A stretch of 64,000 bases of DNA from IMG/VR virus record IMGVR_UViG_3300017435_000003, positions 1,273 through 65,272 of that record, one strand, 5' to 3'. The notes under the pieces are model-generated. The model saw only the letters and a program-made list of their open reading frames with translations, did not search any database and was not told the DNA's origin. Positions 1-64,000 of the stretch are shown here, piece after piece. This DNA is from a virus. Taxonomy: Duplodnaviria > Caudoviricetes. Each line of letters begins with the position of its first letter. Position 1 is the stretch's first letter. Made by a program: the position numbers and the translations under genes.

Positions 1-105
1 CTGCCCCATAGCCTTGTGCGCGAATTGGCGCGCCGCGTACGTGACGAGCGCTACACCGTTAGCGTGATCTTCCGGGATGTTCCCCGGCCCCACCACCACG
101 ATTAA
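1..105 (+). CDS. 3' end of a hypothetical phage protein truncated by the window start
   Basis: Frame 1 is open from base 1 (LPHSLVRELARRVRDERYTVSVIFRDVPRPHHHD) to TAA at 103-105, directly before hammerhead 1. Confidence 0.55.
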   Translation: MPHSLVRELARRVRDERYTVSVIFRDVPRPHHHD

Positions 106-174
106 GGCGAAACCTAGCGGGGCTCCGGCTCTGCGATGGTCGCGCGGGATTGTTCGCCCCGCGCCTGATGAGCC
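106..174 (+). ncRNA. Type II hammerhead ribozyme 1, predicted cleavage after C141
   Basis: GGC-GAAA(109-112)-stem III-GUC(139-141)-stem I GCGCGGG/CCCGCGC-CUGAUGA(165-171)-GCC; loop UGUUC(151-155) is complementary to tail GAACA(175-179). Confidence 0.9.
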
Positions 175-195
175 GAACACGAAAGGGAAACTACC

Positions 196-360
196 ATGGC
201 CGCTACCTCAAGCACGCTTCGCGATCCTAGCCGCTCCCCCATCGCAAAGAGCCGCGCCCTTACGCGCCGCGCCGAACGTCGCGAAAAGAGCGCGCGCCTG
301 TTCCTCGCTTTTGTGTTCCCTGCTGATCTGTCCGGCTTTGCCGCGCCGTTCGCTCGCTGA
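196..360 (+). CDS. Small basic hypothetical protein, 54 aa (not in the ORF track)
   Basis: GAAAGGGAAA RBS then ATG 196; MAATSSTLRDPSRSPIAKSRALTRRAERREKSARLFLAFVFPADLSGFAAPFAR; TGA 358-360, followed by the GGAGG RBS of the next gene. Confidence 0.65.
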   Translation: MAATSSTLRDPSRSPIAKSRALTRRAERREKSARLFLAFVFPADLSGFAAPFAR

Positions 361-376
361 TCTGGAGGCTATGACC

Positions 377-1042
377 ATGGCAAAGCGCTTTCCCACCCCC
401 TCGCATGGCCTTTCCGTCCGGCATCTCGACAGCGAAGCTCGCAACATCGATTGGGGCGACGTTCGCGGCGAATATGACGATGGTTACTCGGTTATACTGC
501 CCGATCCGACCTATGGTGATTGGCAGGAACGCGACAGCAACCCTCCCGCGCGCATTGCAAGGCGCAGCGCGCGTTCGGTCATGAATGACGATGACCGCGC
601 CGAATTCGAGCAGACGGAAGCGCACGACGAATGGCGCGATTCCTTTGAGCCGATGATGAATTACGCGTGGCCTGTGTCGCTTGCTTATGGCGTTGGCCTG
701 AAGGAAGCCGTTGCGCTGATCGAAAGGCATGCGGGCGCTTGCTCGGTGATCGAGTTGAGCGACGAAGCGGGCGAGCGCCTTTATGGCGATGATGCACCGG
801 ATTACATCATCGCTCTGACAGGCGGCGGCATGAACCTAAGCGACCATATCGCCGCCGCATATCTCGCGTTCGGCTGCATTCCTCCCGAACGCGTTCTCTC
901 CGGCCTTGCTGGCGTCATCTCAAAGGAAAAGGCGCGCCGCATACCGTTGCAGGCGGCATATCGCGAAGCATCGAAGCACTACGCTTTGCGCGGCAAGCGG
1001 CTGCGTGAACAGGCGCGGCGCGTCTCCAAGGGGGAATATTGA
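377..1042 (+). CDS. Hypothetical early phage protein
   Basis: 3' part of ORF 77..1042; GGAGG at 364-368 favours ATG 377. Confidence 0.75.
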   Translation: MAKRFPTPSHGLSVRHLDSEARNIDWGDVRGEYDDGYSVILPDPTYGDWQERDSNPPARIARRSARSVMNDDDRAEFEQTEAHDEWRDSFEPMMNYAWPVSLAYGVGLKEAVALIERHAGACSVIELSDEAGERLYGDDAPDYIIALTGGGMNLSDHIAAAYLAFGCIPPERVLSGLAGVISKEKARRIPLQAAYREASKHYALRGKRLREQARRVSKGEY

Positions 1043-1049
1043 TCGCATA

Positions 1050-1113
1050 GGCGAAACCGCGCGCCAGCCGGTGCGCGGTCCAGCCGGGGAGGGCTCCCGG
1101 CTGCTGATGAGCC
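1050..1113 (+). ncRNA. Type II hammerhead ribozyme 2, predicted cleavage after C1080
   Basis: GGC-GAAA(1053-1056)-CCGCGC/GCGCGG stem III-GUC(1078-1080)-stem I CAGCCGGG/CCCGGCUG-CUGAUGA(1104-1110)-GCC; GGGCU(1091-1095) is complementary to tail AGCCC(1114-1118). Confidence 0.92.
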
Positions 1114-1136
1114 AGCCCGACGAATGGGAACGAACG

Positions 1137-1913
1137 ATGAGCGATGTTGAGTTTATGAGGGCGCACGAAGCCGGTTGCGAGTTGCTTGGACGGGGGACCG
1201 GCGTGCCGGAATCGTTGTCCGATCTGGCGGACCATATAACCCGCGTGGTGTGCAACCCATCTGACGGCTTGATTGCCGCGCTGGGCCGCGTTCTGCTGCG
1301 TCACCGCGAAACCGCCCATATTCCAGCCGCGCCGGAAGGCGGCGCTCTTTCTTGCTGCAACGGCGTGGGATGCAGCGACTGCGGCCCCGGCGCGCAAGCG
1401 CTGGCACGCATGGAAGCAACCATGGGCGCGTCGCTTTACGGCTGGCTTGTGGAAGAGATGGGCATGGAGCCGGAGCATTCGGGCGGCGGCTGCGCCATGC
1501 TTCGCCATACGGCTGCAAGCGGCGCTTATCTGCTGGTGACAGATGCGAGCGGGACCGGCTTGCCTGCGATGGATGACTGGTGCGTTGGCGTTTATCCAGC
1601 CGAACCGGGAGGCGGAATCGATGCTTTCGCGCTGCTCTACAGCAATGCAGCGGAGAAAGCGGATTACGGAACGCAGATGACGCTCCGGCAGGCTGTAGCT
1701 GCGGCTTGCGGCATCGCTGCGGAATGGGAAGCGCCAGCCGCTGCGGAACCGTGCGCCTTGGAGATTGGCGCGGCTCTTGTTCGCGATGCCGTCAACTTGC
1801 TCGATGTGGTGGAGCATTGCGACGACGAAGCGCTTGCAGACGGCGTGCTCAAGGTGATGACCGACGACGGGCGCTTGTATCGCGTTGCCGTCACTGTGTT
1901 GGAGGCGCGCTGA
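1137..1913 (+). CDS. Hypothetical early phage protein
   Basis: 3' part of ORF 906..1913; first ATG downstream of the ribozyme; stop overlaps the next start (TGATG). Confidence 0.7.
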   Translation: MSDVEFMRAHEAGCELLGRGTGVPESLSDLADHITRVVCNPSDGLIAALGRVLLRHRETAHIPAAPEGGALSCCNGVGCSDCGPGAQALARMEATMGASLYGWLVEEMGMEPEHSGGGCAMLRHTAASGAYLLVTDASGTGLPAMDDWCVGVYPAEPGGGIDAFALLYSNAAEKADYGTQMTLRQAVAAACGIAAEWEAPAAAEPCALEIGAALVRDAVNLLDVVEHCDDEALADGVLKVMTDDGRLYRVAVTVLEAR

Positions 1914-2251
1914 TGCCCCGCTATTCTGTCCCGCTCACCATCCTAGCAAGCATCACGGTAGACGCGCCGGACGCTGCTTCCGCGCGGAAAGAGGCGGTCC
2001 GCTTTGCGGAGGGACATGGAAGCGACACCGGCTTGTTCATGGACGGCTGGAACGATGTGCAGCGCCAGCACGGATTGCCTACCATCCACGACGTGAGCGG
2101 CTTTGACTGTGAAGGCGTCGAGCTAATGGAGGTGGAAGAGATCGACGACGAGCCGGAGACGTGCACCCATTGCGGCGAGGAGCGGCCCGCTGGTCCGCAA
2201 TCGTCCAGCTGGACCTGCCCGAACAACCATTACAACGCGCCGGAGGCTTGA
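1913..2251 (+). CDS. Hypothetical protein with C-terminal zinc ribbon (CTHC...CPNNH)
   Basis: GGAGG RBS, TGATG overlap, 3' part of ORF 1580..2251. Confidence 0.7.
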   Translation: MPRYSVPLTILASITVDAPDAASARKEAVRFAEGHGSDTGLFMDGWNDVQRQHGLPTIHDVSGFDCEGVELMEVEEIDDEPETCTHCGEERPAGPQSSSWTCPNNHYNAPEA

Positions 2252-2255
2252 GACC

Positions 2256-2687
2256 ATGGCTAAGCAATTCCTTGTTACTGTCACCGCCGAAGCGACCATT
2301 TCAGAGCGCTGGCTTGTTACTGGCGAAAGCGCAAAAGAGGTGCGCGAGCGTTGGGACGCAGAGGATATTCTTTCCCTGCCGGACACCGTTTTCTTGGACG
2401 ATAGCACTCTAGGGAATGAAGCGGAGCGCGAGCTATCCGACGTGGAGCCTTACGAAGCGCCAGATGCACCAGCCTTGCTGACGTTCACCGCCTTTTGTCA
2501 AAAGGCAGGCGCGGCAGGGGGAACGACCTGGATCGAGCAAGTTGAGGCGCGCGACATGTACCACGCTTCGGAGGTCGCGATACTCGCTTGCGCCGATGCC
2601 TGGGAATGTGAAGCCGTAGACATCTGGGTCTTGGGCATTGCCAAGGGAGACGTCGCAATCGTGTCATGGGAGGATCAAAGCGAATAG
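2256..2687 (+). CDS. Hypothetical acidic protein
   Basis: ORF track; GGAGG upstream; TAG abuts hammerhead 3. Confidence 0.7.
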   Translation: MAKQFLVTVTAEATISERWLVTGESAKEVRERWDAEDILSLPDTVFLDDSTLGNEAERELSDVEPYEAPDAPALLTFTAFCQKAGAAGGTTWIEQVEARDMYHASEVAILACADAWECEAVDIWVLGIAKGDVAIVSWEDQSE

Positions 2688-2757
2688 TCGAAACCTAGCG
2701 GGGGCACGCTCCCCCGCGATGGTCGGGCCGCATATGCCGCGCGGCTCCTGATGAGAC
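2687..2757 (+). ncRNA. Type II hammerhead ribozyme 3, predicted cleavage after C2724
   Basis: GUC-GAAA(2690-2693)-stem III-GUC(2722-2724)-stem I GGGCCGC/GCGGCUC-CUGAUGA(2748-2754)-GAC; stem II covaries against copies 1 and 2; loop UGCC(2735-2738) is complementary to tail GGCA(2759-2762). Confidence 0.92.
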
Positions 2758-2779
2758 AGGCACCATAGGGAATTGAACC

Positions 2780-4825
2780 ATGATCGCATCTAACTTCGCC
2801 GCCACTCTGGACCGCGCCGCGCTTGTCGCTGGCCTTAAGCTGTTCGGCAAGGTGGTCTCCAAGCGCAATAGCATCCCCATCCTCTCGCACCTGCTGCTGG
2901 AATGCGACGGCGCGAGCGTGACGCTCACGGGCACCGATCTGGACATCTACGCGAGCGTGACGCTCGACGCGCCTGCAAGCCAGCCGGGAAAGGCGCTGGT
3001 GCCGTGCGATCAAATGGCTTCCGGCTTGGCCAAGAGCAAAGGCGCGACGGTCTCCCTGCAATCCGTCCCTGGTGGCGTGGCGATGACGCTGGAGAACGGC
3101 GCGACAACGCGGCTGGCGACCACATGCGGCCTGGGCGACTGGCCGGAAGCAGTTGTGAAGCTGGGCGACCTGGGCGCGGCTGGTGACTTCGTGGCGGCTG
3201 AGCTTCGGGACGAATGGACGCGCGTGCGGCCTGCGGTCTCGACTGAGGAGACGCGCTATTATCTCAACGGCATTTACGCTTGCCAGCCCTACGGCGGTGG
3301 CATGGCCTGGGCCGCGACCGATGGCCACCGGCTCTGCGAACAGAAGCGCGACCTGCCTGCGGGGATGGCCCTGCCCAACTCGATCATTCCCCGGCTCACG
3401 GTGGATGTGATCCTGGCGGCGCTGGCGAAGGCGAAGGGCACCACGGCGCGCATGGCATTCAGCGCGGGCGCTATGCTCTTCACCCATGGCAATGTGACAA
3501 TCCGCTCCAAGCTGGTGGACGGGGTGTTCCCCGATTACAACCGCGTCATCCCGTCCAGCCGCAATCGCGTGGTGTCGATCGACGCGGGCGCGCTGGCCGA
3601 TGCCGCAACATCGGTTGTCGCGGGCCTGTCCGGCAAGACTCGGGCGGCGCGGTTCTCGATGTCATCGGACGGGCAATGGCTCACTGGCGCGGCGCGGGAT
3701 GCGGACGGCAACGTCTCGGCCATGGTCATCCCCGGCGCGACTGTATCGGGCAATAAGCGCGGAGAGTTCATGTTCGGGGTGAACGCGCCCTACCTCTCCG
3801 GCCTGGCGAAGCTGTTCCCCGGCGATGTGACGCTGGCGACCGGCGATGCTTCCACGCCCATCCTGATGGAATCCACCTCGCTCCCCGGCTTCCGCGCCGT
3901 TGTTATGCCGATGCACTATGACGGGGAGCCGCTTTCCCCGGCTGGCATTGCCGACATGAACAAGCCCGCGCCGACCGCCATGGAGGTGCTGGAGCAGTAC
4001 GGTCCTAAGCACGTTGCGGAACTGGCGGGCTTTCTCCTCCCCGGTGTTCGCCGGATGGTGTCGGTGCACCTGGGGCTCAAGATGCGCGCGGCAATCGACT
4101 ACCTGGGCGGAGATCGCCAAGCAGCGCGCGCGGTGGTCAAGGCGATGGTGGCGCGCATGCAGGGCGACGAAGCGGCGGCGGTGCGGATCGAGCGCGTTGC
4201 CAGCCATGAGCCGGTGACGACGTTCCGCAGCTGGTCGCAAAGCGTTCCTGCCTATGCGGGGCCGGTGTTCAACGTGGTGGAAGAGCCCGCGCCGGTCGCG
4301 CAGCCGGTGCAGAGCCAGCCGGACGACGTGGCGGCGCTCAAGGCGATGATCCTGGACATGGCGGCGCGTCTGGCGCGCGTGGAGGCTGGACAGGCCCTCT
4401 CAGGCCCGCAGACGGCTCCTGGGCGCACTCCGGCGCATGAGGCGGCTATCCGGCGCGCCTGGGCCGAGCGCAGCGCCAGCCGGGCCGCACGGGCGGCGCG
4501 CCAGGATACCGCGAAGCTGTTCGTGGTCGCGGAAGAGACCATCGCCACGGTCACGGCGCAGCGCGATGACTTCGAGCGCATCGCCATCCGCGAGGGCGAG
4601 CGCGCCGATCGGGCGGAAGCCAAGGTGGAAGTGCTGGAGACCCGCGTGGGACGGCTCAAGGCAGTGCTGGCGGGCCGCAAGGCGAAGCTGGTGCAGTATG
4701 CTCGCGAGCTACTGTTCGCCCGCGACCGTGGCGCGCAGTTGCAGCGTGAACTGATCGCAGCGCGCGACGGCAAGGCGAAGCGCTCCAGCGGCACCAGCTT
4801 CTCCATCGGCCGGAAGGCAGGCTGA
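2780..4825 (+). CDS. dnaN: DNA polymerase III beta sliding clamp homolog with long C-terminal coiled-coil extension
   Basis: Clamp motifs SKRNSIPILSHLLL, GTDLD, STEETRYYLNGIY, ATDGHRL, SKLVDGVFPDYNRVIP, AVVMPM; about 300 extra helical residues follow. Confidence 0.88.
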   Translation: MIASNFAATLDRAALVAGLKLFGKVVSKRNSIPILSHLLLECDGASVTLTGTDLDIYASVTLDAPASQPGKALVPCDQMASGLAKSKGATVSLQSVPGGVAMTLENGATTRLATTCGLGDWPEAVVKLGDLGAAGDFVAAELRDEWTRVRPAVSTEETRYYLNGIYACQPYGGGMAWAATDGHRLCEQKRDLPAGMALPNSIIPRLTVDVILAALAKAKGTTARMAFSAGAMLFTHGNVTIRSKLVDGVFPDYNRVIPSSRNRVVSIDAGALADAATSVVAGLSGKTRAARFSMSSDGQWLTGAARDADGNVSAMVIPGATVSGNKRGEFMFGVNAPYLSGLAKLFPGDVTLATGDASTPILMESTSLPGFRAVVMPMHYDGEPLSPAGIADMNKPAPTAMEVLEQYGPKHVAELAGFLLPGVRRMVSVHLGLKMRAAIDYLGGDRQAARAVVKAMVARMQGDEAAAVRIERVASHEPVTTFRSWSQSVPAYAGPVFNVVEEPAPVAQPVQSQPDDVAALKAMILDMAARLARVEAGQALSGPQTAPGRTPAHEAAIRRAWAERSASRAARAARQDTAKLFVVAEETIATVTAQRDDFERIAIREGERADRAEAKVEVLETRVGRLKAVLAGRKAKLVQYARELLFARDRGAQLQRELIAARDGKAKRSSGTSFSIGRKAG

Positions 4826-4877
4826 TCCACTCCGGGGGAGGCTTAGCTTCCCCCACTACCTCCCCCACTGAAAGGGA

Positions 4878-5585
4878 ATGACGATGAAGATCTATATCGC
4901 GGCGATCACTCACAAGCACGGCCAAGTGCTCTATGCCGCACTTAGCGAAGCGGACCGGACCGCCAAGGTGGCCGACTATTGCCGCAACAACTGGCACGAG
5001 TTGAGCGACGAAGTGTGCGAAGAGAACGCGGAGCGCAAGCTCACCGACCAGGAGGAAATCGACATTTATTTCGCCGCCGAGAACATGGGCGAGCACGAAT
5101 ACGTCGAGATGCAGGAGGATGAGACCTGGGACGCTGTTCAGACGGCGCTCGCCTCCCCAGAGGGCCAGCGCGCAATCGCCGAGACGGCGCTCTCTGTCTA
5201 CATCGACGACGGTAAGCCCAAGGCACCCGGTCAGTTGCCGCATGAGACCTATCAGGACGCAGAGGATCGCCGTTCGCGGGAGTTGCTTGCGCCTATCTCA
5301 CCCCGCCCCGCTCCGATCGATCCCTATGACGTGCTGAGCGAGCAGCCGGCGTGCGAGCCGCGCAAGGTTACGCCGCCGGCCGAGCCGATATGCCACCCAC
5401 TCAACGCTGAACGTCACGCGCTGCTGGCAGCTGGGCGCAGGCTCACCGCCCTGCGCAACGATGCCGACAACATGCCGCACGGGCTGGAATTGAACGCGCC
5501 GCACTTCATCGCCGGCATCATGCACGTTCTGGGCGTCGTCCTGGCCATCGTGGATGCCGACCATCGCGGACGGAACGACACCTGA
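4878..5585 (+). CDS. Hypothetical protein
   Basis: ORF track; GAAAGGGA RBS. Confidence 0.7.
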   Translation: MTMKIYIAAITHKHGQVLYAALSEADRTAKVADYCRNNWHELSDEVCEENAERKLTDQEEIDIYFAAENMGEHEYVEMQEDETWDAVQTALASPEGQRAIAETALSVYIDDGKPKAPGQLPHETYQDAEDRRSRELLAPISPRPAPIDPYDVLSEQPACEPRKVTPPAEPICHPLNAERHALLAAGRRLTALRNDADNMPHGLELNAPHFIAGIMHVLGVVLAIVDADHRGRNDT

Positions 5586-5674
5586 TGGGCCAGCTACTGA
5601 GGGATGGCATGATGTGGGCCATCGTCTTCGTCGCGATCTTCCTGGGCGTGTGCAAGCTGGTGAGCGGCGCATGA
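5585..5674 (+). CDS. 29-aa membrane micropeptide A
   Basis: MGQLLRDGMMWAIVFVAIFLGVCKLVSGA; start and stop both overlap neighbouring genes; paralog at 8406. Confidence 0.7.
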   Translation: MGQLLRDGMMWAIVFVAIFLGVCKLVSGA

Positions 5675-6039
5675 GGATCCACGGCTCCCCCGCTCTGATC
5701 CGCCGCATCGAGCTAGAGACCGTGCAGGCAGGCGCTAAGCCCGGCCTGGGCGGCCTGGGCCGGGTAGACCTGACCGTCTCACACCTGTTCCCCTATGTGC
5801 AGTCGTGCGCGATCTGCAACGGCACCGGCGAGGGCACCACGTCCACCTATTGCCCATCGTGCCACGGCGCTGGCGCGGTGGAGATCATCGGCGCGATGAT
5901 GGATAGCCGCCCTGACTTTGTTGCGCCCGCATCGGCGATGGTGGGCGTGATCCAAGGCGCGCGCCGCCCGCCCCGGTTCCAGCCGCGCTTCCCGGCTGGC
6001 ATCGTATCCCTTCCCCCTATGTGCAAAGGACTCGTATGA
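5671..6039 (+). CDS. Hypothetical protein with DnaJ-type zinc-finger repeats
   Basis: CAICNGTG and CPSCHGAG (CxxCxGxG twice); ATG 5671 overlaps the micropeptide stop. Confidence 0.65.
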   Translation: MRIHGSPALIRRIELETVQAGAKPGLGGLGRVDLTVSHLFPYVQSCAICNGTGEGTTSTYCPSCHGAGAVEIIGAMMDSRPDFVAPASAMVGVIQGARRPPRFQPRFPAGIVSLPPMCKGLV

Positions 6040-6374
6040 AACTGACATCCTCCCTCACCACGCAAAGCCGGCGTGACGAGATGAAGCGGCAAATGATCGA
6101 GGGCGGCTATCCCCGCGCCTTTGTCGAGCAGACAATCGACCTGGCGTTCCAGGCAGTCGACCGCTCTGTAGCCGTCGTGTCGGAAGTCACCGCGCTTGCG
6201 GAGCAGCCTATCGTCATGATCCAGGCGCAGACGATGGCATGCCAGCTACTTGCCATCGAATTTGAGAAGCTGGCCGAGATCCACGTCGGCGCGATGACCG
6301 AGTTGGCGCAGGCTCACGGCGACGTGCCGGTCTGCCTCATGTCGTCCGATCCAGCCGCAGGAGCATCCAAGTGA
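6036..6374 (+). CDS. Hypothetical protein
   Basis: AAGGA RBS; ATG overlaps the upstream stop; part of ORF 6021..6374. Confidence 0.6.
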   Translation: MKLTSSLTTQSRRDEMKRQMIEGGYPRAFVEQTIDLAFQAVDRSVAVVSEVTALAEQPIVMIQAQTMACQLLAIEFEKLAEIHVGAMTELAQAHGDVPVCLMSSDPAAGASK

Positions 6375-6970
6375 ACAGCATCCCTATCCCGACGTGCAAG
6401 GCCGACATGGCGTCGCATGTGAAGCTGGCCGAAGTGTCGAGCGAGGAGCACGGCAAGCGCGCGTGGACGGTGCTCGGCTTGTGGTGGAGGGCGGACGAGC
6501 AGCGGCCCTTCGTGGCCGTCGTGGAGGGCCGCGTTGCCGGCGATACCGACATGCTCAACCGCTTCCGCGCAACGGCGCACGGCACGCTCCTGGCCGCGCT
6601 CGAATCGTTCGACCATTCGGTGCTGCGCGACGAACTCGTGGCGAAGATCCCGACCGATGTGGCCGAGCACTATCCGGAGGCCGATGTCATCCGCCAGCGC
6701 GCGGCGGCCAAGCGCCGGGCGGAACGTAGCTACAAGGGCGACGAGACGCTCAAGAGCGCGCTGAACTGGCTCTATGGGGGCGGGTTCACGAACAACGCCC
6801 TGGGCGCGATGGTGGAAGAGGACTTCGGGGTGAAGGCGCGCACCGTGCGCCATGCGCTGGACACCGACGCCACCCCCGGGGGCTGGGCGGCCGCATTCGT
6901 TCGGGCGCTGCGCCACTTCGACCGGCAGGCATGGGACCGCCAGCGTAGCGGCCTGGAGAAGAGCGCATGA
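6371..6970 (+). CDS. Hypothetical protein
   Basis: ORF track; GTGA overlap with the upstream gene. Confidence 0.65.
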   Translation: MNSIPIPTCKADMASHVKLAEVSSEEHGKRAWTVLGLWWRADEQRPFVAVVEGRVAGDTDMLNRFRATAHGTLLAALESFDHSVLRDELVAKIPTDVAEHYPEADVIRQRAAAKRRAERSYKGDETLKSALNWLYGGGFTNNALGAMVEEDFGVKARTVRHALDTDATPGGWAAAFVRALRHFDRQAWDRQRSGLEKSA

Positions 6971-7242
6971 GCTACCTACTCGGGCAGATGGATGCGACCA
7001 GGATCATCGGGGAATCGATCAGCAAGACCGCTGAGAAGATGCAGGAGAAGTGCGACGACGTGGCGATGGGAAGCGGCATCCGTTCCGAAGGCCATCCCTA
7101 TGACGTTGCGCGTTTCATGCTGGAGCACCTGGGCAAGTCGCTGGTGATCGCAGCCGAGCTCATGGAAGCGAAGATCCGCGCCGAAGCCTGCGCCGATGGC
7201 ATCGCCCCCGACCAGCCGCGTGGCGGGCCGCGTGCGGATTAA
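6967..7242 (+). CDS. Hypothetical protein
   Basis: ATGA overlap; GGAGA RBS. Confidence 0.6.
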   Translation: MSYLLGQMDATRIIGESISKTAEKMQEKCDDVAMGSGIRSEGHPYDVARFMLEHLGKSLVIAAELMEAKIRAEACADGIAPDQPRGGPRAD

Positions 7243-7474
7243 GCAGCCAAGGGAGACGGGCAAGCACCGCCCTCCCTGCCAGGCGAAGGTGCGCGTCGCT
7301 CGCGAGCGCAACACACGCACGGCGCAGAACAGGATCGCCCGCGCCGCGCAACTCAACGTCGATCCTACCGTATGTGGCGCCCGGTCCGACTTCCTCATGG
7401 ATGACGTGCCGATGTGCCGCGCGCATGCCGGAGCAGCTGCATTGCTCCACCTCATGAAAGGAGAACAGTCTTGA
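7232..7474 (+). CDS. Small basic hypothetical protein with Cys/His
   Basis: Fills the gap in the coupled operon; GTG 7232 within ORF 7196..7474. Confidence 0.5.
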   Translation: MRIKQPRETGKHRPPCQAKVRVARERNTRTAQNRIARAAQLNVDPTVCGARSDFLMDDVPMCRAHAGAAALLHLMKGEQS

Positions 7475-8406
7475 ACATCTCGTCCGCCTTCACCGCCGCC
7501 GCGCGCTTGCTGGGCATCCAGTCCGCGCCGCCCAAGCCAGCCGGCGACATGAGCCGGTATCTCCAGCCGCTGGAACTGATCCCCGGCATGCCAGCCGCGT
7601 CCGAGCCGTGCGCGCTGGCGCAGAAGTGGACCCCTCTCGCTCACCCCCGCGCCGCCAGCGGCCAGGAGAAGGTCGACGGCATCCGCGCGCTGGCGCTGTG
7701 CACGCGCATCGTCTCACGCGAGGCCCTGCCGCTCGATTGCGCCCTGCACTGCCTGCCGGCGCTCGTGGAGCTCGAAGCGCGCTACGGCCAGCCGATGGTG
7801 TTCGATGGCGAGTACCAGGAGCCGGAGGGCTTTGAGGCGACCTTGGCGGCGCACAAGCGCGGCGAGGGCAAGGGCACGTTCTGGATCTTCGACGCCGTGC
7901 CTTATGCCGAGTGGAAGACCAACCGCTTCAACGATCGCTGGGACGTGCGCGTGCCCCGCATGGTCGAGATGGTCGAGAAGCTGGAGGCGCCGTTCGTCCA
8001 GGCCCTTCCCCCTATCCCCCTGGCCGATGCAGCGGACGCCGAGCGCAAGGCGGCCGAGATCTGGGCCCGGGGTGGCGAGGGCCTTGTCGTGAAGCGCAAC
8101 GCATCGATCTACGAGCGCGGCCGCACGCACGACTGGCTTAAGCTCAAGCGCGTGTGGACGCTCGACGGCGTGATCCGCGACCTGGTGATTAAGGACGGCC
8201 GCGTGATCGCCATGCTGATCGCCATCGGCGGCGTCACGACGGTCAAGGTCGGCTCTGCGATCCCGGAGCACCTGCGGACAGAGATGGCGCGCCAGCCGGA
8301 CGCGTGGACCGGCCGCATCGTGGAGGTGGCGTTCAATGAGCGCACGGACGCCGGCAAGCTGCGGGGCGGCTACTTCGTCCGCATGCGCGACGACAGGAGC
8401 AAGTGA
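7471..8406 (+). CDS. ATP-dependent DNA ligase (compact phage type)
   Basis: KxDG motif QEKVDGIR, VFDGE, WIFD, EGLVVK, WLKLK, C-terminal OB fold with KVGS; TTG 7471 after AAGGAGA. Confidence 0.9.
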   Translation: MNISSAFTAAARLLGIQSAPPKPAGDMSRYLQPLELIPGMPAASEPCALAQKWTPLAHPRAASGQEKVDGIRALALCTRIVSREALPLDCALHCLPALVELEARYGQPMVFDGEYQEPEGFEATLAAHKRGEGKGTFWIFDAVPYAEWKTNRFNDRWDVRVPRMVEMVEKLEAPFVQALPPIPLADAADAERKAAEIWARGGEGLVVKRNASIYERGRTHDWLKLKRVWTLDGVIRDLVIKDGRVIAMLIAIGGVTTVKVGSAIPEHLRTEMARQPDAWTGRIVEVAFNERTDAGKLRGGYFVRMRDDRSK

Positions 8407-8495
8407 TGGGCGAGATCCTCAAGGACGGCGCAATGTGGACGATCATCTTCGTCGGACTGTTCCTGCTGCTCTGCGGCTGCGTGGGAGGCGCGTGA
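8406..8495 (+). CDS. 29-aa membrane micropeptide B
   Basis: AGGAG RBS; MGEILKDGAMWTIIFVGLFLLLCGCVGGA; TGATG overlaps at both ends; 16/29 identical to peptide A. Confidence 0.75.
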   Translation: MGEILKDGAMWTIIFVGLFLLLCGCVGGA

Positions 8496-10381
8496 TGTTT
8501 CAAGGACTTTTCGTTGACGGCTTCGCGGGCGGTGGCGGCGCCAGCACTGGTATTGCTCAAGCCATCGGCCGTGAGGTCGACATCGCTATCAACCACGATC
8601 CGATGGCGATTGCGGTGCACAAGGCGAACCATCCGAGCGCCGAGCACCATTGCCAGGACATCCGGATCGTGTGGCCGCGCGCCGCGACCCGCAACAAGCA
8701 GGTGGGCGGCGTGTGGTTCTCGCCCGACTGTAAGGAGCACTCCAAGGCGAAAGGCGGTCCGGTGAAGGATCGCAACATCCGCCAACTGCCGTGGGAGATC
8801 ATCCCCTGGCTCAAGGATACCCAGCCGCTCGTCGGCTTCGTCGAGAACGTCGAGGAGATGAAGATGTGGGGGCCGCTCGACGAGCACGGCCACGTCATCA
8901 AGGAGTTGCGCGGTAAGGAGTTCGACAGGTGGATCCGCGCCATCCGGGGCCTGGGCTACCGGGTGCAGTATCGCGAGCTCCGCGCGTGCGATTATGGCGC
9001 GCCCACCAGCCGCAAGCGCCTTTACATCATCATGCGGCGCGATGGCGCACGGATTACCTGGCCGAAGCCAACGCATGCTCCGGCCAACGATAACCGCGTC
9101 ATGGCAGGCAAGCTGCTGCCGTACCGCACGGCCGCCGAGTGCATCGACTGGAGCATCCCCTGCACATCGATCTTCGACCGGGTGCGGCCGTTGAAGGAAA
9201 ACACCGAGCGGCGGATCGCGCACGGCGTCATGCGCTACGTGGTCAACGCTGCGCGGCCCTTCATCATTCCTGTCACCCATAGCGGCGACACCCGGGCTCA
9301 CGACGTCGGAGACCCACTGCGCACGATCACAACGGCCAACGGCGGCGAGTTCGCGGCCGTCGATGCCGTGCTGGCGCCGCACGTCACCAAGTTCCACAGC
9401 GGCTCCGTAGGATCGGCGCTCGACGCTCCAATGCCTACCGTGACGAGCAACGGGGAGTCCGCGCGACCAGCCGGAGCGACGCCTCTGGGAATCGCGGCCG
9501 CATCGATGGTCTCTATCGGCTACGGCGAGCGCAAGGGGCACCATGGCGATCAGGCGCCGCGCTCGCTCGACATCAACAAGCCGAACGGCACGGCCGTCGC
9601 CGGCGGCAACAAGTTCGCGGTGGTTGAAACGGCGATGGCTCCCATCGTCGATCGCCAGTTCGGCAGATCGCGCGGTGCTCCAGCCGACGAGCCGATTGGC
9701 GCCACGACGGCGGGCGGCGGTGGCAAGAGCGCGCAAGTATCGGCGTTTCTCTCGCGCTTCCACAAGTCGAACACGAACGGGGGACGCGGCGATGTCGGCG
9801 CGCCCCTGGGCGCAGTGACGGCTGGCGGCCAACATCATGCCGTTGTCGCCGCGCACATCGAGCAGGCCAACACTGGCGGCATGCTCGGCCGCGAAGCGGG
9901 GCGCCCCTTCACCACTGTGACCACGACGGGCGCGCAGCAACGCGTGGTCGAGACCACGATGATTGAGGAGGGCGCGCTACCACCAGCGATGATGGAGCGA
10001 GCGGTCAAGGTCGCGGCGTTCCTGGTGAAGTATTATGGCACGGGTGTCGGCCGAGATGTGGAGCGGCCGTTCGACACCGTCACGACGAAGGAGCGCTATG
10101 CCGTCGTCACCGTGACGATCGACGCCGTCACCTATGTGATCGTCGACATCGGCATGCGGATGCTCACGCCGCGCGAACTCGCCCGGGCGCAGGGCTTTCC
10201 CGAGTCCTACATCCTGGACCCGGTGGTGCCGCAGCTGATCCGCGGCAAGTGGGTGAGCAAGCCGCTCACTAAGGCCGCGCAGATCCGGATGATCGGTAAC
10301 AGCGTCTGCCCCGACGTGGCGCGGGCCCTAGTGGCAGCGAACATGCCTGCGGCGGATGTCGCATTGAAGGAGGCCGCGTGA
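8495..10381 (+). CDS. DNA (cytosine-5) methyltransferase, phage long type
   Basis: FAGGGG motif I, SPDC catalytic motif IV, ENV motif VI, RKR motif VIII, RMLTPRELARAQGF, IGNSVCP motif X; GGAGG RBS before ATG 8495. Confidence 0.92.
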   Translation: MFQGLFVDGFAGGGGASTGIAQAIGREVDIAINHDPMAIAVHKANHPSAEHHCQDIRIVWPRAATRNKQVGGVWFSPDCKEHSKAKGGPVKDRNIRQLPWEIIPWLKDTQPLVGFVENVEEMKMWGPLDEHGHVIKELRGKEFDRWIRAIRGLGYRVQYRELRACDYGAPTSRKRLYIIMRRDGARITWPKPTHAPANDNRVMAGKLLPYRTAAECIDWSIPCTSIFDRVRPLKENTERRIAHGVMRYVVNAARPFIIPVTHSGDTRAHDVGDPLRTITTANGGEFAAVDAVLAPHVTKFHSGSVGSALDAPMPTVTSNGESARPAGATPLGIAAASMVSIGYGERKGHHGDQAPRSLDINKPNGTAVAGGNKFAVVETAMAPIVDRQFGRSRGAPADEPIGATTAGGGGKSAQVSAFLSRFHKSNTNGGRGDVGAPLGAVTAGGQHHAVVAAHIEQANTGGMLGREAGRPFTTVTTTGAQQRVVETTMIEEGALPPAMMERAVKVAAFLVKYYGTGVGRDVERPFDTVTTKERYAVVTVTIDAVTYVIVDIGMRMLTPRELARAQGFPESYILDPVVPQLIRGKWVSKPLTKAAQIRMIGNSVCPDVARALVAANMPAADVALKEAA

Positions 10382-10779
10382 TGCTCAGCGAGATCGCCAA
10401 GGCCGCGATCGATGGCCTACGCAAGAAACTGGACGCTGGCGCTCTTGAGGCGCTGCGCTCTGGCATGGATTGGGCAGAAGGCCCGATGGAGGATCCCGAC
10501 CCCTACCGCTGGTTGAAGCCCTTCGACCTTTTCCAGCCGCAGCGCATGGAGATCCAGGTTAAATGCGGGCCGGTCGAGCCCGGCACATTTGATCCTCCCA
10601 AAGGCTGGCGAGTAATCCGCCACGCCGACTGGATCGCCGCCGGACGGCCTGGCGACATCGTCACCGTCGAGGACATCGCCAATCCCCGTTGCGGCTGCTC
10701 GTCCGAAGTAGCGCGCCGCGTCATCGTCGATCATGGCACCTGTAACATGGCCGGGTGTCCCTACGGGGGCGACGTGTGA
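10378..10779 (+). CDS. Hypothetical protein with Cys-rich C-terminus
   Basis: ORF track; overlaps the MTase stop; AAGGAGG RBS. Confidence 0.6.
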   Translation: MMLSEIAKAAIDGLRKKLDAGALEALRSGMDWAEGPMEDPDPYRWLKPFDLFQPQRMEIQVKCGPVEPGTFDPPKGWRVIRHADWIAAGRPGDIVTVEDIANPRCGCSSEVARRVIVDHGTCNMAGCPYGGDV

Positions 10780-10895
10780 TGCCGTGCCGCAGCGGTCAAG
10801 TTCGACCGGGCGATGCGAGAGCTCGGCCGCTAACACTTTCGTTTCGGGCGCTGCCACCGCGGTGCGTCACACAACTAGGGAATTGGAGAACTTCG

Positions 10896-11237
10896 ATGAT
10901 TGATCCCGAAACGGAATCGTCCGTGCGCGCCGCGTGGGGAGCGCGGCCACACCTCACCGACGACGCGCTGCGCCGGGGGGTTCGCCTCTTTCCTCCTGCA
11001 GAGCCATGGGTGGTGTCACCCAGCGGCCTTGATCTCGTGCCGCCGACGCGAGGGATCCGGGAGCACTTTTTCCGCCTGGTCGACGACGAGGTGTACCAGC
11101 CGGACGGGAAGCACCCTTACCTCCTGCACCGGCGACTCCGCATCATCGGCGACGGCGTCACGGTCGAGGAGCAGGTCGAGCCGACAATCAACGCGCTCAG
11201 ACGCGGGCGCTACCACCAGATCCAGCCGAAAGGCTGA
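10896..11237 (+). CDS. Hypothetical protein
   Basis: GGAGA RBS before ATG 10896, in ORF 10755..11237. Confidence 0.6.
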   Translation: MIDPETESSVRAAWGARPHLTDDALRRGVRLFPPAEPWVVSPSGLDLVPPTRGIREHFFRLVDDEVYQPDGKHPYLLHRRLRIIGDGVTVEEQVEPTINALRRGRYHQIQPKG

Positions 11238-11302
11238 ACGATATGGGCGCGGGGAGCAGGGCCGCCGCGCGCCTTTCAATCACGGGCCCGAAGGAACGTA
11301 CT

Positions 11303-11488
11303 ATGAAGAAACTGAATTTCGCCATCGCTGCAGCCTGCCTTGCGTCCGCTTCACCGGCAGTGGCCTCGCCTGAGCAGGTGCCGGCTACGGTGGCCGAGAA
11401 GGCGCAGGGACGGTGCGGCATCTGGGGATGGCTCGGCTATTGCCAGATGAGCGCACTGCGCCAGCAGGTTGTTGCCACCAATCGATGA
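11303..11488 (+). CDS. Small secreted protein, 61 aa, Sec signal peptide and CGIWGWLGYC loop
   Basis: AAGGA RBS; MKKLNFAIAAACLASASPAVA is a classic signal peptide. Confidence 0.7.
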   Translation: MKKLNFAIAAACLASASPAVASPEQVPATVAEKAQGRCGIWGWLGYCQMSALRQQVVATNR

Positions 11489-11531
11489 CGGTGGCATAGC
11501 CAGCAACGTCGCTGGTGGCCAAGCCGTCGAC

Positions 11532-11573
11532 AAGGGCGGTCGCCGGGGGATCCCAGCGGCCGCCCTTTCTTTT
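11532..11573 (+). terminator. Intrinsic terminator between convergent blocks
   Basis: AAGGGCGGTCGC/GCGGCCGCCCTT stem followed by TCTTTT. Confidence 0.7.
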
Positions 11574-11586
11574 GCCCGCCCCGCGC

Positions 11587-11610
11587 TGCCGTTAATACGC
11601 GCACGCGCGA
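11587..11610. repeat. Direct repeat copy 1 (TGCCGTTAATACGCGCACGCGCGA)
   Basis: 22/24 identical to 16476-16499. Confidence 0.75.
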
Positions 11611-11651
11611 GGACGGGGCCTTCTCGATCTAGCTCGATGCCCCGCCCGTTT

Positions 11652-13895
11652 TTAAGGCACGTCGACGTAGCGGTACGAGCTCCCGTACAGGCCGACATAG
11701 AAGCGCTTGGCGATGTTCATGTCGCCATTGACCGCGACGATCTGATCCAGGCTGCTCGCAGGGAATTGTTCGATCAGCGTCCAGGTGGCCGCATCATCCG
11801 CCGACCAGTAAACCCCGAACACGCCGTTGACGAACCCAGCCGCCACGATGGTCGGGGTGCTGCCGTTTACCGCCTTGCCGAAGCCGAAGTCGAACACCCC
11901 GACGATCGTCCCAGCCGGCGAGAAGGTGGCACCGCCATCGACCGAGCGCAGGAAGCCCGTCGTGTTCCCGCTGGTCAGCGTCTCGTTCGCGAAGTTGCCA
12001 TCGCAGAGGTACATCTTCCCAGCCGTGCCCGGGACAGCGCGCAGCTTGACGTTGACCACCTTGCTGCCGAGACCGGACGCGCGCTGCGTCCAGGTCGCGC
12101 CCTTGTCGGTGGTGCGGAAGACGCTGCCCGTCTGGAAGTTGTAGGCATAGAACGTGCCCTCCGTCACCTGATCGGCCGTGACGATGCTGCGCTTGAACCG
12201 GTAGTTGCTCCCCCATCCGGATTGAGGCGTCCCGGTCGGGGTGGAGACGTAGGTATCGGTGACGCCGGGGAACGTCATCCGAGTCCACGTCGCACCGCGA
12301 TCGGTCGAGCGGTACGGCCGCGCGTTGTCGCTCGGGAACAGCATGATCGTGTTCGTGTCGCAGACTGCGATGTTACCGCCCAACTTGCTGTCCGTCGTCA
12401 TGTCAGGCGGCAGCGTGGCGAAGTTGGTGAAGCTCTTGCCTCCGTTGACCGAGTAGCCGGACAGGGAGTGGAATGCCCCGTTGTGGAAGCTGTTGGCCAC
12501 CATGCCGACGAACATCGGACTCTGCGGAGAGTAGGCGGCGTGCCAACCGTGGATGATCTCTGCGGCGGGATCGATCGGCACGTTGATGCTGGTCGGGAAC
12601 ACCTCGGGATCGGCGATCGAGATGGCGGCGCGGTCCCAATTGAGGGTGAGCGGATCGCCCCCGGGGATCGAGATGATCGTGTTGGCGACGAGCTCCTCGA
12701 TGCCAGCCGTCTCGGAGCGCCATATGTTGTTGCCCGTGCCGACGATCGGATTGCACCAGATGACGCCGACGCCCATCGACATGTAGAGCTTGTTCGCTTC
12801 CGTCGGATCGAAGCGTAGCTGGCCAGCCGAAAGGAAGTACGCCCCGGTGTCTGCCAGCCAAGGCACGTCGCTCCCGGCTTTTGTGAGCGTCCAGGTCTTG
12901 TAGCTGCCCCAGGTAACGCCCCCGTCTGTCGTGAGGGAGGTGCGCCCATCCGCCGCGCAGATGGCGATGCGGTTAGGATCGGTAGGGTGGATGGCCACCG
13001 CATAGGGCGAACGAGCGGTGCCGCCTGCCGGATTGACGTTGACCGTCGTCCAGTTGGTTCCGTCGAACATGTAGGCGTCGAACGAGCCCGGCGTCTGGTA
13101 GCAGGTGATCCAGAGCTTGCCGGTGCTGCTGATAGCGATCTGGCTTAGCTGCGTCGGGCCGCCTGCGACCGCGGCGAACGTGACGCCCCCATCGGTGGAG
13201 CGATAGAGCCCTGTCCCGTCGCAATAGAGGTAGATGCCCTGCTTGCGCCCGCTCACAGTGGCAGACGTCGGGTCGAAGCAGACGCCCCAGCCGCGCGCAC
13301 CGACTGCCGGCAAGCCAGTCACCGTCGTCCAGGTCTCGCCGGCATCACGGCTGATCTGCACGCCACCGATGACACTGGTCGCGATGACGACATCCGGATT
13401 GATCGGGTCGACGGCCATCTTCGGACCGTACCAGCGATAGGCGTTGTTGCCGTCGCGGCCCTCGGAGTTGGCGGGAAGGCGCGTGAACGCCGTCTTCGTC
13501 CAGGTCGCCGCCCGATTGCTGGTCCGGTACACCCAGCCGTTCAGCTGCATGTAGATGCGCTGCGCATTGCTCGGGGCGAAGCGGGTCTCATAGACGCCCT
13601 GCCCCCGGTACAACTCGATGTCTTCGGCTGGCATGGAAGCTGTGTTGAAGAGCTCCTTCCAGCGAGCGTCCCCCTTCGTCTTGATGTAGCCGCCGTACAC
13701 GTCGGCCTTGGCTATCATGCCGCCCGCGCTGTCCATATCCATACCGACCAGCCAGCCGCCGCCGCCGATCGCCAATTCCTTGAAGGCAGCGGGTGTCGGC
13801 GTCGGCGTGGGGCTCGGAGTGGGAGTGGGTGTCACCGCGGCGAGGATCTTACTCCCGGCGACACTGGAAAAGAACCGAGAGGAAGACAGAGGCAT
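11652..13895 (-). CDS. GH74 (xyloglucanase-like) double beta-propeller protein with N-terminal PT linker
   Basis: AIGGGG, AKADVYGGY, GIEELV...PGGDPLTLNWD, many SxDxGxTW (BNR/Asp-box) repeats, YVGLYG near the C-terminus. Confidence 0.8.
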   Translation of the reverse strand: MPLSSSRFFSSVAGSKILAAVTPTPTPSPTPTPTPAAFKELAIGGGGWLVGMDMDSAGGMIAKADVYGGYIKTKGDARWKELFNTASMPAEDIELYRGQGVYETRFAPSNAQRIYMQLNGWVYRTSNRAATWTKTAFTRLPANSEGRDGNNAYRWYGPKMAVDPINPDVVIATSVIGGVQISRDAGETWTTVTGLPAVGARGWGVCFDPTSATVSGRKQGIYLYCDGTGLYRSTDGGVTFAAVAGGPTQLSQIAISSTGKLWITCYQTPGSFDAYMFDGTNWTTVNVNPAGGTARSPYAVAIHPTDPNRIAICAADGRTSLTTDGGVTWGSYKTWTLTKAGSDVPWLADTGAYFLSAGQLRFDPTEANKLYMSMGVGVIWCNPIVGTGNNIWRSETAGIEELVANTIISIPGGDPLTLNWDRAAISIADPEVFPTSINVPIDPAAEIIHGWHAAYSPQSPMFVGMVANSFHNGAFHSLSGYSVNGGKSFTNFATLPPDMTTDSKLGGNIAVCDTNTIMLFPSDNARPYRSTDRGATWTRMTFPGVTDTYVSTPTGTPQSGWGSNYRFKRSIVTADQVTEGTFYAYNFQTGSVFRTTDKGATWTQRASGLGSKVVNVKLRAVPGTAGKMYLCDGNFANETLTSGNTTGFLRSVDGGATFSPAGTIVGVFDFGFGKAVNGSTPTIVAAGFVNGVFGVYWSADDAATWTLIEQFPASSLDQIVAVNGDMNIAKRFYVGLYGSSYRYVDVP

Positions 13896-13909
13896 GAGGA
13901 TGCTCCAAA

Positions 13910-14398
13910 TTATGCGGCGATGTTTCCTGACAAGGTCGCCCGCGCTGCGCTCCCTGCGTTTGCTTTAACGATCATTGATACGGTCGCTTGCTGACCAGCT
14001 GTTTTCGTCACGCTACCGTAGCTCACGATCGTAGCACCTGATGCGGCTACGAAGGTGATCCGGCCTGCGCCCTCCTGCTCAAAGGTCGCGCTCCAGCCGA
14101 TAGGCAGGCTGTTCGGCATGGTCACTGTGACGTCGGTTGCAGAATTGAACACGAAGTACGTGCCGTTGTCGGCAGCGGTGAGCGTATAGCTGGCCGTCTT
14201 GTTCACCACCTTCATCAGCGCCAGGGCATCGAGCGCCGCTTGCACCGGGGACGCGCTCTTCCAGGTGTTCGTGGCGGTATAGGTCGCCCAATAAAAGCCC
14301 GCTGATGCCCCAAGCCCCAAAGGATCCCAAGACGCGGGATCCACCAAGACCTCGAGGCCGACGTAAGGGTTCAGAGGCACGGCGGTCATCGGGGTCAT
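13910..14398 (-). CDS. Putative virion structural / tail-associated protein
   Basis: TASYTLTAADNG...VTVTMP...FEQEGAGRITF beta-rich module typical of phage tail appendages; AAGGA RBS. Confidence 0.6.
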   Translation of the reverse strand: MTPMTAVPLNPYVGLEVLVDPASWDPLGLGASAGFYWATYTATNTWKSASPVQAALDALALMKVVNKTASYTLTAADNGTYFVFNSATDVTVTMPNSLPIGWSATFEQEGAGRITFVAASGATIVSYGSVTKTAGQQATVSMIVKANAGSAARATLSGNIAA

Positions 14399-14434
14399 AG
14401 CTGTATCCTTTGGGTCGAGAGATTGAGGCGAGCC

Positions 14435-16180
14435 TTAGATGTAAGGCACTTCTCCGCTCCACTGCAGGGTCCGATCGACCGACGGGGGCGTGCCGAAGTG
14501 AACCCTGAAAGTCGTCGCACCCACGTTGTTGACGGCATAGGTGGACAACCAACTGTTACCATGCAGGTTGTTGAATTTCAGCGATGCCGCACTCGGCGCC
14601 GCAAACAACCCGTGCGTCACATCGATGTAAGTCGACCCGGCAGGAACAACTATCGACCCCTCGGCGGCGAGAACGTTATTCAGGCACGCTTCCTTGTTCC
14701 ATTTGTCCGAGAACCTGCAGCGCATCAGGCCGTTTGGAAAAGCATCGGTCATAGCTTCAACGGAATTATATCCGGTGAACTGGACCGTGAAACCAACGCA
14801 AACACTGTCCCCCTGGAGGAAGTAGTTTCCGGTCGACGTCACCTTGTTCTTGCTCACCGATGAGCCGTTGAAGCAAATCTTGTTCTGCAAGAACGAGTTG
14901 CCACTCGTGGCGTATCGCGAGGTGTCAGTGCCACCAGTCGCATAAGCCACGTTGTAGCGGACAGTGTCGATGGGATAGTGGACATACTCGAAGAAGTTGC
15001 CGGAGATCTGTGCCGTGTGCACCGCTCGCGTATCGCCGACGTTATCGGACCGGGTCGCGATGCCGGACATCTCGCCGGTCGTGCCGAAGGTCCCGATATG
15101 GCAACCCGTGATCGACAGCTCGAATATGGAATATTTGTTGCCCGCCTCCTTATGGATCAGGATGGCGCAAGGCATCATGGTAACTGGCGTGGCACCAGGA
15201 ACGACGACGCCGTTCGGGCCAGGCATGTTGACCGTCGTCGGCCCCGACTTGCCGCAGTACATTTGGCACTTGTCGAAGTGGAAGTGATCCTCGTTCTCGG
15301 TATTCGTCGCCTGTAGACGAATGAACACGTTGACCCAATTGCAGTTGAACGTGCAGCGGGTGAAGTACGTCCACTGCGCCCAATGCGTCTTGACGCCGAT
15401 GCAAGCAGTGGTCGAGCTCCCGCTCGTGTGCCCGATGTAGCAGTCTTCAAACTTCGTGTTGTCGGCCAAGTCGATGAGGACGATCTCGCCATCGCGAGCT
15501 CCCACCGACTGGAAGTTGATCCACTTGAAAGTCGTCTCGATCGGCTTGATGCCGTTCTTCTCGATACGGCCGTTAGTCCCGATCGTCGTTTCATCAGACT
15601 GTCCCACGATGATCCGAGCCTGCCCAACGCCGTTCGGTTGTAGGTTGCATCGACTGTTGGAACCGCGAAGCGTGCAGCCGCTCTTCAAAATGCGCTTGTC
15701 GGTTGAATACCGCCATGTGCCCGGGGGCACGTCAAGCGTGGAGCCGTCGTTCTGGTTGAGCCAACTGAATGCGGCATTGATCGCCGCTTCGTTAGCGGTG
15801 TTGTCGTTCGCGATCAGGCCGAACCAGCCGAGGTTCGCCACCCGCGCTTGGGTGTTGGCCCGCACCCAAGCGCCGCTTGCACCAGTAGGATCGCTGGCTG
15901 GCGGGATAAGGAAGGCCATCCCCGGGTCGCTCGCCACTGCTGCGGCAAGGTTGGATGGGTCGAAGTGGAACGTCCCCTGTCGATACGCTTCGGACAGGTA
16001 GACCGAGAACTTCCTGTTGGTACGCGCTTGCAACTGGCTGACCGTGAACGCTGGCACCAGAATGGCGCCCGTCTGATCTGCGGCCGGCAAGCGTGCCAAA
16101 GAGCCCTCAACGGCATCATCGAATGCTGCAAGGTCCGGACCTTCTGCGATCTGATCAACGCGGACAACTGCTGCGGGCAT
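14435..16180 (-). CDS. Tailspike / depolymerase with pectate-lyase-like beta-helix
   Basis: N-terminal anchor with ASGAWVR, then NLGWFGLIANDNTANEAAINAA, TLDVPPGTW, CTLRG; N/G-rich beta-helix body. Confidence 0.75.
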   Translation of the reverse strand: MPAAVVRVDQIAEGPDLAAFDDAVEGSLARLPAADQTGAILVPAFTVSQLQARTNRKFSVYLSEAYRQGTFHFDPSNLAAAVASDPGMAFLIPPASDPTGASGAWVRANTQARVANLGWFGLIANDNTANEAAINAAFSWLNQNDGSTLDVPPGTWRYSTDKRILKSGCTLRGSNSRCNLQPNGVGQARIIVGQSDETTIGTNGRIEKNGIKPIETTFKWINFQSVGARDGEIVLIDLADNTKFEDCYIGHTSGSSTTACIGVKTHWAQWTYFTRCTFNCNWVNVFIRLQATNTENEDHFHFDKCQMYCGKSGPTTVNMPGPNGVVVPGATPVTMMPCAILIHKEAGNKYSIFELSITGCHIGTFGTTGEMSGIATRSDNVGDTRAVHTAQISGNFFEYVHYPIDTVRYNVAYATGGTDTSRYATSGNSFLQNKICFNGSSVSKNKVTSTGNYFLQGDSVCVGFTVQFTGYNSVEAMTDAFPNGLMRCRFSDKWNKEACLNNVLAAEGSIVVPAGSTYIDVTHGLFAAPSAASLKFNNLHGNSWLSTYAVNNVGATTFRVHFGTPPSVDRTLQWSGEVPYI

Positions 16181-16435
16181 TTACCTAACTCCCAGATAGA
16201 GGCCCGAAGGCAGCGTAAGTAATGCCCCGGAAGGCAAAGAAAGTACACCGTCCAGCACGTCGTCGATGGGCGTGGAGATTGGGTCGGCCGCTTCCAGCAG
16301 GGCAGCTTCAACTCGTGCCGTGCGCCCCAAGTCCGCGCCAGCGAGCGCTGCCTCGAGGAGGGCGCGCAACTTGAAATGGTCATAGGAGCGCGCGGGCAAC
16401 ATAACGGGGCCGTTTGGGCCGACATATTCCGTCAT
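16181..16435 (-). CDS. Hypothetical protein
   Basis: GAGGA RBS before ATG 16435; stop abuts the tailspike start. Confidence 0.6.
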   Translation of the reverse strand: MTEYVGPNGPVMLPARSYDHFKLRALLEAALAGADLGRTARVEAALLEAADPISTPIDDVLDGVLSLPSGALLTLPSGLYLGVR

Positions 16436-16475
16436 CGAGCTTCCTCGCAGCAACCTGCCAAGGCCGGACAGGAGA

Positions 16476-16499
16476 TGCTGTTAATACGCGCCCGCGCGA
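16476..16499. repeat. Direct repeat copy 2 (TGCTGTTAATACGCGCCCGCGCGA)
   Basis: 22/24 identical to 11587-11610; contains the last codons and stop of ORF 16481..16687. Confidence 0.75.
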
Positions 16500-16687
16500 T
16501 GAGGGGGAAGCCCCAAAACTAGATCGCCCTCATAGGTATCGGGCACGCCGAGCTCGCGGCATATCTCGCGTAACACCTCCCACCCCCACGACGCTTGCTT
16601 GCCGAGCATGGCCGCCGCATGCGCCACGCTACCCTGGTCGGCGAGATAGTCTGCGAACAAGCCGACCAGGCGGGCTTCGTCGTTCAC
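16481..16687 (-). CDS. Small hypothetical protein, possible HTH
   Basis: ORF track; overlaps the spanin stop; SVAHAAAMLGKQASWGWEVLREI is helix-turn-helix-like. Confidence 0.55.
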   Translation of the reverse strand: MNDEARLVGLFADYLADQGSVAHAAAMLGKQASWGWEVLREICRELGVPDTYEGDLVLGLPPHRAGAY

Positions 16688-17250
16688 TGCGCGATCGCAT
16701 CCTCACGCGCAGCGGCATGTTCCCTGTACCACTTGCGCCAGGTCAGGGCTTCGTCGCGGCTGGCGTCGGCGTCCCGGGCGCGCTGGACAAGGATGTCCCA
16801 AGGCAGGCCCACAAGCCCCTCGTCTGCATGCACTCCAGCATCGGCAGCTGTTCCGGTGTTACCGGTCGATTCATATCCACCGGCGACTGCGGGAACGCCG
16901 GCACGATCGCGCGGTCGGGGACAAGACGCGGCGGCTCCCGGCCCGCGCACGAGCAAAGCGTCAGCGCGAGCGCCAACATCGGCAACATTCTGTGCATGCT
17001 CTTCTCCTACTCGTGCGGTGATCTCTGCGCTGCGGGTCTCGTACTTCTTCTTCCACGCGAGCGCGGCCGTGCGCTCTTCCGCGAGCGCGGCATCAAACTG
17101 CTTGGTGCGCGCGTCGACACCGCGATCGTAGGCAGCATCGGTGACGTGCTTGTAGGCGAGGTAGCCGAGCCCGAGGGCCAGAGCGATGGTTGCGAGACCG
17201 AACGCTATCTTGCCGCCGTACTTGGCGATCAGAAGGTAGATGGTGGCCAT
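16684..17250 (-). CDS. i-spanin (Rz-like)
   Basis: N-terminal TM helix and coiled coil, directly downstream of the endolysin, embeds a lipoprotein ORF. Confidence 0.75.
   Translation of the reverse strand: MATIYLLIAKYGGKIAFGLATIALALGLGYLAYKHVTDAAYDRGVDARTKQFDAALAEERTAALAWKKKYETRSAEITARVGEEHAQNVADVGARADALLVRGPGAAASCPRPRDRAGVPAVAGGYESTGNTGTAADAGVHADEGLVGLPWDILVQRARDADASRDEALTWRKWYREHAAAREDAIAQ
16743..16997 (-). CDS. o-spanin (Rz1-like lipoprotein) embedded in the i-spanin gene
   Basis: MLALALTLCSC lipobox-like signal, Pro-rich mature part, alternative frame wholly inside 16684..17250. Confidence 0.7.
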   Translation of the reverse strand: MHRMLPMLALALTLCSCAGREPPRLVPDRAIVPAFPQSPVDMNRPVTPEQLPMLECMQTRGLWACLGTSLSSAPGTPTPAATKP

Positions 17251-17273
17251 GATCTTCTCCTGAACCGTGGCTG

Positions 17274-17930
17274 TCAGAGCGATGCGTAGGCCCGGGCGAT
17301 CTTGCCGTCGTAATCGCCGTCGTCATAGGCGACGCCGTTGTAGCCTTTGGCGAAGGGGCGGCAGTCCGCTTCCTTTGCCGAGATCATCCGGATCTCTTCC
17401 TTCATCCCGAAGCCTTCGACGTAGCGGGCGAGGAGCTCGTAGTGCCCCGCCTCGTTCTCGATGGTCGAAGCGGCGAGATGGAACGGGCTCTCGAATTTGA
17501 GCTCCTTCCACCACTTGCCGAGCACTTGGAAACGGCCCCACGAGACCGACCCGAAGGCGGCGTCGACATCGACCGCGCAGGCCAAGCCCAGCTTGAACCA
17601 ACTGTCCTCGTTGTAGCCCCCGCGAATGGCGTTGGAATATAGGGACGGCGAGGCGACACCCTTGGTCGCTTTGTGGAACAGGTGGCGCTCGTAGAGGATC
17701 TTGGGGCGACCGTTTTTGTCGTACGACGCGCCGCTGCTTTCCACCTTGGCGACCGCTTGGATCTGCCGCGCCTCGCACCCCAGCCGCTTAGCGATCTCTT
17801 CGATCTGGCCGGAGGTGACACCGCCCGCGTTCCGATTGGTGAAGTACGCTTTGAGGGCGGCGCGGCTCTTGCCGCCGAACTGCCCGTCCGGCTCGGCGCC
17901 GATGATCGTCTGTAGCTCGACCTGGTTCAT
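17274..17930 (-). CDS. Endolysin, N-acetylmuramidase (DUF3380-like) with short PG-binding N-terminus
   Basis: GAEPDGQFGGKS, AVAKVESSG, RPKILYERHLF, SWGRFQVLG, FAKGYNG. Confidence 0.88.
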   Translation of the reverse strand: MNQVELQTIIGAEPDGQFGGKSRAALKAYFTNRNAGGVTSGQIEEIAKRLGCEARQIQAVAKVESSGASYDKNGRPKILYERHLFHKATKGVASPSLYSNAIRGGYNEDSWFKLGLACAVDVDAAFGSVSWGRFQVLGKWWKELKFESPFHLAASTIENEAGHYELLARYVEGFGMKEEIRMISAKEADCRPFAKGYNGVAYDDGDYDGKIARAYASL

Positions 17931-18268
17931 GGTTGCACCTCTGGCGTGGGACTCTCTACGGATGGCCGGCCGTCCGGCGCCTTGGCGCTGCTCCGCGCCT
18001 CGACTGTCTTGGCGACGGTGTAGCCGATGGTGATCGCCGAGATGGCGGCCCAGCCGGCGTCGGGGATCTTCGACAAGAACGCCGTCGAAACTTCCGCCAT
18101 CGCCATCCCGCGCTCCCGCGAGAACAGCGCGACCGTGCCGACTGCGAATGCCCCCAGCGCAGGGATAGCCGCGGTCATTGCGGCTACCGCTGGACGAGCG
18201 ATGGCGACCGCCTGATTAACCCAAGGGGGCAAGTCGCCCTTGGCAAGATCTAGATTCGGCAACGGCAT
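17927..18268 (-). CDS. Holin-like membrane protein (about 2 TM)
   Basis: Hydrophobic segments; stop overlaps the endolysin start. Confidence 0.55.
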   Translation of the reverse strand: MPLPNLDLAKGDLPPWVNQAVAIARPAVAAMTAAIPALGAFAVGTVALFSRERGMAMAEVSTAFLSKIPDAGWAAISAITIGYTVAKTVEARSSAKAPDGRPSVESPTPEVQP

Positions 18269-18277
18269 AAGATCCTC

Positions 18278-18802
18278 CTACAAGTCGGGATCGCCCCAGA
18301 GTTCACCAGTATCTCGCGGCGGAGGCACCGCGTCACGCAGCTTAACGACTTGCTCGGCTACGGCCAACTGCGCTTGCTGGCGCACTTCGCCCACCTTCTC
18401 GTCGAGCTCCTCGCGCACCACGATCTGCTGCTCACCCAAGACGCGCTTCGCCAGTGCGATCGCGCCCGCCTCGACAATTGCCAGGATTGTCGATCCGGCG
18501 AGTCCTACCCCCAGGCCGATCAATGCCGACATCGGCAGACTGGTCTTGAACTGCAGAGCAAGAGCAAGGGCTGCAATCCAGACACCGCCGGCATTGAGCG
18601 CGAGCGAGCGACCGGCGTTCTTCTTCTCGGCAGCTGCGATGCGCGAGATGCTCGAGACCATGCCGAAGCCGCAGGCGATGACGGTGATTACGATGGTCGC
18701 AATTAAAGGCGAGCCGTCGCCCACCGGCTTTAGCAACCAAGCAGTGATTGCCCCTGCGGACCCGGCGAGTCCGCCCCCGGCAATGCTGCTTGGCAGGGAC
18801 AT
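18278..18802 (-). CDS. Membrane protein (holin/antiholin candidate, 3-4 TM)
   Basis: Several hydrophobic segments; located in the lysis cassette. Confidence 0.55.
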   Translation of the reverse strand: MSLPSSIAGGGLAGSAGAITAWLLKPVGDGSPLIATIVITVIACGFGMVSSISRIAAAEKKNAGRSLALNAGGVWIAALALALQFKTSLPMSALIGLGVGLAGSTILAIVEAGAIALAKRVLGEQQIVVREELDEKVGEVRQQAQLAVAEQVVKLRDAVPPPRDTGELWGDPDL

Positions 18803-18803
18803 G

Positions 18804-19253
18804 TTACAAGGCTCCGACAACCAAGCAGAAGAAATACCACCAGAAAGCCCACCTCATTTTATAGGCCGGGGTAAGGGACAGTTTATGCAGGAAATAGAGC
18901 TCGAGCGCCAGTGCTGCATGGACCCGGATCAAGGTTGACCACGGGTAAGCTGTGGTGGCCGCTTCGATCATCGCAATGTCGCCGAAGAGCCCTCGGATCA
19001 TAGGGACTGTGAAGCCAGCTGCGACACCCACTGCGGTGGTGACGCCAAGGATCGAGGATACGAGCTCGGAGTGGTGCTTCATCGGCGGATGGAAGCGACG
19101 AAGGGGGAAGGTTATCCACCCTCGCTCGAGCGAGTAGACGTGGGCGATGTCTACCAACCGGGATAGGCCGCACCAGGCGAGAACGATGGCCAGCCCGCAG
19201 ACTGCCAGTGAGGCGCCGTCTAGCCAGCTTACGCGATGCAGGATCAGGATCAT
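18804..19253 (-). CDS. Membrane protein (about 4 TM)
   Basis: ORF track; hydrophobic; first gene of the lysis cluster. Confidence 0.55.
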   Translation of the reverse strand: MILILHRVSWLDGASLAVCGLAIVLAWCGLSRLVDIAHVYSLERGWITFPLRRFHPPMKHHSELVSSILGVTTAVGVAAGFTVPMIRGLFGDIAMIEAATTAYPWSTLIRVHAALALELYFLHKLSLTPAYKMRWAFWWYFFCLVVGAL

Positions 19254-20344
19254 GGGAGGATGCTTTCGACCGTGAAGCTGCGCGTGGTTCGCAGAGATGA
19301 AGGGCGCGCCATCTTCATATTGAGAGAGCCGTAATGGAAGTTGTCATGCAGAAACGCGCCAGGTCGGGTGTTCGGCACTACGAATGCCGGATCGGTGCTT
19401 CCCAAACGGTACGAGAGATCCTGGTAGTTAGACCAGTCTTGCGCTTCGGTGAGTTGCGAGATGTCGAAGCTCGCCACGCGGCCGCGATACCCCCTCACCC
19501 GGTCGGGCACTCCCGAACGCATGCGCTCGAGCTTGCCGGCGTCCGAGCCATTTTCCGAGCGGTTTACCGAGTGGTTTTTCGTCGCCCGGTTCCAGCCGAA
19601 AAGCATGTGCTCCATGTGCATCGTCTTGCCTGTCAGGTTGGCGGCGCTGATTTCGATCCGCCAGTAGGGAAGACGCTGCTGCGCGAACCGGAAAAGCCCG
19701 TGGTAGCCCGGCCGCCCCGGGAGGTTCGCGCTTGCCCGAAAAGGCAGGGAAGCCGTACTGAACGCAGGAGACCCGCCTCGCACGTTCGCCTGGTCAGCGC
19801 CAGCCTTGATGACAACCGTGGCGTCTTCCGGAAGGTTGGTCATCAGCATCGCGATAGTGTCAACGGGCTCCGGCGCCATGCGGGCTTCGATGACGTGCGC
19901 ACCGCTTGCAGCGTAGGACTTGTAGGCAACCGGCGCGTCGAGCCCAAGGTTCTGGGCTGGAAAGCCTGCTACTTCGCTAAGCCCGACCCAGCCCAAGACT
20001 CGATTGGGCGCCATGATCGTCGCCGGCTGGATCATCACGGCCGTTGGCGTAAGCGACGGTGCGGCCGCGAGCGCCGTTCGGAATCCGACGGTGTTGGACC
20101 AATCCTCGGCGACACCACTGACCCGGCGGGGGCGGGCCCGCACGTAATAGGTGGCATCCTGATTCAGCCCGGCCATCGCGATGGGAGAGGATCGAGGCAG
20201 CGCGACGACAACGGGCGAAACGGCGAACGCGAAGTCGGGATCGCTGCTGTACTGCAATTCGATCGTGCCGTCAGCGGCGAGGCCGGTTGCGGTGAGGCTC
20301 GCGGTCGTGGCCGTGTTCGACGCGACTGCCAGAACCATCACCAT
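19250..20344 (-). CDS. Minor tail protein with N-terminal FN3-like domain
   Basis: LNQDATYYVRAR FN3-like motif; position in the tail module. Confidence 0.6.
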   Translation of the reverse strand: MVMVLAVASNTATTASLTATGLAADGTIELQYSSDPDFAFAVSPVVVALPRSSPIAMAGLNQDATYYVRARPRRVSGVAEDWSNTVGFRTALAAAPSLTPTAVMIQPATIMAPNRVLGWVGLSEVAGFPAQNLGLDAPVAYKSYAASGAHVIEARMAPEPVDTIAMLMTNLPEDATVVIKAGADQANVRGGSPAFSTASLPFRASANLPGRPGYHGLFRFAQQRLPYWRIEISAANLTGKTMHMEHMLFGWNRATKNHSVNRSENGSDAGKLERMRSGVPDRVRGYRGRVASFDISQLTEAQDWSNYQDLSYRLGSTDPAFVVPNTRPGAFLHDNFHYGSLNMKMARPSSLRTTRSFTVESILP

Positions 20345-20355
20345 CTAGTCTTCTC

Positions 20356-20733
20356 CTATTCGACCACTTCGACGCTGTAGCTCTCGGCCCCGGTGTCATA
20401 CGAGAAGGCACGCGTTCGGGCCAGCCGGTTAATGCCGCGCTCTTCATCGATCACCTGGAAGCAGGGCACGGTCGGGCTCAACGGAATAGTCGTTCCCAAC
20501 CCCAGCGTCTCCGTAACCTCGATGCCTTCATGCAGCGGCGAAACGCGCGAGTGCGTCGCATACATCTCGTCCAGTAGCACCTGCGCATGGGCGCGCTGAT
20601 CGAAGAACATCTCCACGGGCTGGTCCCCCGTCGTCTTCGCGTCACGCTGGGCGTCGCGAACGGTGGTGTCCTGCTTGGTCAGCGTTATCCCGTCTCGGGT
20701 GTAACGCGCTACCGCTGCGGGGCTGGCAGTCAT
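20356..20733 (-). CDS. Minor tail protein
   Basis: ORF track; translationally coupled within the tail module. Confidence 0.55.
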   Translation of the reverse strand: MTASPAAVARYTRDGITLTKQDTTVRDAQRDAKTTGDQPVEMFFDQRAHAQVLLDEMYATHSRVSPLHEGIEVTETLGLGTTIPLSPTVPCFQVIDEERGINRLARTRAFSYDTGAESYSVEVVE

Positions 20734-21026
20734 TCGACGGCCTGATCGTTGATCCGCTTGATCTCACCGGCGACGAGATCCGGCACAACGGACATGACGG
20801 TGATCACGTTGCCAACCTGGACGCGGACCAGGCTCGAGGGCGGCAACTGGTCCAGCCACGCTGTCAGGTCTTGCGCCAGCGTCGCAGCCTTGCCAGCAGT
20901 CAGGACACCATGGACCGCTTCATAGGCCGGGAGCGCCTGCATATCTCGGTCACGCTCTAGTTTCGCAGTCTGCGCCGCCAGGTCTGCCAAGCGCTCTTCG
21001 ATAGTCCCAAGGTCATTCGAGCTCAC
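20730..21026 (-). CDS. Hypothetical helical protein
   Basis: ORF track; overlapping start and stop. Confidence 0.55.
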   Translation of the reverse strand: MSSNDLGTIEERLADLAAQTAKLERDRDMQALPAYEAVHGVLTAGKAATLAQDLTAWLDQLPPSSLVRVQVGNVITVMSVVPDLVAGEIKRINDQAVE

Positions 21027-21592
21027 AGGTTTTCTCCTTCTGCCGGTTCGACGCTATCAGGCGCCACTACCGCGTGCCAATTTATTTGCGCTGCAGCGGC
21101 GATTTCAGCCACGTTCGTCGCCGCAGCCAGGCGAGCGTTGGCTTTGCGGCGGAGTGCTTCGATCTTCGCGCCGATAGGGCGCCACAAGTCAGCTTGCGCG
21201 ACGACCTCCTGAGCGAGGTCTTGCACTGTGATCCCCATTTCGTCAGCCTCGATCGTCAGAAACAAGGTCGGCGTATCGGGGTCGGCCAGCACGGCGCGGG
21301 CCTCTGCCTCTTTCTCACGGTAAGTTGCCACCTGACGAGGCGTGTTGTTGAAGCCGAACGCGAACGCGGCTTTGTCGGCGTCCGCGTTGATGCCGGCACC
21401 ATAGGAAGCCTTGATGATGTCGATGTCGATACCACCGAGCGGAAGCACCGCCTGCGATGGGATCTGCATGATCCCCACGCCAGGCGGCAGGTTCGACTTA
21501 TAGAGCGCGACTGTGTCTGCCGGGCCCTGGCCAATCTGGATCGTAGCGCCCGTCTCGATGTTGTATAAGAGGTAGTGTTCCATGAACGTCAA
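21023..21592 (-). CDS. Tail fibre assembly/chaperone-like protein
   Basis: Directly after the fibre; TYREKEAEARA...EADEMGIT...AKIEALRRKA pattern common in fibre-associated proteins; start may be ATG 21583. Confidence 0.6.
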   Translation of the reverse strand: MTFMEHYLLYNIETGATIQIGQGPADTVALYKSNLPPGVGIMQIPSQAVLPLGGIDIDIIKASYGAGINADADKAAFAFGFNNTPRQVATYREKEAEARAVLADPDTPTLFLTIEADEMGITVQDLAQEVVAQADLWRPIGAKIEALRRKANARLAAATNVAEIAAAAQINWHAVVAPDSVEPAEGENL

Positions 21593-24500
21593 GTTCCTCC
21601 ACGCTTGATTTCCTGCACGGTGACAGTGCAGCCGGGTTCCGCCCAGGACTGAGCATCGGCTTCAGTGTTGTAGTAATCGAGCGCCAATGTGTACGTGCCG
21701 ACTTCCCAGCCTGTCGCCATCCAATTGAGCGCGATCGGCACTTGGAAATTGTTGTTCGCGCCGATCATCGTGATCGGCCACTCGTCCTCTGTTGCGCCGT
21801 TGTTGAGGTTGATCAACCGGAAAAAGCCCGTGATGTCGTCGCCGGATTTCATTCGGATGTTGGCGAGCAGATTGAGCGTGCTGAACAACTCTGCTTTCTG
21901 CAGAGTGATCTGCGCGATGCGTGTCTGCTGAAAGGTCGGCAGGCTAACCATGCCAGCGGTACGCACCCATTGAATTGATTGCGCGGCGTTCTGCGCCAAC
22001 TTCCTGGTAGTGAGCGTACCATCAACCACCACATTGCCGCTGAATGTGAAGGTGTTGCCGACGAAGTCGATTCCGGTGACGACATTGCCGTCCTGATTGA
22101 GCGCGTACAGGCTCATCTGGGCGCGGCCGCCGTTTACGGAAACGGTGTTCTGATAGAGCGCTCCCGCCGTACGGTTTCTGGCATCGATGGCGACCTGTTC
22201 CGTCGTGGACACCCGCGCCATGAGCCCGCCGGGGCCGCCGACCGCAGCCTCAAGATTGGTGGCGCGTTGCGCGACCGCTATGTTCGCTGCAGCCGCGACG
22301 CCGGCGGTTTCTTCAATGCGGGCCGTCGCCGCCGCAAGGCCCTTGCCACCTCCACGCGGCGCGTAAGGCGCGGGAACGGTGGGCTCGACTATTCCCGAAC
22401 TCACCATCGGCCGCAACGCGAACATCCAGGAGAGATCGTTGTTGTTCGGGTTCGCCAGAAACGGCCCCTTGGACAGCACCAGGCGCATGAAGCGCGCGTC
22501 CGATGGCACCTGGCCCTTGCACCATACTCGCTTGAATCCATCGAGGTTCACGCCGCCACGGTAGGCGTTGTTGACAAGTACTTCGCTACTTGGGCCTTCT
22601 CGTAAAAAGACGCCTGCGCCATTCCCCCACTGCAAACGGATGGAGGCCACGCACTCGCGCGAGGCGAGCCACGTCGTTGATTGCGCCCACTCATTTGGAG
22701 CCACGGCAATCCAGTCACTGACAAGATCGCCTCGGAGATCGCCGTTACGCTCGGTGCAGAGCAATCCGAGGTAGTGCTCATCCCCAATGGTGAACTCGGC
22801 TGGGTCGGCGCCCCAGAAGAACGACGCCGGCGTATTGCTGACCAGGGACCATCCAGCCTTCGCCGCTTGGTCGTTGTTCTGCGCACCAACAAAGTCGCTA
22901 TTCGGGAGGAGATTGCTGAGCGCGCCGCTGTAAGAAGCGGCGAGCGTGGCGCTACTGGCGGCCTGCGCTGCCTTATCGGTGGCGACCGCCGCCGACGCGC
23001 TCGAAGCCGCCGCCGACGCCTGCGCACCGCCGGCGCTGACAGAAGCAGCGTTGGCGGAGCCGGATGCAGACTGAGCGTATTGCCCCGCCTGCGTGCGAGA
23101 GGCTTCCGCGGCCGTGTAGCTCGAGTTTGCCGCCGCCGCTGCATTGTTGGCATTCCCAGCCGATGTCGCGGCGCTGATCTGACTCGCTTGCGCTGCCGAT
23201 GCGGACTGACTCGCTGCATCCGCCTTCGCGGAGGCGGTGCCGGCGGACGTGTTCGCGGCCGAAGCGGATGAGGCAGCGGCGTTTTTCGCATCGGCCGCAA
23301 GCGATGCCTGCTGCGACGCGGTGCTGGCCGAGCCAGCTGCGTTCGTCTCGCTGGTGGACGCCTGCGACGCGCTCGTGGCCGCTTTGCTGGCGGCAGTCTC
23401 GGCGCTCGTCTTGCTGGTTAGCGCGGCCGCGGCGCTTACGCCTGCCTCATTCGCCTTGGTGGCCGCCGTCGCGGCGCTGGAGGCGGACGCGGCGGCATAG
23501 TCGGCTGCAATCTGCTGGTCGGTGATGTCGACGGTGCGGAAATATTCGACCTCGACGGTGCCGCTGGTCCCGGCAATGCCGCGCAAACGGGGCATGACGT
23601 ATGCCCAAGGCCAGTTCGCGGGTCGCCCGTCGATCAGATAGTCGATGTCGATCCAGCCAGCCGCTACGGGGAGGGCGCCAAACCCGCTGAACGTGCCGCC
23701 CGCTGGCGGTCCTGCGGGGCTGTTGCCGTACTCGAAGTCGGTCGACAGGCTCGCATCGGCGCCCACAGCGCGGATCCTCGCCTGGTAGCGCAGGAGCCGG
23801 CCCTTGGACGGGATCGGCCGGACGTAGGCCAGGCCGTAGATGCCGCCCGCCTTGTAGACATTCCCGTTGGAGCCCGCCACGAAGTCGCTGTCCGGGACCG
23901 GGATGCCCCCGCCCCATGAACCCGTCCGATAGAGCGCGCCTTTTTGCGCGAAGGTCAGCGGGAAGTCCGCGGCCAGCGTTGCCGCGCTGGCGCTCTTGGT
24001 CGAGACGGTGGCGCTGGAAGCGGCGCTGGTCGACGAGCCCGCGGCGTTGACCTCACTGGTCGCGGCTTGGCTTGCGCTGACCGACGCCTCTCCTGCCTTG
24101 GTGGTGGCAATGTCGGCTTTCGCGGTCGCCGTGCTGGCGCTCTGTGCAGCCGCGTCGGCCTTTTGCGTTGCGATTGTCGCCTGACCGGAGGCCGTGCTGG
24201 CGAAGCCTCCGGCACTGCTGGCCGACGCTGCCGCATCCACGGCCTTTTGCACGGCGGCCGCCTGCGCGGTCTCGGCGGCTGTCTGCGCCGATTGCGCAAG
24301 CTGCTGCGCGTTCGTGGCGTTAGCGGCGGCGGCCTGGGCCGTATTTTTGAACTGTTCGGCGGCGCTCGCGCTGGCGGCTGCGGAAGCGGTATCGCCGTAC
24401 ACCTCGACGAGATCGTCGATCTCGTTCTTGTTTGCCTTCGCCAGGGCATCGACGGCGGAGATAGCCGCCTGCGCGGCTGCGAACTCGGAGAGTAGGACAG

Positions 24501-25956
24501 TCGACGGCTTACCGCCTACAGCATTTGTATCCTTCGACGTGTTTTCGCCGGTGACATCGGCGTTGTCGTCCGGCTTGGTCCCGTCCGGATCGGTGATGCT
24601 CGACCACGCCACTTCGATGGCGCCATTCATGTTGACCCACCAAGCGTCTCCGTCCGACCCAATCGGGGGGACGTGGCCGGCGGCTGGAACGTCGTTGATA
24701 TAGAACCACCGCGACCCATCAGGCATCGTCACGATGTTGCCCGCTCGATACGTTTCCGCGTCCAGGAAAGCGCCGCGCTCGATCAGGTCATCGACGAACA
24801 ACACGTCGGTGAGGTTGAGCACATTCGCCGGGCGCTCGGCCTGGACCTTGATCTGCCAGTATGGCGGTATCGGCGCCGTTGTTTGCCAGCCGATGACGCG
24901 CGGCGCCTGCCCGCCGGCACGATCCAGAGTAGCGATTGGAGCGCTGGCGCTGTTGCGGATTACCTGGAGCTTACCCTGGCAATTTACCACGGCGGTCGCA
25001 TTGGCTGCTCGTGCCACAGCCTCGACCAGGTCATCGACGTTGCGCTGCCCATCCGTCCAGTAGTGGACCGGGTAGGGCACCAGCGTGTCCAGCGCTGCCA
25101 AGCTGTTGGCATCGACGACGTCTGCCGGCGCGAGGGCGTGCGTCAGGACGGCGCGCGAAATAAGCGAGCCACTCTTCCCCGCTCCGAATGTCGCGTTGAT
25201 GCCGATCGGCTTGGCGGGCGGCGCACCAAAGGCGACCAGCCCCAAAGCGACGCAGGTGCCCCACTGCCCCGGCTTGATCGCTTTGCTGTCAACGGCCGCC
25301 TGTAGAGCCGCATAGGTCGCGTAATTTGCGACCGCCGGCCCGAAGCTCGATGCTCCCTCCATTGCGGCGGTGATGGCCAACGTGTTGCCATAGCCGTCGA
25401 TCATTCCGATCCAGCGAGACTCGTCGAGCCATACCGGCGGGATGTTCTCGCAGATGCCGAAGCCAGCCGGCATCAGCGTACCGATTTTCTCCGCGACACC
25501 GTTGATGCCGCCCAACCCCGACATCGCCTTCCAAAGCAGCGGCTTGTCCAGGAAGTCGGCGTTGACCTCGAGAGAGAGGGTCAGCGCGCCGGTGTCCGGA
25601 TCGTAGTCGTGGCTCGTGATGTACCCGGCGAACTCGACGGTCGCCGCAGCGTAATCGAGCCCGGCGGCATGCAGGATCCGGATTGGAGAACCGGACCATT
25701 TGTATTGCCGGGACATCGGAAGGCTTTTCATCGCCCGGCGCGACAACTTGAGTGATGCCTTGCCCTTCTGCACGCCGCTCGAAAGATCGGTGGCAAGGAT
25801 CTCAAGCGTTATGACAGCGCGGCTCAGGATAGCGGGGGCCCAAGAGAAACCCCCGATGCCGTAGGTCTCGGACGACGGGCCATCGGCGACGCGCACCGTC
25901 TCCTGCGCGTCGGCGATTACATCATAGACGTCGATCTCGACTAGCTGGGGGATCAA
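21589..25956 (-). CDS. Central tail tip/fibre (host specificity) protein, 1455 aa
   Basis: Follows the tape measure; Ala/Ser-rich Stf-like repeats alternate with globular beta domains; DUF1983-like region near the C-terminus. Confidence 0.8.
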   Translation of the reverse strand: MIPQLVEIDVYDVIADAQETVRVADGPSSETYGIGGFSWAPAILSRAVITLEILATDLSSGVQKGKASLKLSRRAMKSLPMSRQYKWSGSPIRILHAAGLDYAAATVEFAGYITSHDYDPDTGALTLSLEVNADFLDKPLLWKAMSGLGGINGVAEKIGTLMPAGFGICENIPPVWLDESRWIGMIDGYGNTLAITAAMEGASSFGPAVANYATYAALQAAVDSKAIKPGQWGTCVALGLVAFGAPPAKPIGINATFGAGKSGSLISRAVLTHALAPADVVDANSLAALDTLVPYPVHYWTDGQRNVDDLVEAVARAANATAVVNCQGKLQVIRNSASAPIATLDRAGGQAPRVIGWQTTAPIPPYWQIKVQAERPANVLNLTDVLFVDDLIERGAFLDAETYRAGNIVTMPDGSRWFYINDVPAAGHVPPIGSDGDAWWVNMNGAIEVAWSSITDPDGTKPDDNADVTGENTSKDTNAVGGKPSTVLLSEFAAAQAAISAVDALAKANKNEIDDLVEVYGDTASAAASASAAEQFKNTAQAAAANATNAQQLAQSAQTAAETAQAAAVQKAVDAAASASSAGGFASTASGQATIATQKADAAAQSASTATAKADIATTKAGEASVSASQAATSEVNAAGSSTSAASSATVSTKSASAATLAADFPLTFAQKGALYRTGSWGGGIPVPDSDFVAGSNGNVYKAGGIYGLAYVRPIPSKGRLLRYQARIRAVGADASLSTDFEYGNSPAGPPAGGTFSGFGALPVAAGWIDIDYLIDGRPANWPWAYVMPRLRGIAGTSGTVEVEYFRTVDITDQQIAADYAAASASSAATAATKANEAGVSAAAALTSKTSAETAASKAATSASQASTSETNAAGSASTASQQASLAADAKNAAASSASAANTSAGTASAKADAASQSASAAQASQISAATSAGNANNAAAAANSSYTAAEASRTQAGQYAQSASGSANAASVSAGGAQASAAASSASAAVATDKAAQAASSATLAASYSGALSNLLPNSDFVGAQNNDQAAKAGWSLVSNTPASFFWGADPAEFTIGDEHYLGLLCTERNGDLRGDLVSDWIAVAPNEWAQSTTWLASRECVASIRLQWGNGAGVFLREGPSSEVLVNNAYRGGVNLDGFKRVWCKGQVPSDARFMRLVLSKGPFLANPNNNDLSWMFALRPMVSSGIVEPTVPAPYAPRGGGKGLAAATARIEETAGVAAAANIAVAQRATNLEAAVGGPGGLMARVSTTEQVAIDARNRTAGALYQNTVSVNGGRAQMSLYALNQDGNVVTGIDFVGNTFTFSGNVVVDGTLTTRKLAQNAAQSIQWVRTAGMVSLPTFQQTRIAQITLQKAELFSTLNLLANIRMKSGDDITGFFRLINLNNGATEDEWPITMIGANNNFQVPIALNWMATGWEVGTYTLALDYYNTEADAQSWAEPGCTVTVQEIKRGGT

Positions 25957-25978
25957 CGCCTGCTCCTATGGCTGGGGA

Positions 25979-28900
25979 TTATGCTGCCTGCCTGAACCCG
26001 GGCAGGTTGTTCAGCGACCCTATCGCACCGCCATATCCGAGAACACGCAGGGCGTCGACAATTCGGTCGAGCTTGCCGCCGAGCTCGGAAGTCTGCGCCT
26101 CAGTCGCTTGGACCTGCGTGTTGATGGCCTGCTGCACGGCGGTCGTGTCGAACGGCGATGCTGGCAAGCTCGTCGACGAATTTGCGGCGACGTTTTCCTT
26201 CGCCCTTGTGACCAAGTTGAGGATGTCGCCGACGTCGCTGAAAAAGGCCGAGCCAGATCCGTTTAGCTCCCGGCTGGCCTCCTTGAAGTTGTCGACGGCA
26301 CGCAAGAATTCGTCGTTGTCCACCACCTTCCCCGCGCCAACGTCGGCCCGGTAGGCGGAAAGCGCCTGCGCTGCGTTCTCGTAGGTCGTGCGCTTGTTGA
26401 ACGGCGAGGACGAGCCGCCCTTCATTTCGTCAATGTACTGCTGCAGCGCTTCGACGCTGGCGTCACTGGCCTGCTTGATAGCCTCCGCGCGCTGCAGATC
26501 GTAGAGCTTTTGCGCGTCTGCGAACTGCGACGCCGTGGCGCCACCCTCCTTCAAATAGGAGATCATCTTGGTGAACTCGAGATTGAGCTCGTCGATCGCT
26601 GCGCCCACTGGATCCGTCATCTGCTTGAGACGCTTAGGGATGGATTCGATGACCGAAGCCTTTTCGAGCGCGCGCTGCATATCCTGCCCGGACCGCAGGA
26701 TCTTCTGCGAGGCAGCGCTGATGCCGGTGATGACCCCCTTTTCGAGCGCATAGGACATCGCCGCGGCGGCGGCCTCTTCCGCCGACGCGAACTCTTGGCG
26801 GCCGCTAGACTCACCCGGGGTGGGATCGAAGGTGTACTTGTCCTTCCGCATCCCGAGCGAGCCCAGGTTCACTCCGGTCGCAAGGCCCCCGCCCAGCTGC
26901 TCGGCGATGTTCTGCAGCGAGGACACGAGGCTGTTCGCCGAATCCGATGCGGCGGTCTTACGAGACGTCGAATTGCCAGCCAGCGTGAACGCTGCCCCGC
27001 CGTCCGCGCCGACCATGATGTTGTCGGCGTAGCCCTTCTTCGTTTTCTTGAAGAGACCGCCCAGCAAGCCGCCGACTACACCGCCAATGGCCGCGCCCAC
27101 CCCGGGAGGCAGGCCGGGGATGAAGTTGCCCAGCGCGCCACCGAGGGCGGAGCCGCTCGACGACGACTTTAGGCCCAGCATCTTGAGCGCGCCGCCGGCC
27201 ATCGCACCCGTGCCTGCGCCTTCCAGCGCAGTCGATACGCCGCCGCCGATGCCCTTGAAGAAGTTGCCGCTTTTGAAGGTCTTATCGAGCGTCTCTCCGA
27301 TGCCGGTGAAGAGCTCCTGATAGGTGACGCCCGCCGTTGGAATGGGGGCCGAAGACGCGATCGGCGGCTTCGCATCTCGCGTCTTTACGACAACGATGCT
27401 TCCATCGGGGTCGACGTAGGACCCGGAAGACGAGGGAGCCGCCCCGCCGCCGACATCGAGGCCGGCTATCCCGCCACTCGTAGCGCCGGCCGTTCCGGAC
27501 GCAGTGTTCGCCAGCTTGTCCAGTGCGTCTGCCGCGCGTTCGGCAGAGGATTTGAGATTGTCGTTCGCGGCCGCCAGCGGCGTGAACTTATCCGCGGTGT
27601 CCTTTACGCTCTTTGCCAGGATCTCGGCCGCCTGGTCGACTCCGTTCGACCCCTTGACGAGATCGCGCAGCTTCTCGTCCGCGCCTGCGAAGATCCTCTC
27701 GGTCAGCTGGCGTGCGCGGATCTGCAGGGCGTTCTGCACGACGCTGTTGAAGAAGCCCTTGATCGATTTGAGCGGGTTCTTCTGGAAGCCCAGCAGCATG
27801 GTCTCGAAAGCGTCGCGCGTCTGCTGCGCAACGCCCAGGATCTGGCTGGTCTGGCGCTGGCGAGACTCGAGCGCATCGTTGATACGCTCGTTTACACGCT
27901 CCTGCGCAAGCGCGGTCTCGAGATCCGCACGCGTGACGGCCCCGGTGTCGCGCTGCAATTGCAGCATGCGCTCCAGGACGTTGGCCTCGAGATCGTATCC
28001 CTGCAGACGCAGCTGAGCGACTTCGTTGCCACGGCGCTGCTCCTCGATCGCTTCCGTGATCGGCCGACGCAGGCCCTCATAGACACGGCGCTTGTCCCCA
28101 TCGGCCATCGCCTGCGTATAGAGGCCTTCCTCAAGCTCGGTGCCCACAAGCTCCTGGAGCTTGGCCATAGCTTCGATGGCATTGTCCAGGGCGCGCGTGT
28201 CGCCGTAGGAGGAGAGGATGTCGCGGCGCTGATTGCTCCCCTTCTCCATCTCGGCCTGGCGGGCCTTCTCGTCGGCGATTGCTTGCGCGCTGGCACGATG
28301 CGACGCGGCGGCCGACGCGTCGATCTTGGACATCTCGGCATCGTAGCTGGCGAGAATGTCGCGGCGCTGCTTGCGGAACTCCTCGCCGCTGATGTTCGGC
28401 GCGTTCTTCTGCAGAGCCAGCAGCTTGGCGTTGGTGTTGTCGGAGAGCGAATCCTTGCGGTCTTGGACAGCATCGCGCTCGGCCTTGCGCGCCGCCACGC
28501 CAGCCGCAGTACGCGACTTGCCTAGTTCCTTTGCTGCGGCGGATGCCGCCTTGACCGCGCTGAGATTGGTCTCGAGTTGCTGCAGGTAGGCTTCCTCGCC
28601 ATCGCGGGCGATGATCGCGCTGCGCTGCGCCCGCGTCGTCTGCAGGTCGGCGCGCGCGCGCTCAACGGGTGTGCGCGCGGCGCGCTGCGCGGCGATTGCC
28701 TCAAGCTCGGCCGACTTGCGCGCGGCACGAGCCGGAGCAGACTCTTCGCGCCGGAGCGATTGCGCACCGCTGAAATCACCGCGAGCAACAGCCAAGTCGG
28801 AGGGCTTGGCCCTACCCTCGAGACTCTTCGCACCCGCAAGGGCGCTCTGCGTGTTCTGCGCAAGCGTGACGATCGCGGCCGCGTCCGAGCGCACGCCGGC

Positions 28901-31045
28901 GATCTGCTTGGCGTACTTCGGATCGAACTTGTTGCTGTCCAGGAACTTGGTGACTTCGGAGATCGGGATCCGGCCGGACGCATACTCGCGCAGCTTCGCG
29001 CGCACCTGCGGTGGCAATCCCTGCCCGGCGAGACCTTGGCCAAGGATCCCGGCCTCCTGGCCCTTGTTGGTCAACTGGACGCGTGCAGCACGGTACTGCT
29101 GGTTGGCGTCCACTGCCTCGCTCTTCATCGCCTCGATCTGATTGGCGCGCAGCGTCTTGTTCTGCTCGATCAGACGGCCGGTCGTGAGATCGACGAACTT
29201 GGCAAGGTTGGCCTGGCGCTCTGCCATGCGGTCCGCGGCCGCGCTCGCGGCATCCTGCTGCGTGGCGAACTGGATCAGCCACGACACCGCGAAGGACAGC
29301 GCCAGTCCGACCAGGTTCACCTGCGCGATCAGCCCCTTCACCGCCGCGCCGAACGTGCGGCTGGCAGCGGCGGCTGCGTTCTGCGCCGTCGTGGCCGCCG
29401 TCACTGCACCGCGATAGCCCACCGTTGTCGTCTGCAACTGACCCGTCGCCGTGCGCAGCTGCGTCGTCGTGGCCGTAAGGCGGGCCTGGGCCTCGTTGTA
29501 ACGCGCCGTGGCGGTCGTGGCGGCCCGGGTGAGCTCTGCTTGGTCAGAGCGGCTCCCAACGAAACCCGGCTGGTTGTACTTCCGGCTATTGGCGATCGCC
29601 GTCGCCCGCGCGGCCTGTGCCGCCTCCTTCTCTTGGGCGACCACCTGCTGCAATGCGGCGCGGCGCATGCGCAGGCCGGCTACTTCTTGCGCCGCAGCCT
29701 GGCGGGCGCTGAGCGCGACGGTCCGCGCCGTGTTCGCATTACGGGCGGCCTCCGCGGTCGCTGCCCGCGTTGCGGCCTGTTCCGCCTTCCACCCACTGAT
29801 CCGCTTGGCCTGATCCTGTGCGAAGCTGCTCGCACGAAGAGCCGCCCAAGTCGTCACCAGAAACAGCGAAGCCCGGGTTACAGTGCCCAGGTTATCGGCC
29901 AGAAGGTTGAGCCCCGCGCCGAGTGTGCGCGTGACGCCCGCCGCCTCATCGCCCCCGTTGATCATCACGGTGAATGCGTTGTTGAGCTTGGCGACCGACG
30001 ACGAGATCGTCGCGGGTAGCTTCTCGAGCTCGGCATCGATCTTTGCACCGGAGCGCTCGAGCGCAGACGCGACGACTTCCGGCGTGAGCTTGCCCTGTGC
30101 ACCGAGCTCTTTCAGCTTGGCGATCGTCGTGCCGATGGTGCCGTCAGCGTTTTGGAAGCCTTCCGCCAGCGCCTTGGCCAGCCGGAGGGAGTTCTCCTTC
30201 ACCGACTTGAGTTCGTCGCCGGACAGGGTGCCCGAGCCCAAGCCCTGCGAGAACTGGTACAGGCCTGCCGCCTGAGACGACGCAGGACCACCGGACAGAC
30301 GCGCCGCCTTCGACGCCAGTTCGGTGATGCGTGCAACGCGCTCTTGAGACAGCCCGGCATCGCGGCCCGCCAGCGTGAGGCGCGAGTACAGCGAGACGAC
30401 AGGCTCGAGGCCGACGCGCGCGTTATCGGCAATGCGGCGCGCTTCCAGGAACGCGCTGTTGACCTGCTGCTGCGTCTCGTAGAGCGGCCGCAACTGGTTC
30501 TTGAGCTCAGCCGCGCTATCCGCCGCGCGCGCAAAGGATCCGATGACCGCCAGCGCACCAACCGCGCCCAGTTGGATGCCGGCCAGTTCGCGCACTGCCA
30601 CGGCAATTGCCGAGATGCGGCCAGCGACCGGACCCAACGGCCCCTGCGCGACGTTCGCGGCGATCGAGGTGAGGCGCAGGGCGCGCTCAAGCTGAGTGGT
30701 CGACGCGGCCGCGGCGCGCGCGGCGTTGCTCTCCAGAATGTGCTTGCTGGCCAGCCGCTCGGACGATGCCGCGGCTTCGCGCTGCGCGCGGACGCTCCCC
30801 TGAATCGCCTGCGCGCGTGTACGCTCTGCCGCCGCCGCTGCCGCCACCTGGCCCGGCGCCGGACCACCGCCCAGCGCGCCCGCCACCTTCCCGCCCGCCG
30901 ACGCGGCGCTGGCACGATTCGCAGCCTGCGCGATGCGATTGAACGACGCGGTCGCCTTACGCTCGAGCGCAGCGAACGCCGGATCGACGGTCTTCGCTTC
31001 CTCGACATTGAGGAACGTCGTGAATGTCGATGCGCGACGAGCCAT
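25979..31045 (-). CDS. Tail tape measure protein, 1688 aa
   Basis: Tape_meas-type region (YQFSQGLGSGTLSGDELKSVKEN), long Ala-rich helical protein, G-rich C-terminal part. Confidence 0.92.
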   Translation of the reverse strand: MARRASTFTTFLNVEEAKTVDPAFAALERKATASFNRIAQAANRASAASAGGKVAGALGGGPAPGQVAAAAAAERTRAQAIQGSVRAQREAAASSERLASKHILESNAARAAAASTTQLERALRLTSIAANVAQGPLGPVAGRISAIAVAVRELAGIQLGAVGALAVIGSFARAADSAAELKNQLRPLYETQQQVNSAFLEARRIADNARVGLEPVVSLYSRLTLAGRDAGLSQERVARITELASKAARLSGGPASSQAAGLYQFSQGLGSGTLSGDELKSVKENSLRLAKALAEGFQNADGTIGTTIAKLKELGAQGKLTPEVVASALERSGAKIDAELEKLPATISSSVAKLNNAFTVMINGGDEAAGVTRTLGAGLNLLADNLGTVTRASLFLVTTWAALRASSFAQDQAKRISGWKAEQAATRAATAEAARNANTARTVALSARQAAAQEVAGLRMRRAALQQVVAQEKEAAQAARATAIANSRKYNQPGFVGSRSDQAELTRAATTATARYNEAQARLTATTTQLRTATGQLQTTTVGYRGAVTAATTAQNAAAAASRTFGAAVKGLIAQVNLVGLALSFAVSWLIQFATQQDAASAAADRMAERQANLAKFVDLTTGRLIEQNKTLRANQIEAMKSEAVDANQQYRAARVQLTNKGQEAGILGQGLAGQGLPPQVRAKLREYASGRIPISEVTKFLDSNKFDPKYAKQIAGVRSDAAAIVTLAQNTQSALAGAKSLEGRAKPSDLAVARGDFSGAQSLRREESAPARAARKSAELEAIAAQRAARTPVERARADLQTTRAQRSAIIARDGEEAYLQQLETNLSAVKAASAAAKELGKSRTAAGVAARKAERDAVQDRKDSLSDNTNAKLLALQKNAPNISGEEFRKQRRDILASYDAEMSKIDASAAASHRASAQAIADEKARQAEMEKGSNQRRDILSSYGDTRALDNAIEAMAKLQELVGTELEEGLYTQAMADGDKRRVYEGLRRPITEAIEEQRRGNEVAQLRLQGYDLEANVLERMLQLQRDTGAVTRADLETALAQERVNERINDALESRQRQTSQILGVAQQTRDAFETMLLGFQKNPLKSIKGFFNSVVQNALQIRARQLTERIFAGADEKLRDLVKGSNGVDQAAEILAKSVKDTADKFTPLAAANDNLKSSAERAADALDKLANTASGTAGATSGGIAGLDVGGGAAPSSSGSYVDPDGSIVVVKTRDAKPPIASSAPIPTAGVTYQELFTGIGETLDKTFKSGNFFKGIGGGVSTALEGAGTGAMAGGALKMLGLKSSSSGSALGGALGNFIPGLPPGVGAAIGGVVGGLLGGLFKKTKKGYADNIMVGADGGAAFTLAGNSTSRKTAASDSANSLVSSLQNIAEQLGGGLATGVNLGSLGMRKDKYTFDPTPGESSGRQEFASAEEAAAAAMSYALEKGVITGISAASQKILRSGQDMQRALEKASVIESIPKRLKQMTDPVGAAIDELNLEFTKMISYLKEGGATASQFADAQKLYDLQRAEAIKQASDASVEALQQYIDEMKGGSSSPFNKRTTYENAAQALSAYRADVGAGKVVDNDEFLRAVDNFKEASRELNGSGSAFFSDVGDILNLVTRAKENVAANSSTSLPASPFDTTAVQQAINTQVQATEAQTSELGGKLDRIVDALRVLGYGGAIGSLNNLPGFRQAA

Positions 31046-31094
31046 AGGGATCTCCTAAGAAACGTCGCTGGTGGCCGTCCGAAGGCTTACCGCA

Positions 31095-31802
31095 TCAGCG
31101 TTGGCGCTGATAGTCCCGCATCAGGCGCGCGATGTAGTCTGCTACCCGCGCCGCCTCGACGAACACTTCGGCCTCCTGGTCGAAGCGCTTGGTGCGCCGG
31201 GTGTTCCGGATCAGGATGAAGGCGACCACCGCGCGCTTGGGTACGATCCGAGTCCGCGTGCCGCGCGGGCCCATCGCCTTCGCCTGGCCGTTCTTCGGCG
31301 ACAGCGAGACGTTGTTCACCAGGAGCAGCGCTTGCGAGGATGAGACCTGCACGAAGCGGAGCTCACCAATCTTACGGTTGAGGCCTGCCTTTTCCCACAG
31401 TGCGGGCGTGAGCCGCTGCCGGCGGCCGCCAGCCGAGACGAGGCGCGGGACGGCTTTCGTGGGAATCGCGAGCCAACGGCCCAAAGGCGTGATGTTGGCG
31501 CCTTGCGTGTAGGCGTCGAGGGCGCCGCCAGCGCGACTATCATCGCCGCCGCGAGCATACAGCGCGCCATAAGGCGTGCGGTCGGTCTGGCCCTTCTTCT
31601 TCGCGCTAGTGTGGCCGACGGCATTCGCCAGCTTTCCAAGTCCCACGCTGCGCATGCGCGCTTTGACGCGAGCCGCGCCGCGAGTAATCGCCAGGTCGGT
31701 CGCGGTGTAGGCGACGGCGCGGATCTCTTTGTGATAGCGATCGCGATCAAGGCGGACGGACGAGAAGTCCGAACTCTTCACCTTGATCGCGATGCGCGTC
31801 AC
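31095..31802 (-). CDS. Putative tail completion/neck protein (basic)
   Basis: Basic protein with ARGG, GANITP...RWLAIPT motifs typical of HK97 gp10-like/minor tail proteins. Confidence 0.5.
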   Translation of the reverse strand: MTRIAIKVKSSDFSSVRLDRDRYHKEIRAVAYTATDLAITRGAARVKARMRSVGLGKLANAVGHTSAKKKGQTDRTPYGALYARGGDDSRAGGALDAYTQGANITPLGRWLAIPTKAVPRLVSAGGRRQRLTPALWEKAGLNRKIGELRFVQVSSSQALLLVNNVSLSPKNGQAKAMGPRGTRTRIVPKRAVVAFILIRNTRRTKRFDQEAEVFVEAARVADYIARLMRDYQRQR

Positions 31803-32089
31803 CCCTCATTCTCCCGATAGTATTCGTCGATGATTTCCATCGCGCGAAGGAAGCGGACGGGCTGGTGGATCAGCCCGCGCCCGTCTGGGAAGGATCTTCG
31901 CTCTGGATTGCGCCAAGATAGGAGGAAGTAGAGCTCGACGGCAGCGTCGTGGTCACGCCGAATCCGTCGGTCGGGGCAGGTCCAGTGCTCGATGTCGTCA
32001 AAGACCCATCGCTGGACACCGGCACGTCGCTCGGTTCGGGCGAACCAGTCGGGCCGGACTCGCTTTCGGGCGGCAAGTCGGAGTTTCCC
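31799..32089 (-). CDS. -1 frame extension of the tail assembly chaperone (gpT-like part of gpGT)
   Basis: The -1 frame is open from the slippery site to TGA 31799 and encodes WTCP...FPDGRGLIHQP...AMEII; no independent RBS. Confidence 0.75.
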   Translation of the reverse strand, partial: GKLRLAARKRVRPDWFARTERRAGVQRWVFDDIEHWTCPDRRIRRDHDAAVELYFLLSWRNPERRSFPDGRGLIHQPVRFLRAMEIIDEYYRENEG

Positions 32090-32748
32090 TTTTCGGTCGC
32101 ATCCACACTCCCCGTGCTCATGGTGCGGTTGAGAAGCTCCTCGACAGCGTCCTTGCCGATCTCGGTCTTGAGCGCTTCCCATGTCTCTTCGGGGACGATG
32201 GTGCCCGTCTTCACGAACGGCACGCTCGCGCCCTGCCAGCCGGACAGCACGATGCGGGTCATCCCTTCGCGCTGCTTGCGGTTGAACTGCTGCATCTCGA
32301 TCGTCATGTCGCGCAGCTTCGGCGAGGCGCGGCGCAGCGTGTCAGCGAAAGCGGATGCCCTGGATTTCTCCCGGACGCTCTGCGTGTGCTGGGGGCGGGC
32401 GGCCTGCGGGCGCTTCACACCGGCGGCCCAATCCAGAAGCCGCTGGTCTTCTTGCAGCTGCCAGTTGGCGACCTGGTCGTTGTAAAGATCCTGCGCCTGC
32501 CAGTGCTCGTCCATCAGGTTGGCGTAAGTCTCGCCCTCCTCGTCACCGTGGAGACGGAAGATCTCTTCGATGAAATTGGCTCGGAAGGTCTCCTGCGAGA
32601 TGGGCAGGATGTTGTGACGGAAGAGCTCGTATCCGACCTGGTCATAATCCGATTGCGTCATCGGCGGGACGAAGAACTCGATGTTGGGGGCCGCTTTCAG
32701 CACGAGCAACTGAGGCGTCGTAGAAGCGGAGAAGTATGCAGCGGACAT
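31870..32748 (-). CDS. Tail assembly chaperone (gpG-like)
   Basis: Between the tail tube and tape measure; ATG 32748; contains the slippery site. Confidence 0.75.
   Translation of the reverse strand: MSAAYFSASTTPQLLVLKAAPNIEFFVPPMTQSDYDQVGYELFRHNILPISQETFRANFIEEIFRLHGDEEGETYANLMDEHWQAQDLYNDQVANWQLQEDQRLLDWAAGVKRPQAARPQHTQSVREKSRASAFADTLRRASPKLRDMTIEMQQFNRKQREGMTRIVLSGWQGASVPFVKTGTIVPEETWEALKTEIGKDAVEELLNRTMSTGSVDATEKGNSDLPPESESGPTGSPEPSDVPVSSDGSLTTSSTGPAPTDGFGVTTTLPSSSTSSYLGAIQSEDPSQTGAG
32083..32092 (-). other. Programmed -1 ribosomal frameshift site (A AAG GGA AAC)
   Basis: Two overlapping in-frame X XXY YYZ heptamers, AAAGGGA and GGGAAAC (compare lambda GGGAAAG). Confidence 0.8.
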
Positions 32749-32750
32749 GA

Positions 32751-32800
32751 AAAAACCTCCGGGGTGGTGGCCAAAGATGACGCCCACCCCGGAGGTTTTA
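32751..32800 (-). terminator. Intrinsic terminator after the tail tube gene
   Basis: AAACCTCCGGGG(G)TGG...CCACCCCGGAGGTTTTTT on the minus strand. Confidence 0.75.
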
Positions 32801-32811
32801 TGCCCCGCGCT

Positions 32812-34008
32812 TCACCAGAAGAGGGTGAGAGTCGCCGATTTGTCTACGCCGACGAACGCAGCATTGCCAGTCAAGTTGACGAAGCCGTTCCGGTCGCCCG
32901 GATTGTTCATCGGGTCGAGGACGATCTCAGGGACCAGGAAGCCCCAGCGGTTGCCCGGGCCCATCCCCCACAGCGACATGGACGAAACCGACGTCTGGTT
33001 GTCGACGCGGGTGTCCAGATCGAAGTCGGTCTTCGCCATCTGGTTGAGATCGATGTCGAAGGTACGCGTACCCGACATGATCTCGTAGCCGTCCTGACCC
33101 TGCTCGGCGGCCGCGTTCGACGCACCGGCGACTTCCGACTGGATGGCGAAGCGCGTCGACTGATGGCCGAGGGCCACACGGTCGAGCGTGAACTTACCGT
33201 TCCGGAAGGGAGCGATCGAGGTCAGCTGCGCAGAGGTGAGCGGCGGCGCTGCTTCGTCCGCCGTGCCAGCCGGCAGGCCCTTCATCGAGAACTCGATAGA
33301 AGGGAACGACTGGTTCTGCTCGTTCGCCACAGGCAGATCGAGCGTCAAGGACTCGATGCGCACGTCGCGATAATCGTAGCGCTTCTTGTCGCGCCAGATC
33401 GAGATCGAGAGCAGCGGCGGCGATACCGTCAGCGTGCTCAACTGGTACGTGACGTTGGGCGGGATGGTGTACGTGCCCGACGCGGGCGCGACACCCAAGG
33501 TCTCCGCCAGCGCCGCGACCTTGCTCGTGCCATTGTAATCCTGGATCAGCGAGGTGCCCTTGATCGCACCAACGCCGATGTTCGCATGCTGGATCGGCAT
33601 GCCCAGGTAGAAGTCGTCAATCGACGACGCAGCCGCGGCCATCGTCAACGAGGTGGTGGTGCCGCCCGCCACCGCGCCGGTGATCGCGGTTGCAAGGCGC
33701 ACTTCGGCGAAGCCGGCGGCCTGGAGGATCCTGCCAGCAGGCCAGGCGTTTGCGGCGAACGGGGCCGCGCCGCCGGGGCCGCGGAGGGGAAGTGTTGCGC
33801 CGGCGCTGCCGGTCTTTCCGAGGTAGATGCGGGGCGCGCTCCACACCGAGCCGGTTGCGGTCGGATCCTCCGTCGAAACGATGTCCTCGCTGTTGGTCGG
33901 AACGGAAACGGGGACGATGTCCGCCGCAGCCGGCGCGGTGAAGACCCCCGCAATAGCCTGTAGGGCCACGGCGAAGGCGACAACGCGCGTCTTGTGATTC
34001 CACGCCAT
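32812..34008 (-). CDS. Major tail tube protein with inserted beta-rich domain
   Basis: Position; tube-like C-terminus (YEIMSGTRTFDIDL...DRNGFV); internal DDFYLG...IQDYNGTSKVA insertion. Confidence 0.75.
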   Translation of the reverse strand: MAWNHKTRVVAFAVALQAIAGVFTAPAAADIVPVSVPTNSEDIVSTEDPTATGSVWSAPRIYLGKTGSAGATLPLRGPGGAAPFAANAWPAGRILQAAGFAEVRLATAITGAVAGGTTTSLTMAAAASSIDDFYLGMPIQHANIGVGAIKGTSLIQDYNGTSKVAALAETLGVAPASGTYTIPPNVTYQLSTLTVSPPLLSISIWRDKKRYDYRDVRIESLTLDLPVANEQNQSFPSIEFSMKGLPAGTADEAAPPLTSAQLTSIAPFRNGKFTLDRVALGHQSTRFAIQSEVAGASNAAAEQGQDGYEIMSGTRTFDIDLNQMAKTDFDLDTRVDNQTSVSSMSLWGMGPGNRWGFLVPEIVLDPMNNPGDRNGFVNLTGNAAFVGVDKSATLTLFW

Positions 34009-34014
34009 AACTCC

Positions 34015-34392
34015 TTACTCCCCCTTGGTGGTGCGACGGGCAGGCGCGGGCGCCTCCGCGTCGGCTTCGTCTGCTGCTTGCTCGGCAAGCCCCGGGTCAT
34101 AGACCGTGCGATACTCGGTGATGCCGGTAGCTTCGTCGGTGAACTCGACGCGCTTATAGCCGGCCTGCAGACCGGACGAGGACGTCACGATCTCGTTGAG
34201 CTTCTCGACCGCTTCGCCGACCAGGGCAGGGCGCGCCTTGTCGTTCTTGGCCTTGGCGCTGTCGCCGAGCAGCTTGTCGAGCTCGGCTGCATCGAAGCTG
34301 CCGGCCGGGAGACTGACGGGCGCCGCGCGCGCCGCCTGCAGTTCGGTGCGGTCGGTGGCGACGGGCTCCACCGTCAGATTTCCGTCACTCAT
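34015..34392 (-). CDS. Hypothetical protein in the tail module
   Basis: ORF track; GGAGA RBS. Confidence 0.55.
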   Translation of the reverse strand: MSDGNLTVEPVATDRTELQAARAAPVSLPAGSFDAAELDKLLGDSAKAKNDKARPALVGEAVEKLNEIVTSSSGLQAGYKRVEFTDEATGITEYRTVYDPGLAEQAADEADAEAPAPARRTTKGE

Positions 34393-34916
34393 AGACCATT
34401 CTCCTCCGGAGACAGCAAGTGGTTAGGGTCGTTCCAGAGGGTTCTGTATAGCACAACAACGCTTAGCGCCAATCGGCCATTGTCGGGTGTCGAATCCTCG
34501 TCTGGGTCCACGTCGCCTGGCATTACATCGTCCACCAACGCGCGGATCTTGCTGTTCTCATCCAGATAGAGCCCAGCGAATGTGTTGGCCGAGACCGACA
34601 GGATGTTCCAGCCGGTTGGGTCGCTTTCATCACTGGCGGCTTCCGGCGGCAGATCAACATCCAGCACCAGGTCGATGACAGCTTTCCAGCACACCTCGCT
34701 TGACGAGTGGATGGCCTGGCGATCCGGGTCCAAGGCGATGTCGACCAGCCGCAGCGACATTGCGGGAACCTCGCCCTTGGTCGCCTTACGGTTGCGCATG
34801 TGCCGGATGTAGAACGGATTCGGGAGCCCGACGACGAGATGCACACCCGCATCGATCGCGATCTCCTTCATGACCGTCAGGATCTTCGCGATCGGCGAGA
34901 TCTTCATCGGCATCAC
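34389..34916 (-). CDS. Tail terminator-like protein
   Basis: Acidic, about 175 aa, upstream of the tube; LSVVVLYRT-type C-terminal strand. Confidence 0.6.
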   Translation of the reverse strand: MMPMKISPIAKILTVMKEIAIDAGVHLVVGLPNPFYIRHMRNRKATKGEVPAMSLRLVDIALDPDRQAIHSSSEVCWKAVIDLVLDVDLPPEAASDESDPTGWNILSVSANTFAGLYLDENSKIRALVDDVMPGDVDPDEDSTPDNGRLALSVVVLYRTLWNDPNHLLSPEENGL

Positions 34917-35257
34917 GAAGCCCTTTGCACGTCGAAGAGAAAATAGCGGCCCTGTTCATCGGGCTGCGACCCGGAAGGTCGGTACACGAAGGCGCCCATC
35001 TTCGCACACCGAAATCGATCGGTCTCGAAGCTCGGCTCGCGCTCGCCAGGGAAGTGCGTTTTGCGCAGCTTGAGCCGGGGCCGGGAGCCAAGTGGTTCGT
35101 CAAAGCCCTGCAGCCCGCCTAGGCCAGTAGCCACCGGCGTGTAGAAACCCTTCACCGACGTATAGGTCTCGCCGCCGTCGAGCGAGATGAAGATCACTTC
35201 GCCCAGCCGCTCGTCGACCTGTTCATCCATGCGGGCGGCTAGTTGATCCCAGGACAT
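34913..35257 (-). CDS. Head-tail joining (head closure, gpFII-like) protein
   Basis: Size and position; GGAGA RBS. Confidence 0.55.
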   Translation of the reverse strand: MSWDQLAARMDEQVDERLGEVIFISLDGGETYTSVKGFYTPVATGLGGLQGFDEPLGSRPRLKLRKTHFPGEREPSFETDRFRCAKMGAFVYRPSGSQPDEQGRYFLFDVQRAS

Positions 35258-35277
35258 CGCGGTCTCCAGATAGCAGA

Positions 35278-35305
35278 AGGCCGCCCGGTTCTACCCGAGC
35301 GGCCT
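35278..35305 (-). terminator. Possible terminator hairpin
   Basis: AGGCCGCTCGG/CCGGGCGGCCT stem with a weak U tract. Confidence 0.4.
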
Positions 35306-35329
35306 CATCTGCGCGAGGGCAATCGCCCT

Positions 35330-36007
35330 TTACGACGTGGGGGCAGCGTCCGGGTCCGGCTGCTGCTGCTTTTCTTCCTCGCTCTGCTCCCCGGGCTCCA
35401 CTTCGCCATTGCCGTGCTCGGTGTCGGCGCCGGCGGTCGGGCCGACGGGGTGCTGGCGCACGCCGGTGGCGGGGGCGTTGAGCGCGGACATGCGATCCGC
35501 TTCGGCCTGCGCCTCTTCCTTGCCCTTGATCTTCTCGCCGATCGCGCCGGACGGCCCCATGATCTGGTAGTATCCAGCCCCGACATGCTTGATCGAGTGC
35601 GTGGGATCTGCCTGCGTGCCAGCTGGCGCGATGGGAGCGTCGTTGCCTGACGGCGCGGTAGTCGAGGTGGTGACGACGCCGGCCGCGGTGGTTGCCGTGG
35701 TGGTTGGCGCCGGGCCATCGGGCTCGAGACGTGCAGCGTCCGACTGGATTTCTGGAAAGCCGCCGGCGCGAGTGACGGACAGCGTCTCGAAGTCCTCCTT
35801 CTTCACCATCTTGCCCGTCGCCGGGTTCTTGAAGTCCTCGATGAACTCGCGATCATGGAAGCGCAATGCGTCCTCGAGAGGGATCTCGCGTTCCTTCAAG
35901 GTCGGAATGGCCTTCACCCGCGGATCCTTGGGGTCCATGTGGATGATAGTGCCGTCGCCAAGCGTGTGCGTAAAACGCGTCTTGGCGGTGATCTTTACAA
36001 CAGACAT
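35330..36007 (-). CDS. Hypothetical head-module protein with low-complexity linkers
   Basis: GGAG RBS, ATG 36007; two small domains joined by a T/A/P-rich linker. Confidence 0.65.
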   Translation of the reverse strand: MSVVKITAKTRFTHTLGDGTIIHMDPKDPRVKAIPTLKEREIPLEDALRFHDREFIEDFKNPATGKMVKKEDFETLSVTRAGGFPEIQSDAARLEPDGPAPTTTATTAAGVVTTSTTAPSGNDAPIAPAGTQADPTHSIKHVGAGYYQIMGPSGAIGEKIKGKEEAQAEADRMSALNAPATGVRQHPVGPTAGADTEHGNGEVEPGEQSEEEKQQQPDPDAAPTS

Positions 36008-36027
36008 GCTCGGCTCCTGCATAAGAA

Positions 36028-36109
36028 GAGGGGCTGAGGTTTACCCCAGCCCCTCCCGTTGCGCCAGCGGTTAGACCCTGGCGCGTGATACGGGGGCACC
36101 AAGCCCCCG
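36028..36109 (-). terminator. Three tandem hairpins after the major capsid gene, the last followed by TTCTT
   Basis: Inverted repeats at 36091-36109, 36061-36084 and 36028-36055. Confidence 0.55.
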
Positions 36110-36115
36110 CCCCTG

Positions 36116-37195
36116 TTATCCGGTTGCGGTCGCTCGCATGAGCGCCTTGGGATAGATGCAGGCGTACAGCGGATAGGACCGCAGGACGATGTCGACGTAC
36201 TCCGGCATCGCCTCGCGCACATCCGGCTGGATGTAGAGGTACTCCGGACGGCCCGGATCGGTGACGTCCTTGAGCGTCTCGCCGGGCGCCCAATAGACGT
36301 TGAACACGTCCTGCGCACCGATGGGGAAGAACACCGCGTCGTTGGTCGGCACGGCGATCTCGGCGTTGGTCGAGCCCCGGTAGTGGATCCACTCGACACC
36401 GGCGAACCACAGGCGGCCCCAGAGGTTCGGACGCGCGAGCTCGCTGTTCTGCATCGACAGGAGCGCGCCCTGCTGCTGCAGCTTGTAGAACTCCCGCACC
36501 GCCGGGTGACGCATCAGCTTCGACCAGAAGCCGTCGCCGACCAGCGCGCCGATCCGGACGTTGGGATTGGCGCGGTTCTTGAGCGCCAGGATCATCGGCT
36601 GGAGGAAGGTCTCCTGGATGTCCATCATCAGATCTTCTTCGGACGTGGTCCCGAAATTGATCGCCACGGGGGTCGGCTCGGCGATGCCGTATTCCGTGAA
36701 GAAGTTGATGATGTACGAGGTGCCGTCCAGACGAGTGGTGACGAGCTTGCCCTGCAGCGCGCCGTAGCGATGCAGTTCCTTGGTCGCTTCCATGTCCGAC
36801 TTAAGACGCTGCGTGCGCGTGTTGACCAGGTCGGTCGCGTTGCGCAGGCGGACGCTTTCGGGGAACGCCGTGTTCGCGACGCCGAAGAGCTCGCCGGCGC
36901 GAACCGTATCCTTCTTCGACAGACGCGACGTGCTCAGAGCACGCAGGCGGCCCTGATCGCGGATCTGCATCGCATCCGGGCCACCGCGCTCGGTGACGGG
37001 GATGATGGTGACGCTGCCGTCTTCCTCATAGAGGAGCACTTCCTTGGTGATGATCGGCTTCGGGTCGAACAGACCCATCTGGCCGATTTCCTGCGGGATG
37101 TAGGGCGTGTTGTCGACGACGCGCTGGAGCGACTGCACCGAAAAGGCGTCGTTCTTAAAGATGTCGAGAGTAAGTTCCATTTTCGGTAGCTCCAA
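36116..37195 (-). CDS. Major capsid protein (lambda gpE-like)
   Basis: LDIFKNDAFS, ERGGP, RLSKKDTVRAGEL, ATKELHRYGALQG, RSYPLYAC. Confidence 0.9.
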   Translation of the reverse strand: MELPKMELTLDIFKNDAFSVQSLQRVVDNTPYIPQEIGQMGLFDPKPIITKEVLLYEEDGSVTIIPVTERGGPDAMQIRDQGRLRALSTSRLSKKDTVRAGELFGVANTAFPESVRLRNATDLVNTRTQRLKSDMEATKELHRYGALQGKLVTTRLDGTSYIINFFTEYGIAEPTPVAINFGTTSEEDLMMDIQETFLQPMILALKNRANPNVRIGALVGDGFWSKLMRHPAVREFYKLQQQGALLSMQNSELARPNLWGRLWFAGVEWIHYRGSTNAEIAVPTNDAVFFPIGAQDVFNVYWAPGETLKDVTDPGRPEYLYIQPDVREAMPEYVDIVLRSYPLYACIYPKALMRATATG

Positions 37196-37226
37196 GCGGC
37201 TCGAAGTGCGGTCGAGGCGGTCCCGG

Positions 37227-37616
37227 TCAGACGAGGATGATGATCGTCATCGCTTCCGCAGCAGCGATGAGGGCGGCCTTCTGGGGCGTCGAGAGCGCTT
37301 CGTAGCCAGGGATGGCGTGGGCGTTCATCTGCACTTCGCGGACGGTAGCAACGCCGCGTTGCGCAGCGGCCGACGCCGGGCGGTCGTCCCACAGGAAGCC
37401 GGCAAGGGTCTGCGAACCGTCAGAACCAGCCGGATTGTAGTGGGTGTACTGGCCGCCAGAGGTCAGCTTGCCGAGCGGCTCGCAGGCCTTGTACGGCGTG
37501 CCGGGCGAGGCCGCGAGGGTGACTTCCTTGTTCGCGCGCTCATAGACGATCTCGCCGACGAGTGCGTGGCCGGCTCCCCGAAGGAAGGGGCTCGTGGTCT
37601 TGAGGACTCCGGGCAT
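37227..37616 (-). CDS. Head decoration protein (gpD-like)
   Basis: LGKLTSGGQYTHYNPAGSDGSQTLAGFL motif; directly upstream of the capsid gene. Confidence 0.85.
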   Translation of the reverse strand: MPGVLKTTSPFLRGAGHALVGEIVYERANKEVTLAASPGTPYKACEPLGKLTSGGQYTHYNPAGSDGSQTLAGFLWDDRPASAAAQRGVATVREVQMNAHAIPGYEALSTPQKAALIAAAEAMTIIILV

Positions 37617-37631
37617 TGACGTACTCCTACC

Positions 37632-38354
37632 TTAGTTGCCGGTGGGACGAAGTGCCCCGGGCTTGTTGCCAAGAGGTGCGCCCGCGGTGACGAACGCGCC
37701 ACCATCAGAGCGAGCGAGCGTCGCGCCCGACATCGCGCCCACGCGCTTGCTGCTCTCGTCCCAGGCGTCGTCCGCGTCCGGCGTGTTGCCGCCGGCGTCG
37801 AGAGCGGCTTGCGGGTTGCCGCGGCCAAGATCGATGTTGGTGTCGGCGATCACCTGGCCGCCAGCAGCAGCGCCGGGCTTGGCGCCCGGGAAGGTTGCGA
37901 GCGACTTCACAATGCTCTCCGCAGTTGCATCCGGGCCATTGGCGAGGAGCCAAGCGGCCTGCATGGGGTTGGCCTGGCCTTCGGCCGACGCAAACACGTC
38001 GGCGGTGCGGCGGTTCTCGGCGAGGCGGCCGGCGCGGTGCTGCTCCGCGGCTACCGCTGCAGCATCCTCTGCGGAGACCACGGCCTGCGAGCCTGCGGCA
38101 TCGGACGCGGGTTGCTCAACGGCGCCGGCGTCGTCGGACGCGGTCTCGGTCTCGGACTGTTCGGTTGTGGTGCCGGCATCGGACTGCTCCGTCGTTGTGC
38201 CTTCGCCTTCCGGCTTATCGGCCTCTTCGGTGGTGGTGCCTGCGCCCTCACCCGACTGCGCGGGGGGATCGCCGGCCGGGTCAGCGCCGAGCAAACGGCT
38301 TGCCATCGAGGCCAGCGAGGCCCGCGACATGAGTGAAAACTTGGCTCCGGACAT
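37632..38354 (-). CDS. Capsid scaffolding protein (Nu3-like)
   Basis: Ala/Glu-rich protein between the protease and decoration genes. Confidence 0.6.
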   Translation of the reverse strand: MSGAKFSLMSRASLASMASRLLGADPAGDPPAQSGEGAGTTTEEADKPEGEGTTTEQSDAGTTTEQSETETASDDAGAVEQPASDAAGSQAVVSAEDAAAVAAEQHRAGRLAENRRTADVFASAEGQANPMQAAWLLANGPDATAESIVKSLATFPGAKPGAAAGGQVIADTNIDLGRGNPQAALDAGGNTPDADDAWDESSKRVGAMSGATLARSDGGAFVTAGAPLGNKPGALRPTGN

Positions 38355-38365
38355 AAAAACGATCC

Positions 38366-39331
38366 CTAGCTACGAGCGACTAACTGCTCCAGTTCCATCC
38401 AAGCCTCTGGCTCAGACATCACTGCGTCGATCAAGCCGGTGGCCAGGGCTCGAGCGCCTGTATAAACGCGGCCATCGATTTCTCCAATAACGGAGTTGGT
38501 GAGGCGCGGACGGTAAATACCGACCTGCCGAGCAAAGACGGCATCGGCCTCCTCGCACGATTCCTGGAGCTCTTTCATTTCGGTCGCGTCGAGTTTTTCG
38601 AGAGGTCCGCCACGCGCTTTACGATCGCGGCTGCGGAAGATCGTGACGTTGACGCCATCCTCCTCGAGCGCGTCCGAATATTCGGCGTGGAGGATCACGC
38701 AGCCAATCGAACCGCACTGGCCGAGCTCCGGCATGATGACGCGGTCGCACGCCGCTGCGATCGCATAGCATGCCGACGCGGAGTAATCGGCGCACATCGC
38801 CCACTTGGGTTTGCCGCCGAAGCGCGCGCTGTTGCTGTAGATCGCGTCGGTGAGATCGAACAAACCGTCCACCGCGCCGCCGCCGGAGTTCATGTCGAAC
38901 CAGATCGCTTTGACCGCCTGGTTCTCTTCGGCGTGGATCATCTGCGTCCACAATCCGTCATACCCGGTGGCGCCGCTGTACGGCCCAATACCCCACGACC
39001 GCTTGAGCGTGCCCTTCACCGGCAGGATCGCAATGCCACTATCGGTGAGCGCGTACGGGGGCGAGTTGCCGAAGTAGACGAGCTCACTCTGCGCCGACTG
39101 CATCGACGGAATGTCGGCCGGGCCAGCCCCGCGCTCTGCCGCGGAGATCCGACCCATCGCCGCAAGGTCCGCCATCGCCCGGGCATCCATCACCGACGAT
39201 TCATCTACGAGCGCGCGGATGTCCATGCGGCCGGACAGCGCTGCAACAATCATCTGCGCCTGCGCTGGGGCAAGCGCGTGCGGCCGCCCGAAGAGCGACT
39301 GCATCACGAAGGGGAGATATTGCGCCATCAC
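38366..39331 (-). CDS. Head maturation protease, S49/SppA family (gpC-like)
   Basis: AILPVKGTL, DMNSGGG, SACYAIAAAC, GSIG, YTGARALATGLID. Confidence 0.9.
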   Translation of the reverse strand: MMAQYLPFVMQSLFGRPHALAPAQAQMIVAALSGRMDIRALVDESSVMDARAMADLAAMGRISAAERGAGPADIPSMQSAQSELVYFGNSPPYALTDSGIAILPVKGTLKRSWGIGPYSGATGYDGLWTQMIHAEENQAVKAIWFDMNSGGGAVDGLFDLTDAIYSNSARFGGKPKWAMCADYSASACYAIAAACDRVIMPELGQCGSIGCVILHAEYSDALEEDGVNVTIFRSRDRKARGGPLEKLDATEMKELQESCEEADAVFARQVGIYRPRLTNSVIGEIDGRVYTGARALATGLIDAVMSEPEAWMELEQLVARS

Positions 39332-41022
39332 TGATCCTCGTTCGTTGCGCCGTCGCCATCACCGTCGCGAGCCTCGCCGCCGGCTCCGCGCTTCTTCGGC
39401 TTGGGCTTCGGTTCGCCGTCTCCACCGTCGGGCGTTCCTGTCTCCGCTCCAGCCGCACCAGGGGTGCCAGGCGCGAGGGGATCGAGCTCGAAGTCGCGAT
39501 CCTCCGCTTCCTGCCGCTCCAACTGGATGTCGTCGAACACGTCGACCAGGTTCTCGCCCTCCTGCGCCATGATCTTCCGGCGCGAGGTCAGTTTCTTGTC
39601 GAGGCGGATGGCCTGCGCCTTTGCCTCCTTCTCCGGATCGGGCTGCGGCATCGCCGGACCGAAGAACTCGCATGATGTCCACGCGGCCCGGTTTTCGTCG
39701 AAGTCGGCACCGGCGGGGATACCGTCTAGCCGCCCCTTCTTCCACGCCTCCTCGATCACGGCGCCGTAGATCGGCGCGGCGTAGTGCTGGCCGAACCACA
39801 TGCGCAGCTTGAGGATGTTCACCCACGCGTCGGTGATCGCCATACGAGCAGACGACATGTTCGCGTCGCCGAACTTCTGGCCCAGCTGCTCGAAGCTGAG
39901 ACCCAGCGCCGATGAGAACATGCGCAGGAAGCCATCGCGCAACGCGGATGGATCCTCCATCGCGCGATTGACCGCCTCCATGACGATCTTGTCGCCAGGC
40001 GGTACGACGGCCAGGCGGTTGCCGCCGATCCGCATCTTGGCCTTGTCGTAGTAATTCAGCTTTTTGTCGAACATCGTCCACGCAGCATCGACGTTAGCCT
40101 GCGTGGTGGGAGCGGCTGGGGCCAGGTTCTCGGCGACCACCTCCGGCGGGGCCGCGGACTCGATCCACGTTCCGAGCACCTGGTTGATGATCGCGGCCGC
40201 GAGGTAGGCGTCATCGAACTTGTCGACCATGCCGGTCTGCTTGATGATCGTGACCAGCGTGGAGATCCCACGCAGGGCGGCGGCGCGGTTCTTGACGAAC
40301 CAGTGCAGGCCCACCGGGCGGCCAGATGATGTCTCGCGCGGCACCATCGCGTATGAGGGATCGCCCGTGAAGTCGCCCGGGTGATGCTTGCGCGCGAAGA
40401 AACCGATCCAGCGACCATCGGGATCAAGGATCATGCCATCCTGGACATTGTCGTTCCCGACGTGGTCGGCTGGCGTCTCGATCCGGTCGGGGTCGATGAC
40501 GGTGAAGTACGTCGCCCAGCGGGTGCGGTAAGCCTTCGCACGCTTCTCATCGTAGTGGATGACACCGGCGCATTCGCCATCGGCAGCGGTGAGGTTGCGG
40601 AAGGCCAGCCACATCATGCCGCCAAAGTCGTAGTGTCCCTCGCCGTCTTGCAGCAGGCGCGTGTCGTAGCCCCAATTGCGGAACTCGCGCCGCATCGACT
40701 TGACGATCTTCTCCTGCGTGTCCTTGTCGGTGATGCCGAGCATCTCCCAATCGGGACGCGGGTTGACCATGAGCCGGGGGCCGACGACGTAGTCAGCTTT
40801 CTTGTCGATGCCGCCCCGGATGTGCTCGGATTGGCGTTCGATGTGACGCGCGGCGCGAACGATGTCCTTGCGGCTCTTGCGCCCTTCCTCACGCGCCGAT
40901 GTCGTGGGCGGCTTGGTGAAGATCTCGCCGGCGAAGGACTCGACGTTGGGGAAGTAAGCGGCAGAGCCAGACAGCAAGCCCGTGCGCGCGACCGTTGCCT
41001 CCGGGTTGTAGTACGACATCAT
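39328..41022 (-). CDS. Portal protein (lambda gpB-like)
   Basis: ARHIERQS, VVGPRL, DGECA, LRGIS, LGLSFEQL...ANMSSAR, QPDPEKEAKA. Confidence 0.92.
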   Translation of the reverse strand: MMSYYNPEATVARTGLLSGSAAYFPNVESFAGEIFTKPPTTSAREEGRKSRKDIVRAARHIERQSEHIRGGIDKKADYVVGPRLMVNPRPDWEMLGITDKDTQEKIVKSMRREFRNWGYDTRLLQDGEGHYDFGGMMWLAFRNLTAADGECAGVIHYDEKRAKAYRTRWATYFTVIDPDRIETPADHVGNDNVQDGMILDPDGRWIGFFARKHHPGDFTGDPSYAMVPRETSSGRPVGLHWFVKNRAAALRGISTLVTIIKQTGMVDKFDDAYLAAAIINQVLGTWIESAAPPEVVAENLAPAAPTTQANVDAAWTMFDKKLNYYDKAKMRIGGNRLAVVPPGDKIVMEAVNRAMEDPSALRDGFLRMFSSALGLSFEQLGQKFGDANMSSARMAITDAWVNILKLRMWFGQHYAAPIYGAVIEEAWKKGRLDGIPAGADFDENRAAWTSCEFFGPAMPQPDPEKEAKAQAIRLDKKLTSRRKIMAQEGENLVDVFDDIQLERQEAEDRDFELDPLAPGTPGAAGAETGTPDGGDGEPKPKPKKRGAGGEARDGDGDGATNEDQ

Positions 41023-41267
41023 CCGATCTCCACAGCAATGGCGCCGCCGGAGCCACCAATAGGCAGGCCGCGCTGGCGGGCCTCGTAGTAGAGGACGCGG
41101 AGCTCTTCATCCAAGCCCCTGATCGAAGTCTTGGTGTACTCGATCCGGCGGCCTTCACCGGCGATCACGCCGACGCCACCTCCGAACATCGCTTCCTTGC
41201 GCGCTGCCCGATACTGCTCGATCTCGGCGATGAGCAGTTCGTCCGTAAGATCTGCGTAGGGACGCAT
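41019..41267 (-). CDS. Head-tail adaptor (gpW-like)
   Basis: 82 aa between terminase and portal; GEGRRIEYT motif. Confidence 0.75.
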   Translation of the reverse strand: MRPYADLTDELLIAEIEQYRAARKEAMFGGGVGVIAGEGRRIEYTKTSIRGLDEELRVLYYEARQRGLPIGGSGGAIAVEIG

Positions 41268-43388
41268 CTAAACCCCCGAGTTCAGTTTCAGCAGGCGGTC
41301 GAGCGCCGTCTCTCGCGGAGATAGCACAGCTTCCTCACCCTGTCCGCGCGGTTTCGGCTTGGCCCACACCGGCGGATTGCTCCAGTCGATCTCGCGGTTG
41401 TCGGCGCCCAATGTCTCGCGCGCCACCTCGCAGGCCACGAAGCCATCGAAGGTCTCGTTGCGCGCGTAGCGCTGCACCCACTTGCCGTTGACCATGTGCT
41501 CGGCGGTGAGTTCCTGGAAGTACCGCGGCGAGATGTTGGAGGGGAAGTGGATGCGCCCCGGGCCCGGCGTCTCGATCTTCATGCGCAAGGTGATGAGGCG
41601 CTTGAGATCGTGCACGTTGACCGCGCGCTCGTAGACTGGAACGTGCAGCGGGCGGCCCTGCTCATCGTGGGTGATCTGCTTGGGCTTGCCGTAGAGCTCA
41701 CCTTTGGCCGTCGCCGCGCCGATCATGAGCATGAGCTTATACATCGGGATGCCATAGCTCCCGTAAGCCTTGCTCGCGAACAAGCGCGCGTTGTGCTGCG
41801 CGCCGGGCTGACCAGCGGAGTTGAGCACCGTCTTGGCGATCGGCATGAACAGCGGCTCGAGCCCAGCCGATACCCGCTCCTCGTTCGATGCCAGCGGGTA
41901 GTGCGCGTTGATCACGCTCTTGAGCAGCACGTCAAAGTCGCCGACGCGGTTGCCAGGATCGATGTTGTCGAACGCACCGTGCGCTTCGTCGGCTGGCCAG
42001 TTCTTGATCTGGAACGCGTCGATCAACCAGGACTGGCGCGCGAGATCCCACCCGATGACTCGTACCTCGAAGCGATCACCCTGGATGTCGACGAAGGCCG
42101 TGAGGAACTTCACGCCAGCCGGAACCTTGCGCATGTCGTAATTCGAGGTGAGGCGCGCGGCCACCACCTTCGCGTTCTCCATCTGCTCTTCGGGCTTGGA
42201 AGCGGATGGCGTCTCGCCGAGCTTCTTCACCACGACTTCGCGCAAGTGGGTGTCCTGCCCGGTGTTCTGGTAAGACAGCATGGCCGCGGCCCAATCGCGC
42301 GCGGTCTCTGGCAGCTTCACGAACGGCGCCATGAACGCGTGGATCACGAAACCCATCCACGGCTGAACCAGATCCTCGCCAGTGACTGTGCCGTCCTCGT
42401 TCCAGACCTGGTGACGCTGCAGCCACCGCCCCGAGTTCATCAACGGCAAGCGCTCCGATGGCGGAAACGACGCGCCGCACCCCTCGTGCGGGCACTCAAG
42501 CTCGACGTGAGCGGCGACGTGGTTGAGGAAATCGACGCGGTCCATCTCTTCGGCCAGCCCCATCATGGAGGGCAGGTTCCAGTACAGACGGTGCCCGCCC
42601 CATTCCTCCACTTCGGCGGCTGGCGATGACGCGCCGCCGCAGTGCGGGCAACGGACAAACCACAGGTGCACGAGCGCGTCCTTGAGCGCGAGGTCGATGC
42701 CGCCATCGGGGCCCGCGTCAGGGTGCGAGCACAGGTAGGCCTTGGCCGCTGTGCCGAACTCTTCCTGGCGCGACGTGATCAGCGTCATGATCGCATCGCG
42801 AACTTTCTTGATGTACGCGTCGATCTCGTCGGCCACGATGATCGGCGCGGCCTTCGCGCGCAGCGCTCGCTGCGTGGCCGCGCGCCACAACCAGAGCGCG
42901 CGGCCCACCATCTTGCGCTTGCGGCCGTTCTTGCGGTCCGTCCAATCGATCTTCTCGTCCACCTCCGGGTGGATCGTCAGCATCTCTTCGCCGCGCTCAT
43001 CGATGTAGTCGTTGAGGGAGTCGTCGTCCTGCATGAACCACAGGACGTTTTTCACCGGACCGTACGTGGCATCCCGCAGGATCATCGACTCGGCTGAGAC
43101 GGTCTTACCCGACCGGGTGTTGCCCTTCACCAGGATGACGCGCACGTCCGGGTGGTCGCAGGCGTCGTTGATTTTCTCAAGGTAGGGGGTGAGGGTCGCG
43201 TCGTAATCGAAGGGCTCGCCGCCCTGGTTGACCATCTTCCGCTTGGTGCGGTTGAACTCGTTTATCGAAATCGACTTGGCAGGCAGCAGGCTATCCAGCC
43301 GCGCCGAGAATACATCCTTAGCCTTGGCGACGTAAGCGTGGCTTCCGAGCGCTTCTAGCTTTTGCAGCAGGAGTTCCGTCGACAGCAT
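41268..43388 (-). CDS. Terminase large subunit (lambda gpA-like)
   Basis: RSGKT Walker A, ADEID Walker B, CPHC...CPHEGC, LTAFVDIQGDR nuclease motif, NETFDGFVAC. Confidence 0.93.
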   Translation of the reverse strand: MLSTELLLQKLEALGSHAYVAKAKDVFSARLDSLLPAKSISINEFNRTKRKMVNQGGEPFDYDATLTPYLEKINDACDHPDVRVILVKGNTRSGKTVSAESMILRDATYGPVKNVLWFMQDDDSLNDYIDERGEEMLTIHPEVDEKIDWTDRKNGRKRKMVGRALWLWRAATQRALRAKAAPIIVADEIDAYIKKVRDAIMTLITSRQEEFGTAAKAYLCSHPDAGPDGGIDLALKDALVHLWFVRCPHCGGASSPAAEVEEWGGHRLYWNLPSMMGLAEEMDRVDFLNHVAAHVELECPHEGCGASFPPSERLPLMNSGRWLQRHQVWNEDGTVTGEDLVQPWMGFVIHAFMAPFVKLPETARDWAAAMLSYQNTGQDTHLREVVVKKLGETPSASKPEEQMENAKVVAARLTSNYDMRKVPAGVKFLTAFVDIQGDRFEVRVIGWDLARQSWLIDAFQIKNWPADEAHGAFDNIDPGNRVGDFDVLLKSVINAHYPLASNEERVSAGLEPLFMPIAKTVLNSAGQPGAQHNARLFASKAYGSYGIPMYKLMLMIGAATAKGELYGKPKQITHDEQGRPLHVPVYERAVNVHDLKRLITLRMKIETPGPGRIHFPSNISPRYFQELTAEHMVNGKWVQRYARNETFDGFVACEVARETLGADNREIDWSNPPVWAKPKPRGQGEEAVLSPRETALDRLLKLNSGV

Positions 43389-43968
43389 CGGCGAGTAGAG
43401 CCTTCAAGCGGTTGTGAACTTGCAATAACCGCGAGTGAGCGTTCGTGTCGATGAGCTTGCGCAGGTTCGGATCGAGCTTGCCGTGCGGATCGATCTTGTT
43501 GGACAGGCCGGTCATGAACTCGCTGATCTCCGAGAACACTGCGCCGGCGACGGCCGAAACTTCCGTAACCGGGACGTAGAGGCCTTGGGCGATCGCCCGC
43601 TGGTCCATTTCCGTCTGCAGGCGATTGAGGTGGATGATCTCCTGCGGCGTGTACCGCTTGAGCGCCTCTTCCATCTCGTCGCCCCCCAGCAGCGCCGCGT
43701 GGCGCTTGGCGCGCTCGAGCGATGCCGCTTGGTGGCGATCGAGGTAGGCGAGCATCGATTTGATGACGCCCACCTTGTCGTAGAGGTGTCGGTTCCCATC
43801 CTTCTCCGGATCCGGAAAGTCCGGAAACTCAACGTACTTGTTGACGAAACGCGGTTTGGAAACACCCCAGATCGCCGCGCACTCTTGGGTGTCCCAGCGC
43901 TCGCCCGGCTTGGCTGACGCCAGCGCAGCAGCAAGGTCGACTCTGCGCTGGGGATCAGTCTTTGCCAT
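43318..43968 (-). CDS. Terminase small subunit (Nu1-like)
   Basis: N-terminal wHTH (TQECAAIWGVS), coiled coil, GLYVPV; overlaps the large subunit gene. Confidence 0.8.
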   Translation of the reverse strand: MAKTDPQRRVDLAAALASAKPGERWDTQECAAIWGVSKPRFVNKYVEFPDFPDPEKDGNRHLYDKVGVIKSMLAYLDRHQAASLERAKRHAALLGGDEMEEALKRYTPQEIIHLNRLQTEMDQRAIAQGLYVPVTEVSAVAGAVFSEISEFMTGLSNKIDPHGKLDPNLRKLIDTNAHSRLLQVHNRLKALLADAVDGTPAAKARSARKPRLRRQG

Positions 43969-44490
43969 CTACCTGTTCGCGATCCGTATGAGCTCTTGCA
44001 GCACCCGGTATTCTTCATTCAGCCGAGCGAGCTTGTCCTCCATACGCTCAAAGCACCAAGAGACGAAACGCTCGTGGCTGTAGACCTTACGACGCGCTTC
44101 CTGGACCGTCGGCAGGAGGATGCTGTACGGGACATGCGCGAAGGCATCGGTGATGCCGGCGTTGTAATCCTTCCGCTGCTCTGGATGCCAAGTCACGCCC
44201 ACCAGCTTGATGAACATCGTGATCTCGTTCGCGACGAACTCAGCGATCGTACGCGGATCCTGATCCTCCAGCACCGCCATCTCGCTTGCGTAGACGTCGA
44301 CCAGTGTGGGCATTGCTTCGGCAAAGTTACCACGCTCGAGCGCAGCAGCGATGACATCATCGTGCTCGCGATTGCTTACGAGCGAGTATGCGTTCGATCT
44401 CACCAGCTGCAGCCTGATCGCTTGGGGAGAGTGGGTTGCCGGATCGGTCCGTGTAACGTCCGTCATCCGAACTGCGGGAGTATTTGCCAT
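43969..44490 (-). CDS. Putative helicase loader / replication protein P-like
   Basis: Directly downstream of the initiator, GAGG RBS; helical, with a weakly loader-like pattern. Confidence 0.45.
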   Translation of the reverse strand: MANTPAVRMTDVTRTDPATHSPQAIRLQLVRSNAYSLVSNREHDDVIAAALERGNFAEAMPTLVDVYASEMAVLEDQDPRTIAEFVANEITMFIKLVGVTWHPEQRKDYNAGITDAFAHVPYSILLPTVQEARRKVYSHERFVSWCFERMEDKLARLNEEYRVLQELIRIANR

Positions 44491-45310
44491 TGATAACCTC
44501 GCGGAACATTGCGGCCTTCACGAGCCAGGAGAGCGTGAGCTTGAACGGGTTTTCGCGGCCGCCCGAAGGTGGAACGCGACCCTGCAGGAATCGGCTGCTG
44601 CGTATCTCCGCGAACACGCGCTCCCAGACATCGCGCTCGCTCTCGCCTTTCACCTTGTGCTGCTCGGTCCGCAGCCGGATCGTGTGCGCCAGGCCGTCGT
44701 CGATCTTCCGGATTCCTGCGATGCCGGGATGCTCCGCTTTAAGCACGCACCACTCGTCTTCGATCCACTGGACGAGGTCAAAGGGCTTATCGACGATCTC
44801 ACCTGATCCACCGAACAGATCCTTCCCCTCAAAGGAGGGCCCTTTCGTAGAAAGGGAGGAATCTTCTAATTGAGAGGTTCTTTCTAAAAGAGGTTCCCTG
44901 CTAGGTTCACCAGTGACCCGGGGGCCAGGGTCATAGCTGTGACCCGGGGCTAGGGTCAGATTGACCCTAGGGTCAGATTGCGAAACGTAGTCGTCTTCCT
45001 CTTCGTCATCGCTCTCGATCACCGCGATTTCGCCGACCTTGATCCTGTACTTGTTGCTGCTGCGTCCGCCATTTTCGCGCCACATCACTTCGACGTGCTC
45101 GATGAAACCGCGATCTATCAGGATGCCGATGAAACGCTTCGCCGACGGGCGACTGATCTCGGCTTTCTCGGCCATCGTCTTGAGGGACGGCCACACGCAA
45201 TAGTCGCGCTTGCCGACGTGGCTGCACAATACCATCAGCAGGCGCCATGGTCCGGGATCGAGGCCGCGCACCTCCATCGCCCAATTGATTGCTTTCATGT
45301 TGCGGTTCAT
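44357..45310 (-). CDS. Replication initiator (N-terminal HTH_36-like winged helix, lambda O-like layout)
   Basis: AINWA, CVWPSLKTMAEKAEISRPS, NKYRI; central low-complexity segment carries DNA repeats. Confidence 0.85.
   Translation of the reverse strand: MNRNMKAINWAMEVRGLDPGPWRLLMVLCSHVGKRDYCVWPSLKTMAEKAEISRPSAKRFIGILIDRGFIEHVEVMWRENGGRSSNKYRIKVGEIAVIESDDEEEDDYVSQSDPRVNLTLAPGHSYDPGPRVTGEPSREPLLERTSQLEDSSLSTKGPSFEGKDLFGGSGEIVDKPFDLVQWIEDEWCVLKAEHPGIAGIRKIDDGLAHTIRLRTEQHKVKGESERDVWERVFAEIRSSRFLQGRVPPSGGRENPFKLTLSWLVKAAMFREVINGKYSRSSDDGRYTDRSGNPLSPSDQAAAGEIERILARKQSRAR
44914..44980. repeat. Putative origin iterons: three TGACCC-Nx-GGGTCA palindromes plus TAGGGTCAGATTG twice
   Basis: 44914-44933, 44940-44958 and 44962-44975 inside the initiator gene, next to an AT-richer stretch at about 44860-44890. 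Confidence 0.7.
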
Positions 45311-45327
45311 TTGCCTTGCCCTTTCAG

Positions 45328-45356
45328 TTGCGGGCAGAGGCGAGCGTGACTATAAA
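45328..45356 (+). promoter_or_regulatory. Sigma70-type promoter antisense to the initiator leader
   Basis: TTGCGG(45328-45333)-17 nt-TATAAA(45351-45356). Confidence 0.6.
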
Positions 45357-45362
45357 GTTCGC

Positions 45363-45434
45363 GAGCGTCACGCTCGTCTCTTGCCCGAGACATCCTGCCC
45401 CTCGGAGTTTCGCGACTCCGGGGGGCACTTCATT
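45363..45434 (+). ncRNA. Candidate countertranscribed antisense RNA (about 70 nt)
   Basis: Starts just after the promoter; three hairpins (GAGCG/CGCTC, GTCTC/GAGAC, GCCCCTCGGAG/CTCCGGGGGGC), then ACTTCATTT. Confidence 0.45.
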
Positions 45435-45482
45435 TAGGCCCCCGCCCACCGCGATGTCGATGGGGGCCATTCCGGGAACATC

Positions 45483-46913
45483 CTAGAACGCGAAGTGCGG
45501 TGTGTCCGAGAACTGGTCGACGTCGCGCGATCGCACGGCGACGAAATCCCCAAGGAATTTCGCCTGCTTAGCGGTAGATCTCCCGTGTCGGTTCTTCACG
45601 AACAGCAGGTCCACCTTATCGCGTGAAGCCTGATATTCAGCCTCCCAGCTTTCGCGATCCTTGTCGCCGGCCTTCGGCTCTGACTGCTGCAGGTAATACT
45701 CCTCGCGATAGACCATCGTGATCGAATCGGCGTCCTGCTCAAGGTCGCCCGACTCCTTCAAGTCAGACATCATCGGGCGCTTGTCCTGGCGCGCTTCCAC
45801 GCCGCGCGACAATTGCGCCAACGCGATGACACACACGTCGAGCTCGGACGCCATGCGCTTCACCATCTTCGAGACGGTGTTCATCTTCTTGCGGGTGTCA
45901 TCGATCACCCGGCCTTCGGCATCGGTCGCCGAGCACAGACCGAGATAATCCAGCACCACGAAGGCCAGCTTGTGCCCCCGGGCTGCGAACAGCGCCTTCT
46001 CGCGCGCCACAATCGACCAGATCCGGCGGATGTCGGTGTCCGGCTGGAGCGATCGAAACTTGAGGGGCAGCAGCTTCACCTTTTCCCGGATGATCGTGAG
46101 GTCGGCGCGGTCCTGGCGTGACAGGCCGCCCTTGCGCAGCTGGCTCGCCGTCAGCTTCACGCCGAGCGCGAAGCCCGCGTCTGCGGCCAGCCGGATGCCG
46201 CTCTGTTCCTTCGACATTTCGAGGTTGATGCAGAGCCCGGCGTGACCGCTCAACGCGTACCCAAGCGCTGCCGAACCAGCGAGCGCCGACTTTCCCATGC
46301 CAGGCCGGCCGGCGATGATGTTGTAGGTTTTCGTCTCCAGGTAGCCGAGCCCCTGATCAATCTCGTCGATCAGCGCGTTCGACATGCCCGCGGCGCCCGG
46401 ATCGGAGTTGATCCGATCATCACGCGCCTCGACAAACCCGATCATGTCGCCGCCATCGGACGATCCATCGTCGATCGTGTGGCTGGCGGCCTCGTAGCCA
46501 GCGGCTTCGACTTGCGCGCAAATCTCGTCGACTGGACGATCAAGATCATCCTCCAGCGCCTTGAGGCTATCGATCATTACCTGGCGCGCGTGCCGGCGCC
46601 CGGCGAGGTCGGCCACCTGATCGGCGATTGCTGGCGCGCCGGCGACGACGGCTGGGGAGTCGACGAGCTCGTCGAGGTACTGCCCCTCGAGCGCGTCCTG
46701 ATCGTGTAGGAACAGCGGGCGCAACGTCATCGCATCGGCGCGCATCCCTTTGGCCTGGAACTTCATCATCGCGTTGAAGATCCGACCATGCAGCGCATCG
46801 CCGAAGTCGGAATGCTTCACACGGTCGGCGACTTCCAGGATCAGCTTGTTGTCGAGCAGCAGCGCGCCGAGCAGAGCCGCCTCTGCCGTCTGATTGATCA
46901 GCCGGTCGCTCAT
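45483..46913 (-). CDS. dnaB: Replicative DNA helicase DnaB-like
   Basis: AEAALLGALLLDN, IIAGRPGMGKS, LEMS, VVLDYL, LAQLSRGVE.R.DKRP.MSDLKESGDLEQDAD, KNRHG. Confidence 0.95.
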   Translation of the reverse strand: MSDRLINQTAEAALLGALLLDNKLILEVADRVKHSDFGDALHGRIFNAMMKFQAKGMRADAMTLRPLFLHDQDALEGQYLDELVDSPAVVAGAPAIADQVADLAGRRHARQVMIDSLKALEDDLDRPVDEICAQVEAAGYEAASHTIDDGSSDGGDMIGFVEARDDRINSDPGAAGMSNALIDEIDQGLGYLETKTYNIIAGRPGMGKSALAGSAALGYALSGHAGLCINLEMSKEQSGIRLAADAGFALGVKLTASQLRKGGLSRQDRADLTIIREKVKLLPLKFRSLQPDTDIRRIWSIVAREKALFAARGHKLAFVVLDYLGLCSATDAEGRVIDDTRKKMNTVSKMVKRMASELDVCVIALAQLSRGVEARQDKRPMMSDLKESGDLEQDADSITMVYREEYYLQQSEPKAGDKDRESWEAEYQASRDKVDLLFVKNRHGRSTAKQAKFLGDFVAVRSRDVDQFSDTPHFAF

Positions 46914-47668
46914 ACCTCAGCGCGCGCCTCTGCCTTGTCCATGCACGGCTGGCACACGTCGTACTGGTTGACCTGCGCCGGCTGGTCGCAGGTGTTGCAC
47001 CGCGCGCGGCGGCCGGTGCGCTGCTTTTCGTCCGGACGGTCATCATCACGGTGCGGGATGCCCCACGACGTCCAGCCCCGCCGGGCCGCGCCGCCGAAGC
47101 CGTCCAGCCGCGGCCCGGCCGCGAAGTGTTCGACGCGTCGGTAATATTCCTCCGGCTTGCGGCTATGCTCGCGGCGATTGGAGACGATCACTTGGCGGAT
47201 GTCGTGGCGACCTACCTTCGGCTTTCCGATGCGGCCGAGCATGACGAACTCGGCGTTCTGCCGCGTGGTGAGACCCATGCCGAGAGCCAAGTCCGCTTCA
47301 AGCAAAGGCGTGCGCAGCAAGGATGAGGTGTCGAATTTATTCCAGAGCTTGATCCAGACGAAAGCGGTCGACGAAGGCGTCACACCCCAAGCGTCGAACA
47401 GGCGATTGTGCGCGCCCTTCACCATCAGCGGCCCGGTCATCCAAAGGAAAACCCACGCGTCCGGCAGCGCCATCTCGCGAACCGGGATCTTCTCGATCTG
47501 CTCGATCGACATCGTAGGGTAGTGCTTTTGCGGTGTCCGAATCTGCGCCTCGTCCTTGAGTGGCGCGCGGGTCTCGTGATGCCATGGTGGGTCAAATGAG
47601 AGGATCCCGAAGCGCTGATCCGGAAGAGGCGGGAGTGACAAATCGTCAGCCTTCGGCGCTCTGCTCAT
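46910..47668 (-). CDS. MT-A70 family adenine methyltransferase with C-terminal Cys-rich tail
   Basis: DPPW, YPTMSIEQI, VFLW, AFVWIK, HSRKPEE, RLDGF. Confidence 0.9.
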   Translation of the reverse strand: MSRAPKADDLSLPPLPDQRFGILSFDPPWHHETRAPLKDEAQIRTPQKHYPTMSIEQIEKIPVREMALPDAWVFLWMTGPLMVKGAHNRLFDAWGVTPSSTAFVWIKLWNKFDTSSLLRTPLLEADLALGMGLTTRQNAEFVMLGRIGKPKVGRHDIRQVIVSNRREHSRKPEEYYRRVEHFAAGPRLDGFGGAARRGWTSWGIPHRDDDRPDEKQRTGRRARCNTCDQPAQVNQYDVCQPCMDKAEARAEV

Positions 47669-48288
47669 GCTCCCTCGCTCCCCATCTGGCGGGCGCGGGT
47701 GAGGAGTGGCTTAGCCTCGTTGCGCGAAAATTCGTCCCACTCTGCAACGCAGTCGTCTTCATCGTCCCGCACAGCTCCATTCGCACGCACGGCGATTAAG
47801 TCCGCCAGAACGTCGCCTCGGGCTCGCGCCTTGGCCAACGCCTCGACCAGTTCCCCGACCAGCCCCTCCTGATCGGCGGAGGGCATGGAGGCGTAGAGCC
47901 AGTGGTCGCCTTCAGGCAGCGCATATGCGACGTAGGTGGCCAAGGTCATAGCGTAGCCGCCGTTTGTCACACGCACCTTCGCCACCTTCACCGCATCTAC
48001 GCTATCCGCGACGGGCATGGAGACGTAGAGTGGGCGCGTCTTCTGTCCGCGCCTGCGGTAATGCGCAAGATCACTTGCCTCGCAAATGACCCACTCGTTT
48101 ATCCCGGGGGCTAGCCGCTGCCACGCCGCCGGTTCCCCCTCCCCGCTATCCGTTGCTGCCCCAACCTGGGCGGTCTCAGCCTGACAGGTTCGGCAGTTCT
48201 CCTGCCTAATCTCATGGCTCCAGCAGCGGATTTCACCACCGCTTCCATTGGTCGGCTCGGACATGCCGGATTCTTGTTCGTTGCTCAT
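47665..48288 (-). CDS. Hypothetical protein
   Basis: ORF track; overlapping start and stop. Confidence 0.6.
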   Translation of the reverse strand: MSNEQESGMSEPTNGSGGEIRCWSHEIRQENCRTCQAETAQVGAATDSGEGEPAAWQRLAPGINEWVICEASDLAHYRRRGQKTRPLYVSMPVADSVDAVKVAKVRVTNGGYAMTLATYVAYALPEGDHWLYASMPSADQEGLVGELVEALAKARARGDVLADLIAVRANGAVRDDEDDCVAEWDEFSRNEAKPLLTRARQMGSEGA

Positions 48289-48863
48289 TTTTGCATCGCT
48301 TTCATCATTGCGGCATCACGCCATGGTCGTGGGTGGTATTCGCCGAGAGCGGACAGGCCGAAGTCAAGAATACCCGCAGCTTCGGCGGCGTCCGGCTTAT
48401 CGGTGTGCCAGCCGTAATCGGCGCAGCGCTGGAGCGCCAAGTCCTTGGGATCTTCGCCGGGCAGATACTTCTTCTTGTCGGGCGTCTTTTTGAAACCGGA
48501 GCCGCGACCGATGAAGTGCTTGCGCCATTTCGAGATCTCTACTTTGTAGACGTGGGCGTGGATCTGAAACGCGAACTTCTCGACCACACCGCCAAGGCAG
48601 ATCAGGCGGTAGACCGTGTCGATGTTGATGTTGCCCGAGATGTGCTGGGCCTCGAAAAAGATGTGCGTGATCGGGCCATCGCCCTTCGTCGCGTCGTACA
48701 AATCCCACAGCCAGTTCTCGAGCGCGTAGGCAGGCTTGCCTACCTCCCCCGGGTCGCCGGGGAGGCGGAACGCGTCCAGGAAGGGGCGTGGCATCGGATT
48801 GCGATGCCACGCGTACCCCGTCGTGGTCGCCAGGTCTAAACCCAGAGCACACGTCTTCTTCAT
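48285..48863 (-). CDS. RuvC-like Holliday junction resolvase
   Basis: LGLDLATTTGYA, IFFEAQ, WRKHFIG, DAAEAAGI. Confidence 0.82.
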   Translation of the reverse strand: MKKTCALGLDLATTTGYAWHRNPMPRPFLDAFRLPGDPGEVGKPAYALENWLWDLYDATKGDGPITHIFFEAQHISGNINIDTVYRLICLGGVVEKFAFQIHAHVYKVEISKWRKHFIGRGSGFKKTPDKKKYLPGEDPKDLALQRCADYGWHTDKPDAAEAAGILDFGLSALGEYHPRPWRDAAMMKAMQK

Positions 48864-49564
48864 GCGCGCAGGGGGTGCACGTTATCGACGGAGCGCGCGG
48901 TTGCGCCCTTGCGACCGCCGCCCTTCGCGCCGCGACCTGCCTGGGCCTTCAACTCCTCCTCACTCGCCTCGGTGAACGCGTCCGGGTCTGCGTTCGGGGC
49001 CGCCTCACTCGTCTCCGCGAGCTCGGCAGCTTCACACCGCGCAAGGATGTCTTCGACCGATGCGACATCGGCGGGAACATCATCGGAATTGATCGCGACA
49101 TCGACGCCATCCGAAATGATCTCTCCGACGACCCCCGCGACGTCGGCCGCCGTGATCGCGTCGCCATCCTCGCCTGGATAACCGCCGGCCTCTTCCATCT
49201 CGGCCCGCCCCTCTTCGGCAGTCATCGTGCGGCGCATAGGCAGCACGTCGCCCTTGCTGGCCTTGTCGACCAGATCCTCGCGTGCTTCCTCGTCATATCC
49301 AGCCGCGTCGAGCAGGCCCTCGAGCGAGCGAAGCACGTCGTTCCGATCCGCCATCTCCATACGGTCGAGAGCGTAAAAGATCTTCGCAGCTTGCCGGTTG
49401 ACCTTATGCCCTTCGATCTTCGCATAGATGTCGGCGATCTCGCCGTTGACCGAACCGATTTTGTCCTTCTTCGCGGTGATGGTGCGAACCTTCTGGACCG
49501 CGGCCCGGAAGTTCGGCGGCTGCATGTCCGCCTGCACCGATTCTGCAGATGCGCTCTTCGCCAT
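48860..49564 (-). CDS. Possible GapR/DUF2312-like DNA-binding protein with acidic tail
   Basis: EIADIYAKIEGHKVNRQAAKIFYALDRM resembles the GapR DIKDVYAEAK.G.D.KI...V.LRK pattern; AAGGA RBS. Confidence 0.5.
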   Translation of the reverse strand: MAKSASAESVQADMQPPNFRAAVQKVRTITAKKDKIGSVNGEIADIYAKIEGHKVNRQAAKIFYALDRMEMADRNDVLRSLEGLLDAAGYDEEAREDLVDKASKGDVLPMRRTMTAEEGRAEMEEAGGYPGEDGDAITAADVAGVVGEIISDGVDVAINSDDVPADVASVEDILARCEAAELAETSEAAPNADPDAFTEASEEELKAQAGRGAKGGGRKGATARSVDNVHPLRA

Positions 49565-49588
49565 GTGGCTTTCCTTGTGTTGCCTGGA

Positions 49589-49879
49589 TCAGGCGTGGAT
49601 GGCGGCCGAAGCTGCCGGTTTACCACCACCCATCTGGGCGGCGATTGCGGGACCGTAGAGGTATTGAACGAAGTCATGCGGCACGAGCGGCAGGCCATCG
49701 CGCTGAGCGCCAAGCAGCAACGTCTCATGATGTTGCTGCGGGATGAAGCCATTGCGCACCCAATTGCGGACCGTCTGTTCCGACACCTTCGGTAGGTACT
49801 TGCGGACCTTAGCGATGGCTTCGGGCCGCCTTGCAGCCAGACGCGCCAAGACGAGATCCGTCTGCGTATTTGTGGGCAT
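49589..49879 (-). CDS. Cro-like HTH regulator
   Basis: VSEQTVRNWVRNGFIP HTH; GGAGG RBS before ATG 49879; first gene of the leftward block. Confidence 0.75.
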   Translation of the reverse strand: MPTNTQTDLVLARLAARRPEAIAKVRKYLPKVSEQTVRNWVRNGFIPQQHHETLLLGAQRDGLPLVPHDFVQYLYGPAIAAQMGGGKPAASAAIHA

Positions 49880-49929
49880 TATGTCCTCCACAGGGATGGT
49901 CGGGTACCGCTCGAGCGAGCCGTCTCCCC

Positions 49930-49947
49930 TTGACCCTATTAGGGTTA
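49930..49947. promoter_or_regulatory. Operator-like palindrome TGACCC-TATTA-GGGTTA overlapping a -35-like TTGACC in the divergent control region
   Basis: Inverted repeat seen directly; lies between the divergent gene blocks. Confidence 0.5.
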
Positions 49948-50134
49948 TGCCGAAATCATGGCTAGTGCAAAATGTCCTTATCGTGGACGTTTTGTTGTTG
50001 CGCCTCGATCCGCCTTCGTCGATACGGATGGCACACCGAGTCGGCTTGGCCGCGGCGCGGTGTGAGACGGGGGGCCGCTTGCACTTACCCCCCGCACTTG
50101 ACGGTCCCTCGTCTCCTTTTCCGGCCTTTGGACC

Positions 50135-50527
50135 TTGTCGATGATCCCGGACCGATACCAGCGCGAGCAGCACGGCGCCGATGCGCTCGAGGAAGGATAC
50201 TTCCTCATCCAGCCGCAAGACCGCATCGCAATCCCCGTGCGGGTGTGGTTCGGACCTCCGGAGCAGGATGGAACCGTGCTCGACCGTTCGCCCCGCTGGC
50301 AGGTGCAGGTGGGCTTCGATGTGCTCGACGATGAGCCGGTGCGCGTGGGACCGCTGCGCATCGAGCACCTCACTGACATCTGGCCCGCGTGCGCCAAGCG
50401 CCCAACCGACCGCGACGACTGGCTCTACCGGCTGGAACGGCACGAGTGGGCGGCCACGTACGATCCCGACGACGCGTTCGGCGGCATCGGCCGGAAGGTC
50501 GACGTGATGACTGTAACCCTCCCCTGA
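50135..50527 (+). CDS. Hypothetical protein
   Basis: ORF track; start is TTG 50135 or ATG 50141. Confidence 0.6.
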   Translation: MSMIPDRYQREQHGADALEEGYFLIQPQDRIAIPVRVWFGPPEQDGTVLDRSPRWQVQVGFDVLDDEPVRVGPLRIEHLTDIWPACAKRPTDRDDWLYRLERHEWAATYDPDDAFGGIGRKVDVMTVTLP

Positions 50528-50531
50528 CGGA

Positions 50532-51326
50532 ATGAGCATGATCCCTGACGAAGAACCTCGGCGCCCCGCGCCCATCGGCCATAACGAGCCACCATCGCCC
50601 ATTGAGACGGTGCGCGGTCAGATGCAGGACGTGGTCGACAAGTACCGCGAGCGCGTCTCCTACTTCGCCGAGCGCGCGAATGCGAAGCAGGTGACAGACC
50701 GTATCACGGCTGGTCAAGCTGGCGACATCGTGAGCCTGGCAGGCGATCTTGAGACGCTGATCGTCAACGATCGCTTCGCTATCACCCGTCCCTATCGTGA
50801 GGCGGCAGACGTAGGGAAGGCGATCGCGGACGAGCTTTGGCTTCCAGTTGAGGAGGCGCTGACCCAGCTGCGCGCCCGGCTCAAGGCGTGGAACGACGAA
50901 GAGGACGTTCGGATCGAGACGGCGCGCCGCGAGGAGCAGGCGTTCATGGCCAAGGCGCGCCAGGCCGCCGCACCTGCTGTCGAGCCGGAGCCGGCACCAG
51001 AGGCAGAGGTGGAAACCGCACCGCGAAAGTCGCGCTTCGGCATCGATTACAGCGCACCAGCGGTTCTATCGCCGCGCGGTCCTAGCGCCGCTGCACCGCT
51101 CCAGCCGGCCAAGCGGCGCAAGGTGATCGGCGACCTCGGCTCCAAGTCCGGTAACGTCGACGTGACCGTCTACACGATCACCGACATGCGGGCCCTGCCC
51201 GACATCATCCTCAATTCCGAAACGGTGAAGAACGCGGCGCTGTCCGTGGTCAAGTCGCTCGCCCGGCACATGCCCGACATCCCAGGCGTCGAGAAGTCGA
51301 CCGCCACCAAGCTCAAGGTAGATTGA
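50532..51326 (+). CDS. Coiled-coil phage protein (PIGHNEPP N-terminus) coupled to RecT
   Basis: ORF track; GHNxPP motif common in alphaproteobacterial phage recombination modules. Confidence 0.7.
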   Translation: MSMIPDEEPRRPAPIGHNEPPSPIETVRGQMQDVVDKYRERVSYFAERANAKQVTDRITAGQAGDIVSLAGDLETLIVNDRFAITRPYREAADVGKAIADELWLPVEEALTQLRARLKAWNDEEDVRIETARREEQAFMAKARQAAAPAVEPEPAPEAEVETAPRKSRFGIDYSAPAVLSPRGPSAAAPLQPAKRRKVIGDLGSKSGNVDVTVYTITDMRALPDIILNSETVKNAALSVVKSLARHMPDIPGVEKSTATKLKVD

Positions 51327-51329
51327 TCC

Positions 51330-52565
51330 ATGGCCAGGCAGAACAACACCCAGCGCATGCAGCAGCAGAATCCGACGCCCAACGAGGTGCTTTCCAAGCA
51401 GGACATGCTCAACCGAGTTCTCCGGGGATTGAAGGCGCGCGGGCGCGAGATTGAGGAGGTGCTGCCGCTCGATGTCACCTTCGAGAACTTCTACTCGGCC
51501 GTGAACCAGGCACTTCGGAACAATCCAGATCTGCTCGAGTGCACGCCGGTCTCGATCGTCAACGCGTGCGTCAAGGCCGCTTACGATGGCCTGCGCCTGG
51601 ACGGCCGCGAGGCAGCGCTCGTGTCGCACAGGGTTAAGGTGTCGCCTTACAACACCAAGCCCGACGTTTATGAGACGCAGGCTCAGTATTTTCCGATGGT
51701 CTTCGGGCTGGTGCAGCAAATCCTTCGTGGCGGCGAGGTGCTCTCCATTGAGGCGGAGGTCGTCTACGAAAACGACGAGTGGGACATCACCCGCGGCACC
51801 GACGGCAAGATCCACCACCGGCCGAACATGGAGGAGGATCCGGGCGCGATGCTCTTCGCCTACACCGTGGCGACTCTCAAGAGCGGCGTGAAGACGACGG
51901 CCTACCTCCGCAAGCACGAGATCATCGATGTGATGATGGCGAGCAAGTCTGGCGTCGATAAGGACGGCAACCCCAAGGGTGTCTGGAAGCGTTGGCCGCG
52001 CCAGATGTGGCTCAAGACCGTGCTGCGCTTTCATCGCAAGACCTTGCCGCTGGGCGATCGCCAAATCGTCGACTCCGAGCAGCACGATCTCTTCCCGAAT
52101 ATGCAGCAGCCGACCAACCCGCTCGGCCTTACCGCGCCGGCACCAGCCATGCCCACGCGCGCCAATACCGTTTTGCAGGATCAGTCCGGAACCAGCGAGG
52201 GCTCTGCGCTCGACTTTGGCAATCAGGGGCAACGCGAGGAGGTGGAGCAGGGCGAACAGCAGCAGAACCAGCCGGAGCAGGAGAAGGCGAAGGTTACGGT
52301 AGCGCCGTCCAGCGATCCCATTCCTGGCGATGAGGAGGAGTGGGCCGCGTGGCAACGCGAAGTCGAGCAGAACATCGCGGCCTGCTCCACCGCGCACGAA
52401 GTTCAGAATATCGCTGCCGAAGAGCGCGAGCGGCTGGTTGCAGCAACCAAGGAGCGCCGCGACTGGATCAACGGCGTGATCAGTGATCGCCTTACCGACC
52501 TGGTAAGCGAAGCCGGCGACGGATCGGCCCCCGTCGATGGCGACGACAAGCAGGGCCAGGAGTAA
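51330..52565 (+). CDS. recT: RecT-family single-strand annealing recombinase
   Basis: NPDLLECTPVSIV, GLRLDG, VVYENDEW, AYTVA, MWLKTVLR; acidic C-terminal tail. Confidence 0.9.
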   Translation: MARQNNTQRMQQQNPTPNEVLSKQDMLNRVLRGLKARGREIEEVLPLDVTFENFYSAVNQALRNNPDLLECTPVSIVNACVKAAYDGLRLDGREAALVSHRVKVSPYNTKPDVYETQAQYFPMVFGLVQQILRGGEVLSIEAEVVYENDEWDITRGTDGKIHHRPNMEEDPGAMLFAYTVATLKSGVKTTAYLRKHEIIDVMMASKSGVDKDGNPKGVWKRWPRQMWLKTVLRFHRKTLPLGDRQIVDSEQHDLFPNMQQPTNPLGLTAPAPAMPTRANTVLQDQSGTSEGSALDFGNQGQREEVEQGEQQQNQPEQEKAKVTVAPSSDPIPGDEEEWAAWQREVEQNIAACSTAHEVQNIAAEERERLVAATKERRDWINGVISDRLTDLVSEAGDGSAPVDGDDKQGQE

Positions 52566-52569
52566 GTCC

Positions 52570-52827
52570 ATGAAGAGCAAAATCATCGCGCACATGCGCG
52601 ACCGCGATCCGGACCTTTCTGCGAAGGAGGCGGACCGCCAGTTCAACAACGTCTTCGATGCACTTCGCAGCGTGATCGACGTCAACGGCTCGGCGCGCAT
52701 CTCCGACTTCGGCACCTTCAAGAAGGTACGCCAGCAGGAACGCCAGGGCCGCAACCCGCGGACGGGTGAGGTCATCAAGATCGCGGCCAAGGACGTCATC
52801 CGCTTCAAGCAGTCGTCCGCCGGCTGA
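52570..52827 (+). CDS. HU/IHF-like DNA-binding protein
   Basis: ISDFGTF, RQGRNPRTGEVIKI, IRFK. Confidence 0.92.
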   Translation: MKSKIIAHMRDRDPDLSAKEADRQFNNVFDALRSVIDVNGSARISDFGTFKKVRQQERQGRNPRTGEVIKIAAKDVIRFKQSSAG

Positions 52828-52907
52828 ACAGTTAGCCCTCGGGTCGCACCAGGGCTGGCGGGTGGAATCACATCGATTCCATCCGCCACATGATCAAGGA
52901 AAACTCG

Positions 52908-53168
52908 ATGCCAGCACTATCTGCAATCACCGCGAAGGACATGCTTAGGGCTCTCCTGGATTTCCCTGCGGACGGGAAGGTCCCGCACGACGATGACACG
53001 GCTCTCGTGTGGATCCGCATGGAGGGCATGGGGCTCATCGAAGCCAAGAGCTTGCACAAAGCGTGTAAGGAGTGCGGCACCCCCCGTATCATCTCCACAT
53101 ATTACAAAATCACTCAGGCTGGCCGCGCGGTCATCGAAATTGCGCAGTCCGACAGGGATGAGTTCTGA
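52908..53168 (+). CDS. Hypothetical protein with CKEC motif
   Basis: AAGGA RBS; follows two strong hairpins at about 52836-52887. Confidence 0.55.
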   Translation: MPALSAITAKDMLRALLDFPADGKVPHDDDTALVWIRMEGMGLIEAKSLHKACKECGTPRIISTYYKITQAGRAVIEIAQSDRDEF

Positions 53169-54223
53169 TGTCCGACAACACGAAGATCAGTTGGAGCGAC
53201 GCAACGGCCAACGTCATCAACGGGTGCTCACTCGAGTCCCCCGGGTGCGCAGGATGCTATGCAATGAAGCAGGCGCACCGCTTCCCCGTACGCCAGGGCC
53301 TCACCGTGAAGACCAAAGGGGGAATGGTGTGGACGGGCGAAGTGCGCTTTCACGAGCCGGCGCTTATCCAAGTGCTCCGCTGGAGCCGTCCGCGCGCGAT
53401 TTTCTGGAACGCCCACGGTGACATCTTCCATCCATCGGTGCCGGATGCGTGGATCGACCGCTGCTTTGCCGGCATGGCGCTCACGCCGCAGCACTTCCAC
53501 CAGGTGCTCACCAAGCGTTCGGGCCGTATGCGCGAATACTTCGCCGGCATGCCGCAACCTCGCTGGATGAAGCACATGAAGGAGCTCGCGCTCATCGTGC
53601 CTAAGCCGGACATCGTCGACAACAAGTCGGGCGGCCTGATCCTTTCGACCGTCAATGGTGGCCAACTTCCAAACGTCTGGCTCGGCGTAAGCGTCGAGGA
53701 TCAGAAGCGCGCAGAGGAGCGGATCCACGATCTATTGCGCACCCCGGCTGCTGTTCGATGGATAAGCGCAGAGCCGTTACTCGGGCCGCTCGATCTCAAC
53801 GCGATCCGCATGAAATACTGGCAACTCAGCGCGCTCGACAATCGCCCTTGGATTAGCGTTGAGGATGGTCGCCAGATCAGCGCCGATCATGAGGGCCTCC
53901 CAAAGCTGGATTGGGTGGTCGTTGGCGGTGAGAGCGGGCCGAAAGCGCGGCCGATCAATCGGCAGTGGGTTCGGTCTCTGCTCGGGCAGTGTTCGGCGGC
54001 TGACGTGCCTTTCCACTACAAGCAGCACGGCGAGTGGTTTCCGTACGGCGAGCTCGATGCCGACGGCCATCAGAACAGCATGACCAAGGGGGAACGTCCT
54101 GGCTTCTGGCACGAGTGGCCAGATGGCGGCTTCTCGGTCAAGCTCGGCAAGAAGCTGGCGGGGCGCTACCTGGACGGCGTCATTCACGACGCAATGCCCG
54201 CTGCAATGGAGCAATCATCATGA
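53168..54223 (+). CDS. Phage Gp37/Gp68 (DUF5131) radical-SAM-like protein
   Basis: TKISWSDAT, GCSLESPGCAGCYA, QVLTKRS, VWLGVSVEDQ, SAEPLLGP, WVVVGGESG, FHYKQ.G. Confidence 0.9.
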   Translation: MSDNTKISWSDATANVINGCSLESPGCAGCYAMKQAHRFPVRQGLTVKTKGGMVWTGEVRFHEPALIQVLRWSRPRAIFWNAHGDIFHPSVPDAWIDRCFAGMALTPQHFHQVLTKRSGRMREYFAGMPQPRWMKHMKELALIVPKPDIVDNKSGGLILSTVNGGQLPNVWLGVSVEDQKRAEERIHDLLRTPAAVRWISAEPLLGPLDLNAIRMKYWQLSALDNRPWISVEDGRQISADHEGLPKLDWVVVGGESGPKARPINRQWVRSLLGQCSAADVPFHYKQHGEWFPYGELDADGHQNSMTKGERPGFWHEWPDGGFSVKLGKKLAGRYLDGVIHDAMPAAMEQSS

Positions 54224-54468
54224 TCAGGATCGAAATCTCGTGCGCCCACGCCAATGAGCCGCACGCTCGCGATGTGAAAGCGCCCTGCGATAGTCTGCGC
54301 AACCGCAGCATCGCGGTCGACGTCATGGGCACGTTCGACAAGGCCAAGGTCGAAGCGGAGCAGATGGCGCGCGATCGCGGCTGGGTGCCGTGGATCATCC
54401 CGGCCATCGGCCGCCGCAAGATGTTCATCTGCGGCAACTGCGCCAAGCGGGCGCGGGGAGAAATCTGA
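54220..54468 (+). CDS. Small Cys-containing hypothetical protein
   Basis: ATGA overlap; CGNC motif. Confidence 0.55.
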   Translation: MIRIEISCAHANEPHARDVKAPCDSLRNRSIAVDVMGTFDKAKVEAEQMARDRGWVPWIIPAIGRRKMFICGNCAKRARGEI

Positions 54469-54941
54469 TGGCTTACGCCGAAGGAACGACGGTCGACTTC
54501 GAGAAGTCGATCGCCGAGATCATCACCCTGATCAAGCGCGCTGGTGCGAAGCGCATAGGCCAGGAGGAGAGCGAGGAGCACTTCCTTATCCAATTCGCGA
54601 TCCATGACCGGCTGATCCGCTTCACGCTGCCTCTTCCAGGAATCGACAGCATGCCTTCAAAGGATGGGCGCGGCAGCGCGCTCAATCCTGGCCAGCGTCG
54701 CGAGAAGCTGGCAGCGGCTCATCGACAACGCGGGCGGGCGCTACTTCTCGTGATCAAGGCGAAGCTGGAAAGCGTCGAAAGCGGCATCGAGACCTTTGAG
54801 CAGGCGTTCCTCGCCAACGTCGTCATGGCCGACAACCGCACCGTTTACGAGCGCGTCGCCGAGCCGATCGCCCTCGAGTATCAGACCCAGCAGGTGCAAG
54901 CCCTCGCACTGCCAGCACCAAGAAGAGAGCACGCGTCATGA
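54468..54941 (+). CDS. Conserved hypothetical phage protein
   Basis: MAYAEGTTV...IKAKLESVE.GIETFEQAFLAN pattern; TGATG overlap. Confidence 0.7.
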   Translation: MAYAEGTTVDFEKSIAEIITLIKRAGAKRIGQEESEEHFLIQFAIHDRLIRFTLPLPGIDSMPSKDGRGSALNPGQRREKLAAAHRQRGRALLLVIKAKLESVESGIETFEQAFLANVVMADNRTVYERVAEPIALEYQTQQVQALALPAPRREHAS

Positions 54942-55204
54942 ATGACGGAGTCGACGTCCAGACCTTCGTTCGCGCCGCCAAGATCGCGGCTGCAGCGACC
55001 GACTGCTTCGCCAACAAGCTGGTTGAGCTCGTCATCACCGAGCAGGGCATCCTCATCCGCGGCAAGATCGCAAACCCTGCCCCCAGCCGCATCGGCGTGC
55101 CGGTGCACACCATCGTTGAGACCGTCACCTGGGCCGAGCTCAGCGGAAATTCCAACGTCCTGCAGTGGGCTCTGCGGCGCGTGATCGAAAGGATGCCGTC
55201 GTGA
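54938..55204 (+). CDS. Hypothetical protein
   Basis: ORF track; overlapping start and stop. Confidence 0.55.
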   Translation: MNDGVDVQTFVRAAKIAAAATDCFANKLVELVITEQGILIRGKIANPAPSRIGVPVHTIVETVTWAELSGNSNVLQWALRRVIERMPS

Positions 55205-55623
55205 GGGCCATCTCGCTTTGGCAACCGTGGGCCAGCGCAATCGCACTCGGCAACAAGTCGATCGAAACGCGTCACTGGACGACGAAGTACCGCGGACCAT
55301 TGGTGATCCACGCAGCGCGGCGCTGGGGGCCGGATGAGCGCTATTTTGCGAGCGTTGAGCATGCTCTCGGTCGTTTGCCAAAGCGTCTTCCCTTGGGCGC
55401 GTACGTTGCCGTCGCCGATCTGGTCGACGTCAAAACGACCGAGGAATTGCTCCTGACGGTCGGCCCAATCGAGAAGATCTATGGCAACTATGAGGAAGGC
55501 CGTTTCGGCTGGGTGCTGCAGAATGTGCGGCCACTGGCCGAGCCCGTGCCCGGCAAGGGCAAGCAAGGCTTCTGGTCGCTGTCACCCAATGAACTTGCGA
55601 TGGTCGAAAGGCAGTTTGTGTGA
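55201..55623 (+). CDS. ASCH-domain protein
   Basis: AISLWQPWASAI..G.KSIETRHW, YRGPLVIHA, GKQGFW. Confidence 0.9.
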   Translation: MRAISLWQPWASAIALGNKSIETRHWTTKYRGPLVIHAARRWGPDERYFASVEHALGRLPKRLPLGAYVAVADLVDVKTTEELLLTVGPIEKIYGNYEEGRFGWVLQNVRPLAEPVPGKGKQGFWSLSPNELAMVERQFV

Positions 55624-56120
55624 GCTATTGGGAGCGCAGCGGTGCGTCCAACGAATGGTACACGCCAGCATGGTTATTTGAAGCGCTTGGCTGCTCATTC
55701 GATCTCGACGTGGCGTCACCGACTTTACGCCGCCACGTTCCTGTTCGATGCTGGCTGACCGAGCGCGACGACGGCTTGAAGTACGCTCCTTACTGGCACG
55801 GTTTCGTCTGGATGAACGCGCCTTTTGGAGGCCGCAACGGGCTGGAGCCGTGGCTCAAGGCGTTTGCCAAGCACGGCGATGGGGTAGCCTTGACACCAGA
55901 TCGTACTAGCGCCCCTTGGTTCCAAGACGCTTTCCGCCAGATGGACGCCGTGTTGTTCACACGCAAGATCCGCTTCGAGCGCGCCGATGGAAGCGAGGGT
56001 ATCTCACCGTCCAACGGCACAGCCTTGATGGCGATCGGCTGGAAAGGCGTGCAGGCGCTCCGGCGCGCTGCCGCAGCCGGTGTCGGCATTCTCACCTATC
56101 CTGAGAGGCTTTATCCGTGA
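55620..56120 (+). CDS. Phage DNA N6-adenine methyltransferase (Dam-like)
   Basis: EWYTP, FDLDVAS, DDGL, VWMNAPF, SAPWFQ. Confidence 0.82.
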   Translation: MSYWERSGASNEWYTPAWLFEALGCSFDLDVASPTLRRHVPVRCWLTERDDGLKYAPYWHGFVWMNAPFGGRNGLEPWLKAFAKHGDGVALTPDRTSAPWFQDAFRQMDAVLFTRKIRFERADGSEGISPSNGTALMAIGWKGVQALRRAAAAGVGILTYPERLYP

Positions 56121-57721
56121 GCATCCCGACCGCCTGGCTGGATCAGTTGCGCGACCGCGTGAGCCTATCCTCGCTCGTCATGAAGTCGGTGCCTCTCAAG
56201 AAAGCAGGCAGCGAGTGGAAAGCGTGCTGCCCGTTCCATTCGGAGAAGGGCCCGTCGTTCTTCGTCAACGACCCCAAGGGGTTCTATCACTGCTTCGGGT
56301 GCGGAGCGCACGGCGACGCGATCCGATGGATGACCGACCACGAGGGCATGACGTTCATCGACGCGGTGAAGGAGCTCGCGGCTGGCGTGGGGATGGAAGT
56401 GCCGGCGCCGGATCCACGCGCCGCGGCACGCGAGAAGGCGCGCGAGGGGCACCACGACGTTCTTCTCCGCGTGTCTCAGCTGTTCCAGCGCGAACTTGCG
56501 GCCGCGCGCCCGGCGATCGATTACCTGGAAGGGCGCGGGATCGGGCCAGGTGTGGCCGCTCACTTCGAGATCGGGTTTGCACCCAAGGTCGGGTACGACG
56601 CCCGGCCTTTCGTCCTCAACGTCGATGCTCCGGTGGAAGCGCTCGTCGAGCTCGGCGTGCTTCGGCGCAATCCGGACGATGGCCGCGTGCGGGACTTCTT
56701 CCGCGCGCGGGTCATCATTCCGATCCACGACGCGCGCGGCCGCGTCGTCGGCTTCGGCGGTCGCATCCTGGGGCCGGGCGAGCCGAAGTACCTCAACAGC
56801 CCCGACACACCCGTGTTCGACAAGGGGCGGTCCCTGTTCAACCTGCACCGCGCTTCGCCGGTCGCCCGCGCTAAGGATCGGCTGGTGATCGTCGAAGGGT
56901 ACATGGACGTCATAGGCCTATACCACGCAGGGGTGACAGAAGTTGTCGCCCCCAACGGCACGGCGTTGACCGAAGCGCAGATGGGGCTGGCGTGGAAGCT
57001 GGTCGATCATCCGACCGTTTGCCTGGACGGCGACAAGGCCGGTCGCGCGGCAGCACTGCGCACGGCGATGCGTGCCCTGCCGATTCTTGCCCCGGGCAAA
57101 GGCCTCAAGTTCGCCTTCCCTCCGGCTGGACATGATCCGGACGATGTCGCGCGTCAGGGCGGCGCCGAAGCCGTGGCCGCCATGCTCGACGAGACCGTTT
57201 CCCTTGCGGACATCATCTGGAGCGAGTGCATCACCAGGATGAAGGCCGGTCCGGATGCGATCGCCGCGGTTCGGCGCGATGTGCGCGTGATGGTCGACGG
57301 CATCAAGGATCCGGACGTGCGCGCATCGTACACCACCGCGTTCGGCAACCGCTTCGCCAGCTACGGCCAGCGCTCGAGCAGTGCCCGCCGATCAGCGCCC
57401 GCGCGGCGCAACGTCAACCAGGCGGTCGAGGATGCCCTGTTCAAGGGGATCATCCGACACGTCGACCGTATCAACGATCTCGCCGAGTTGGTCGGTTGCC
57501 GGCCCTGGGCAGACGACGACATCTCCGACATCCTCAATGTGCTGATCTATCCCGAAGGCGAGCCCATCACCCGCGGCAACATGGTGCAGGTGTTTGAGCG
57601 GCGCGGGATGGGCGAGAAGTATCGGCAGGCGATAGCGCGCGATGGGCTGCGCTTCCCCTTCCTGGTCGGACCGCCGACCGACGCAACCTTCAAAGCCCTG
57701 TCCGAAGCCCTGCGCACCTAA
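56117..57721 (+). CDS. dnaG: DnaG-like DNA primase
   Basis: CPFH...CFGC zinc finger, PKYLNSP, VEGYMDV, CLDGDKAG, DPDD. Confidence 0.95.
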   Translation: MSIPTAWLDQLRDRVSLSSLVMKSVPLKKAGSEWKACCPFHSEKGPSFFVNDPKGFYHCFGCGAHGDAIRWMTDHEGMTFIDAVKELAAGVGMEVPAPDPRAAAREKAREGHHDVLLRVSQLFQRELAAARPAIDYLEGRGIGPGVAAHFEIGFAPKVGYDARPFVLNVDAPVEALVELGVLRRNPDDGRVRDFFRARVIIPIHDARGRVVGFGGRILGPGEPKYLNSPDTPVFDKGRSLFNLHRASPVARAKDRLVIVEGYMDVIGLYHAGVTEVVAPNGTALTEAQMGLAWKLVDHPTVCLDGDKAGRAAALRTAMRALPILAPGKGLKFAFPPAGHDPDDVARQGGAEAVAAMLDETVSLADIIWSECITRMKAGPDAIAAVRRDVRVMVDGIKDPDVRASYTTAFGNRFASYGQRSSSARRSAPARRNVNQAVEDALFKGIIRHVDRINDLAELVGCRPWADDDISDILNVLIYPEGEPITRGNMVQVFERRGMGEKYRQAIARDGLRFPFLVGPPTDATFKALSEALRT

Positions 57722-57740
57722 GCGCCACCAGGAGAAGACC

Positions 57741-58178
57741 ATGTCCAAATTAGACGTCGCCGTGATCAAGATCGATCCGGTGAACAGGCGCGCCGTATTG
57801 CTCAAGATCTCTGGGCAGAACCTCACTCAGGCTGTCCGCCGCATCACTGGCGCCAAGCAGCTGGGCCACATGGTACTGCAGGACATCGAAGGTCGCCGCC
57901 TCATGGGCGTGCGGCAGGAGAAGGGGCGCAACGTCTCCTATGACGCCGGCCCGACCCCTCTGGTGGTCGCTGGTGACGCCGCGCAGGAGAAAGGCGTGCC
58001 CGGCTTTCGCATCAATGGCATCGAGACGGTCGGCACCGGGCTCCTGTTCGGCAAAGGCCTCTCTGGCATGATGAACGTGCCCGTCGACCTGGAGTGGATC
58101 GCTGCCAACCTGGAGTGGATCAGCGCGGAGCAGGCAGATCTCGGTGCGCGCTTTGAAGAGGGCCAGGTCAATGGGTGA
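57741..58178 (+). CDS. Hypothetical protein
   Basis: AGGAG RBS before ATG 57741. Confidence 0.65.
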   Translation: MSKLDVAVIKIDPVNRRAVLLKISGQNLTQAVRRITGAKQLGHMVLQDIEGRRLMGVRQEKGRNVSYDAGPTPLVVAGDAAQEKGVPGFRINGIETVGTGLLFGKGLSGMMNVPVDLEWIAANLEWISAEQADLGARFEEGQVNG

Positions 58179-58422
58179 TACAATCAGGCAGATCGCGCCG
58201 TTGCTGTCCCATGCTCTCGACTGGATCAAGAGCAATCTCCGCACCCCGGAGGACTTTCACATCGCGATCTACATCGGGAGGAAGAATGACCCGTCTACGG
58301 GCATCGTTCTGGGAAATTGCGAGGCGCCAGAGCTCCACGCCAAAGTCGGCTATCTCCTGCTCGATGGAACGAGGGTGGGCACCGTAATTGATGGCGAAGT
58401 TCGCATGGATAAGCCGAATTAG
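58171..58422 (+). CDS. Hypothetical protein
   Basis: ATG 58171 overlaps the upstream stop region. Confidence 0.55.
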
Positions 58423-58510
58423 GCCAAAACTTGCAGAATTGCGCAAGTTTGCAGTTTTTCGGGTCTCAACTGAGTTTTTCGGGCTATTTCGCCCGTTTTT
58501 GGAGGGAAAT

Positions 58511-58801
58511 ATGCTGAAATCAGAGGCAAAAGAGCGCGTTGAGAAGGTGTTTTCGGACCTTTTCGGGGCGGATACACTCGAAAGAATGCGCTCTGCAGAC
58601 AAGGCTTTCTTCACGCCCGAAGAGGCGCGCGACCAGCCAGCGGCCAATGAACTCCTCGATAGCCTAGACCAAGTCGAGTTTGTCATGACGATCGAGGCGG
58701 AGTTCGGCGTCGAAATCAAGGATCCGGATGCTGAGAAGCTGATCAGCGTCGAATCCGCGGTCAATTACGTCGCCGAACGGCTTGATCCGACCGCCCGATG
58801 A
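58511..58801 (+). CDS. acpP: Acyl carrier protein homolog
   Basis: [39 protein letters not shown] with the phosphopantetheine serine; GGAGG RBS. Confidence 0.88.
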
Positions 58802-59118
58802 CACTCCGAGGCGTCCTCTGCAGTTGCCGGGCTTGCCTGGCGGGGGACGCCTTGCCCGAACGCCTCCAAGGCATACCCGGCGCCCGGCAACTCACCTTCC
58901 TTCCTGGAGCTAAGCGCATGCCGACGATGGACGAGAAGCTGAAATCCGCGTGCCAGGATAGGTGCGCCGAGTTCGGCGAGCCACCCTGCTACGAGATCGT
59001 CAATGACGAGCCCGGAGCGGCCCCATGGGCACCCTGCGCCGATTGCAAGGCCGATTGCGGCCTTGAGGCCGATCCGGAGCGGCTCGACCCCGCCGCGGTC
59101 ATGAGGCCGCTGATATGA
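58798..59118 (+). CDS. Cys-rich hypothetical protein (true start uncertain, possibly 58919)
   Basis: ORF track; ATGA overlap. Confidence 0.5.
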
Positions 59119-59618
59119 ACCCGCAGAACGGGCGCTATGCCCTCAACACCAGAAAGGAACAGCCCATGGTCGGCATGACCGATGCTCAGATGAACCGACT
59201 GCATGAGGCAGCGGACAGGACGAAAGTACCTGCGCTTTCCGATGCCGCCGTCCCACGATACGAGCAGTTTGAAGAGCCCCCAGAGCCCACCCACGACGAG
59301 CTCCTGCAGCGCCTCCAATCCGTGCTGCTCGACATCTCCGCTTCTGATCTCGCCAGGATTGGCGTGACGATCAAGCGCGAGGAAGGCGAGTGGGCCTGGT
59401 TGGTCGAAGCCATGGCCGTCGCGCTGGATCGATGTGATCGAGGAAAGCCGGCGGCACAGTTGCGCAAGAACACATCAATGGAGCGCGGTGTCACAATTTC
59501 AATCACCAAGCACTTTCTGATCGAACTCGCGAAGCTGCTCGACGAGCGTAGCCGCAACTTCCCAGATCCAACTTCGACAACGGACATCTGGGAAAAGGCT
59601 GGGGAGGCGGACACATGA
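59115..59618 (+). CDS. Hypothetical protein
   Basis: ORF track; overlapping start and stop. Confidence 0.55.
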   Translation: MNPQNGRYALNTRKEQPMVGMTDAQMNRLHEAADRTKVPALSDAAVPRYEQFEEPPEPTHDELLQRLQSVLLDISASDLARIGVTIKREEGEWAWLVEAMAVALDRCDRGKPAAQLRKNTSMERGVTISITKHFLIELAKLLDERSRNFPDPTSTTDIWEKAGEADT

Positions 59619-59863
59619 AGATCCCGAAGAACATCCGGGGCCTACCCTGCCCGGTGAAGGGCTGCACGGCGCACGCCAAGCCGCAGCAGCTAATGTGCTG
59701 GCCGCACTGGCGGCGCGTGCCGAAGGCGCTGAACCATGCCGTGTTCGATACGCACCGGACCTGGCAGCGCGATCCGACGGGGGCCCACCGTCAATCCTAT
59801 GAGCAAGCGCGTGACGCGGCGATCGCAGCCGTGGAAGCGAAGGAGGCCGTCAATGCAGGATGA
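59615..59863 (+). CDS. Small zinc-binding protein (CPVKGC...MCWPHW)
   Basis: GGAGG RBS; Cys/His pattern. Confidence 0.65.
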   Translation: MKIPKNIRGLPCPVKGCTAHAKPQQLMCWPHWRRVPKALNHAVFDTHRTWQRDPTGAHRQSYEQARDAAIAAVEAKEAVNAG

Positions 59864-59978
59864 TCCCCTTGAGCACGACCCACGGTACGAGCCCCGCATC
59901 GCCGAAGCCAAGCTGGCGCCGATCTGGCTGATCGTCGTGTGCATCGTCGGCATCATTGGCGCGACGGTGATGCTGTGA
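59853..59978 (+). CDS. 41-aa protein with C-terminal TM helix
   Basis: AAGGAGG RBS; MQDDPLEHDPRYEPRIAEAKLAPIWLIVVCIVGIIGATVML. Confidence 0.6.
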   Translation: MQDDPLEHDPRYEPRIAEAKLAPIWLIVVCIVGIIGATVML

Positions 59979-60325
59979 CCGCGCGCGAACTCGCCATCCT
60001 GCTCCAGCCGCAACGCTTCCGGCTGGGGCAGGAGGCCCTCCTGCAGTCCGACGTCCAGGAGTTCCTGCTCAAGCAGGGCGTGCCGCACGAGCGCGAGAAG
60101 GTGCTCGACATCGGTGATCGCGTCGACTTCCTGGTCGAGGGGCACATCGCGCTCGAGCTCAAGATCAAGATGCCGGCGCGGCACATCTACCGCCAGCTGC
60201 AGCGCTATGCCAAGCACGACGTCGTCGACTCGCTTGTCCTGATGACGCTCGGCGTGGGTGGGGTGCCTGCGTCGATCAATGACAAGCCGTGCTTCGTCGT
60301 CAATCTCGGGAGATCTGCACTGTGA
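59975..60325 (+). CDS. Small PD-(D/E)XK nuclease-like protein (GxxExxY-like)
   Basis: EREK...RVDFLVEGHIALELK...RQLQRY; GTGA overlap. Confidence 0.75.
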   Translation: MTARELAILLQPQRFRLGQEALLQSDVQEFLLKQGVPHEREKVLDIGDRVDFLVEGHIALELKIKMPARHIYRQLQRYAKHDVVDSLVLMTLGVGGVPASINDKPCFVVNLGRSAL

Positions 60326-61986
60326 GGACATTCGGCCGCTTACGCTTCGGAAATCATCGCGGCCGGACGGGGTGGGGCATCGACCAACTCGAGCCCCACG
60401 TTGCGGTCGCGTTCAAGCGGCTCTTCCCCAAGGTGCATCACGCAGCGACCGTGCACTTCCTGACCGACAACGACGACACCCGGGCCGACATCAAGTGGTT
60501 CATGGACCGCTACCCGCTTGAAGCGAACGAGAATTGCCACGAGCTCTTGCGGCAGGGCGCCGAGCGCATGGCGCGCAAGATCGCCGAGCGCGGGCTGGTC
60601 CTCGATCTCAATTGGACGCCGCCGACCGATACCGCCGGCTTCAAGCCCGGCAAGGCGCCATACTTCTACCAGGAGCAGGCGATCACCATCGCACTGGCGC
60701 AGGGCGGTCTCCTGCTTGGCGACGACGTCGGCCTGGGCAAGACGAACTCGGCCCTGGGCGCCGCCGTGCGCGGGGCTCCGCTCCCGATGGCCTGCGTGGT
60801 GCAAAGCCACGTCGTCGACCAGTGGGTCAAGCGCGTCAAGGACTTCACGACGCTGCGGGTGCACAAGGTCCGGACCCGCACGCCCTACACCCTCCCCGTC
60901 GCCGACATCTACGTGTTCTCCTACCACCTCATCTCCGGCTGGAGCGAGGTGATCGAGCGCGGCACGTTCAAGTCCGTCGTCTATGACGAGATCCAGGAGC
61001 TCCGGCATGGTGACACCACCGACAAGGGGCAAGCCGCTCGCCGGTTCACCAACAACGCGATGTTCAAGATGGGCCTCTCGGCCACTCCGGTCTTCAACAT
61101 GGGCAATGAGATGCACCGCATCATGTCCTACTTGAACGAGGATCTGCTCGGCGAACGGGAGGAGTTCTATCGCGAATGGGTCGGATCGGAGGGCGCGGTC
61201 AAGGATCCCGATGCGCTCGGATCGTTCCTCAAGAGCAGCGGGTGGGTGCTGCGCCGCGACGAAGACGATCCCGCCGTCGATCGCTCAATGCCACCGCCGA
61301 ATGTCATCGAGCACGAACTCGACTTCGACCGCGTGGCGATGGCGAAGGAGGAGGAGATCCTGCACATGCTCGCGACGACGGTGATGACCGGACGCTTCCA
61401 GGATGCCGGCCGCGCCTCTCGCGAGCTCGACGTCAAGATGCGGCATCTCACTGGCGTCACCAAGGCCAAGTCCGTCGCCGCCTACGTGAAGATGCTGCTC
61501 AGAGAGCGGCCGCGCGTCGTCCTCGCCGGCTGGCACCGAGACGTCTACGACATCTGGCGCTATGCGCTGCGCGAGTTCGATCCGGTGCATTACACGGGGT
61601 CTGAGACGGCGGCTGGAAAGGCTCGGAACGTCCAGCGCTTCCTGGACCCCCGCGGATCGCGCGTTCTGATGATGTCGCTGCGCACCGGTGCCGGCCTCGA
61701 CGGGCTCCAGTACAAGTGCCGCGACGTCGTGTTCGGGGAACTGGACTGGTCCCCGCAGGTGCACAAGCAGCTGATCGGTCGCGTGCGCCGCCCGGGCCAG
61801 CCGCACCAGGTCGACGCCCACTACCTACACGTCAACGGCGGGAGCGATCCGGTGCTCATGGCGATGCTCGGCGTGAAGAGCGATCAGGGTCGCGGCATCA
61901 TGGATCCGGGCAAGGCCCTACCGAAGCAAGTGAACGAAACCTCGCGCATCAAGGCGATGGCGCAGATGATTCTGGAGGGCGCGTGA
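60322..61986 (+). CDS. SNF2-like SF2 helicase
   Basis: GDDVGLGKT, YDEIQ, LSATP, GAGLDGLQ, LDWSP..HKQLIGRVRRPGQ. Confidence 0.92.
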   Translation: MRTFGRLRFGNHRGRTGWGIDQLEPHVAVAFKRLFPKVHHAATVHFLTDNDDTRADIKWFMDRYPLEANENCHELLRQGAERMARKIAERGLVLDLNWTPPTDTAGFKPGKAPYFYQEQAITIALAQGGLLLGDDVGLGKTNSALGAAVRGAPLPMACVVQSHVVDQWVKRVKDFTTLRVHKVRTRTPYTLPVADIYVFSYHLISGWSEVIERGTFKSVVYDEIQELRHGDTTDKGQAARRFTNNAMFKMGLSATPVFNMGNEMHRIMSYLNEDLLGEREEFYREWVGSEGAVKDPDALGSFLKSSGWVLRRDEDDPAVDRSMPPPNVIEHELDFDRVAMAKEEEILHMLATTVMTGRFQDAGRASRELDVKMRHLTGVTKAKSVAAYVKMLLRERPRVVLAGWHRDVYDIWRYALREFDPVHYTGSETAAGKARNVQRFLDPRGSRVLMMSLRTGAGLDGLQYKCRDVVFGELDWSPQVHKQLIGRVRRPGQPHQVDAHYLHVNGGSDPVLMAMLGVKSDQGRGIMDPGKALPKQVNETSRIKAMAQMILEGA

Positions 61987-62120
61987 TGCCGACACATGAC
62001 GAGATCGAAGCCGCCCGCACCCCGAAAGGAGGCTGGTCACGCGAGCAACTAGCAAGATGGGGTGTGCCATGGCCCCCGCCCAAAGGCTGGCGGAAACGTC
62101 TCGAGAAGTCCGATGCCTGA
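61986..62120 (+). CDS. 44-aa conserved small protein (GGWSREQLARWGVPWPPPKGW)
   Basis: GGAGG RBS, TGATG overlap. Confidence 0.65.
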   Translation: MPTHDEIEAARTPKGGWSREQLARWGVPWPPPKGWRKRLEKSDA

Positions 62121-62406
62121 CCTATTCGATATGGAGCCAAGCCCGCCTGCGCAACCAGATCCGAAAACGGCGCCGATTTGTCTACCGCCGGCACCTGCAA
62201 AACCGGCCCAGAATATACCGGATCCTATGCAGGACGGCGCGCACTGCCACTTGGTCGCGTCGTTCGGTTGCTACTGTGGCGGCCAGTCGGAGGTGCTCGA
62301 GCCCGCGCCGGAGAGCATCGCGTGCTGGGTCTGCGAGCGGCCGATGCACCGATGGGTGCCGAAGGACGCGCCGCCGCTTACCAGCGCGAAGGTGTGGGTG
62401 GACTAG
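62113..62406 (+). CDS. Hypothetical protein with Cys motifs
   Basis: ATG 62113 within ORF 62062..62406; CYCG and CWVC. Confidence 0.55.
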   Translation: MPDLFDMEPSPPAQPDPKTAPICLPPAPAKPAQNIPDPMQDGAHCHLVASFGCYCGGQSEVLEPAPESIACWVCERPMHRWVPKDAPPLTSAKVWVD

Positions 62407-62440
62407 ATCGAGCGTGTTGGCGCCGACCTAGTCCACCCCG

Positions 62441-62935
62441 TCAGCTGCCAGGCAATACGAGCACGTCGAACTGGATCCCAGCCGGCGCCACTTCGGCGGG
62501 CAACTGGAGCAGCGCAAGCAGGGCGCGATCTCGATAGCATTTTATGGTTGCGCCCGTCGTGGTGATGGTGCCCACGACGGGATAGCAGCGTGCAGGAAGC
62601 GTTTCTGCCGACCCGACGTAAGGCGTCACGGTCAACTTTGGGACTGAGGGCATTGCGGCCCACGTGACCGCGGCGGTTCCGGCCGTGCCGGTGGTGCCTG
62701 AGACGGTGCGCGAGATACGCGGCGCCTGATCGTCTGGTCGCCGATAGCGAGGCGACGAACCGATTGCCCCCGCCGTCGCCATATCGGGCATTGGCACCGC
62801 ATCCGACGGCTGCGGGATCTGCGCTTGGATCGCAGCAATATCATTCTGCGTTGCCGGGCGCGTAAGAGGGGATACGGTCTGCCCTAGCGCCGGCGTTGAG
62901 CAAGCTATGGCAAGCAGAAGTAGCAAGTTGCGCAT
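62441..62935 (-). CDS. Signal-peptide protein with tail-fibre-like C-terminal beta domain
   Basis: MRNLLLLLAIACSTPALG signal peptide; AAGGAG RBS. Confidence 0.7.
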   Translation of the reverse strand: MRNLLLLLAIACSTPALGQTVSPLTRPATQNDIAAIQAQIPQPSDAVPMPDMATAGAIGSSPRYRRPDDQAPRISRTVSGTTGTAGTAAVTWAAMPSVPKLTVTPYVGSAETLPARCYPVVGTITTTGATIKCYRDRALLALLQLPAEVAPAGIQFDVLVLPGS

Positions 62936-62948
62936 CGATCTAACTCCT

Positions 62949-63896
62949 TCACTTCACGTCGGCGCTGATGAACGCAGTCGCGGACGCGGCCTTGGTGAAG
63001 CACCCGCTGGTGCTAAAGGCGATAGAAATGCCTGCCGAAAAGTATTCGGGCATCGATCGCATGTTCGTCTCGATGCCGGTATTCGCCGCGATAGGCATGC
63101 ACTTGACCGGAGTGACCGCGCCGTCTGCCGGGATTGTCGTGGAATTGAACACCAACAGGTAGCCGGCTGACCCGCCGGTCACGATGTTGACGCTGTAGAG
63201 GTTGCCCGGCGCTGCCTTTGCCACCAGGCCGGAAGCCACCGCCGCCGTCGCCGTCGGAACGATCGAGTTGCTCGCCGATGCGGTCGGCGTTGGCACGGTG
63301 AAGGTGCCATTGCCGTCCCCCCGCATCGCGAACACCGCGGTCCCGCTCCAGTTGTAGTTCAACACAGAGAGCGGGTCGGTGCCGAAAGTGTTGGTGGCGC
63401 GATTTTGGGCATAAAGCGCAACGGCGCCACCTTCTGCCACCGCGTTCGATCGACCGAGCAAGAGCGAGCGCAGGTTCCCGCCAATATCAAGCTGCACATC
63501 GGCTCGACTGCCGGTCGTGATGTTGCCGAGCGTGCCGCTGGTGCTGAATATGCCGGTGATCGGCACCGTTCCGCTCACGGCAACAGTTCCGCTCACCGGT
63601 TGGGTGGCAGGGAAATTCGTCACGGTGGTCGGCACCGGCGTTGCGCGGATCTGCGCATCAGTCACCGGACCGGACACCGGCTGGACCGATGGGAAGTTCG
63701 ATACCGTGACGCTGCTGGCCGTGCCGCCACCAGAAGCGCAGGCGACGAACGCGGATCCACTCCAGCAGCGCTGGGTCACTGGCTGCGGGTTGTCGGGCGA
63801 GATCGGTTTGCCCGGCAGGAACGGCTGCGCAAACGCGGGGAACGCGGCCGCGAGCATCAGCCCCGCCGCCAGGATCATGGTCCGTACAGCTTTCAT
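62949..63896 (-). CDS. Signal-peptide protein with virion-like NFPxxQPVSG repeats
   Basis: GGAGG RBS, ATG 63896; MKAVRTMILAAGLMLAAAFPAFAQ with an AFA cleavage site. Confidence 0.75.
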   Translation of the reverse strand: MKAVRTMILAAGLMLAAAFPAFAQPFLPGKPISPDNPQPVTQRCWSGSAFVACASGGGTASSVTVSNFPSVQPVSGPVTDAQIRATPVPTTVTNFPATQPVSGTVAVSGTVPITGIFSTSGTLGNITTGSRADVQLDIGGNLRSLLLGRSNAVAEGGAVALYAQNRATNTFGTDPLSVLNYNWSGTAVFAMRGDGNGTFTVPTPTASASNSIVPTATAAVASGLVAKAAPGNLYSVNIVTGGSAGYLLVFNSTTIPADGAVTPVKCMPIAANTGIETNMRSMPEYFSAGISIAFSTSGCFTKAASATAFISADVK

Positions 63897-63944
63897 CGGT
63901 GGCCTCCAGCCAGTTGAGGTGCACGAAGTATCATGACGGGCCGT

Positions 63945-63955
63945 TGCTGTTAATA
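63945..63955 (-). promoter_or_regulatory. TATTAACAGCA motif, candidate phage promoter -10 element
   Basis: Same 11-mer lies upstream of the gene starting at 16435; here it is about 49 nt upstream of ATG 63896. Confidence 0.4.
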
Positions 63956-64000
63956 GCGGTGGATTTTCGACGGTCACTCGCCTTTCCAGCGGTCTCCCAC

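Follow-up and report, generated by a model that had tools for sequence, protein, structure and literature searches.

Do three short sequences lying between genes at the left end of a phage genome encode self-cleaving RNAs, and would these RNAs divide a multi-gene message into separate mRNAs? We addressed this question in a 64,000-nucleotide stretch of DNA (the window; positions 1,273 to 65,272 of IMG/VR record IMGVR_UViG_3300017435_000003), whose source record is an uncultured tailed phage. The 65-kb genome appears to be siphovirus-like, with a putative plus-strand message running from the left end into replication genes, and its nearest cultured-phage matches suggest an alphaproteobacterial host. 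Hammerhead ribozymes between phage genes have been known since 2011 and the idea that they process transcripts is not new; the kind of element, its arrangement and its proposed role have all been published (Perreault et al., 2011; PMC3088659), and the present locus changes no known picture. Its contribution is a clean example: the three type II ribozymes are canonical and their stems differ from one another, the ribozymes of four syntenic relatives stay in place as the cargo genes change, and the order from stop codon through ribozyme and ribosome-binding site to start codon is fixed. With these features, the locus could reasonably serve to test whether mRNA stability or translation is determined by self-cleavage.

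Three intergenic elements match type II hammerhead ribozymes

We found type II hammerhead ribozymes on the plus (coding) strand between genes at 106–174 (HH1), 1050–1113 (HH2) and 2687–2757 (HH3), exactly where the original prediction had placed them and with the anatomy it described. In the Rfam search that it proposed, the Hammerhead_II model (RF02276) aligned to all three over its whole length (positions 1–66), and HH2 alone exceeded the gathering score, with 45 bits versus 37 bits, a threshold that is an operational and not a biochemical criterion. All three share the core, topology and pseudoknot position of the Rfam family; HH1 and HH3 scored 28.8 and 24.4 bits, below the threshold because, unlike the Rfam consensus, their stem III carries 20–25 additional nt with a UA/GAU internal loop that the consensus does not model. 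This extended form is common among viral contigs, where it was found in 55 stretches. A subfamily covariance model, R2, built from other viral contigs with the window's own sequences left out, scored HH1 at 62.7 bits (E 2e-13), HH2 at 38.7 bits (E 2e-7) and HH3 at 63.4 bits (E 1e-13), and returned nothing beyond these three across the whole 65-kb genome at E≤10. The bare core pattern (CGAAAC..GGTC..CTGATGAG) matched three times in the window compared to 0.00 matches expected from 100 shuffles. Rfam (E≤5) and models R1 and R2 yielded no further hammerheads or other ribozyme classes in the window. Seven other CTGATGA sites in the genome were rejected, as they failed the hammerhead descriptor or, for the three viewed in context, lacked the remaining motif.

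Each copy runs in the order stem II 5′ strand, GAAA, stem III hairpin, GUC, stem I hairpin, CUGAUGA and stem II 3′ strand, with CUGAUGA, GAAA and GUC in the correct order in all three. The invariant core is intact throughout (C3 U4 G5 A6 N7 G8 A9, G12 A13 A14, A15.1-U16.1 and H17); of the core-adjacent pairs, G10.1-C11.1 and A15.1-U16.1 are present in every copy, and pair 1.1-2.1 reads G-C, C-G and G-C. The HH1 feature (104–185, plus strand), identified by both models, its fold and its pseudoknot, comprises stem II at 106–108/172–174, GAAA at 109–112, stem III at 112–140 with the internal loop U115 A116 / G135 A136 U137, stem I at 142–164 and CUGAUGA at 165–171. HH2 (1048–1124, plus strand) has stem II at 1050–1052/1111–1113, an unbroken stem III helix at 1056–1079, stem I at 1081–1103 and CUGAUGA at 1104–1110, and HH3 (2685–2768, plus strand) has stem II at 2687–2689/2755–2757, stem III at 2693–2723 with the internal loop U2696 A2697 / G2718 A2719 U2720, stem I at 2725–2747 and CUGAUGA at 2748–2754. 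Stem II pairs as GGC/GCC in HH1 and HH2 and as GUC/GAC in HH3, and the three stem sets differ in sequence while keeping their pairing, as had been claimed. Loops close stems I and III and leave stem II open in both the model structure line and the folds, giving the type II topology, and minimum-free-energy folding recovered both of these hairpin stems in every copy. Fold analysis likewise agrees with the cleavage sites originally predicted, after C141, C1080 and C2724.

Loop I and the 3′ tail can form a Watson-Crick pseudoknot, a feature typical of type II hammerheads that the original prediction did not describe. The pairing strands are UGUUC/GAACA in HH1 (loop 151–155, tail 175–179), GGGCU/AGCCC in HH2 (loop 1091–1095, tail 1114–1118) and UGCC/GGCA in HH3 (loop 2735–2738, tail 2759–2762). 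These helices of 5, 5 and 4 bp, respectively, lie at the canonical position with an offset of 0–1 past stem II, where background fractions were 0.009, 0.007 and 0.065, for a joint background probability of ~4e-6. This canonical-position test was substituted for a shuffle of the 18-nt tail without positional constraint, in which single copies were not significant (p 0.08–0.25). Many family members with a short loop I lack the loop I/tail pseudoknot. Judged by their sequences, all three elements are genuine type II hammerheads.

Ribozymes occupy the long gaps between gene blocks

The three hammerheads fall within 2.7 kb at the left genome end, on the same strand as the genes having homologues. 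The preceding stop codons have their last bases at 105, 1042 and 2687 and the following starts lie at 196, 1137 and 2780; each element is tightly packed between a stop codon and the ribosome-binding site that comes after it. Among 102 hammerheads of viral contigs, 81% have an open frame of at least 40 codons whose end falls at −15 to +8 of the element, compared to 15% for random same-strand positions. HH1 follows the 3′ end (1–105, plus strand) of a 62-aa ORF (genome 1189–1377), the last of about five small plus-strand ORFs starting near the record's left end, and the TAA stop codon of this ORF (103–105) adjoins the ribozyme. At HH3, the first base of stem II is itself the G of the upstream TAG stop codon. 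On the downstream side of HH1, a Shine-Dalgarno-like purine-rich motif (AAAGGGAA, 182–189, plus strand) lies 6 nt 5′ of the next start codon, and equivalent motifs occur on the same strand at 1124–1130 and 2765–2772. The original prediction also described a strict one-per-junction placement, which fails: about ten same-strand junctions precede the sliding-clamp gene, only three hold a ribozyme, and the remainder are 3–10-nt gaps or overlaps. This phage thus needs no ribozyme at each junction. The ribozyme junctions are the sole gaps near 90 nt among those before the clamp gene.

The segment between HH1 and HH2 (196–1042, plus strand) encodes gA (196–360, 54 aa) and gB (371–1042, 223 aa), which show 52–68% and 50–76% amino acid identity, respectively, with their counterparts in the four syntenic relatives (L079–L082). 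Neither has a Pfam or PHROG match, and gB has 28 homologues, with relatives in Caulobacter and Brevundimonas jumbo phages. The segment between HH2 and HH3 (1137–2687, plus strand) encodes gC (1137–1913), gD (1913–2251) and gE (2256–2687), the last of which matches phrog_29605, a family without assigned function. No usable lead on the function of gA through gE came from Pfam, PHROGs or the ESM Atlas. The first gene after HH3 (2780–4825, plus strand, 681 aa) encodes a DNA polymerase III beta sliding-clamp domain at residues ~6–378 (Pfam PF00712 and PF02767; phrog_947, E 7e-49), followed by ~300 C-terminal residues with no Pfam match. No integrase was found among the ORFs scanned in this apparently complete phage genome.

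Self-cleavage would yield block-length mRNAs

The most likely action of the array is that its three ribozymes cut one long transcript into shorter messages, and we think it probable that genuine type II hammerheads in a single plus-strand message cut it into mRNAs of block length. What we observe is the sequence, fold, covariation and conserved placement of the elements; cleavage in vivo, the single long transcript and the likely purpose of the cuts are what we infer. Transcribed within a message extending from the left genome end into the replication genes, each ribozyme would fold once the 3′ strand of its stem II is made: stems I and III would close as hairpins, the 3-bp stem II would join the two sides, and the 4–5-bp pseudoknot between loop I and the 3′ tail would keep stems I and II parallel. 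Self-cleavage after C141, C1080 and C2724 would then leave four pieces, namely a leader with about five small ORFs, a 939-nt piece with gA and gB, a 1644-nt piece with gC, gD and gE, and a piece headed by the sliding-clamp gene. The type II arrangement means that upstream pieces would end 36–38 nt past a stop codon, their 3′ terminus being the G+C-rich hairpin of stem III with a 2′,3′-cyclic phosphate, and that downstream pieces would start with a 5′-OH and the stem I hairpin, which would probably stay knotted to its tail, 2–8 nt 5′ of the purine-rich ribosome-binding site. Stability and translation context could in this way be set block by block, with no need for host RNase III or RNase E sites or for a promoter at each gene. 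Perreault et al. describe what such arrays are for biologically as not known (PMC3088659), and a 2019 review still treats the question as open for phage hammerheads (PMC6765202).

We infer that the message is early and polycistronic from its position and from the absence of promoter- and terminator-like sites. Between the elements, we found no sigma-70-type promoter on the plus strand and no convincing intrinsic terminator; the promoter scan is weak evidence, as it used only an E. coli-type sigma-70 consensus that may miss promoters of an alphaproteobacterial host. The interpretation in the original prediction is partly supported: self-cleavage dividing a multi-gene mRNA is plausible.

It is unlikely, but has some chance of being right, that the ribozymes chiefly insulate translation and do not set stability. 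A cut 5′ of the ribosome-binding site removes the preceding coding RNA, and the start regions of gA, gC and the clamp gene would always fold alike, uncoupled from upstream ribosomes. Engineered hammerhead insulators act by such upstream cutting. In keeping with this function, each of the 16 hammerheads in the window and the four relatives has a purine-rich motif on its 3′ side, either GAAGGRA or a close variant (for example, UGGAGAA), with an ATG ~5–10 nt further on; 2–8 nt separate the pseudoknot tail from the motif in every case. In the predicted folds of the 3′ products, stem I forms alone at the 5′ end. However, insulation is compatible with division of the message into blocks and is better viewed as a second benefit of the same cut, and it leaves the long conserved stem III on the upstream piece unexplained.

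Conditional cleavage, a possibility raised for phage hammerheads by Perreault et al. (PMC3088659), is improbable. The array would act as a regulated switch, gated by terminating ribosomes or by a factor that binds the UA/GAY loop of stem III, and the relative output of the gene blocks would be regulated during infection. In the first variant, ribosomes that terminate where the stop codon abuts the ribozyme would open stem II together with the base of stem III, keeping the ribozyme unfolded. Across 102 viral hammerheads, the last base of the stop codon was most often at model positions 1–3, touching or overlapping stem II; such tight packing of stop and start may nevertheless be plain genome economy. 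In the second variant, the UA/GAY loop, present in HH1, HH3 and many viral relatives, could dock a phage or host factor. Its distance from the core is exactly 3 bp, and it persists where the adjoining pair flips from C-G to G-C. However, the loop is absent from HH2 and from 30/99 hammerheads of other contigs, within the same arrays, a frequency that is biased because the loop-containing set was gathered with a loop-requiring pattern.

Ribozyme fold and position are conserved while intervening genes vary

Relatives were reached by a protein search with gB followed by contig look-up; IMG/VR searches with the clamp protein, gB and gC gave no usable close relatives. A hammerhead 5′ of the gA/gB block is kept in 4/4 syntenic relatives, and one directly 5′ of the clamp gene is kept in at least three (L080, L081 and L082). 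The genes between these conserved hammerheads, corresponding to the HH2–HH3 block, vary: L079 alone of the four relatives has gC, gD is partly present in both L079 and L080, and gE is missing from all four. This agrees with the expectation that related phages would keep ribozymes at the same junctions while the intervening genes change. The first 71 model-aligned bases of HH2 are identical to those of its L079 orthologue, and a local alignment across the neighbouring gene is 75.6% identical.

Among 57 viral hammerheads of the subfamily, 96% of cells were paired, with a covariation score of 0.643 versus 0.139 when shuffled, and the 16 copies from the window and its four syntenic relatives gave similar values (96.5% paired, covariation score 0.646 versus 0.149). 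The pseudoknot also covaries among orthologous copies. Such compensation between orthologues, seen in every stem and in the pseudoknot, indicates selection on the RNA fold and not on DNA identity. It stands, together with the intact state of every core position in HH1–HH3, against a reading that the varying genes between hammerheads and the arrays of up to ~10 copies in other viral contigs might otherwise favour, namely that the elements are selfish or vestigial, either spreading sequence blocks or cassette recombination joints whose RNA cut has no role. We regard that reading as very improbable, and the recombination-joint version was rejected because gE is gained or lost inside a block and not at a ribozyme boundary.

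Arrays with more copies than the three described here are common in viral metagenomes. The 15-mer CGAAACCTAGCGGGG alone had 17 viral matches, with Rfam-detected hammerheads only in L013; those in L011, L015 and L020 were shown only by a gapped pattern and model R1. An association of the ribozymes with the gB family itself was rejected, as gB homologues without a nearby hammerhead occur in Caulobacter and Brevundimonas jumbo phages, in a 69.5-kb metagenome contig (L083) and in Methylobacterium genomes.

Comparison with known transcript-processing systems

A similar division occurs in phage T7, where RNase III cuts one long early transcript between genes and the resulting stable mRNAs have hairpins at their ends. 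There, a host protein cuts double-stranded hairpins, whereas here the RNA would cut itself and leave other end chemistry; the likeness is one of functional analogy and not of shared membership.

The closest precedent for division of the message by its own ribozymes is the set of clustered hammerheads that flank genes in prophages, for which mRNA processing was proposed, with long phage transcripts cut to single-gene or operon-length mRNAs (Perreault et al., 2011; PMC3088659). Triple arrays were reported in Agrobacterium tumefaciens, Azorhizobium caulinodans and Clostridium scindens; cleavage was shown in vitro for the A. tumefaciens and A. caulinodans prophage arrays, and in E. coli for the former (PMC3088659). 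The present array has in common with these the presence of several hammerheads per ~2–3 kb, on the coding strand, in gaps between genes or blocks of phage origin, as well as flanked genes that are not constant (here, the HH2–HH3 block across the relatives) and alphaproteobacterial hosts (those of two of the tested arrays, and the one suggested for this phage). Unlike the earlier arrays, it has no ardA, its third ribozyme precedes a sliding-clamp gene, and it belongs to an apparently complete tailed-phage genome and not to an integrase-linked prophage. Cleavage has been demonstrated for the earlier arrays and is predicted for the present one. There is next to no chance that the 5′-OH and cyclic-phosphate ends are rejoined by a ribozyme or an RtcB-type ligase into circular or spliced block RNAs: the internal pieces 142–1080 and 1081–2724 would bear both end types, and the HH1 (GCC) and HH2 (GGC) stem II halves would be able to pair if the first piece were circular, but the HH2 (GCC) and HH3 (GUC) halves pair incompletely, and a search by Perreault et al. 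for circular or spliced RNAs from arrays of this kind was negative (PMC3088659).

Three Desulfovibrio vulgaris hammerheads provide a second comparison, in that they are also type II, lie near hypothetical and phage-like genes, and cleave in vivo as detected by cyPhyRNA-seq, yielding 5′-OH and 2′,3′-cyclic phosphate ends that can be captured (PMC8782182). The D. vulgaris trio occupies separate genomic sites (PMC8782182), whereas the present trio falls within one putative operon. The Brevundimonas jumbo phage Gurke, in turn, carries a gB homologue within a group of small, separately expressed genes. Its gaps of ~140 nt hold no ribozyme; each combines a repeated terminator-like hairpin with a TTGACA-type promoter-like motif, and these spacers are a different route to single-gene messages.

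Type II hammerheads HH1-HH3 and their covariation

The trio of type II hammerheads on the + strand of the window, HH1 (104..185), HH2 (1048..1124) and HH3 (2685..2768), is real, well-formed and evolutionarily maintained. At all three sites the stem II 5′ strand, GAAA, the stem III hairpin, GUC, the stem I hairpin, CUGAUGA and the stem II 3′ strand follow in that order, and both this reading of the sequence and full-length alignment to Rfam Hammerhead_II (RF02276) confirm the type II assignment of the original prediction. HH2 scored above the gathering score of 37 (45 bits, 1049-1121); HH1 (28.8 bits, 105-181) and HH3 (24.4 bits, 2686-2765) scored lower because the model treats their 20-25-nt stem III insertions as inserts. 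The bare core pattern matches three times in the window compared to 0.00 expected from 100 shuffles, and at the positions by which Perreault et al. accepted hammerheads, each site has an intact core and standard core-adjacent pairs in all three stems. Minimum-free-energy folds recovered stems I and III in each copy and placed the scissile bond after C141, C1080 and C2724, the cuts originally predicted.

In the type II consensus, loop I forms a pseudoknot with the bases immediately 3′ of stem II (Perreault et al., 2011, PMC3088659), a feature absent from the original prediction. We found it at the consensus position in all three copies, with a different sequence in each: UGUUC 151-155 with GAACA 175-179 in HH1, GGGCU 1091-1095 with AGCCC 1114-1118 in HH2, and UGCC 2735-2738 with GGCA 2759-2762 in HH3. 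With all 8-mers of the window taken as background, helices like these would arise at offset 0-1 with a probability of 0.009, 0.007 and 0.065, respectively (jointly ~4e-6). Because of these pseudoknot tails, the functional elements reach to about 179, 1118 and 2762, a few bases short of the ribosome-binding sites.

A family pattern taken from the stem III base common to HH1 and HH3 (GAAACCUAGC ... GAYGGUC ... CUGANGA) matched 55 stretches in viral contigs. In the family alignment 96% of cells are paired, with a covariation score of 0.643 versus 0.139 for shuffles, and sliding the partners by one to three columns lowers pairing to 35-44%. A covariance model built from 62 family sequences, none from the window (R2), scored HH3 at 63.4, HH1 at 62.7 and HH2 at 38.7 bits, and returned no matches beyond these three across the whole genome at E≤10. 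Although R2 leans to the HH1/HH3 form, its members having been gathered with a motif from those two copies, these scores set HH1-HH3 well apart from random sequence.

In HH1 and HH3, stem III contains a conserved internal loop, 5′-UA / 5′-GAY, exactly 3 bp from the core (115-116 with 135-137 in HH1, 2696-2697 with 2718-2720 in HH3), which the Rfam consensus does not model. An invariant G-C pair closes the loop, and the pair beside it is C-G in some copies and G-C in others. It occurs in 71 of 102 hammerheads from the window and loci L011-L074, a frequency biased by a search pattern that required the loop; it is absent from HH2 and from about 30% of array members. This conserved loop, together with the abutment of stop codons, leaves a small chance that cleavage is regulated.

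Ribozymes bound blocks of genes

The + strand ORFs show a coding-type pattern of G+C by codon position. Among them, gA (196-360) is conserved in three relatives at 52-68% identity, gB (371-1042) has 28 homologues, with relatives also in jumbo phages, gE (2256-2687) matches a PHROG without assigned function, and the gene 3′ of HH3 (2780-4825) encodes a sliding clamp that is extended at its C-terminal end. Only residues about 6-378 of this 681-aa protein match a clamp, and its last ~300 aa gave no family match; the extension is variable, since the clamp genes of relatives span 565 to 989 aa.

The original prediction of one ribozyme per junction did not hold: among ~10 same-strand junctions upstream of the clamp gene, seven are overlaps, 3-10 nt gaps or an uncertain call, and the ribozymes occupy exactly the three gaps of 90-94 nt. 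They bound blocks, not single junctions, separating about five small ORFs, gA and gB, gC (1137-1913), gD (1913-2251) and gE, and the clamp gene and onward. A sigma-70-type promoter scan of the + strand found none, and no convincing terminator lies between HH1 and HH3, absences that fit one long transcript and may be taken as weak evidence for it. The label "early" for this transcript comes from position only.

Position and fold are kept in syntenic relatives

Four contigs syntenic with the window, L079-L082, carry gB homologues of 76, 64, 63 and 50% identity, and R2 found three or four hammerheads in each. One lies just upstream of the gA/gB block in all four, one directly upstream of the clamp gene in L080, L081 and L082, and one after the gB block in L079 and L080, as in the window. 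The genes between them vary: L079 alone has gC, L079 and L080 each have part of gD, all four lack gE, and in L081 and L082 the gB block is followed directly by the clamp gene. In these relatives ribozymes stay at junctions with position and fold kept while the cargo changes, and this comparison, proposed as a check in the original prediction, supports it. Across the 16 elements of the window and these relatives, in an alignment fitted to the model, 96.5% of cells are paired and 14 of 19 pairs changed on both sides; pseudoknot sequences vary as well, with pairing kept. The first 71 model-aligned bases of HH2 (window 1048-1118) are identical to L079 1350-1420, and the local DNA alignment spanning gB, HH2 included, is 75.6% identical. 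The identity of HH2 to its orthologue suggests that the element may be under strong constraint or was recently exchanged.

We found no ribozyme near gB homologues in jumbo phages, a 69.5-kb metagenome contig or Methylobacterium, so the ribozyme association is with the phage lineage and not with the gB gene. Around the gB homologue of Brevundimonas phage vB_BpoS-Gurke (L076, ON529850.1 295010-303672), a repeated spacer of ~120-180 nt lies between nearly all genes, each with a G+C-rich hairpin with a T run, a GTTAACCTTAAC box, a promoter-like TTGACAC ... CCTAGAAGG, and GGAGAC before ATG. These spacers look like per-gene terminator-plus-promoter units; where Gurke has them at its gene gaps, the window phage instead has ribozymes.

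Layout across the viral hammerhead family

Model R1 gave 109 hammerhead matches in the window plus 68 fetched loci; 102 of them were tabulated, after duplicate, end-truncated and very weak matches had been set aside. An open frame of ≥40 codons ends at -15 to +8 of the element in 83 of 102 cases, compared with 15% for randomly chosen positions on the same strand. Its stop codon most commonly abuts or overlaps the first bases of stem II, and an ORF starts ≤60 nt downstream in 83 of 102 (56% at random). Because this tabulation shows the same placement of stop, ribozyme and start, the window layout is the norm for the family. Every tail in the window and its relatives leads into a purine-rich motif, either GAAGGRA or one close to it, and ATG comes about 5-10 nt after this motif.

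Much larger arrays, in which some copies have the stem III loop and others lack it, occur in other viral contigs: about 10 copies in 5.3 kb (L044 6171-11522, - strand), 8 in 3.7 kb (L061 394-4141, - strand), 5 in 2.3 kb (L024 10786-13101) and at least 9 on the contig shared by L026, L034 and L037. Provirus IMGVR_UViG_3300042270_000665 (L013) has two type II hammerheads (2052-2131 and 2887-2970) 800 nt apart with one small gene between them, ~3 kb upstream of a 351-aa ORF adjoining a tRNA gene. This is probably the integrase end, and the pair agrees with the integrase-linked setting reported in 2011 (Perreault et al., PMC3088659).

Proposed mRNA processing

What is shown for the array is its sequence, fold, covariation and placement; the proposed mRNA processing is a reasonable interpretation. 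Hammerhead cleavage leaves a 2′,3′-cyclic phosphate on C17 and a 5′-OH on the next base. Given type II topology, the upstream RNA would retain stem III, which would form a 3′ hairpin 36-38 nt beyond the stop codon, and the downstream RNA would begin with the stem I hairpin, possibly still knotted to the tail, just before the ribosome-binding site. The cleaved halves should part readily because the 3-bp stem II alone joins them. The 3′ hairpin may slow 3′ exonucleases, the 5′-OH and structure could escape 5′-monophosphate-dependent attack by RNase E or RNase J, and each start region would be released from upstream RNA and ribosomes. These proposed effects are in line with the original prediction.

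The trio is an ordinary instance of a known array type, and the processing interpretation is not new. In prophages, a single gene or a short block of genes is often bordered by several hammerheads, and these genes vary; Perreault et al. (2011, PMC3088659), who described this, already proposed processing of long phage transcripts and gave the purpose of arrays as unknown. A 2019 review restates the idea as unproven (PMC6765202), and our literature search found no later paper settling the function of phage hammerhead arrays. Triple arrays of A. tumefaciens, A. caulinodans and C. scindens cleave completely in vitro, that of A. tumefaciens also in E. coli (PMC3088659), and type II hammerheads near phage-like genes of D. 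vulgaris cleave in vivo (PMC8782182).

Phage genome and likely host

The whole IMG/VR record is 65,272 bp, linear, with a CheckV completeness of 100%; the window covers its positions 1273-65272. The window encodes a tape-measure protein, large terminase, portal and major head protein, as well as a DnaB-like helicase, DnaG primase, SNF2 helicase and DNA methyltransferase, a gene content that identifies the phage as tailed and siphovirus-like. The closest cultured-phage matches are Paracoccus, Rhizobium, Brevundimonas and Caulobacter phages, and one flanked gene has a homologue in Methylobacterium genomes; we infer from these that the host is likely alphaproteobacterial. Where the + strand block meets - strand genes, weak, sub-threshold Rfam matches (ar35, Scr6925, sodF sRNA) cluster at 11472-11617, probably a bidirectional terminator-like hairpin region.

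Follow-up and report, generated by a model that had tools for sequence, protein, structure and literature searches.

Three type II hammerheads with covarying loop I/3'-tail pseudoknots in the gene spacers of a phage operon

Three hammerhead elements, HH1, HH2 and HH3, lie between genes of a Caudoviricetes genome, and the question they raise is whether they are maintained as functional ribozymes and, if so, what they do for the genes around them. All coordinates given here are those of the stretch of DNA that was analysed, a 64,000-nt window (Table 1). Its source record is a complete virus genome of 65,272 nt, the host of which is probably alphaproteobacterial and Sphingomonadales-like.

Type II hammerheads in the spacers of one gene run

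Judged from their sequences, HH1, HH2 and HH3 are type II hammerheads. Covariance-model alignments recovered the type II permutation in all three, in which stem II is open and the other two stems end in loops. The catalytic core, consisting of CUGAUGA, GAAA, the A15.1-U16.1 pair and C17, is complete in each copy. The pairs adjacent to the core are intact as well, 10.1-11.1 being G-C throughout and 1.1-2.1 being G-C, C-G and G-C in HH1, HH2 and HH3, respectively. HH2 scores above the Rfam RF02276 gathering threshold of 37 bits, while HH1 and HH3 fall below it because of an internal loop in stem III and a longer stem. We built a covariance model (R1) from 22 hammerheads found outside the window; it carries the stem III internal loop, and its scan of the 64 kb matched only HH1, HH2 and HH3. 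No further ribozyme or RNA family was detected in the window at E <= 1, save two weak matches to sRNAs at about 11.5 kb, which score far under the threshold. The minimum-energy fold reproduces the three-way junction in HH1, and in HH3 it favours a rival CCUG/CAGG hairpin over the core strand. In fold energy, HH1, HH2 and HH3 do not surpass shuffled sequences (z = -0.2 to -1.8).

Every gene in the run that holds the hammerheads is on one strand. The elements are spaced 939 nt (HH1-HH2) and 1,644 nt (HH2-HH3) apart on the + strand, each occupying a spacer of 90-94 nt delimited by the upstream gene's stop codon and the Shine-Dalgarno (SD) site of the downstream gene. These are the sole spacers longer than 50 nt in the run, the remaining gene junctions measuring 0-16 nt. 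HH1-HH3 thus form a cluster, in the sense of at least two coding-strand hammerheads that occupy intergenic spacers of a phage genome, all inside a stretch of a few kb. The five flanked ORFs belong to no Pfam, PHROG or NCBIfam family and have no usable Atlas match. The first gene past HH3 encodes a sliding-clamp homologue bearing a C-terminal extension of roughly 300 aa. No sigma-70-like promoter was found within the first 2.9 kb.

Table 1. Hammerheads, pseudoknots, translation signals and genes of the region (window coordinates)
Feature	Position	Strand	Details
HH1, type II hammerhead	105..181	+	Rfam RF02276 28.8 bits; model R1 66.8 bits, E 1.6e-16
HH1 parts			stem II 106-108/172-174; GAAA 109-112; stem III 113-139; U-C17 140-141; predicted cleavage after C141; stem I 142-148/158-164; loop I 149-157; core CUGAUGA 165-171
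HH1 UA/GAU internal loop	115-116 / 135-137	+	
HH1 pseudoknot	UGUUC 151-155 / GAACA 175-179	+	5 bp; tail starts 0 nt after stem II; -5.4 kcal/mol
HH1 downstream signals	SD AAGGGAA 183-189; start codon 196	+	
HH1-HH2 gene block	196..1042	+	ORF 196-360 (54 aa), ORF 377-1042 (221 aa); ORF list
HH2, type II hammerhead	1049..1121	+	Rfam RF02276 45 bits (cut-off 37); R1 44 bits
HH2 parts			stem II 1050-1052/1111-1113; GAAA 1053-1056; stem III 1057-1078, uninterrupted; U-C17 1079-1080; predicted cleavage after C1080; stem I 1081-1088/1096-1103; loop I 1089-1095; core CUGAUGA 1104-1110
HH2 pseudoknot	GGGCU 1091-1095 / AGCCC 1114-1118	+	5 bp; tail starts 0 nt after stem II; -8.9 kcal/mol
HH2 downstream signals	SD GGGAA 1126-1130; start codon 1137	+	
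HH2-HH3 gene block	1137..2687	+	ORFs 1137-1913, 1913-2251, 2256-2687; ORF list
HH3, type II hammerhead	2686..2765	+	Rfam RF02276 24.4 bits; R1 63.9 bits, E 1e-15
HH3 parts			stem II 2687-2689/2755-2757; GAAA 2690-2693; stem III 2694-2722; U-C17 2723-2724; predicted cleavage after C2724; stem I 2725-2731/2741-2747; loop I 2732-2740; core CUGAUGA 2748-2754
HH3 UA/GAU internal loop	2696-2697 / 2718-2720	+	
HH3 pseudoknot	UGCC 2735-2738 / GGCA 2759-2762	+	4 bp; one-base spacer A2758; -6.2 kcal/mol
HH3 downstream signals	SD AGGGA 2766-2770; start codon 2780	+	
Sliding-clamp (DNA polymerase III beta) homologue, first gene past HH3	2780..4825	+	PF00712, PF02767, phrog_947

Covariation of the loop I/3'-tail pairing

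A preliminary description of this DNA had reported that loop I pairs with the sequence after stem II through different letters in each copy, and all six stretches read exactly as it gave them. Every first strand sits in the terminal loop of stem I, and every tail starts 0-1 nt past the 3-bp stem II. When each loop is combined with its own tail, 5, 5 and 4 Watson-Crick pairs form in HH1, HH2 and HH3, whereas swapped combinations give at most 2 bp, with duplex energies of -4.2 kcal/mol or weaker. The probability that a random 6-mer of the genome pairs as well is 0.009 for HH1, 0.007 for HH2 and 0.09 for HH3, the 4-bp helix of which is therefore weak on its own. The joint probability is about 5e-6, and a chance origin of the three pairings is excluded.

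The covariation evidence comes from paralogous copies and from unrelated hammerheads. Between HH1 and HH3, the pseudoknot pairs read C-G/C-G, U-A to C-G, U-A to G-C and G-C to U-A, three of the four common pairs having undergone a double compensatory change. Over stems I, II and III and the pseudoknot, about eight such changes separate the two copies, and no pair is broken. This comparison was done by hand because MAFFT set the two tails one column out of register. Among unrelated elements, testing own against swapped tails gave P = 5e-5 for 38 hammerheads and P < 2e-4 for 166 viral type II hammerheads, the latter with 26 distinct pseudoknot helices. Pseudoknots also occur in other hammerheads with a stem I of 7-8 bp, a stem II of 3 bp and a loop of 7-9 nt.

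Proposed operon processing and its alternatives

The explanation that we regard as highly probable is that HH1-HH3 are maintained, functional pseudoknotted ribozymes that punctuate a rightward phage operon of the early/replication type and would cut its RNA into gene-block mRNAs. The hairpins of stems III and I would fold first, during RNA synthesis; closure of the junction by CUGAUGA, together with the 3' half of the 3-bp stem II, would come next, and the tail of 4-5 nt, made last, would pair with loop I. The resulting pseudoknot may stack on the short stem II and hold stems I and II side by side, thereby supplying the tertiary contact to which the literature ascribes fast type II cleavage at about 0.5 mM Mg2+. 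Cuts after C141, C1080 and C2724 would split the polycistronic RNA into predicted products 142-1080 (939 nt) and 1081-2724 (1,644 nt), plus an upstream block and a clamp block. Going by the published chemistry, each 5' product would terminate with the GC-rich hairpin of stem III and carry a 2',3'-cyclic phosphate, and each 3' product would open with stem I and bear a 5'-OH. The 3' product would retain the two strands of the pseudoknot, just before its ribosome-binding site (RBS). In this scheme, the biological purpose would be mRNA processing, and RNA stability may be affected as well.

The placement of the tails also suggests a role that would mainly be translational control, with tail folding or cleavage altering ribosome access to the SD site or, conversely, with ribosomes gating the folding as they terminate at a stop codon abutting stem II or initiate beside the tail. 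The preliminary description had noted that the tail lies just 5' of the next RBS, and the distances bear this out, the tails ending 3, 7 and 3 nt ahead of the SD in HH1, HH2 and HH3. Upstream, the stop codons overlap the 5' strand of stem II or fall within 8 nt of it. Of 204 sampled type II hammerheads, 61% have an SD-like site and a start codon no more than 30 nt from stem II, as against 6% of random 30-mers. However, such proximity is a property of the class and may merely reflect the tight packing of compact phage genomes, and the SD bases lie outside the pseudoknot. Moreover, no RBS occlusion switch was found in any of the three elements: SD and start-codon accessibility are unchanged on cleavage, with unpaired probabilities of the SD in uncleaved and cleaved RNA of 0.70-0.71 (HH1), 0.57-0.61 (HH2) and 0.53-0.57 (HH3), as predicted from nested folds, in which the pseudoknot cannot be represented. 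The further suggestion that folding or cleavage affects translation of the downstream gene was thus not borne out, and we consider translational control unlikely as the main function.

Cleavage into gene-block mRNAs has also to be weighed against two readings to which we give still less credence. In the first, circular or spliced RNAs might arise by re-joining of the cleaved segments between ribozymes, either through reversal of the cleavage reaction or with the help of an RtcB-type ligase of the host, and the pseudoknot would serve ligation too. The 5'-OH and 2',3'-cyclic phosphate ends expected on the 939-nt and 1,644-nt segments would suit such a reaction, and the possibility was named by Perreault et al. 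2011 (PMC3088659); the same authors, however, searched for these products with hammerheads clustered in prophages, and none was detected. In the window, no sequence feature brings the segment ends together and no RNA ligase gene was noticed beside the ribozymes. We consider re-joining very improbable. Less credible again is that the loop/tail complementarity is coincidental or left over from duplication, with one or more copies, especially HH1 and HH3, being inactive relics. The Rfam scores of these two copies and the short HH3 helix would fit decay, but R1, an independent model, gives HH1 and HH3 64-67 bits. The joint chance of the pairings, the failure of swapped tails, the intact cores and the compensatory changes without a broken pair likewise argue against it. 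Together with a geometry like that of independent type II hammerheads, the cores and compensatory changes uphold the earlier proposal that the copies are under selection for activity rather than decayed duplicates.

Relation to known hammerheads and to related loci

The pseudoknot, its Mg2+ effect, the rescue and the clustered prophage arrangement have all been described already by Perreault et al. 2011 (PMC3088659). Their type II consensus includes a pseudoknot, 4 bp or longer, immediately beyond stem II; truncation costs 20- to >100-fold, and compensatory mutation rescues at 0.5 mM Mg2+ (PMC3088659). The window elements agree with RF02276 and the published type II class in their permutation, with an open stem II of 2-3 bp and loops capping the other two stems, and also in their catalytic core, the 4-5-bp loop I/tail pseudoknot at the 3' side of stem II, the phage setting and a start codon just downstream. 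They differ from the common UGGCU/AGCCA type in their pseudoknot sequences, and two of the three differ from the RF02276 model in the UA/GAU internal loop of stem III.

The published clusters, namely the Agrobacterium tumefaciens triple around ardA and those of Azorhizobium caulinodans and Clostridium scindens (Perreault 2011, Fig. 3, S1-S3), resemble ours in having several same-strand, intergenic hammerheads inside 2-3 kb of a phage operon, where they flank gene blocks and would divide the transcript into pieces of one or a few genes. The window phage, as with these clusters, probably belongs to an alphaproteobacterial host lineage. In contrast, its flanked genes encode five family-less proteins followed by the sliding clamp, and no ardA was recognised. 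The published clusters cleave in vitro and in Escherichia coli (PMC3088659), whereas cleavage by that of the window is predicted from sequence. In Desulfovibrio vulgaris, three type II hammerheads, active in vivo by cyPhyRNA-seq, also lie near phage-like genes, but at three separate chromosomal loci (PMC8782182). The window elements are therefore a clear-cut further instance of a known arrangement; they mainly confirm published work and open no new mechanism. They add three well-formed, mutually covarying, pseudoknot-stabilised type II hammerheads in a complete phage genome, at precise stop-codon-to-RBS spacers, and offer a convenient test case for the purpose of clustered phage hammerheads, be it mRNA processing, stability or translation coupling.

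Near relatives of the clamp, with 77%, 54% and 52% identity, are encoded on contigs of 65,482, 64,484 and 9,677 nt, the 64,484-nt contig being from a Rhizorhabdus MAG (protein MET0374005.1). A single relative of the ORF at 1137-1913 was found, encoded together with the 77% clamp relative on the 65,482-nt contig. A related-locus search of viral and metagenome contigs, with the window protein among the queries, recovered none of these near-relative loci. The C-terminal part of the clamp had no match among 401 genomes from the family to which Sphingomonas sp. Leaf22 belongs, and the only DNA-level matches to the region in annotated phages were short fragments of the clamp or of hypothetical genes. 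In 80 loci that surround distant clamp homologues (about 0.95 Mb), our own scanner detected no type II hammerhead and no homologue of the flanked ORFs was found; therefore, the ribozymes are not tied to clamp genes.

In stem III, HH1 and HH3 share an internal loop of the UA/GAN type, rare and conserved, which HH2 lacks. It has four conserved bases and one free base and precedes the cut site by 4-6 nt, at a distance of three base pairs from the core; type I as well as type II hammerheads from many bacterial phyla and from phages contain it. We take it to fit a module of a U-A reverse-Hoogsteen pair and a sheared A-G pair (UA_handle or UAA/GAN-like). No description of the loop was found in Perreault 2011 or in the literature searchable by full text, and we put forward, tentatively and as less likely than not, that HH1 and HH3 belong to a hammerhead sub-class defined by it. 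If so, the loop would be an accessory module with a role beyond catalysis, which could serve as a docking site on the 5' product for a protein or ligase, or could shield or label the 3' end of that product, and the sub-class would explain why curated models miss these ribozymes. For annotation, two of the three copies score below the Rfam threshold, and the gene caller took the AUG within a CUGAUGA core as the start of one ORF.

Three type II hammerheads

The window carries three type II hammerheads (HH1, HH2 and HH3, numbered 5' to 3'). Each has a complete catalytic core, a G10.1-C11.1 pair, an open 3-bp stem II, and capped stems I (7-8 bp) and III. An Rfam scan of the 64 kb retrieved no further ribozyme. 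HH1 and HH3 fall under the family cut-off owing to a longer, interrupted stem III. A covariance model of our own, built from an alignment of 22 type II hammerheads found on other contigs, viral and bacterial (none from the window), gave scores of 66.8 bits (E 1.6e-16) for HH1, 63.9 for HH3 and 44 for HH2, with no other match in the whole window. Fold energies were no better than those of shuffled sequences, and the minimum-energy fold of HH3 favours a small CCUG/CAGG hairpin over the core strand.

Features of the hammerhead region (window positions unless stated; the window covers 1273-65272 of a 65,272-nt record rated as a complete virus genome)
Feature	Position	Strand	Remark
Last of the small ORFs upstream of HH1	record 1189-1377	+	stop TAA at window 103-105
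HH1	105-181	+	Rfam 28.8 bits
ORFs between HH1 and HH2	196-360, 377-1042	+	
HH2	1049-1121	+	Rfam 45 bits (family cut-off 37)
ORFs between HH2 and HH3	1137-1913, 1913-2251, 2256-2687	+	
HH3	2686-2765	+	Rfam 24.4 bits
Sliding clamp with C-terminal extension, after HH3	2780-4825	+	
GAAA	109-112 (HH1), 1053-1056 (HH2), 2690-2693 (HH3)	+	
UA/GAN loop region of stem III, HH1	113-118 with 133-139	+	UA opposite GAU
UA/GAN loop region of stem III, HH3	2694-2699 with 2716-2722	+	UA opposite GAU
U-C17	140-141 (HH1), 1079-1080 (HH2), 2723-2724 (HH3)	+	
Loop I, HH1	149-157	+	AUUGUUCGC
Loop I, HH2	1089-1095	+	GAGGGCU
Loop I, HH3	2732-2740	+	AUAUGCCGC
CUGAUGA core strand	165-171 (HH1), 1104-1110 (HH2), 2748-2754 (HH3)	+	

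Pairing of loop I with the tail

The six loop and tail stretches placed by the preliminary description, which proposed a pseudoknot between loop I and the bases right after stem II (the tail), were all confirmed by reading the sequence of positions 1-3300. Watson-Crick pairing spans 5 bp in HH1, 5 bp in HH2 and only 4 bp in HH3, and cannot be extended; the tail begins directly after stem II in HH1 and HH2 and after a 1-nt gap in HH3. Swapped loop/tail combinations never exceed 2 bp. The own pairs have duplex energies of -5.4, -8.9 and -6.2 kcal/mol (HH1 to HH3), against -4.2 or weaker for swapped ones. A random 6-mer of the genome pairs equally well with P = 0.009 (HH1), 0.007 (HH2) and 0.09 (HH3), giving a joint chance of ~5e-6 for the three pseudoknots, or ~1e-4 by loop shuffles.

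HH1 and HH3 are clear paralogues sharing the loop layout AU..UG..CGC. In the MAFFT alignment their tails were offset by one column, and pairs were compared by hand, aligned on loop position. One of the four shared pseudoknot pairs is kept (C-G) and three are double compensatory changes from HH1 to HH3 (U-A to C-G, U-A to G-C and G-C to U-A). Together with the failure of swapped tails, these changes bear out the claim that the pseudoknot covaries among the copies. With stems I, II and III included, there are ~8 double changes and no broken pair, which, with the complete cores, argues for selection for activity, as had been proposed, rather than decayed duplicates.

The only near relatives, seen through the clamp protein and a single flanked ORF, were contigs of 65,482, 64,484 and 9,677 nt, and further searches yielded no orthologous sites for comparison. 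The comparison rests instead on independent hammerheads. A first set, retrieved with a pattern that describes the base of stem III common to HH1 and HH3 (matching 11 viral and 72 genome contigs), yielded 38 distinct hammerheads of type II, including the three from the window; own tails fitted own loops better than swapped ones (permutation P = 5e-5). In a second set of 166 distinct viral type II hammerheads, sampled without selection on stem III, at least 4 bp formed in 61% of own versus 38% of swapped combinations (P < 2e-4), with 26 different helix sequences. Hammerheads elsewhere with a stem I of 7-8 bp, a stem II of 3 bp and a loop of 7-9 nt have pseudoknots with the window's spacers; one has the loop AUUGGACGC, near that of HH1, and a tail changed to match.

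Two type II builds were seen among comparison loci from other contigs (L004-L095 and L179-L298). The pseudoknotted one has a stem I of 7-8 bp, a stem II of 2-3 bp and a loop of at least 6 nt. In the other (stem I 6 bp, stem II 4 bp, loop 4-5 nt, A-rich tail) no pseudoknot was found, and it therefore presumably uses another tertiary contact.

The window hammerheads have exactly the arrangement described by Perreault et al. 2011 (PMC3088659), and add to a well-described kind with a known pseudoknot. In the type II consensus, the 3' tail of stem II forms a pseudoknot with loop I, and the majority of members have at least 4 bp directly 3' of stem II. [quoted passage not shown] The mutant and rescue kinetics suggested in the preliminary description have therefore already been done, on other members.

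An internal loop in stem III

From the core outwards, stem III of HH1 and HH3 consists of A-U, C-G and C-G pairs, an internal loop in which UA faces GAU, a G-C pair and a covarying helix. The UA/GAN loop, three pairs from the core (CC-UA-G / C-GAN-GG), also occurs in loci L004-L014, L024-L095 and L299-L408. The exact motif CCUAGC...GCGAYGG was found on 11 viral and 72 genome contigs of many phyla; the pattern is short, with ~63 chance matches expected in the genome collection, yet roughly two thirds of the observed matches lie within recognisable hammerheads of type II and type I, the latter in Paenibacillus, Cohnella and Selenomonadaceae. The motif was absent from the unselected viral type II sample (0 of 166). 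When the five loop positions could take any letter, UA/GAN accounted for 29 out of 37 hammerheads of this loop geometry, the GAN strand reading GAU in 18, GAC in 8, GAA in 2 and GAG in 1. In four loci scanned with Rfam, the gathering score was reached only by the two type II hammerheads from Pseudomonas, and the remaining motif-bearing hammerheads of both types there were missed.

This pattern of four fixed positions and one free one is compatible with a putative U-A reverse-Hoogsteen pair, a sheared A-G pair and a bulged base. Neither Perreault 2011 nor full-text literature searches yielded a description of such a stem III loop. It is possibly an accessory loop undescribed so far, and merits specialist attention.

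Two hammerhead-like elements, at L026 (3185-3280, plus strand) and L041 (minus strand), keep stem I, a GUGGU-type loop and a stem III with the UA/GAY loop, and the former retains a matching AGCCA tail. The CUGAUGA strand is missing from both, which may thus be decayed ribozymes or variants.

Gene layout and proposed working

All genes in the first several kb point rightward. Junctions without a ribozyme measure 0-16 nt; the three ribozyme spacers alone are long (90-94 nt), each taken up by the ribozyme all the way from the stop codon to the SD. A search of the first 2.9 kb revealed no sigma-70-like promoter, and the flanked proteins matched no family. In prophages, single genes or short gene blocks are often flanked by multiple hammerheads; clusters from Agrobacterium, Azorhizobium and Clostridium cleave in vitro, the Agrobacterium one also in E. 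coli (PMC3088659). Three type II hammerheads near phage-like genes of Desulfovibrio vulgaris are active in vivo (PMC8782182).

Most likely, each hammerhead would fold co-transcriptionally, the tail being the final strand made; the pseudoknot would lock stem I to stem II, and cleavage would follow, at predicted sites after C141, C1080 and C2724. This would yield gene-block mRNAs with a stem III hairpin and cyclic phosphate at the 3' end and a 5'-OH stem I hairpin at the 5' end. Both pseudoknot strands lie on the downstream product, so the knot could persist right before its RBS. Fold, complementarity and layout are read from the sequence here, the chemistry and the effects on rate are taken from published work, and the purpose of the hammerheads and their effects on stability are what we infer.

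The tail ends 3, 7 and 3 nt before the SD in HH1, HH2 and HH3, and the preliminary description suggested that folding or cleavage could affect downstream translation. This gained no support. The predicted unpaired probability of SD and start codon was equal in long uncleaved, short uncleaved and cleaved RNAs, under a model that cannot represent the pseudoknot. Proximity to the RBS is typical of the type II class: of 204 type II hammerheads, 61% have an SD-like site and a start codon no more than 30 nt from stem II, compared with 6% of 30-mers drawn at random from those loci. It is possible that ribosomes terminating beside stem II, or initiating beside the tail, gate ribozyme folding.

Arrays far denser than the window's triple were observed on some other viral contigs. 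L253 (IMGVR_UViG_3300017605_000570, minus strand) has 11 type II hammerheads, ten of them 243-389 nt apart, so almost each small gene is flanked; L269, L202, L214 and L298 have 5-8 per locus.

The public gene call for ORF 1137-1913 (268 aa) begins at AUG 1107 within the CUGAUGA core, likely an artefact of the core's AUG; the start at 1137, in frame with it, is better placed (SD 1126-1130). The sliding-clamp homologue has 681 aa, with a C-terminal extension of ~300 aa. Many contigs of some 60-65 kb encode relatives of 600-1,037 aa, suggesting a phage lineage whose clamp is fused. The clamp part of the window protein contains a weak PHROG match to a RusA-like family.
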